Below, piece by piece: positions 1 to 22,968 of a stretch of DNA of 22,968 bases. The notes below the pieces were generated by a model. That model saw nothing but the letters and a program-made list of their open reading frames with translations, searched no databases and was not told the DNA's origin. The DNA lies in the NCBI GenBank assembly GCA_016840855.1, contig JAEORO010000033.1:1-22968 (forward strand), given 5' to 3'. The stretch comes from Candidatus Thorarchaeota archaeon (lineage in GTDB: Archaea > Asgardarchaeota > Thorarchaeia > Thorarchaeales > Thorarchaeaceae). The translations under genes were made by a program, and so were the position numbers. Each line of letters begins with the position of its first letter. The stretch's first letter is position 1.

Positions 1-311
1 ATCTTCACCCGGTCCTCATTCAGTCCCAGTTGACCGACCAGCTTTCGTGCAAACCTGACTCTGCGTTCCGCGCCTAAGTTCCCTGTCTTGTAAGCACAGT
101 CACCAGGATGGCAACCAACCACTAGCACTCCATCTGCTCCCTCTTGCAGTGCCTTGAGTAGGAAGTTGATGTCCAGTCGCGCGGTACATGGCATGCGGAT
201 AATCCGGCTTGTGATGTCGTACTGCAGTTTCATGGTCCCTGCAAGGTCGGACGCAGCGTACATACACTGCATACAGCCGTAGACTATGATGTTCATGTCC
301 TTTGGTGGCAT
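1..311 (-). CDS. mvhD: Stand-alone MvhD-type hydrogenase/Hdr [2Fe-2S] subunit (3' end runs off the window)
   Basis: Not in the ORF track. Manual translation from ATG at 311 gives MPPKDMNIIVYGCMQCMYAASDLAGTMKLQYDITSRIIRMPCTARLDINFLLKALQEGADGVLVVGCHPGDCAYKTGNLGAERRVRFARKLVGQLGLNEDRVK..., with the MvhD motifs CxxC, RxPC(T/S)xR and GADGVLVxGCHxGDCxY. SD-like GGTGA upstream. Confidence 0.95.
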   Translation of the reverse strand, partial: MPPKDMNIIVYGCMQCMYAASDLAGTMKLQYDITSRIIRMPCTARLDINFLLKALQEGADGVLVVGCHPGDCAYKTGNLGAERRVRFARKLVGQLGLNEDRVK

Positions 312-342
312 AAGAAGACATCACCGATTGTTAATCTAAAGA

Positions 343-408
343 GGATGCAATCCGACCTACATATAATCTTTCATATCTGAATGTGTATGGATGCATGCAC
401 CGACCTAC
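343..408. repeat. Imperfect direct repeat GGATGCA-N(2-4)-CCGACCTAC x2 flanking the mvhD TATA box
   Basis: ggatgcaatccgacctac (343-360) and ggatgcatgcaccgacctac (389-408); the CCGACCTAC copies start at 352 and 400. Confidence 0.5.
361..372 (-). promoter_or_regulatory. Putative BRE/TATA promoter of mvhD
   Basis: Minus strand GAAAGATTATAT: purine-rich BRE followed by TTATAT, about 50 nt upstream of the ATG. Confidence 0.5.
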
Positions 409-563
409 TTTAGGTTTCAGAGGAGGTTGAGTGGACTTCCACTATAACCTTCAACTCCCGTGCTCTACCCTTCTCATGACGAAAATAGACGAACCCGAGT
501 GAAAATGTTTAGACGATTGCATAGTGAGCTGAATTTATCCTAGAGTAGGTTCACAGATATCGG

Positions 564-1040
564 ATGGTGACTCATTGGGTGAGGTACGAGGAAGAGAAGA
601 GGAGATACATTTCATTCTGTGGTTCATATTGTCACACTTGTGATTGGCATTCAGGAAAGATAAGAAAAACTGCACAAGCTGCTCTCGACATGTTCCAAGA
701 GTATGGCGGGTTCGTGAAGCAATTCCAGGCGGAGGGTGTTGATGGCGACAACTTTTCACGAGGGCTGCAAATACTGGCCGAATCAAAGATTTGTTCAGGG
801 TGCAAAGCTGAAGTTCCTGATTACTTAAGTGGAGAGAAGGACCGGTGTGACATCAGACAATGTTGCTACGAGAAAGGTTACTCATTGTGTAGTGAGTGCG
901 CAGATTTCCCGTGTTTGAAGCTCAAGAGTAAACCGGGCGTAGTTAAATGGAAAACCATTGAAAACTTGAAGGCAATAGAAAGAGCCGGATTGGAACAGTG
1001 GATAGATAATCAATGGAGAGCTCATACTTCAAATGGTTGA
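564..1040 (+). CDS. DUF3795-like Cys-rich (putative metal/Fe-S binding) protein
   Basis: Cys pattern CGxYCxxC ... CxGC ... CxIRxCCxEKGxxxCxECxDFPC typical of DUF3795. Confidence 0.8.
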   Translation: MVTHWVRYEEEKRRYISFCGSYCHTCDWHSGKIRKTAQAALDMFQEYGGFVKQFQAEGVDGDNFSRGLQILAESKICSGCKAEVPDYLSGEKDRCDIRQCCYEKGYSLCSECADFPCLKLKSKPGVVKWKTIENLKAIERAGLEQWIDNQWRAHTSNG

Positions 1041-1079
1041 AAGGTATCTTTGTGTTGCATGATTTGTTTAAGTCATATT

Positions 1080-1469
1080 TTATGGGCGAACAAGTTCCTC
1101 AGCATCAGGTTGCCACTCAGGATAGACGATACACAAGAACTCTAGATTTGAATTTCCAATGTTTTCAATGGATTGAACCGCCTTTGGTGGAATATAGATT
1201 GTATCACCAGGTCCTACCCTTTCCGTTTCGGTGTCAATACGCATGAGCCCATTTCCATTGAGGATGTAATAGACCTCTGAGGCTGTCTTGAACCGATGTG
1301 GGAGTGAAGCTTTCTTTGGCAGGAGAGTTGCGTGTGCCAAACTGTATCCAAGATGTAGTGTTTCTTTTGTGTGCTTAGGATTGAGCATCTCTCGTATTAT
1401 TGTGTCATCAAGTGCAATAATTTGTTTGAGATCATTTAGTTTCTTAACAATCATAACAGAATCTCCCAC
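1080..1469 (-). CDS. Cupin-2 domain protein
   Basis: SLPHRFKTASEVYYILNGNG and GDTIYIPPKAVQSIENIG cupin motifs; GTG start (alternative ATG at 1454). Confidence 0.85.
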   Translation of the reverse strand: MGDSVMIVKKLNDLKQIIALDDTIIREMLNPKHTKETLHLGYSLAHATLLPKKASLPHRFKTASEVYYILNGNGLMRIDTETERVGPGDTIYIPPKAVQSIENIGNSNLEFLCIVYPEWQPDAEELVRP

Positions 1470-1474
1470 TTATC

Positions 1475-2674
1475 CTAGAAATCTGGAGGTTTTTCATTAT
1501 ACCACTTTGGTATCTTATCCATGGCGGGCTCATAACCACTGAGTACATGACGACCAAGGATTAGTCTTTGTACCTCGCTGGTCCCTTCATAGATTTGGTA
1601 GAGTTTGGCATCTCTGAAGAGCTTCTCGAGCGGGTATTGGTCAATGTATCCGTACCCACCATGGATTTGAAGGGCTTCACTTGCTATTTCCATGGCTGCG
1701 TCAGTGGCATATGCTTTTGCTACACTTGCAGGGACCGTGGCATCTCCAACATTATCTGTTGTCCATGCGGCCTTCAAGTATAGTGCTCTTGAAGCCTCTA
1801 TTTTTATGTACATTTCTGCTAATTTGAACTGAATCACTTCAAATTCTCGCAGTTTTTGAGTGAACACGTCTCGTTTGTTGACATAATCCCTTGCATACTC
1901 CATAGCAGCGCGTGCCAAGCCTGTGGCAAAGGCGGCAATTGAAGGTCGGGTCATAGCGAAAGTTTTCATAGCTATTCCAAAGCCTTTCCCCTCACTGCCC
2001 AAGATGTTTTCTTCAGGCACCTTGGCATCACGAAACATGACAGAAGATGTCGTAGATGCTCTATGCCCCATCTTTTCAACAGGACGACCTGTTTTTACTC
2101 CTGGAGTATCTGCATCTACAATAAAAGCACAAAGAGATTTATGCCGCTGGCTTGGATCAATGCTTGCAAAGACTGTAAAATAATCTGCATGAGGCGCATT
2201 TGTTATCCAAAACTTTGAACCATTAAGCACATAGTTACTTCCCTCTTTCTTTACCCGAGTCTGTATTCCAGCAACATCTGAACCCATGCCTGGTTCGGAA
2301 CATGCAAAACTGACGAATTTGAGGTTTTCAGTGAGTGGACGTAGATACTTCTCCTTTTGTTCATTTGTGCCAGCTACAAGTATTGGTTCAGCACCTAATG
2401 TGTTCACATAGATGCTAGTGGTCATCCCTGCGCACCCAGCAGCCATTTCTTCCACTGTGATACATTGTTCGATTGAGCCCAAGCCGGGACCTCCATACTC
2501 CCTTGGGATGGACAAATTCATGAGTCCTTCCTCCCAGCACTTCTGAATTATCGGACGCGGAAACTCCCCAGTTTTGTCATAGTAGTGGGCATGGGGAATC
2601 ATATATTCTTGTGCAAACTTTCTAGCTCTGTTCTGTAGCTCCTGTTGTTCATGTGTCAGTCTGAAGTCAACCAT
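1475..2674 (-). CDS. acd: Acyl-CoA dehydrogenase (short/medium-chain type)
   Basis: FACSEPGMGSD, LNGSKFWITN, GGYGY and IYEGTSEVQR (catalytic Glu at the MCAD/SCAD position); GAGGGAG SD. Confidence 0.95.
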   Translation of the reverse strand: MVDFRLTHEQQELQNRARKFAQEYMIPHAHYYDKTGEFPRPIIQKCWEEGLMNLSIPREYGGPGLGSIEQCITVEEMAAGCAGMTTSIYVNTLGAEPILVAGTNEQKEKYLRPLTENLKFVSFACSEPGMGSDVAGIQTRVKKEGSNYVLNGSKFWITNAPHADYFTVFASIDPSQRHKSLCAFIVDADTPGVKTGRPVEKMGHRASTTSSVMFRDAKVPEENILGSEGKGFGIAMKTFAMTRPSIAAFATGLARAAMEYARDYVNKRDVFTQKLREFEVIQFKLAEMYIKIEASRALYLKAAWTTDNVGDATVPASVAKAYATDAAMEIASEALQIHGGYGYIDQYPLEKLFRDAKLYQIYEGTSEVQRLILGRHVLSGYEPAMDKIPKWYNEKPPDF

Positions 2675-2713
2675 TGTACTCCCTCAAAGGATTTGCAGTT
2701 TCTGACATCTTCT

Positions 2714-2758
2714 CAATTGTATAAGTCAATTGCTAAAGGGCAATGAAGTAATTCAATG
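2714..2758 (-). promoter_or_regulatory. Putative acd promoter with a periodic CAAT(T)G array
   Basis: Minus-strand TTATAC box lies between two CAATTG palindromes (2714, 2727); further CAATG copies at 2741 and 2754. Confidence 0.4.
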
Positions 2759-2764
2759 GTCAAG

Positions 2765-5029
2765 CTACGAGGTTGATGTTATGTGTCTTACAACTTCCGG
2801 CAAGTTCCACTTTAACTCCAGTTCCAAGGCTCCACCTTCAGGTCCTGGACATCTCCTGACACAGGTCCGGCAAGCAACACAGAGCCAGAGGTCTACTTCA
2901 ATTGAACCAAATCCTGGAGCGTCATTTGTGAGAAGAATTTCCTTTGAGGGTTTTATCTTCGCAAGGTTTTGCACAGTTTTGTAGAAAAGGGAACGATTAG
3001 ATGGTAATTGAGAGAGAGCTTCATCAGAGATTTCAAAAAACTTGGATATCTCGATTCGAGGCTCTAACTCAATCGCATCCTCGGGACATGCAATCTCACA
3101 AGATTTGCAACCGATACACCTTGATTGCTCCCATTCGATTGTCCCAAATCCAAGCAAAGGCGCATAACCCATCTGGTTTCTATACTCATCAAGGACTGAT
3201 GGTACATCAACATCTGCTAAATCGTCAATAGAAACCTTTGGTCTTGTGCTGGGTATCTTTGCGCGAGTGCGGTAAGCAAGCAAGAGAGCTGATCGTATTT
3301 TGTCTTCGACTTCGTTCAGTGTGGCTTCATCAATCACAGCACCACTCACACGTACTGATGCAAGTTTGTCACGAGCCTTTGAAAAGACTTCTAGAGAGTT
3401 AGCTAGCTTCCCAATATCAGATGCGTTCAATTCGCTCAGAATTCTCTGCAACTCTATCGTGGCTTCAGAGAGTTGCAGTGCAAGCGAACATGTTGTTTGA
3501 ATGGTGATTTCAGCTTCTGACGGTGTTCTAGGTACGTCATAGAGTACATAACCATGGCTCTCACCAGCAATGGTGAGAAGTTCATCGCGTTTCATTCGTA
3601 ACAGATGCCTGAGAATCCTGTCCTGCGGAATAGTTGTTCTCTCAGCAAGGTCATGTGCTGTGAGAGCTCCTAGTTCTCTTATCAAAATCAGGATTGTTCC
3701 TCTTTCGAGCTCATTCTCGAGATAGGAGTCCATCATTGTTTGATAGACTTCAGGATCCAGTTGTTCTCCGTAGACATTAGTTCCAGACACGAGATTTGGG
3801 CCCTTCTCCAAGGCGATTTTCAGACGAAAGCGTGCAAAAGCCTCGAGACCTGCTGAAACTAGAAGTCTGAGGTTTTTAGCATCATCAGTTGTTTGGGTAG
3901 TAAGAACTGCTTGAGTGGTATTATCAACAAGCTCTCTCAGCTTGTTCATTGATTCCGAAAGCTCGCTCTCTTCATAAGTTCCCAATATTTGTAGCCGTTC
4001 TAGTAATGTTTGTAATTTCTCAAGTGATGTGTTTGCACTGTCAATCAGATCATGGTCAAGTGACTTGACCATTCCACGAACCTGTTGTACTATTCTTTTC
4101 ATGACCAGAGTCGAGTTGGGTATTTCGGTAAGAACCTTGGAGAATACCGGAGCATCTCCATCAAGGCCAACCATCTCAACTTCACCTCTTTGAATCATTG
4201 TAACAATAGCATGCTGTATTGTTTGTGGGGAGGTCTGCATGAGTTCTCCTATCTGAGTGACTGTCTTGGAACCCATTTTTCCAAGAACAAACATAATTAC
4301 TCCGCGATTTGCTTCATTGAGCATGTTTTCTAAAACGAGTATGTGGAAACGGGACTCGTCAATTCGTCCTTCTCGCTTCCCTCGCTTGATTTGAGCAGTA
4401 GATCTCAATCCAGGGCCATACCTTGTTTGAGAGCCAAGGGTTTGAAGCTTGTCTAGAGCTATGTCAGGGTCAGTTTCAGCCATTGACTTTGCTTCATTGA
4501 GATTTTCAATTAAGGACACAAGCTCAGCTTGAGCGGATTTTGCTTCTGATTCCGCGTTCTTCTCAAATCCGTCTGTGATTGATTCTATTTCGGCTATCAA
4601 GTCAGCTAGTGTGGAAAGGTTTGTAGCCATATCTATCTGGATAGAAGGTCCATGTATTTCCTCAGCCTCAGTCATTCTAGTTAAAGCAACGGTTAGCAAC
4701 TGTTTTAGTTCTTTGAGAAGTTTGGAATCAACTTTTGATAATCCTGTATCAAGATTAGAGATAGCTTGTTTGAGAATTCCCCGATCATGTATCTCAGAAA
4801 CAGTGTTTCGTTTCTCAATTGTATTTAGGAACTTCTCATAATAAGAGTCGGGAAATGCGAGAATGGCATCGGTTAATGGTGCTAATTCTGTTTTAAGATT
4901 GTCAAGCTCCTCCTTAACCTTACTGAGTGGAATTGTCGCCTCTTCTTTGAGACCACCAAGAGCCAGAATCATATCCAGCATGCGTTGCCTCTTGGGAGCA
5001 ATTGCTTTCTCTGATGTTGATTGACTCAT
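2765..5029 (-). CDS. Uncharacterised 754-aa helical protein with two winged-helix-like repeats and a C-terminal 2x[4Fe-4S] ferredoxin domain
   Basis: CIGCKSCEIACP and CVACRTCVRRCP motifs; repeated NExxRGxI...GxxTxxxIxE HTH-like units; ATGA overlap with the upstream hdrA-mvhD fusion. Confidence 0.85.
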   Translation of the reverse strand: MSQSTSEKAIAPKRQRMLDMILALGGLKEEATIPLSKVKEELDNLKTELAPLTDAILAFPDSYYEKFLNTIEKRNTVSEIHDRGILKQAISNLDTGLSKVDSKLLKELKQLLTVALTRMTEAEEIHGPSIQIDMATNLSTLADLIAEIESITDGFEKNAESEAKSAQAELVSLIENLNEAKSMAETDPDIALDKLQTLGSQTRYGPGLRSTAQIKRGKREGRIDESRFHILVLENMLNEANRGVIMFVLGKMGSKTVTQIGELMQTSPQTIQHAIVTMIQRGEVEMVGLDGDAPVFSKVLTEIPNSTLVMKRIVQQVRGMVKSLDHDLIDSANTSLEKLQTLLERLQILGTYEESELSESMNKLRELVDNTTQAVLTTQTTDDAKNLRLLVSAGLEAFARFRLKIALEKGPNLVSGTNVYGEQLDPEVYQTMMDSYLENELERGTILILIRELGALTAHDLAERTTIPQDRILRHLLRMKRDELLTIAGESHGYVLYDVPRTPSEAEITIQTTCSLALQLSEATIELQRILSELNASDIGKLANSLEVFSKARDKLASVRVSGAVIDEATLNEVEDKIRSALLLAYRTRAKIPSTRPKVSIDDLADVDVPSVLDEYRNQMGYAPLLGFGTIEWEQSRCIGCKSCEIACPEDAIELEPRIEISKFFEISDEALSQLPSNRSLFYKTVQNLAKIKPSKEILLTNDAPGFGSIEVDLWLCVACRTCVRRCPGPEGGALELELKWNLPEVVRHITSTS

Positions 5030-7191
5030 TCAGTCACCTCCATCCACTTCCCTGCAGTACCTTCATGGACTGGAGTAGGACCTAGCTCCTTGGCACGTTT
5101 CACCATTTCATTGACCGCATTTGTGAAGCGTTCAGGCTCTGCACTGAACATCCTAAACATGCCAACACGTTTGCCCTCCCAGCCAATCGCTTTCAAGATA
5201 TCTTGAGCAACATCTACCTGTACCTGAGCAATTTCGTTACCAGTTCCGCCTATATGACATCGGTCTTTTTCACACGCTGCTATCATTACTGTGCTGGCAC
5301 CATTCTCAAATGCCTTGAGAATATCGATGATGCTGATTCTGCCTGCACAGGGGACTGATATCAAACGTGTACTAGCTGGATATTCCATTCTTCTGGTACC
5401 AACAATGTCAATTGTAGATACGGAACACTCTTCGCAGTAGAAACAGAGCGTGATTGGATATTCAGGACCTGCGTCTTCTAGTGTGGCATCAATTTCAGAC
5501 CAAAGTTGTTCGTTAGATAGAAAATTAAGTTGAGTAGCACCTGAAGGACACAAGCTCTGACATACTCCACAAGAGTGACAATTAAAAGTGTCAATTGAAG
5601 CTTTGAACAGTAATTTTTGTTCCTCGTCAGCTTCTTCAACTTCTGTCTGTTCAATCATTAGAGGGACTCCACGTGGACACTGCTGAGCACAAAGACTGCA
5701 GCCAACACAATCATCCACATTTAGGACCGCACCGCGTGCAATAGATTGGATTTCTCCACCTTGAAGTTCATTATGAATGATGAGCGCACCAGCTTGAGCA
5801 TCTGTCACCGCTTCAAACACGAATTGAGGACGTGTGACTCCTCCGACTGCAACAACGCCACGACGACGAGTTTCATTCCTTCTTAGTTTGCCATAGAGTT
5901 CCTTCACGTGTCCATCCTCTTCAATAGCGTATCCTAGGGTTTCGGATAGCTCGGAAGTTCCAACAGGAGGGAGTACTGCTGATGAGAGAACCAGTAGATC
6001 TACTGCTGTTTCAAGATACTTGTCAAGCAAAGAGTCATAGATTCGCACATATGTAGAGCCATCTTTTTCCCAGGTCATGCTAATTCGGCCACGGATATAG
6101 TCAACACCCTTCTCACGAGACTCCTTGTATATCATCTCGTTCTCGAACGGAACTCTGATGTCCATATAGACTATCCTGACATTGGCATCAGGTATCCTCT
6201 TGAGGATTTCAAGAGAGTTATCAATAGCAAATGTACAGCATAATTTACTGCAGTCTTTCTTGTAGTTCTCATCCCTACTTCCAACACATTGCACCATTAC
6301 TACATCTTTTACCGGTTTCCCATCAGATGGTCGGACAAGTTCGCTTCTAGAGAGCATACATGAAAGCTCAAACTGAGTGATGACATTTGGATTCTTCCCG
6401 TAACGATACTCTTCCATAGATGTCGGTTTGAATTCCTTGAATCCAGTAGCTAATACTATAGCAGAGCTTGCCAAGGTCTTCTCTTCGTTGTTCTCAGATG
6501 AATAGTGAACTGTAAAGTTGCCCATCTCACCTGAAACATACTTGACCTTTGTCTTGGTCATTATCTCAATATTATCATCACTTTGAAGTGCTTCCAATCG
6601 ACCACTAAGTATCTCTTTGCCTGACTTACCTGTGGGAGCAACCACGGGAAGACTCTTGAGATGCCCTCCCAGCTCATCAGTCAGCTCTATTAGAGAAACC
6701 TTGTAGCCAAGATTTGAAAGACTAAGCGCAGATTCAATACCTGCGATTCCACCCCCGATAACTGTGACATGCTTAGAAACTTCCTTTTGCTCTAATACAC
6801 GCTTTGTGGATTTTGCAGACCTTGCAAGTGTACCGCGAATCATATCTAGAGATTTCTTATTTGCTTCATCCAAGTCTTTATGCACCCATGCAGAATGCTC
6901 TCTAATGTTCACATACTGAATTTGAGTACTGTTTGTATCCATTGTGTCAAGATAGTGATCAATTCGCGGTTGAATTTTCTGACTGGAACATGCAGCAATC
7001 ACAAGACGCCCATCACTGTTCTTGAGGAGTTCAGCAATTTTTGCTAGACCTTCTTCCTGACAGACAAAATCATGAACATTCACAGAAGAAACTAAGTTCA
7101 TTTTTTTGGCTTGAGTTTCTAGGAAGTCAAATCCCAACTGGAGCTGTTTGCCACAGGTGCAGATGAGTACCGCTGATTTGTTGTTATCCAT
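5026..7191 (-). CDS. hdrA: HdrA-like FAD/Fe-S protein fused to a ferredoxin domain and MvhD (QmoB-like architecture)
   Basis: N-terminal CxCG...AACS...NIREHSAWVH; GGGIAG FAD motif; QCVGSRD...CSKLCC; two CxxCxxCxxxCP motifs; C-terminal MvhD (CEECS, VPCAGR, AACEKDRCH). Confidence 0.92.
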   Translation of the reverse strand: MDNNKSAVLICTCGKQLQLGFDFLETQAKKMNLVSSVNVHDFVCQEEGLAKIAELLKNSDGRLVIAACSSQKIQPRIDHYLDTMDTNSTQIQYVNIREHSAWVHKDLDEANKKSLDMIRGTLARSAKSTKRVLEQKEVSKHVTVIGGGIAGIESALSLSNLGYKVSLIELTDELGGHLKSLPVVAPTGKSGKEILSGRLEALQSDDNIEIMTKTKVKYVSGEMGNFTVHYSSENNEEKTLASSAIVLATGFKEFKPTSMEEYRYGKNPNVITQFELSCMLSRSELVRPSDGKPVKDVVMVQCVGSRDENYKKDCSKLCCTFAIDNSLEILKRIPDANVRIVYMDIRVPFENEMIYKESREKGVDYIRGRISMTWEKDGSTYVRIYDSLLDKYLETAVDLLVLSSAVLPPVGTSELSETLGYAIEEDGHVKELYGKLRRNETRRRGVVAVGGVTRPQFVFEAVTDAQAGALIIHNELQGGEIQSIARGAVLNVDDCVGCSLCAQQCPRGVPLMIEQTEVEEADEEQKLLFKASIDTFNCHSCGVCQSLCPSGATQLNFLSNEQLWSEIDATLEDAGPEYPITLCFYCEECSVSTIDIVGTRRMEYPASTRLISVPCAGRISIIDILKAFENGASTVMIAACEKDRCHIGGTGNEIAQVQVDVAQDILKAIGWEGKRVGMFRMFSAEPERFTNAVNEMVKRAKELGPTPVHEGTAGKWMEVTE

Positions 7192-7200
7192 CTGTTAGTT

Positions 7201-8451
7201 TCACTTCCTACTCTGGAGAATCTTAGACACTACTGCACGTGCCTGAGTCACACTTTCAGGGACTTCTGCAGGACCCAGTGCGGTCCCACAAGCATAGACA
7301 TGATCACCGACCACGACTTCATTCTCTGAAGCTGGATCTGCGATTCCAACAAATCCACTTGCAGACTTTATTCCAAGTGTTTCAATGAGATTGTCAGTCC
7401 CTTTAGGAGGTTCGAGGGCTGACGATAGAACCAAAATGTCCACTGGAAACTTGAGATATTTGTTCAGAAGTGAGTCATAGACTGTTATATCTAAGGCACC
7501 ATCTTTTCGTGGCTCAATGAGAGAGATCCTACCTCTAACAAACTCCACTCCTGAATTTCGAGATTCGCGATAGTATCGTTCATACCTGTCATATGTACGG
7601 ATATCCATGTATACTACGCTGACTCGAACATCGTTTCTCTCCTGTGTGAGTATATTTGCATGTTTGAGAGCAAAGATACAGCAAATTTTGGAACAATATG
7701 GATAGTAGTTCTCATCCCTACTTCCAACACACTGAACCATCATCACTCGTTTTGCGGGTTTTCCATCAGACGGTCTTAACAAAACCCCACTTGAATCTCC
7801 ATTAGGATCAATAATCTTGGCCAGTTCTAGTTGGGTGATGATGTTAGGATGTTTTCCATAATAGTATTCAGCCACGTTGACTGGTTGCAACTCATGATAA
7901 CCAGTGGCAATTATGATGTCTGAAACTTGAACTGTTTCTTCTGTGGGTTGAGCACTTAGATTGATTGCCTTTGTTGGACATTCATCTTCAGCCTGTTTTG
8001 CACCATCATCAGCATTCGTTGGGTCATACATTACTGCTTGTGGTTGGCACTGTGGTGATAGTAGAAAGAAAGCCTGAGACTTTTCCATACAAAGCCCGCA
8101 CAGAGTGCATTTCTTTGGATGGATATACACAGGACCTACATTCAGTTTTACAGTAAATTTACCAGGGCGGCCTGAGATTTCGTTTACTTCACTATTCATC
8201 CTTAATGTGATGTTGGGTTGATCTGTGAGCGCGCTCCTATAGAAACACTTACGGATTCCGGGACGCCAGCGGTTCCCCTCGAAGCAGTAGAAACAGTCAT
8301 CGGTTGGAAATGCCTTGTAAAGGACCAAAGCGTTACCTCCTACTGATCTCTGTCGTTCAACTAGGATTGTTTTAATTCCTGAGTCTGCAAGCTCAACAGC
8401 GGCTGTCATACCTGCAACACCAGCTCCGATGATGAGGACAGGATTGGACAT
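7201..8451 (-). CDS. hdrA: Short HdrA-like FAD/Fe-S protein (QmoA-like length, no N-terminal Fe-S domain)
   Basis: IIGAGVAG FAD motif at the N-terminus; YKAFPTDDCFYC (cf. HdrA KTFPTxDCxxC); inserted CTLCGLC...ECP; QCVGSRDENYYPYCSKICC. Confidence 0.92.
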   Translation of the reverse strand: MSNPVLIIGAGVAGMTAAVELADSGIKTILVERQRSVGGNALVLYKAFPTDDCFYCFEGNRWRPGIRKCFYRSALTDQPNITLRMNSEVNEISGRPGKFTVKLNVGPVYIHPKKCTLCGLCMEKSQAFFLLSPQCQPQAVMYDPTNADDGAKQAEDECPTKAINLSAQPTEETVQVSDIIIATGYHELQPVNVAEYYYGKHPNIITQLELAKIIDPNGDSSGVLLRPSDGKPAKRVMMVQCVGSRDENYYPYCSKICCIFALKHANILTQERNDVRVSVVYMDIRTYDRYERYYRESRNSGVEFVRGRISLIEPRKDGALDITVYDSLLNKYLKFPVDILVLSSALEPPKGTDNLIETLGIKSASGFVGIADPASENEVVVGDHVYACGTALGPAEVPESVTQARAVVSKILQSRK

Positions 8452-8462
8452 GCTTCTTCACC

Positions 8463-9344
8463 TCATCCGGTCAGATGATCCAAAATTGGGTCTGCAGGGA
8501 CTCTGTTCATGCTAAGTCCTACTTCTTCCTCATCCATTCCCAATGCTAGACCAAGTATCTGAGGATAGAGAAGAACTGGTAAATTGTACTCTTCTCCATA
8601 GGATTCTTTCAAACCGAGCTGTTGCAAATCCAATTGATTTCCACAGGCAGGACAGACAACGGTAATGAACTCCGCCCCGGATTCTTTCATCGACTTGAGT
8701 TTGTCACGAGCCAGTCTAATTCCAAGGTTTTCGTTGACAGGAAGAATAGTCGCACCACAACACTGTTTCCATATTGGATATTCTATAACAGATGCTCCAG
8801 TGACCTTGATTAACTCATCTAGATACTCTGGTCTGAACTCAGTCACATCAGCAGGACGCAAAACGTGACAACCATAGTGAATCGCAATTCCTACGCCATC
8901 TAGAGGTTTTGTGACTTTCTTCCTAATCTCATCAATCCCAATGTCCGTATAGAGAGCCTCTACAAAATGGCGAGGGACTATTGTGCCCTTGAATTCAAGA
9001 CCTTCCTTCTTCAGTGTAGTATTGACTTTCTTTCTATAATCGTTATCATGCTTAAGAAAGTGGTAAGTGTCTTTGAGGGATCCAAAACATCCGTTGCATG
9101 GCGTAACAATGTCGTGGCCATTTTTCTCTGCAATAGCCAAGGTTCTTGCATTTACAGTGAGCCACCCGATGTAATCGATTGCACGAAGATTGGGGCTTCC
9201 GCAGCAGGCGACTCCATCCATATACTCCAATTGCATATCAAAGGCTGTTGCAACCTTAATCATTGCTGCTTCATAGTTTGGATAGTTCGCTGGCACACTG
9301 CAGCCCATGTATAAATTGTAAACTGGCACCCTACTCACCACCAC
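8463..9344 (-). CDS. hdrB: Heterodisulfide reductase subunit B (two CCG domains)
   Basis: GC...CCG...PCNGC and HYGCH...CCG...CPAC motifs; start may instead be the GTG at 9329. Confidence 0.95.
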   Translation of the reverse strand: MVVSRVPVYNLYMGCSVPANYPNYEAAMIKVATAFDMQLEYMDGVACCGSPNLRAIDYIGWLTVNARTLAIAEKNGHDIVTPCNGCFGSLKDTYHFLKHDNDYRKKVNTTLKKEGLEFKGTIVPRHFVEALYTDIGIDEIRKKVTKPLDGVGIAIHYGCHVLRPADVTEFRPEYLDELIKVTGASVIEYPIWKQCCGATILPVNENLGIRLARDKLKSMKESGAEFITVVCPACGNQLDLQQLGLKESYGEEYNLPVLLYPQILGLALGMDEEEVGLSMNRVPADPILDHLTG

Positions 9345-9888
9345 TCACAAGCTTGCCTGTCCGGGTTTCTTTCAGAATTTCTTTTACAGCATCAACTGCT
9401 AAACCCGGTACTTCAGGTTCTAAACCCATGTCTTCGCGTTCCCAGTCAGCTGTCACAGTATAGAGTTGGCCTTTCTCAAGCAGCTCTTTGCCTAGGCCAG
9501 TGATATTTGGTGGAACTTTTCCTTGTTCAGCAGCCAAGTTTTTACAGTCAAAGAAAATGTCAGTTACCCGTACTTTCTGAGGACACCTTTCTTGGCACTG
9601 GAAACATGTCAGACAAAGCCAGATTTCATCGGAAGAAAGAACTTCATCACGCATGCCTAGCAGCATCATTCTGATCAGCTGATGTGGTTTGTATTTCCAA
9701 ATGTTAGCAATTGGACATGCAGCAGTGCAGGTTGAACAAGCAAAGCAAGCTGATAGCTCATCGCCATTTGGCATGCTATGAATCTCTTCACGGAATCTAG
9801 TGTCAAGTTTCGACATTTCAATAGGATCAATCAGCGTGACTGGGAGTTCAGTGGGTTCTTTTGTTTCAGCCATGGGTACGCACCACAT
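9331..9888 (-). CDS. hdrC: Heterodisulfide reductase subunit C
   Basis: CFACSTCTAACP and WLCLTCFQCQERCP; alternative start ATG 9873. Confidence 0.95.
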   Translation of the reverse strand: MWCVPMAETKEPTELPVTLIDPIEMSKLDTRFREEIHSMPNGDELSACFACSTCTAACPIANIWKYKPHQLIRMMLLGMRDEVLSSDEIWLCLTCFQCQERCPQKVRVTDIFFDCKNLAAEQGKVPPNITGLGKELLEKGQLYTVTADWEREDMGLEPEVPGLAVDAVKEILKETRTGKLVSGGE

Positions 9889-9934
9889 GTATGCAAGGCT
9901 ATTATGCCAGTTGGCTGAGCGATTTGGGAGCCCA

Positions 9935-9948
9935 TATTAAAAGTTTGC
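9935..9948 (-). promoter_or_regulatory. Putative BRE/TATA promoter of the hdr operon
   Basis: Minus strand GCAAACTTTTAATA about 47 nt upstream of hdrC. Confidence 0.55.
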
Positions 9949-9991
9949 AGAAACGACGAACAGCATAGTTCAACGATATTATGAGTAAAAA

Positions 9992-10180
9992 TTACTCCGG
10001 AAGTCCCTTCAAGTATATCAAGCGAAGAAGGCCGATTGTGCCAAGAGAAACTACGAGCACGAAAGAAACTGGGGCCAGTATACCCCACTGGGTGTCAGGA
10101 TACTGTAGTCCACCTGCTATTGCAAGCGCTATACACACTATGCCAGTTAAGTAAAAAAGCCATTTCCTCTGCAATGACAT
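9992..10180 (-). CDS. Small two-TM membrane protein, hypothetical (62 aa)
   Basis: From ATG 10180: MSLQRKWLFYLTGIVCIALAIAGG and WGILAPVSFVLVVSLGTIGLL hydrophobic segments; stop followed by a T5 tract. Confidence 0.65.
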   Translation of the reverse strand: MSLQRKWLFYLTGIVCIALAIAGGLQYPDTQWGILAPVSFVLVVSLGTIGLLRLIYLKGLPE

Positions 10181-10220
10181 GAACTTGGCAGTGCTTACTG
10201 TACTCTTAGTACTTTCGATG

Positions 10221-10508
10221 CTAAAGGGCTTGTAGCAGCTCATATATTCTCTCAACTCTATTTTTTATGCCATCGAATGGATTTAACGAACTATTACGAA
10301 TCTCTGTACTTGTTCTGATGAGATATGACTTTAGTGCCTTCGCATTACCTTTCATTTTTATGAGCGTTGAGCTGCTCTCATCAAGTAGTCGAAGTGTGTT
10401 AGTGAGCGCAGTTTGGAATTTATCATGCTCTAAGGCGACTTGGTCACGGGATTCGTTGATGAAATCAAAGAGTGCAGATATTTCAGTAGCTATATCTTCT
10501 TTTTTCAT
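10221..10508 (-). CDS. Hypothetical all-helical protein (95 aa)
   Basis: ATGA overlap with the gins15 stop; amphipathic helical pattern; no recognised family. Confidence 0.7.
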   Translation of the reverse strand: MKKEDIATEISALFDFINESRDQVALEHDKFQTALTNTLRLLDESSSTLIKMKGNAKALKSYLIRTSTEIRNSSLNPFDGIKNRVERIYELLQAL

Positions 10509-11119
10509 TGAGAGAAATCCTCCTCAGTGACAATACGGACAACTGTGCCATCCCGTAACCAAGTTCTGGCATTAGCTGCAGGAATCATTGCAACATCTTC
10601 CTTTTTGAAAGGCCCATACGTCTTCTCATCAATACCCAAGAAGGCATCACCGATTGGTTGGAGAAATCTTACAGTCACATAATCAACCATTTCGGAGGAG
10701 GAAGCTTTGGATTCTTCTGTATCATCAGCTTTTTTTGCCTTCTTTGGTTTAGACCCAGCTAGGGAGTCTGCAATAAACTCTGTGTGACCATCAAGAGCTC
10801 GTTGGGTTCTATTGTATAGCTCTTCCTCTGCGAGTGTCATATCACCTGTAGGCTTGTGTCCAGACATGGCAGCTTTCAATATCTTTTGTCTTCGGAGTGT
10901 CAAAAGATCTTCAATCATGAACTCGAGGTTTAGAGCTTCTTGTGTGAGTACATCAGCTTGAACTCGTTTTTCAGTACCCATAGATGCTAGCGATAAACGT
11001 ACACTAGACAGATAAGAGATCATTTTGCTTAGCCGTAGGTCACCTAAATCTTGAAGACTTTCATTCTGTACTTCGTCCTCCCATGCAGATATAACATCAT
11101 TATAGCTTATCTCACTCAA
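10505..11119 (-). CDS. gins15: GINS complex subunit Gins15 (Gins51, A-B domain order)
   Basis: Helical A domain (LRRQKILKAA...LAEEELY), charged linker, C-terminal B domain VRFLQPIGDAFLGIDEKTYGPFKKEDVAMIPAANA; conserved position after priS; start re-assigned to TTG 11119 overlapping the priS stop. Confidence 0.88.
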   Translation of the reverse strand: MSEISYNDVISAWEDEVQNESLQDLGDLRLSKMISYLSSVRLSLASMGTEKRVQADVLTQEALNLEFMIEDLLTLRRQKILKAAMSGHKPTGDMTLAEEELYNRTQRALDGHTEFIADSLAGSKPKKAKKADDTEESKASSSEMVDYVTVRFLQPIGDAFLGIDEKTYGPFKKEDVAMIPAANARTWLRDGTVVRIVTEEDFSQ

Positions 11120-12500
11120 TGATAGCAACTCCTTTGCATAGTACAAATGCTGCTGCCGCTGTTGGTAATTCAACAGATTCTCCGTGATATGGACCATAGG
11201 TTTCATCACCAATTCTAAAAGACGGAACACCAGGAGATTTGCGCAGGAACTTGACCTTCATTTGTCCATCACTAAAGACAATCGCATCGAGAAAAGGATC
11301 GAAGTCGTCTAGTTCATCTCTGGTAAGCTTATTGACTATAAATCCAGTCTTTCCGTTTAGACTACCAATTAGACGAATGACTCTATGAACATCATGTGTC
11401 ACCGGACGGTCTATCTCACCACCATAGAATTCTGCTGCTTTCTCAGCGATTTCTTGCCACGACTTCAATCCAATATCCTTTGCTTCTTTGTTTAAAATAG
11501 GGGGAGTTCTTAACAGTCCATCAAGGGCCGCGACTTTTCCTTTTCTAAGCGGTTTGACCCATCTTTCAGTTCCATCGTATGAATCTATGTTTCGCACAAA
11601 ATTAACAATAGCATCAGCTATCTTACCAGCCCATCCTGGAAAGACTCGGTCTGGTATTCTGTCCACACCACCTTGATTAACAATGACTTTCTCAGTATTG
11701 AAACCTAACCCCATAACGTAGTGTACTATCTGAATACGACCGTTCGAGTCAAGTGTATAGACTCGGGGATCACGAACGCGAATGTGATATCCTCTATGAC
11801 CACTGTAATTGAGTTGAATGGATTCAGGATTGAACCCAAAATCATTAACGATGAAATCATCATAGAGTTTCATTGTGTATTTCTTAGCTTCAGCGAGACA
11901 ATTCTCACATACCCACTTTCTTGTACTGAAACTTGTACCATCACAGTCTGGACAACTTTCAGGAGGAGTGCCAATGCCAGTTCTATGACAATCCTCAGCA
12001 TTACATCGCCATGCGTCATGGTCTTTTGCACATGGTAATTCTAGATGATCTGCATCAATATCGAAGACAAGCTCAGCTCCAAACCATTCCTTTTCATTCA
12101 TATGTCGTGCAACGGGAATCTTATAGAACGCAGCTGAATGATAGACGCTGTGAGGAGCTACTGATGCTAAATCTCGGACAAGTTCATCACGGTTCAAATA
12201 ACCTACATGTCGTTTCCATGTAGTTGTCTGGATGTCAGTAGATCCACAATTTGGACATTTTTTAACATTTGAGAATGATGTTCCAGACTGCCCACATCCT
12301 ATTGTCTTATCCCGTCCAGCCTCGTCACGACTTTTCCTCATAGGACAATACCAGTTGTATTCCCAACTTTGAATACCAAACTCCCTATTGTGTATCTTGT
12401 CAGGAATGTCAATAGATTCAGGGTTGGACTTGTAGTACTCATGGAACATGAATCGCAGTTTCAAGACCGTGCTTGTGAAACCTTGGCTCTGACTTGACAT
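11112..12500 (-). CDS. priS: DNA primase catalytic (small) subunit with two Zn-ribbon-like insertions
   Basis: REFG, YHSAAFY, ELVFDIDAD, YSGHRGYH and IDRPVTHDVHRVIRLIGSLNGKTG motifs. Confidence 0.95.
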   Translation of the reverse strand: MSSQSQGFTSTVLKLRFMFHEYYKSNPESIDIPDKIHNREFGIQSWEYNWYCPMRKSRDEAGRDKTIGCGQSGTSFSNVKKCPNCGSTDIQTTTWKRHVGYLNRDELVRDLASVAPHSVYHSAAFYKIPVARHMNEKEWFGAELVFDIDADHLELPCAKDHDAWRCNAEDCHRTGIGTPPESCPDCDGTSFSTRKWVCENCLAEAKKYTMKLYDDFIVNDFGFNPESIQLNYSGHRGYHIRVRDPRVYTLDSNGRIQIVHYVMGLGFNTEKVIVNQGGVDRIPDRVFPGWAGKIADAIVNFVRNIDSYDGTERWVKPLRKGKVAALDGLLRTPPILNKEAKDIGLKSWQEIAEKAAEFYGGEIDRPVTHDVHRVIRLIGSLNGKTGFIVNKLTRDELDDFDPFLDAIVFSDGQMKVKFLRKSPGVPSFRIGDETYGPYHGESVELPTAAAAFVLCKGVAIIE

Positions 12501-12550
12501 GCACTAGAACCCCATGAATTGGAACCAATGTGTTTGGTACCTCTGTCTTC

Positions 12551-13306
12551 CTATCTTCGTTCTACACGTGGTGCAAGGACGAAGCTTATACTTCCAGCTT
12601 CTGCTATTGGAAATTCCAACATCATTGGTTTATTGGATGTGAATTGAAGCATTAAGCTGTCACTAGCAATCGCTTTTGATATTTCGCTAAGGTAATTGAG
12701 TGCATACATTGCTGCTGATTTACCTGATACTTCAAGCTGGAAAAGCGCCGGAGCATCACCCTTAGTTGTTAATGCGACATTGGCTTCGCCTGTATCACCT
12801 TCACCAGCAAAGGTGAGTTGTTCTGATTCTGCGCTGATTTTCACATGACTAGAAACGACTCCTATGTCTTTGATTGCTTGTTTAAAAGTGTCAGCTAATA
12901 ATTCTGCTTTCGCATCAAATTGAATTCCAGGCTTCTTTGTTTGTTCATCTGGTGGCGTGAGGAGCTGAAGTTTAAACACCCTACTCGCTTGCCCGACCAT
13001 TCTAATTTCAAACCGTTTTTCAGACTCATCAAGATTAAACTCAAGGTGCTCGTCTCCAGCCATCCTTTTGCTCACCTTAGCAAGTTCATCAATACCTAGG
13101 CAAATGTCGTGTTCGCCCTTACATGAATACTCTTGAAAGATTCCAGATGGCAGGGTCAAATCAACCATTGCGGCTTTTGAAGAGTCGAGCTGACGAAGTG
13201 ATATTCCGGATTCAGACACACGAAAATGTGCTTCTGTAAGCAAGGTAGCAAGAGCATCAACAATCTGTTTCCAGGTTTTGGTGCTATCGAGAGTCGCGTG
13301 AAACAT
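12551..13306 (-). CDS. pcn: PCNA sliding clamp, paralogue A
   Basis: LDSSKAAMVDLTLP, FQEY, NKPMMLEF and C-terminal FVLAPRVE signatures; 251 aa. Confidence 0.95.
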   Translation of the reverse strand: MFHATLDSTKTWKQIVDALATLLTEAHFRVSESGISLRQLDSSKAAMVDLTLPSGIFQEYSCKGEHDICLGIDELAKVSKRMAGDEHLEFNLDESEKRFEIRMVGQASRVFKLQLLTPPDEQTKKPGIQFDAKAELLADTFKQAIKDIGVVSSHVKISAESEQLTFAGEGDTGEANVALTTKGDAPALFQLEVSGKSAAMYALNYLSEISKAIASDSLMLQFTSNKPMMLEFPIAEAGSISFVLAPRVERR

Positions 13307-13355
13307 GCCATTATCTCCAATTGTCTGTTAATTAGCGAACTGATATTTGAGGCAA

Positions 13356-13372
13356 AATGATGTAACATCATT
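13356..13372. promoter_or_regulatory. Perfect 17-bp palindrome AATGATGT-A-ACATCATT upstream of pcn paralogue A
   Basis: 8-1-8 inverted repeat in the 184-bp inter-PCNA spacer, about 20 nt downstream of a minus-strand AAAGATATAG box (13390-13399). Confidence 0.55.
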
Positions 13373-13490
13373 AAGCAGTCAGTGTCGCTCTATATCTTTG
13401 AACTAGATTCTCAAAATGGATTCCGCATTTAAAATGTGCCTCTCGGTAGAGTAAAACTCTCCTTTATAGGCAAAACAGAATAGCTTGTCT

Positions 13491-14243
13491 CTACCTTCTC
13501 TCTATTCTTGGAGCTAAAAGGAATTTAATGACTCCACCTTCTGCAATTGAGAATTCAAGCATCACAGGTTTATTCTCAGTCATTCGGAGGGTTAAGGTGT
13601 CACTCGAGATTGCTTTCGCAATTTCTGAAAGGTAAGACAGAGCATACATCGCAGTGGCATCTTGTTTCGCCTCTAGCTGATATAGTAGAGAGTCATCACC
13701 AAGGTTCAAGGAAACCTCAGCTTCACCAACATCACCAACCCCACCAAAGCCTAGTGATTCCTTTGTTACTGTGATTTTCATATGGTTAGAAACAACTCCG
13801 ATGTCCTTTACGACCTGCTTGAACGCATCAGAGAACATTTCAGCATGTGTTTCGAATGTTGGACTAATTTTTTTGGTCCTCTCTTCTGGGGGTGTCAATA
13901 GTTGAATCTTGAATGTTCGTTCAGCTTGACCGATCATCCTAATCTCAAACCGATTCTGAGATTGGTCTAGATAAAATTCAAGTCTATCATCACCAGCGAT
14001 CCGTTTACTAACTTTGACGAGCTCGTCTAATCCTAAACTGACTTCGTATTCGTTTTTGCAGTTATATTCTTGGAATATGCTTGATGGGAGAAAAAGGTCG
14101 ACCATTGCAGCTCTTGAGGAGTCGTATTGAGTCAGTGAGATTCCATCATTTCTGACTATGAAATGAGCTTCTGTGAGTAATGTTGCCAAGGCATCAACAA
14201 TTTGCCTCCATATCTTGCTACTTTCAAGAACTGCGTGAAACAT
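13491..14243 (-). CDS. pcn: PCNA sliding clamp, paralogue B
   Basis: Same signatures (YDSSRAAMVDLFLP, FLLAPRIE); start set at ATG 14243 to match paralogue A, with a GAGGA SD upstream. Confidence 0.95.
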   Translation of the reverse strand: MFHAVLESSKIWRQIVDALATLLTEAHFIVRNDGISLTQYDSSRAAMVDLFLPSSIFQEYNCKNEYEVSLGLDELVKVSKRIAGDDRLEFYLDQSQNRFEIRMIGQAERTFKIQLLTPPEERTKKISPTFETHAEMFSDAFKQVVKDIGVVSNHMKITVTKESLGFGGVGDVGEAEVSLNLGDDSLLYQLEAKQDATAMYALSYLSEIAKAISSDTLTLRMTENKPVMLEFSIAEGGVIKFLLAPRIERR

Positions 14244-14256
14244 CTTTGTCCATTCC

Positions 14257-14649
14257 TCATTCACTCATTGTTCTAGTCACTTTTCCCTCCATATCTCTAA
14301 CTTCTTTATAGAGCGCAATATCAAGTGTATCGATATCATGAGCGATTGATGCATTCAATCTAAGTTCTTTTCCAGTGTCTATTGTCTTTTCTGTCACTTC
14401 TCCAATGAACATGTATTTTTTACTCACTTCGAGTGATCCTTCAACGCTGACTTGAATTTTCCCTGCATTTTTTACATCATCATCGAATATGTCTTGGACT
14501 AGTACCAGGCCTGGACTAGCATCAACAACAATGCCCATTATTCTAACTGGGCCACGAGTATCTGAAGATAGTTTTCGTATCGTAGTGAGTTTAGATGGTT
14601 CTCGACGAGGGAAGCTCTTTTCTTCGGTCACTTTAATTACACCACTCAA
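14257..14649 (-). CDS. Single OB-fold protein, RPA14/RPA3-like ssDNA-binding subunit
   Basis: RREPSKLTTIRKL, VRIMGIVV, YMFIGEV and IAHDIDTLDIALYKEVRDME resemble Thermococcales RPA14 (from memory of the family); replication-gene context; start TTG 14649 or GTG 14631. Confidence 0.7.
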   Translation of the reverse strand: MSGVIKVTEEKSFPRREPSKLTTIRKLSSDTRGPVRIMGIVVDASPGLVLVQDIFDDDVKNAGKIQVSVEGSLEVSKKYMFIGEVTEKTIDTGKELRLNASIAHDIDTLDIALYKEVRDMEGKVTRTMSE

Positions 14650-14712
14650 GATAATAAGAGAGATTGAGCAGTACGATAGTTAAGCTGCTATATCTCGAGG
14701 GCTATAAATATG

Positions 14713-15036
14713 TCAGTACCGACGCCAAGTGTGCTTGCACTCTGTACATCTATAGAACTCTGTTGCACCTTCATCTCCACGTCTTGTCTGTAGAGTCCAG
14801 TAATAGGCATCGTTGTTTCCACATTTTGGACATGTTTCCTTTGTAATGGGCATGGGTATAGAGTCATCATCTACAACAACTATCTTGTCACGTGGAGTTT
14901 TCTCAAATGTCTGAGAAACTGTGAGCTGCCCTTTGATTTTTTTCGTATGTCCACAGCTTCTACATTTTAAGACTCTGTTACCATCGTCCTCTGTGGTGGG
15001 TATCATCATTGCGCCGCATTTGTCACAGAATTCCAT
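14713..15036 (-). CDS. tfs: Transcription factor S (TFS, RpoM/RPB9 family)
   Basis: Two Zn ribbons; QTRRGDEGATEFYRC with the catalytic acidic DE pair. Confidence 0.95.
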   Translation of the reverse strand: MEFCDKCGAMMIPTTEDDGNRVLKCRSCGHTKKIKGQLTVSQTFEKTPRDKIVVVDDDSIPMPITKETCPKCGNNDAYYWTLQTRRGDEGATEFYRCTECKHTWRRY

Positions 15037-15104
15037 GAAATAATCACTTCTCGGCTGGAGCGTTTGGATTTCAATTAAGCATTACGACAAGGTACATTCA
15101 ATGG

Positions 15105-15515
15105 TTAAGGCAACAAAGTGATGTGTTGCTCTAGGAAATGTTGGAATGACTGAGCTGCAATCACTTCTTCTCTCTTTCTATTTGTCTTTGAATCTATTTG
15201 AAGGGTTTGAACAAGATTTTCAACTATTTCTTGTACTGTTATTCTCTCTTTCATCCACAAGTATGCTACTATTGCTTCGTAGGCATCGGCTGCTTTCCCG
15301 GAATCGGTTCTGTGAGAGATGTGTCTGTAAACTTCTGTTGCACGTATTGCTCGAGCCAGTATGCTATCCTTTACTTTGTCACCTGTAGCATTACCGAGGA
15401 CTTTGGATTTCGCTAGAGAGTAACATAGGTTAACAATTGCATCACCTATCTTTGCTAGACCTTTATCATTCATTATCTCTTCGACAGATTGATGCTGGAC
15501 AAAGGTCTCCCACAT
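15105..15515 (-). CDS. Archaeal RNase III-like (mini-III type) domain protein
   Basis: DKGLAKIGDAIVN and ADAYEAIVAYLW RNase III signature-like motifs; position next to rpoL. Confidence 0.8.
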   Translation of the reverse strand: MWETFVQHQSVEEIMNDKGLAKIGDAIVNLCYSLAKSKVLGNATGDKVKDSILARAIRATEVYRHISHRTDSGKAADAYEAIVAYLWMKERITVQEIVENLVQTLQIDSKTNRKREEVIAAQSFQHFLEQHITLLP

Positions 15516-15538
15516 ATGAAAGGCCCCCCAGGCATAGT

Positions 15539-15829
15539 TTAGTCAACATTATGGTCTAAAACTGCTTGTTTGAATTTCTTACGGAACTCTTCAGTTCTTG
15601 CAAGCATCTTCTCAAGAGCTTCTCTTAGGACGACATTTGACTGGCGCCGTTTTGTCCTTAATGTCAGGATTGGACTTGCAAGTAGTGGGTGTTCAATATT
15701 ATATCCAGCAAATTCAACTGAGGACTCTTCCAGAAGTGTTTTACGAAGCAGATTTGGGAATGAATGTCCCTCTCCACCAATCTCAAATTTAATTTCAAAC
15801 TTAGAATGTTCAATAGTTCTTGGCTTCAT
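15539..15829 (-). CDS. rpoL: RNA polymerase subunit L (Rpo11)
   Basis: GEGHSFPNLLR and VEFAGYNIEHPL motifs. Confidence 0.95.
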   Translation of the reverse strand: MKPRTIEHSKFEIKFEIGGEGHSFPNLLRKTLLEESSVEFAGYNIEHPLLASPILTLRTKRRQSNVVLREALEKMLARTEEFRKKFKQAVLDHNVD

Positions 15830-15831
15830 GT

Positions 15832-16572
15832 CTAACGTCTCCTATTCTCTCTGTGGCGATCATCGCTCCTTCTATCTCTTCTGGGACCGCCTCTTCCACG
15901 TGGACCATCGAATCGTCTGCCTCCACGATCCTCACGGTCATATCTTCGACGTTCGTATGATCGTCTGCGAGGTGCTAGATCAGGTCTTGGCTCAATGCCA
16001 AATCTCAGACCATAATCATTTGCCACCTCTCGGGTTTCGCGATTCTCACAGCGTAGGCAAAACATGTTGTTATGAGTAGTAAGATTCAGGGGGTTTCCAC
16101 ACCTTACGCATAAAGCAAAGAGAACTCCGAGTTCAGGACCTACTAGGGTTAGTTCTACAGGAATCTCGTGTGTGTTTAGAGCTGCAGCACGAATTATGTC
16201 GTTCTGTTTTAGTACATCCTGCATGCTTTTCACATACCTTCGAGTCACGTTGCTTATGTGTAATTCACCAACAAGGCCGCTATGATAGTCTTGATCATTA
16301 ATCCTCACAATTTTGACTTCAGCTCGTTGGTCAAAAACAATAGTGACCTCACCCATCAAAATATCGCCTTTTTTTGGAAGGGATAGTTTCATTTCACCGT
16401 TGGGACCAACAATTCTGATACTACGTTCCTTGAGGTCCATGTCGACTAGCCCAGGAGCCGCGGCATAAACAATGCCATCCTTCTCATAAGTACCAAAACT
16501 TGGCATCAACTCTTCAATGACACAGAGTTGATCACCTGGCACTACGATATCGCCGCTCTTCACATCTGCCAT
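15832..16572 (-). CDS. csl4: Exosome cap subunit Csl4 with an Arg/Asp/Gly-rich C-terminal tail
   Basis: VVPGDQL...EE...GTYE N-terminal domain, S1 domain (GELHISNV, DIIRA), Zn ribbon CVRCG...CLRCENRETREVA; ATG 16572 avoids overlap with the upstream gene. Confidence 0.93.
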   Translation of the reverse strand: MADVKSGDIVVPGDQLCVIEELMPSFGTYEKDGIVYAAAPGLVDMDLKERSIRIVGPNGEMKLSLPKKGDILMGEVTIVFDQRAEVKIVRINDQDYHSGLVGELHISNVTRRYVKSMQDVLKQNDIIRAAALNTHEIPVELTLVGPELGVLFALCVRCGNPLNLTTHNNMFCLRCENRETREVANDYGLRFGIEPRPDLAPRRRSYERRRYDREDRGGRRFDGPRGRGGPRRDRRSDDRHRENRRR

Positions 16573-16573
16573 T

Positions 16574-17212
16574 CTATTCACGCTCTTTGACACATATACG
16601 GTACAGATCTACATCCACCAAGTGTTTCGATTTTCTATGGAATTCGAACAGTCGACCAATTGGAAACTGGAACGTTTCAAGCTGTGTCACTGTGGCACCT
16701 AGTTTCTCTATCTCTTTGCTCAGGAACACCCTGTTCTTGTCGCCAGCGAGATGCATGCTGTATACCACATCAGCAATAGAGATTGCTGTTTTAAGGAATC
16801 TCAAATCGGCACCCCGATTCTTTACTCCGAACGGGGGATTACTTACTACAGTATCTATTTGACAACATAGCTGTAGGGAGGAAACATCACCCAGAACCCA
16901 GTCTACGGTGTCTTCTATTCCGAGCAATCGTGAGTTCATTTGAGACGCCTTTAAGGCTTTGCTTTGTACATCAATTCCAATGACCTTGCTTGCACCTAGT
17001 AACGCTGCTCCAATTGCGAAGATTCCATCACCACAGCCAAGATCCAACACAATTCTGTTTTCGATGTCTTTGTGTTCCATCTGAGCAGCATAAAGAACAG
17101 AAGCTGCAACTGAAGCTGGAGTAGGGTACTGTTCTAGAGATACATTGTATTCATCCAAACGCTTCATTAATTCAAGTGCAATTTCAAGGTCTTTCAGACG
17201 CAAGAACTCCAC
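16574..17212 (-). CDS. METTL5-family (COG2263) SAM-dependent RNA N6-adenine methyltransferase
   Basis: LEQYPTP, VLDLGCGDG, NPPFG, VYSMH and FEFH motifs. Confidence 0.9.
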   Translation of the reverse strand: MEFLRLKDLEIALELMKRLDEYNVSLEQYPTPASVAASVLYAAQMEHKDIENRIVLDLGCGDGIFAIGAALLGASKVIGIDVQSKALKASQMNSRLLGIEDTVDWVLGDVSSLQLCCQIDTVVSNPPFGVKNRGADLRFLKTAISIADVVYSMHLAGDKNRVFLSKEIEKLGATVTQLETFQFPIGRLFEFHRKSKHLVDVDLYRICVKERE

Positions 17213-17428
17213 CTATTTGCTGTTTTATTTGTTGAATAAGTAATCTCCATACTGCTGAATTATGTTACTATATGTCCCAAAGACCTAAGTAATACCCACT
17301 CTTATCAGTTCCATATGTTGCATAGGCTCCACTCGAAGTCCACTGGAACTTGCCTCAAGTTCTTATGGAAGTATTTATGACCAAGGTAGTACCGTACATG
17401 TCAGGTTCAGACTGGAGAAGATGATGAG
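17213..17428. other. Candidate replication origin / Orc1-binding region (mini-ORB-like boxes plus AT-rich stretch)
   Basis: TCCACTCGAA (17328-17337) and TCCACTGGAA (17339-17348; reverse strand GTTCCAGTGGA equals the ORB core), GTTCTTATGGAAG (17359-17371), AT-rich 17214-17275, directly upstream of cdc6. Confidence 0.55.
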
Positions 17429-18676
17429 ATGGAGAAACCACTCGATAAGTTATTTGATAAATTCTTGCAAGGTCAAGCCATTTTCAGAGATAGAACAGCT
17501 CTTAGACCTACTTACGTACCACAGAACCTCCCATATAGAGATGACCAAATGAGTCGAATTGGGTCAATCTTAGGACCAGCACTCAGGGGCGCTCCACCAT
17601 CAAACATTCTGTGCTACGGGAAGACTGGAACTGGAAAAACTGTAGTGGCAAGATATGTACTGGATATGTTGGTGAAAAAGGCAAAAGAGAGTGGGATAAA
17701 TGCACCTTTGACCGCTTTTGTTAACTGTAGGATAGTGGGCACAAACTATCGAGTTCTGAAACGACTTTGTGACCAGATAGATGCAACAATGCCAGACGGG
17801 ACTGAAGTGCCTTTCACAGGTCTTCCGACCGATGAGATTCGGGATGTTCTCAAGAACAAGTTGGATTCCGAAACAAACATACTTACAGTTGTACTTGATG
17901 AAGTTGATAGTTTATTGAAACGTGACGTTGGACAAGGTAACGATATTCTCTACGGGTTGACAAGAATGAACGGGGAGCTGGAGAATAGTAGAATATCGAT
18001 TATAGGCATAAGTAATGATTTGAAATTCAAAGAGATGCTTGACCCTAGAGTTTTGTCAACCCTTGGGGAAGAAGAGGTTATTTTCTCGCCTTATAATGCT
18101 GTAGAACTGAAAGGCATCCTAAAACAAAGAGTTGAACTTGCTTTCAATCGTAACGCCATAAGCGATGAGGGAGTAATCAATCTTGTTGGAGCACTAGCAG
18201 CACAAGAGCATGGAGATGCTCGCAGAGCACTCGATCTATTAAGAACTGCAGGAGAACTTGCTGAGAGAAGAGGTGACAGTACAGTCACCCAAGACCATGT
18301 ACGAGAAGCACAAAAGGTCATTGAACGTGATACTATAACTGAAACAGTGAAAACGCTTCCAATGCAGTCAAAAGCTGTTCTTTTTGCAGTCTATGTATTG
18401 GCAAGTAAGGGTCAAAGAGATATCTTCACTGGCGAGTGCTATAATATCTACTCAGAGATTGCCAAATCTCTTTCATTGGACACGCTGACCCAACGGCGCG
18501 TATCCGATTTAATCTCTGAATTGGATATGTTGGGGTTGATTAATACTACAGTGATTTCAAAAGGCCGATATGGGAGAACAAAGAAGATCAAATTAGCTGT
18601 TAGCAAGAAGCAGATTGGTGTCATTCTGGATGATGATATTCGTCTCAGTAAGGTCGCACAAGAAATTCTTGATTAA
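17429..18676 (+). CDS. cdc6: Orc1/Cdc6 replication initiator
   Basis: Walker A YGKTGTGKT, Walker B VVLDEVD, GDARRALDLLR sensor-2, C-terminal wHTH ending GRYGRTK. Confidence 0.97.
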   Translation: MEKPLDKLFDKFLQGQAIFRDRTALRPTYVPQNLPYRDDQMSRIGSILGPALRGAPPSNILCYGKTGTGKTVVARYVLDMLVKKAKESGINAPLTAFVNCRIVGTNYRVLKRLCDQIDATMPDGTEVPFTGLPTDEIRDVLKNKLDSETNILTVVLDEVDSLLKRDVGQGNDILYGLTRMNGELENSRISIIGISNDLKFKEMLDPRVLSTLGEEEVIFSPYNAVELKGILKQRVELAFNRNAISDEGVINLVGALAAQEHGDARRALDLLRTAGELAERRGDSTVTQDHVREAQKVIERDTITETVKTLPMQSKAVLFAVYVLASKGQRDIFTGECYNIYSEIAKSLSLDTLTQRRVSDLISELDMLGLINTTVISKGRYGRTKKIKLAVSKKQIGVILDDDIRLSKVAQEILD

Positions 18677-18696
18677 ACTGGTTAAGATTCGAGATA

Positions 18697-20319
18697 CTAT
18701 GAAGACATATCATAGAAGAATCTCACGTCAGGAGCACCAGTTCTGAGATTCAATAATGTGACAATACCAGGCGTTGGCACCACTCCTTGTTTACGCATAA
18801 AGTCAGTCTGGGACTGAAATGTTCCAGAATTAATGATTTGGACACCACGATAGTTGTCAACAGCATTATGATGGCAATGACCAAAATGCACTACATCTGG
18901 AGGCGTATCAATCACCATCCAATCCCTATGAAGTGGCGCAAGCTCGGTCTTCCCCCCATACATGGGAACAAGATGACGTTTCTTGAGAAGTTCTATCATT
19001 GGTGTTGCAGGTTCTGTATATGATGCACCAGGTATGTTTGTGACGAGATCATCAAGGCTGTCCCCATGAGTCAAGAGAACATTCACTCCCTCAACAACCA
19101 CTTGACTCGGGTCGCCTAACATTGTTATTCGATTTCCTAGCTTGTATAATGGGTGTGCAAATTCTTCCGCTATAGGGGGTTTTGGAAGAGCTTGTCGATT
19201 AGCATCATGGTTCCCAGGGATGCAGAAAATCTTGACCAAATTGGGAAGTTTACTTAGCTTGCTCGCAAAAAGGGCATATTGTTCATAAATGCTCTCAATT
19301 TTCAAGTCATCTCTCTGTGTGGGGTAGACACTAATTCCATCTATCATATCACCAGCAACAAAGAGATACCTGACTTGTTTCACAAGTGCTTTGTCTTCTT
19401 CATCAATATCTCGCCCGTTCATCCAAGCAATAAACCGATCAAACTCATCTTCTAAGAATTCTTTACTACCACAGTGAATGTCTGAAATAAAAACTGCGTA
19501 GACATCTCTTCTTGCTCTACCTACATCTCGAGCTGTTGGAATATCGGGAAAGATTACATCATCCGCAATCATTCTTGCATTCTCATCAACGAAACCAGAG
19601 ATGCAGGTAATCTCATCAAGAAGTAAGGAGTTAGCTTTTTCGGAAAGCTGTTGGCCCTTCAAGCCTTCTCTAGTTGCAGGAATGATGCAGATAATCGAGT
19701 CGTCTGTATCCTCAAGTTCAATGATTATATTTCGTGATTGGGAGATACTCTTATTCTTTACAATTCCAAGAACTGTCTGGGTCGTGCGATTTGTCGTGCG
19801 TATGCCCTCTCGGGTCATTGCCCTTCTTTGTTTTGCAGAGTCTTTTCTCAATTTGGCTATCTGCGGGGATACTGCATTTTGGGTATCAATTCGACTCATG
19901 AATATTCGTTTTATACGATTAAAGCGATCTATGAAAAGCGCTAGGAAGTCCTCGACAGTTCCCCCGGAGCCTACCTGTGATGCTTCAGGGTTTTTCAGTA
20001 TTTGAAAAGACCACTCAGCTTCATTCTCCATAACTGAGCTTGGTAGTGGGGCTTCAATCTCTTTTCTTTCAGGTTCGTCTTCACTTGCTTCAGGCTCTTC
20101 TCTTTGAGATGTTTCAAAGATTCTTCCTTCGACAAGTGATTCAACGTAAGGACGTGAGAGAACAGGAGGGTGCTTTTCAGTTTTGTTGGCTATAAGAATT
20201 GACTTGATTGTTTCAATGGGAGTTTCTAGATTTAGGATATACTCGAGTGCTTCAGGTGCTACTTGGAGCCCTGACTCAATTAGTAATTTTAACACATTTC
20301 GTCGAATCGAGGATGTCAA
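18697..20319 (-). CDS. polB: DNA polymerase D small subunit DP1 (3'-5' exonuclease)
   Basis: Calcineurin-like motifs SDIHCGS, GDMIDG, PGNHD, THGDS, FGHCH and NSGTFQSQTDF; OB domain; TTG start. Confidence 0.95.
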   Translation of the reverse strand: MTSSIRRNVLKLLIESGLQVAPEALEYILNLETPIETIKSILIANKTEKHPPVLSRPYVESLVEGRIFETSQREEPEASEDEPERKEIEAPLPSSVMENEAEWSFQILKNPEASQVGSGGTVEDFLALFIDRFNRIKRIFMSRIDTQNAVSPQIAKLRKDSAKQRRAMTREGIRTTNRTTQTVLGIVKNKSISQSRNIIIELEDTDDSIICIIPATREGLKGQQLSEKANSLLLDEITCISGFVDENARMIADDVIFPDIPTARDVGRARRDVYAVFISDIHCGSKEFLEDEFDRFIAWMNGRDIDEEDKALVKQVRYLFVAGDMIDGISVYPTQRDDLKIESIYEQYALFASKLSKLPNLVKIFCIPGNHDANRQALPKPPIAEEFAHPLYKLGNRITMLGDPSQVVVEGVNVLLTHGDSLDDLVTNIPGASYTEPATPMIELLKKRHLVPMYGGKTELAPLHRDWMVIDTPPDVVHFGHCHHNAVDNYRGVQIINSGTFQSQTDFMRKQGVVPTPGIVTLLNLRTGAPDVRFFYDMSS

Positions 20320-20363
20320 TAGGCCACCGACCTAGGATGTACGTGTTTCTCGTTTTAAACATC

Positions 20364-20376
20364 ATCCATCATGGAT
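20364..20376. promoter_or_regulatory. Palindrome ATCCAT-C-ATGGAT next to the DP1 TATA box
   Basis: 6-1-6 inverted repeat immediately upstream of minus-strand TTTAAAA (20353-20359) in the divergent DP1/phoU spacer. Confidence 0.3.
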
Positions 20377-20466
20377 ATGAATTTAGAAAAAAGAGAGCTG
20401 CGGGAAACGTAATAAGCCGCCTGCTTAGAATTCAATTGGCGCCTTCCTCAATTGGGTGAAAAGAGT

Positions 20467-21444
20467 ATGGTTAACATAAGACGACTCCAGCAGACCGGCG
20501 GAAAAAATGGAAGTTCCTTTTTGATAATACTGCCTAAAGACTGGATAGTTAGACAAAAGTTGAGTAAAGGGGATCCAGTGGTAGTTGCAGAACGTGAAGA
20601 TGGCTGCCTAATTGTAGATCCACGGCTTCCAAAAGCTGGTGAGAGAAAGACAACTACTGCACAGATAGAGCAAAATCTAAGGTGGGAAATAACAAGTAGA
20701 TATCTACTAGGTTTTGATGAAATACGTATTGTTAGTGAAGAGCCCATAACAAATACTCAAAGGGACAATCTAAAGGGGATAATCAAACGTTTTGTGGCAC
20801 TTGAAGTCACTGAAGAAGATGACTACCAGATAGTTGTGAGATGTCTTGTTGATCCTGCAACCTTACCTGTCAATACTGCAATGCGTAGGATGCATCTTAT
20901 CACATCAAGAATGATTAGTGATTCGTTGATGGCCTATATCGATGGTGTCAAAGATTTGGCTGATGAGGTTGTCCAGCGAGATGAGGAGGTCGACCGTTTA
21001 TTCTTTCTGATAGTTCGAGAATTGCGGTCTGCAATTCAATATCCTAGAATGAGTGAGATGATGAATATCGCGCCAGTTGAAGCACTTGATTTTCGGCTTG
21101 CTGTTCAATACATTGAAAGGATTGCGGATTTGGCTGTAGATGTTGCACAGAGGGTTGGGGATCCTGTAGACATTTCTCTAAAAAAGAAGATAGAACCAAT
21201 AGTGGAAAAAGTAAGCAAGATGTTCTCAAATGCATTCAATAATTTGTTCAAGTTTGATACAAAGAAAGTGATATCAGTAATCGAGTCGGAAAGAGAACTG
21301 ATTTCAGAAACAGGAAAGCTTAGACAGCATATTGTAGCAACTCCTAATGGACAGCCACAAACTCAGATTTTGGTTGTAGATAGTCTATTGAGAATGGGTG
21401 AGGCTGCAAAAGATATTGTCGACCTAGCTCTACCTCATAATTAG
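20467..21444 (+). CDS. phoU: AbrB/SpoVT-PhoU family regulator (archaeal phosphate uptake regulator type)
   Basis: N-terminal RRLQQTGG..SSFLIILPKDW AbrB domain; DEEVDRLFFL and IERIAD PhoU motifs; ATG 20467 preferred over TTG 20452. Confidence 0.9.
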   Translation: MVNIRRLQQTGGKNGSSFLIILPKDWIVRQKLSKGDPVVVAEREDGCLIVDPRLPKAGERKTTTAQIEQNLRWEITSRYLLGFDEIRIVSEEPITNTQRDNLKGIIKRFVALEVTEEDDYQIVVRCLVDPATLPVNTAMRRMHLITSRMISDSLMAYIDGVKDLADEVVQRDEEVDRLFFLIVRELRSAIQYPRMSEMMNIAPVEALDFRLAVQYIERIADLAVDVAQRVGDPVDISLKKKIEPIVEKVSKMFSNAFNNLFKFDTKKVISVIESERELISETGKLRQHIVATPNGQPQTQILVVDSLLRMGEAAKDIVDLALPHN

Positions 21445-21455
21445 AGGAATGATCA

Positions 21456-22838
21456 ATGAGTCAGAAACTATTTGGTACTTCTGGAATAAGGGGAACAATA
21501 ATTGACAAATCAACCCCTGATCTAGCACTTGGACTTGGTCGAGCACTTGGATCATTTTATGGTGGAAAAGGAGTCGTAGGAGTAGGTGTTGATGCTCGAA
21601 CTTCGCGCGAGATGTTGAAAAGTGCTCTTATCAGCGGACTGCTTTCAACAGGAATGCATGTAGTAGATTTAGGGATAGCACCTATGCCAACTGTGGCTTA
21701 TTATAGCACCATCAAAGAAATTTCTGCAACTGTCATCATAACAGCAAGCCACAATCCACCTACTGACAATGGATTCAAGTTCTTTTCATCAGGTCGAGAG
21801 TTCATCAGGTCTGAGGAGGAATTTTTAGAAAATTCAATACAAAACAAGCAGTATAAGGTTGCATCTTGGGACAAAATTGGACAGATTACAAAGAAAAACA
21901 TTAGATTGGACTACTTGTCTGATGTGAAAAAATTCTTGCTGAGCAGAGGTGAGTTAAGCAAAGGAACAAATGTTTTGGTTGATTTAGCAAATGGAGCAGC
22001 GACAGACTATACGCCAGAGTTGCTTGCAGATTTAGGGTTCTCGGTGACAACAATGAACTCACATCAGGATGGTCATTTTCCGGGTCGACCACCGGAACCA
22101 TCACCGAGAAACCTTGGCGATGCAATGAAGATGGCTGCAGAGTCTGATTTTGCTGTTACCATGTGCCACGACGGTGATGGTGACAGATTAGCGGTGATTG
22201 ACGAAGCAGGCGAATTCATTGACCAGAATCGTGTAATTGCAGTGTTTGCTAGGGACGAGGTGGAGAGGAATGGAGGAGGCATTGTGCTCACATCAATAGA
22301 CACTTCAAGTGTGATTGATGAGATTGTCAACGCTGTTGGAGGATCTGTAATTCGAATGCCTCTTGGGTCTCTTCAGGAGTTTCTTGTCACTGAGAAAGGA
22401 AAGGATGTGATTTTTGCCTCAGAGCCTTGGAAACCAATATTCGCCAAATTCGGTTGGTGGATGGATGGGATTACAGGTGCAGGTCGTTTTGCGCAACTTG
22501 TAGATGAACTAGGTGAAGGCAGTTGTATGAAGCTGATGGAAACAATTCCCAAGTATCCCATTCTGAGAGACTTTGTTTCATGTCCAGACAAGATTAAACA
22601 AACCTTTCTACCAAGAGTGAAAGAACTGCTTATTCCAGAGATTGATGGTGTGGAACAAGTGCTCGAAGTGGACGGAGTCCGAGTAGATTACAAAGATGGT
22701 TCTTATGTGCTGATTAGAGTTTCAGGGACTGAGCCAAAGGCCAGATTTTATGTTGGAGCCAAGTCACAGCAGGCATTGGACAAGATTGCAGCGGTAGCCA
22801 AGAAGATAATGGAGCAGGTATTGGATGAATTAAAATGA
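21456..22838 (+). CDS. Alpha-D-phosphohexomutase superfamily enzyme, most likely archaeal-type phosphopentomutase
   Basis: FGTSGIRG, TASHNPPTDNG, DGDGDR, RVSGTEP; sugar-binding loop IFASEPWK instead of GExS/NG, as in the Thermococcus phosphopentomutase. Confidence 0.8.
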   Translation: MSQKLFGTSGIRGTIIDKSTPDLALGLGRALGSFYGGKGVVGVGVDARTSREMLKSALISGLLSTGMHVVDLGIAPMPTVAYYSTIKEISATVIITASHNPPTDNGFKFFSSGREFIRSEEEFLENSIQNKQYKVASWDKIGQITKKNIRLDYLSDVKKFLLSRGELSKGTNVLVDLANGAATDYTPELLADLGFSVTTMNSHQDGHFPGRPPEPSPRNLGDAMKMAAESDFAVTMCHDGDGDRLAVIDEAGEFIDQNRVIAVFARDEVERNGGGIVLTSIDTSSVIDEIVNAVGGSVIRMPLGSLQEFLVTEKGKDVIFASEPWKPIFAKFGWWMDGITGAGRFAQLVDELGEGSCMKLMETIPKYPILRDFVSCPDKIKQTFLPRVKELLIPEIDGVEQVLEVDGVRVDYKDGSYVLIRVSGTEPKARFYVGAKSQQALDKIAAVAKKIMEQVLDELK

Positions 22839-22842
22839 GAAA

Positions 22843-22960
22843 TGGCGCCGGGGATGAGATTTGAATTCGTGCCTCGTGTCGTTTAATTACACGCGGTCTC
22901 ACGAGCCACAAAGGGCAGCGGTTTTCGAGACCGCCTCCATAGCCACTAGGAGACCCCGGC
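22843..22960 (-). tRNA. tRNA-Ser(CGA), intron-containing, CCA encoded
   Basis: Acceptor GCCGGGG/CCCCGGC plus G73-CCA; anticodon stem GCGGT/ACCGC with loop CT-CGA-AA; long variable arm GCC-CTTTGT-GGC; T stem GTGAG/CTCAT and loop TTCAAAT restored after removing 22866-22897. Confidence 0.93.
22866..22897 (-). other. 32-nt tRNA intron at non-canonical position 53/54
   Basis: Exon CGTG pairs with intron CACG (4-bp central helix); bulges AG|A and AA|T; intron hairpin CC-G-CGTGT/ACACG-A-GG. Confidence 0.88.
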
Positions 22961-22968
22961 TCACTTTG

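Follow-up and report, generated by a model that had tools for sequence, protein, structure and literature searches.

The 754-aa protein encoded at positions 2765 to 5029 of a Candidatus Thorarchaeota archaeon contig, hereafter X, is likely an undescribed iron-sulfur arm of an Hdr-type energy enzyme in Thorarchaeota-type Asgard archaea. In the reading that we consider probable, X is an Fe-S subunit of an asymmetric HdrA'/HdrA''-MvhD/HdrBC complex, its ferredoxin domain would occupy the electron entry port and relay electrons, and its winged helices, together with the helical bundles, would hold a donor module as a scaffold instead of binding DNA. The window analyzed here comprises 22,968 nucleotides (contig JAEORO010000033.1, assembly GCA_016840855.1) and contains the following genes and promoter-like elements.

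3..311, reverse strand: orphan mvhD, truncated at the edge of the contig, a candidate second partner of X
2719..2728, reverse strand: TATA-like element upstream of acd, conserved in 45/68 loci
2765..5029, reverse strand: gene of X, a putative split Hdr-associated ferredoxin with an insertion of ~560 residues
5026..7191, reverse strand: hdrA''-mvhD, 721 aa, predicted binding partner of X
7201..8451, reverse strand: hdrA', 416 aa
8463..9344, reverse strand: hdrB, both CCG motifs present
9331..9888, reverse strand: hdrC
9936..9949, reverse strand: conserved BRE/TATA-like element upstream of hdrC, anchor pattern matched in 41/55 loci

The start of X overlaps the stop of hdrA''-mvhD as ATGA at 5026-5029, in agreement with the translational coupling described in the first-pass annotation. 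HdrA''-MvhD consists of an N-terminal domain, an FAD domain in which Asp replaces the FAD-proximal Lys, a C-terminal ferredoxin and MvhD. HdrA' has no N-terminal domain and keeps both the FAD-proximal Lys motif and a CxxC with the Cys197 equivalent; the inserted ferredoxin is absent from HdrA'' and degenerate in HdrA'. The acd gene comes 90 bp after X, and its own conserved TATA-like element suggests that it may be transcribed separately, making it plausible that X is the last gene of the hdr operon. A sigma-70 promoter scan, a model unsuited to an archaeon, gave chance-level counts. A functional partnership with acd found no support: acd follows X in 67/75 loci, yet linkage of similar strength (49/52) is seen for primase, GINS and PCNA, and acd has its own promoter-like element and is missing beside X in L167 and L168, two genomes from other families.

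X is near-universal in its family, occurring in 75/76 genomes. The upstream gene is hdrA''-mvhD in 66/75 loci, abutting X in 65; in eight of the remaining nine, the start of the contig truncates the locus. Within 3.2 kb upstream, no hdr gene was seen in one locus (L123), and another (L125) has a 2.7-kb gap. The order hdrA''-mvhD followed by X is also kept in L167 and L168. Synteny alone is weaker support than it appears, because gene order across the whole region, replication genes included, is kept in 49/52 loci. The Hdr partnership first proposed for X is supported by the gene linkage, by the kinship of its module with long-MvhD tails and by the complex prediction presented below, which favors binding to HdrA''-MvhD. 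An apparent X-acd fusion (L090) is explained by a run of N.

Sequence searches of Pfam, NCBIfam and the PDB with X returned generic ferredoxin and HTH matches only; the concern that the whole protein might belong to an already characterised family was not borne out in these databases. The ESM Atlas yielded one cluster, named for Fer4 only, in which Thorarchaeota was the commonest taxon. Literature searches, at the level of titles and abstract openings, listed no paper pointing to X. The parts of the protein are as follows.

4955..4996, reverse strand: N-terminal helix, residues 12-25
4460..4927, reverse strand: long helical region 1, residues 35-190, with the lowest conservation in the chain (mean column identity 0.50)
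4130..4462, reverse strand: module 1, residues 190-300, head helices and winged helix 1
3890..4117, reverse strand: helical bundle 2, residues 305-380, belonging to a ~200-residue duplication
3530..3877, reverse strand: module 2, residues 385-500, a full module of the long-MvhD-tail type that includes winged helix 2
3260..3517, reverse strand: helical bundle 3, residues 505-590
2768..3259, reverse strand: ferredoxin domain, residues 591-754, predicted 2x[4Fe-4S]
3083-3118 and 2846-2881, reverse strand: cysteine motifs CxxCxxCxxxCP, residues 638-649 and 717-728
2960..2998, reverse strand: helix 678-690, which by prediction packs against helices 620-629 and 660-671 of MvhD

Both cysteine motifs recognized at first are confirmed, the first preceded by GFGTIE and the second by GFGSIE, and all eight cluster cysteines are invariant in 47/47 aligned homologues. 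The C-terminus is homologous to a ~160-aa two-repeat Asgard Hdr ferredoxin, which occupies the same gene slot in other Asgard genomes and is built from two pseudo-symmetric copies of the pattern helix - P - GFG - CxxCxxCxxxC. As a stand-alone protein of 160-169 aa, it directly follows hdrA''-mvhD in four loci (L047, L169, L171 and L173), and it is fused to MvhD in two (L048 and L051); a word-based search found at least 16 close relatives. In X, the second repeat is complete and the first is split by an insertion. The N-terminal helix, whose assignment is backed in 31/47 alignment rows, carries invariant K13 and R14 and has the same hydrophobic face as helix 678-690. Judged from sequence, it may be the twin of that helix and the first helix of the ferredoxin repeat, and X as a whole looks like the small two-fold pseudo-symmetric Asgard Hdr ferredoxin with ~560 residues inserted after its first helix.

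The two units that the first-pass annotation had aligned, RIDESRF...RGEVEMVG (residues 222-288, positions 4366-4166) and QLDPEVY...RDELLTIAG (residues 423-489, positions 3763-3563), lie where they were reported and resemble each other above chance, with a pairwise score of 53 that was attained by 3/2000 shuffles. Residues 132-269 aligned with 329-469 at a score of 70 (0/500 shuffles), and a profile-profile comparison of the repeat gave 98.5%, E 3.9e-15, over 151 columns. The duplication spans ~200 residues, a winged helix plus the subsequent helical bundle, and is longer than first noted. The N-terminal helical region was rejected as a third repeat (hhalign 2-2.5% only).

The winged-helix nature ascribed to the repeats is confirmed by the AlphaFold2 model, with helix-helix-helix-strand-strand at 241-298 and 441-498, by a Pfam MarR_2 match on 246-287 (whole-protein score 27.5 vs a cut-off of 27), and by the superposition of module 2 on a Z-alpha domain (Z 12.3, rmsd 1.2 Å, 62 residues); residues 446-489 also match TrmB/HTH_5 weakly. 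An initial AlphaFold2 model, of low quality at its C-terminal end (pLDDT 63), gave no Foldseek match at E ≤ 0.001, and the domain arrangement is uncertain because a second, whole-chain model reached a pTM of 0.40. In a wide structural search, the matches were filled by winged helix 2 and other parts were barely covered. A likeness of the second model to RPC62/RPC82, tandem winged-helix proteins of RNA polymerase III (Foldseek E 2.5e-4), was discarded as shared repeat architecture, given TM values of 0.08/0.12 and an rmsd of 36.6 Å.

Kinship of the NVYGE-containing unit with the tails of long MvhD proteins, suggested at the outset, was substantiated: 54 of the best 150 profile matches of the module carry an MvhD sequence (MvhD plus tail), one 268-aa MvhD bears the same NVYGE motif, and X possesses a winged-helix tail of ~115 aa homologous to MvhD tails. 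The MvhD [2Fe-2S] core was not detected in X, which has no PF02662 match and no cysteine besides residue 514 and the two cluster motifs. Elsewhere, the module is fused to MvhD or to an FrhB/FpoF-like protein, or is encoded by itself in a short gene flanked by mvhD and mvhG-mvhA, including in this genome. The original interpretation of X as a split-off and duplicated MvhD-associated module therefore stands as regards tail homology and duplication, while a small ferredoxin split by a large insertion fits the chain better.

Relatives of X contain a 468-residue GltD/NfnB-like flavoprotein cassette at one common site, right after G205 (about 4415). The domain is present in forms of 972-980 aa and of >1109 aa, in at least two lineages, and was inserted into the X chain at least twice; the trees behind the cassette and lineage readings are quick and FastTree trees. 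The 972-aa relatives lack winged helix 1. They also lack the head helix of module 2, yet their genomes retain orphan mvhD, which makes it unlikely that this helix is the sole anchor of the orphan MvhD. The cassette is 53-57% identical to inserts of 1087-1135-aa HdrA proteins from related genomes; HdrA with an NfnB-like insertion also goes by the name HdrL. Such an insertion is described for ANME-1 HdrA9-11 (PMC9012536), whereas the cassette of X relatives lies in an accessory subunit, not in HdrA, and is lacking from the 754-aa X. Pfam and NCBIfam matches revealed no catalytic donor site in the 754-aa form.

Complex prediction of X 378-754 with HdrA''-MvhD 478-721 scored 0.87 in three runs, against 0.00 for the best of three controls, a score that expresses the confidence of the model itself, which may have drawn on MvhD-donor complexes already solved. 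This mark was attained by 116/157 solved complexes and 2/215 mismatched pairs, a calibration only roughly valid with the alignments used here. Contacts agreed by at least 87% across runs, with partner pLDDT of 59-65. Helix 678-690 is predicted to pack on MvhD, and residues around cluster A of X (C638/641/644/727) are predicted to contact the surroundings of HdrA'' cluster C495/498/501/548. The confident interface is made by the ferredoxin domain and does not include the winged helix; no confident contact was predicted for module 2, an outcome that speaks neither for nor against one.

In the solved Hdr complexes, the surface formed by MvhD and the HdrA C-terminal ferredoxin is the donor entry route (PMC9012536; PMC12350162; bioRxiv 10.64898/2026.04.10.717634), and methanogen donor arms, namely MvhAG, FdhAB and ElpAB, sit on MvhD/ElpC (PMC12350162, PMC9012536). 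Like these donor arms, X is predicted to dock on MvhD and to place a [4Fe-4S] cluster beside the C-terminal ferredoxin of HdrA. Unlike them, it has no hydrogenase, molybdopterin or F420 site, and the sequence match is a generic ferredoxin motif only.

X might instead bind HdrA''-MvhD as an exit or storage arm, carrying low-potential electrons away in the manner of a polyferredoxin, a role we regard as unlikely. A catalytic donor domain is lacking from the 754-aa form, and the usual exit may be missing, because HdrA'' has no inserted ferredoxin and HdrA' has a degenerate one. Hdr complexes can also run in reverse. X resembles the polyferredoxins MvhB and FwdF in being a putative Hdr-associated ferredoxin-type relay, but it has two clusters only (eight cluster cysteines), with no tandem 2x[4Fe-4S] series, and scores far below the NCBIfam cut-offs for MvhB/FwdF. 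Its relatives bear a dehydrogenase-type cassette, and its predicted site is the entry port, whereas the binding site of MvhB is the inserted ferredoxin domain (PMC12350162). Because the docking site is where electrons enter solved complexes, an input role suits X better than an exit role. Of the structural or electron-exit arm originally suggested, membership of the complex is thus supported, while the exit role is disfavored and contact is predicted through the ferredoxin domain, not the winged helix.

A second suggestion, that X couples Hdr redox state to nucleic-acid binding, either as an Fe-S redox-sensing DNA/RNA-binding factor or as a moonlighting Hdr subunit, seems improbable, and X is likely not a gene regulator. 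Its two winged helices are true folds whose best structural and profile matches are nucleic-acid binders of the Z-alpha, ArsR, MarR and TrmB types, and helix 3 of module 2 is basic and highly conserved within Thorarchaeota, with several Arg/Lys invariant in 85 close homologues; these basic residues vary, however, in 10 distant homologues. Winged helix 1 is acidic (mean -2.0, 3/47 positive) and winged helix 2 neutral (0.1, 16/47), compared with 19/23 positive among the controls, a weak test in which MvhD tails (+2.4) are as basic as the MarR-like domains of this genome (+3.3). No conserved palindrome was found at the hdrC and acd promoters, and at hdrC at most 3/41 loci share an inverted-repeat centre. 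X thus shares a fold with MarR/ArsR/TrmB regulators and differs from them in embedding it in a redox-operon subunit; its module family is fused to, or beside, redox subunits, and the 972-aa relatives dispense with winged helix 1.

By analogy, the closest characterised counterpart of the X winged helix is BamF, which uses its winged helix on protein. In the class II benzoyl-CoA reductase of Geobacter metallireducens, the long MvhD adaptor BamF holds BamI through its winged helix, BamI is an Fe-S relay feeding the HdrA C-terminal clusters, and the HdrA pair is asymmetric, one FAD site bearing Lys and one lacking it (bioRxiv 10.64898/2026.04.10.717634). HdrA' with and HdrA'' without the FAD-proximal Lys parallel the pair described there. 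X differs from BamF, as described, in having no MvhD core and in combining two tail modules, a putative relay ferredoxin and long helical bundles in one chain; its system has neither BamGH nor BamBC, and HdrB retains both cysteine motifs. No BamF chain was among the PDB matches listed for X. A purely structural clamp or assembly factor, with clusters that carry no flux, would suit a chain that is mostly helical scaffold of low conservation and has no identified donor in its 754-aa form, but is highly improbable given eight cysteines invariant in 47/47 homologues, the predicted contact between the surroundings of cluster A and of the HdrA'' cluster, and a flavoprotein inserted at least twice.

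With X as an input arm, its ferredoxin domain would plug into the MvhD/C-terminal-ferredoxin port of HdrA''-MvhD, and electrons would pass from a donor through clusters B and A of X to the HdrA'' C-terminal clusters, onward to the MvhD [2Fe-2S] cluster and then to the HdrA' flavin. This flavin would bifurcate them to HdrBC and a low-potential acceptor, or the flow would be reversed. In relatives with the cassette, NAD(P)H would serve as donor within the chain itself; on the 754-aa form, the donor would dock in trans. A more elaborate and tentative version makes X a two-headed connector, in which each repeat helix docks one MvhD beside one cluster, placing two MvhD/HdrA units in series. Helix 678-690 would take the HdrA''-fused MvhD and its N-terminal twin a second, most plausibly the orphan MvhD, which is highly conserved and encoded a few kb downstream of X; the winged-helix arm would be a swappable socket for an NAD(P)H oxidoreductase. 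A tree of MvhD sequences (131 columns) lacked the resolution needed to give the orphan MvhD a partner type.

The automatic 'ferredoxin/MarR regulator' labels on the X family are probably wrong, and with X, the docking of proteins by winged helices, as in BamF, would reach into archaea. Several Hdr-type complexes occur in Thorarchaeota and their Asgard relatives, and X offers an interface open to testing, at which helix 678-690 is predicted to meet MvhD; the 972-aa form, which carries a flavoprotein of its own, is a natural self-contained version suited to in vitro assay. As a near-universal subunit, X is predicted to mark the electron entry point of the most conserved Hdr complex of these archaea, and the two-headed arrangement, if true, would mean that HdrA-type electron bifurcation is wired on a new principle in archaeal relatives of eukaryotes.

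The gene for the 754-aa protein X lies at 2765–5029 on the reverse strand, and its start codon shares an ATGA with the stop codon of hdrA''-mvhD just upstream, as described in the first-pass annotation. Its hdr neighbours are:

Window, upstream of X: hdrC, hdrB, hdrA' (416 aa) and hdrA''-mvhD (721 aa)
Window 5026–8451 (−): hdrA'/hdrA'' complementary pair (Lys versus Asp near FAD; N-terminal domain versus Cys197 equivalent)

Two alignable units had been noted in X, and they are recovered statistically: the score of residues 222–288 against 423–489 was reached in 3/2000 shuffles and that of a longer alignment in 0/500, while profile comparison (98.5%, E 3.9e-15) extends the duplication beyond what was first seen, to about 200 residues comprising winged helix and helical bundle. 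In structure models both repeat cores adopt the proposed winged-helix fold, and module 2 (residues 385–500) superposes on a Z-alpha domain over 62 residues (Z 12.3, rmsd 1.2 Å). The two four-Cys cluster motifs stand as well, all 8 Cys being invariant in 47/47 aligned homologues. Among the curated families and solved structures searched, none spans the entire protein, and a literature search by title and abstract opening returned no paper describing X, which is apparently undescribed so far.

The C-terminus of X belongs to a family of 160–169-aa two-repeat proteins, in which each repeat runs from a KR/NR-led helix through a proline-rich linker to GFG and a cluster motif. These small ferredoxins occupy the slot of X, directly behind hdrA''-mvhD, at four loci (L047, L169, L171 and L173), and are fused to MvhD at two (L048 and L051), one of which is in this genome:

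L051:7046–8005, contig C86 of this genome (−): 319-aa ferredoxin–MvhD fusion flanked by an hdrA gene on either side, in another hdr operon

In X, the first repeat helix is missing beside the first cluster motif. A position-specific matrix built solely from the first helix of the small ferredoxins was scanned over 47 X homologues, and the best non-ferredoxin match fell within the first 30 residues in 31/47 (related rows, not 47 independent tests); in X itself, the N-terminal window was the best match of the entire chain. K13 and R14 are invariant (47/47), and M17/M20/I21/L24 are in register with F682/T685/V686/L689. Structural matches over 35–589 faintly suggest that the first helical segment packs with the last, returning the N-terminus to the ferredoxin. 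We infer that X is a ferredoxin of the 160–169-aa type carrying an insertion of ~560 residues behind its first helix.

Complex prediction was performed with X 378–754 and HdrA''-MvhD 478–721, using three runs and three controls. The score was 0.87 in the three runs and 0.00 in the best control, with contact agreement ≥87% and partner pLDDT ≥59; the score mark is one reached by 116/157 solved complexes and 2/215 mismatched pairs, a calibration that holds only roughly with the present alignments. Helix 678–690 of X is placed on MvhD residues 620–629 and 660–671, and the neighbourhood of C638/641/644/727 (cluster A) touches that of HdrA'' C495/498/501/548. The modelled interface may echo solved MvhD–donor complexes known to the predictor, though X bears no resemblance to any of them past the ferredoxin motif. 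We consider it probable that X docks via its ferredoxin at the donor electron-entry port of HdrA''-MvhD. As to docking, the prediction supports the earlier proposal of an arm of the Hdr complex, with all confident contacts on X within residues 639–732 of the ferredoxin; module 2 lies outside them and carries no weight either way.

The host complex itself contains a differentiated HdrA pair. The residue after the CSxxCC motif is Lys in 58/58 HdrA' relatives, presumably the FAD-N5 lysine, whereas it is Asp in 63/63 HdrA'' relatives. The Lys of HdrA' aligns with that of a methanogen HdrA. HdrA'' has the N-terminal domain, HdrA' has a CxxC with the Cys197 equivalent, and HdrB keeps both CCG motifs. 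The Lys/Asp asymmetry fits the Lys280/Gln768 asymmetry of BamE in Geobacter metallireducens, as reported in a preprint (10.64898/2026.04.10.717634), and the pair resembles BamE split in two. Such complementarity is what PMC9012536 proposes in heterodimeric HdrA pairs. For Thorarchaeota, PMC11237513 notes no more than that hdrA occurs in multiple copies and in fused ones.

A 118-position profile of the winged-helix module, built from module 2 and relatives and run on 1.84 billion representatives, gave 517 matches at E≤0.001. The best 150 comprised 54 with MvhD sequence, in line with the suggested resemblance to C-terminal extensions of long MvhD proteins, 74 stand-alone or fragmentary (≤155 aa), 8 full-length two-module proteins, 5 unrelated multi-HTH repeats and 9 others. 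At genome loci, the module occurs as the tail of 244–268-aa MvhDs, as a small gene inside hdr clusters, as a gene between mvhD and mvhG-mvhA (L050, and one of 78 aa on C51), and at the start of an FrhB/FpoF-like protein:

Contig C51 of this genome, 2251–12394 (−): second hdr cluster, with cassette-type large hdrA, hdrC, hdrB, two hdrA, mvhD, 78-aa winged-helix gene, mvhG and mvhA
L058:6454–7872 (+): F420-binding, FrhB/FpoF-like protein bearing the module as an N-terminal fusion; also in P0132

P0257, a 449-aa protein that combines a single module and a single helical bundle with the ferredoxin, is a shorter architecture or a fragment. According to the preprint's description (10.64898/2026.04.10.717634), BamF is >100 residues longer than other MvhDs and its winged helix interfaces with BamI, which in turn hands electrons to BamE at its C-terminal clusters; going by that description, BamF and the module of X are alike in being winged-helix and MvhD-linked.

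A regulatory role of X via DNA binding, coupling Hdr redox state to nucleic acid as once envisaged, is unsupported and seems unlikely. Mean net charge is −2.0 for winged helix 1 (positive in 3/47) and 0.1 for winged helix 2 (16/47), against +3.3 for MarR-like domains of this genome (19/23), but charge is a weak test because MvhD tails (+2.4, positive in 23/32, hand-picked from 54) and stand-alone modules (+2.0, 22/30, picked from 74) are basic too. The hdrC promoter has a conserved TATA-like core, and the search there for a shared palindrome yielded none (≤3/41 loci).

Natural variants carry a flavoprotein cassette. In the 972–980-aa form, a 468-residue GltD/NfnB-like flavoprotein (PF14691, PF07992) begins directly behind RYG and displaces winged helix 1 and bundle 2 together with the head of module 2. 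The cassette's GGGNAA...YRR motif suggests NADPH. Another form keeps both modules:

L179:3–3329 (−): third form of the X gene, >1109 aa and truncated where its contig ends; GltD/NfnB-like cassette at the same RYG site; single contig

A FastTree phylogeny built on the stretch common to the forms (70 rows, 210 columns) placed L179 among the 754-aa forms (support 99), away from the other seven cassette rows, and its starred branches force two changes. Cassette identity is 59–62% between the 972–980-aa form and L179, and 53–57% between L179 and inserts of large HdrA proteins; this genome has a cassette copy on C51. We infer at least two gains, of which that in L179, seen on a single contig, appears independent.

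If the two-fold pseudo-symmetry holds, cluster B, the other predicted [4Fe–4S] cluster, would have the N-terminal helix at its side just as cluster A has helix 678–690, and the N-terminal helix could form a hypothetical second MvhD dock. A candidate partner is an orphan gene, given first below; the second entry is a side observation on another MvhD ORF:

Window 3–311 (−): orphan mvhD, no hdrA adjoining; unusually conserved; sometimes several copies per contig
L167:5469–5714 (+): MvhD ORF ending after 81 residues, which could be selenocysteine read-through or a break

The orphan has a match in 64/81 family genomes (21/23 high-quality), its best copies being mostly 83–100% identical across the family, and lies ≤9 kb downstream of X in 17/37 loci with enough sequence. 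This genome has nine MvhD domains.

Named relatives of X are mostly Ca. Thorarchaeota. All 24 same-genus genomes have a match (754-aa form in 18, ~972-aa form in 5, fragments in 1). A phylum sample of 300 genomes (76 same-family, 224 others) was scored on the best 3 candidates per genome: 76/76 family genomes have a match, with X whole or partial in 75 (rows judged by reading) and only a paralogue in G270 (62% complete), and at least 2/224 outside genomes have a full-length copy. The two outside genomes share the order hdrA' > hdrA''-mvhD > X > hdrC > hdrB, with acd absent; distant full-length clusters (20–25% identity) are Helarchaeota or Lokiarchaeota wherever named. Within the family, acd adjoins X in 67/75 loci, a link not read as functional because the entire neighbourhood, including primase and GINS, is conserved (49/52 loci). 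Two small ORFs, one of 87 aa and one of 95 aa, separate the GINS-like gene from hdrC (window 9992–10508, −); Pfam gave no confident match for them, and they occur in many relatives. Where this window has two tandem PCNA-like genes (window 12551–14264, −), many relatives have just one. The linkage of X to hdr genes holds: hdrA''-mvhD is the upstream gene in 66/75 loci (65 abutting, one 2.7 kb off), and of the other nine, the contig start cuts eight and one has no hdr match over 3.2 kb. X is real and conserved, and likely an iron-sulfur subunit.
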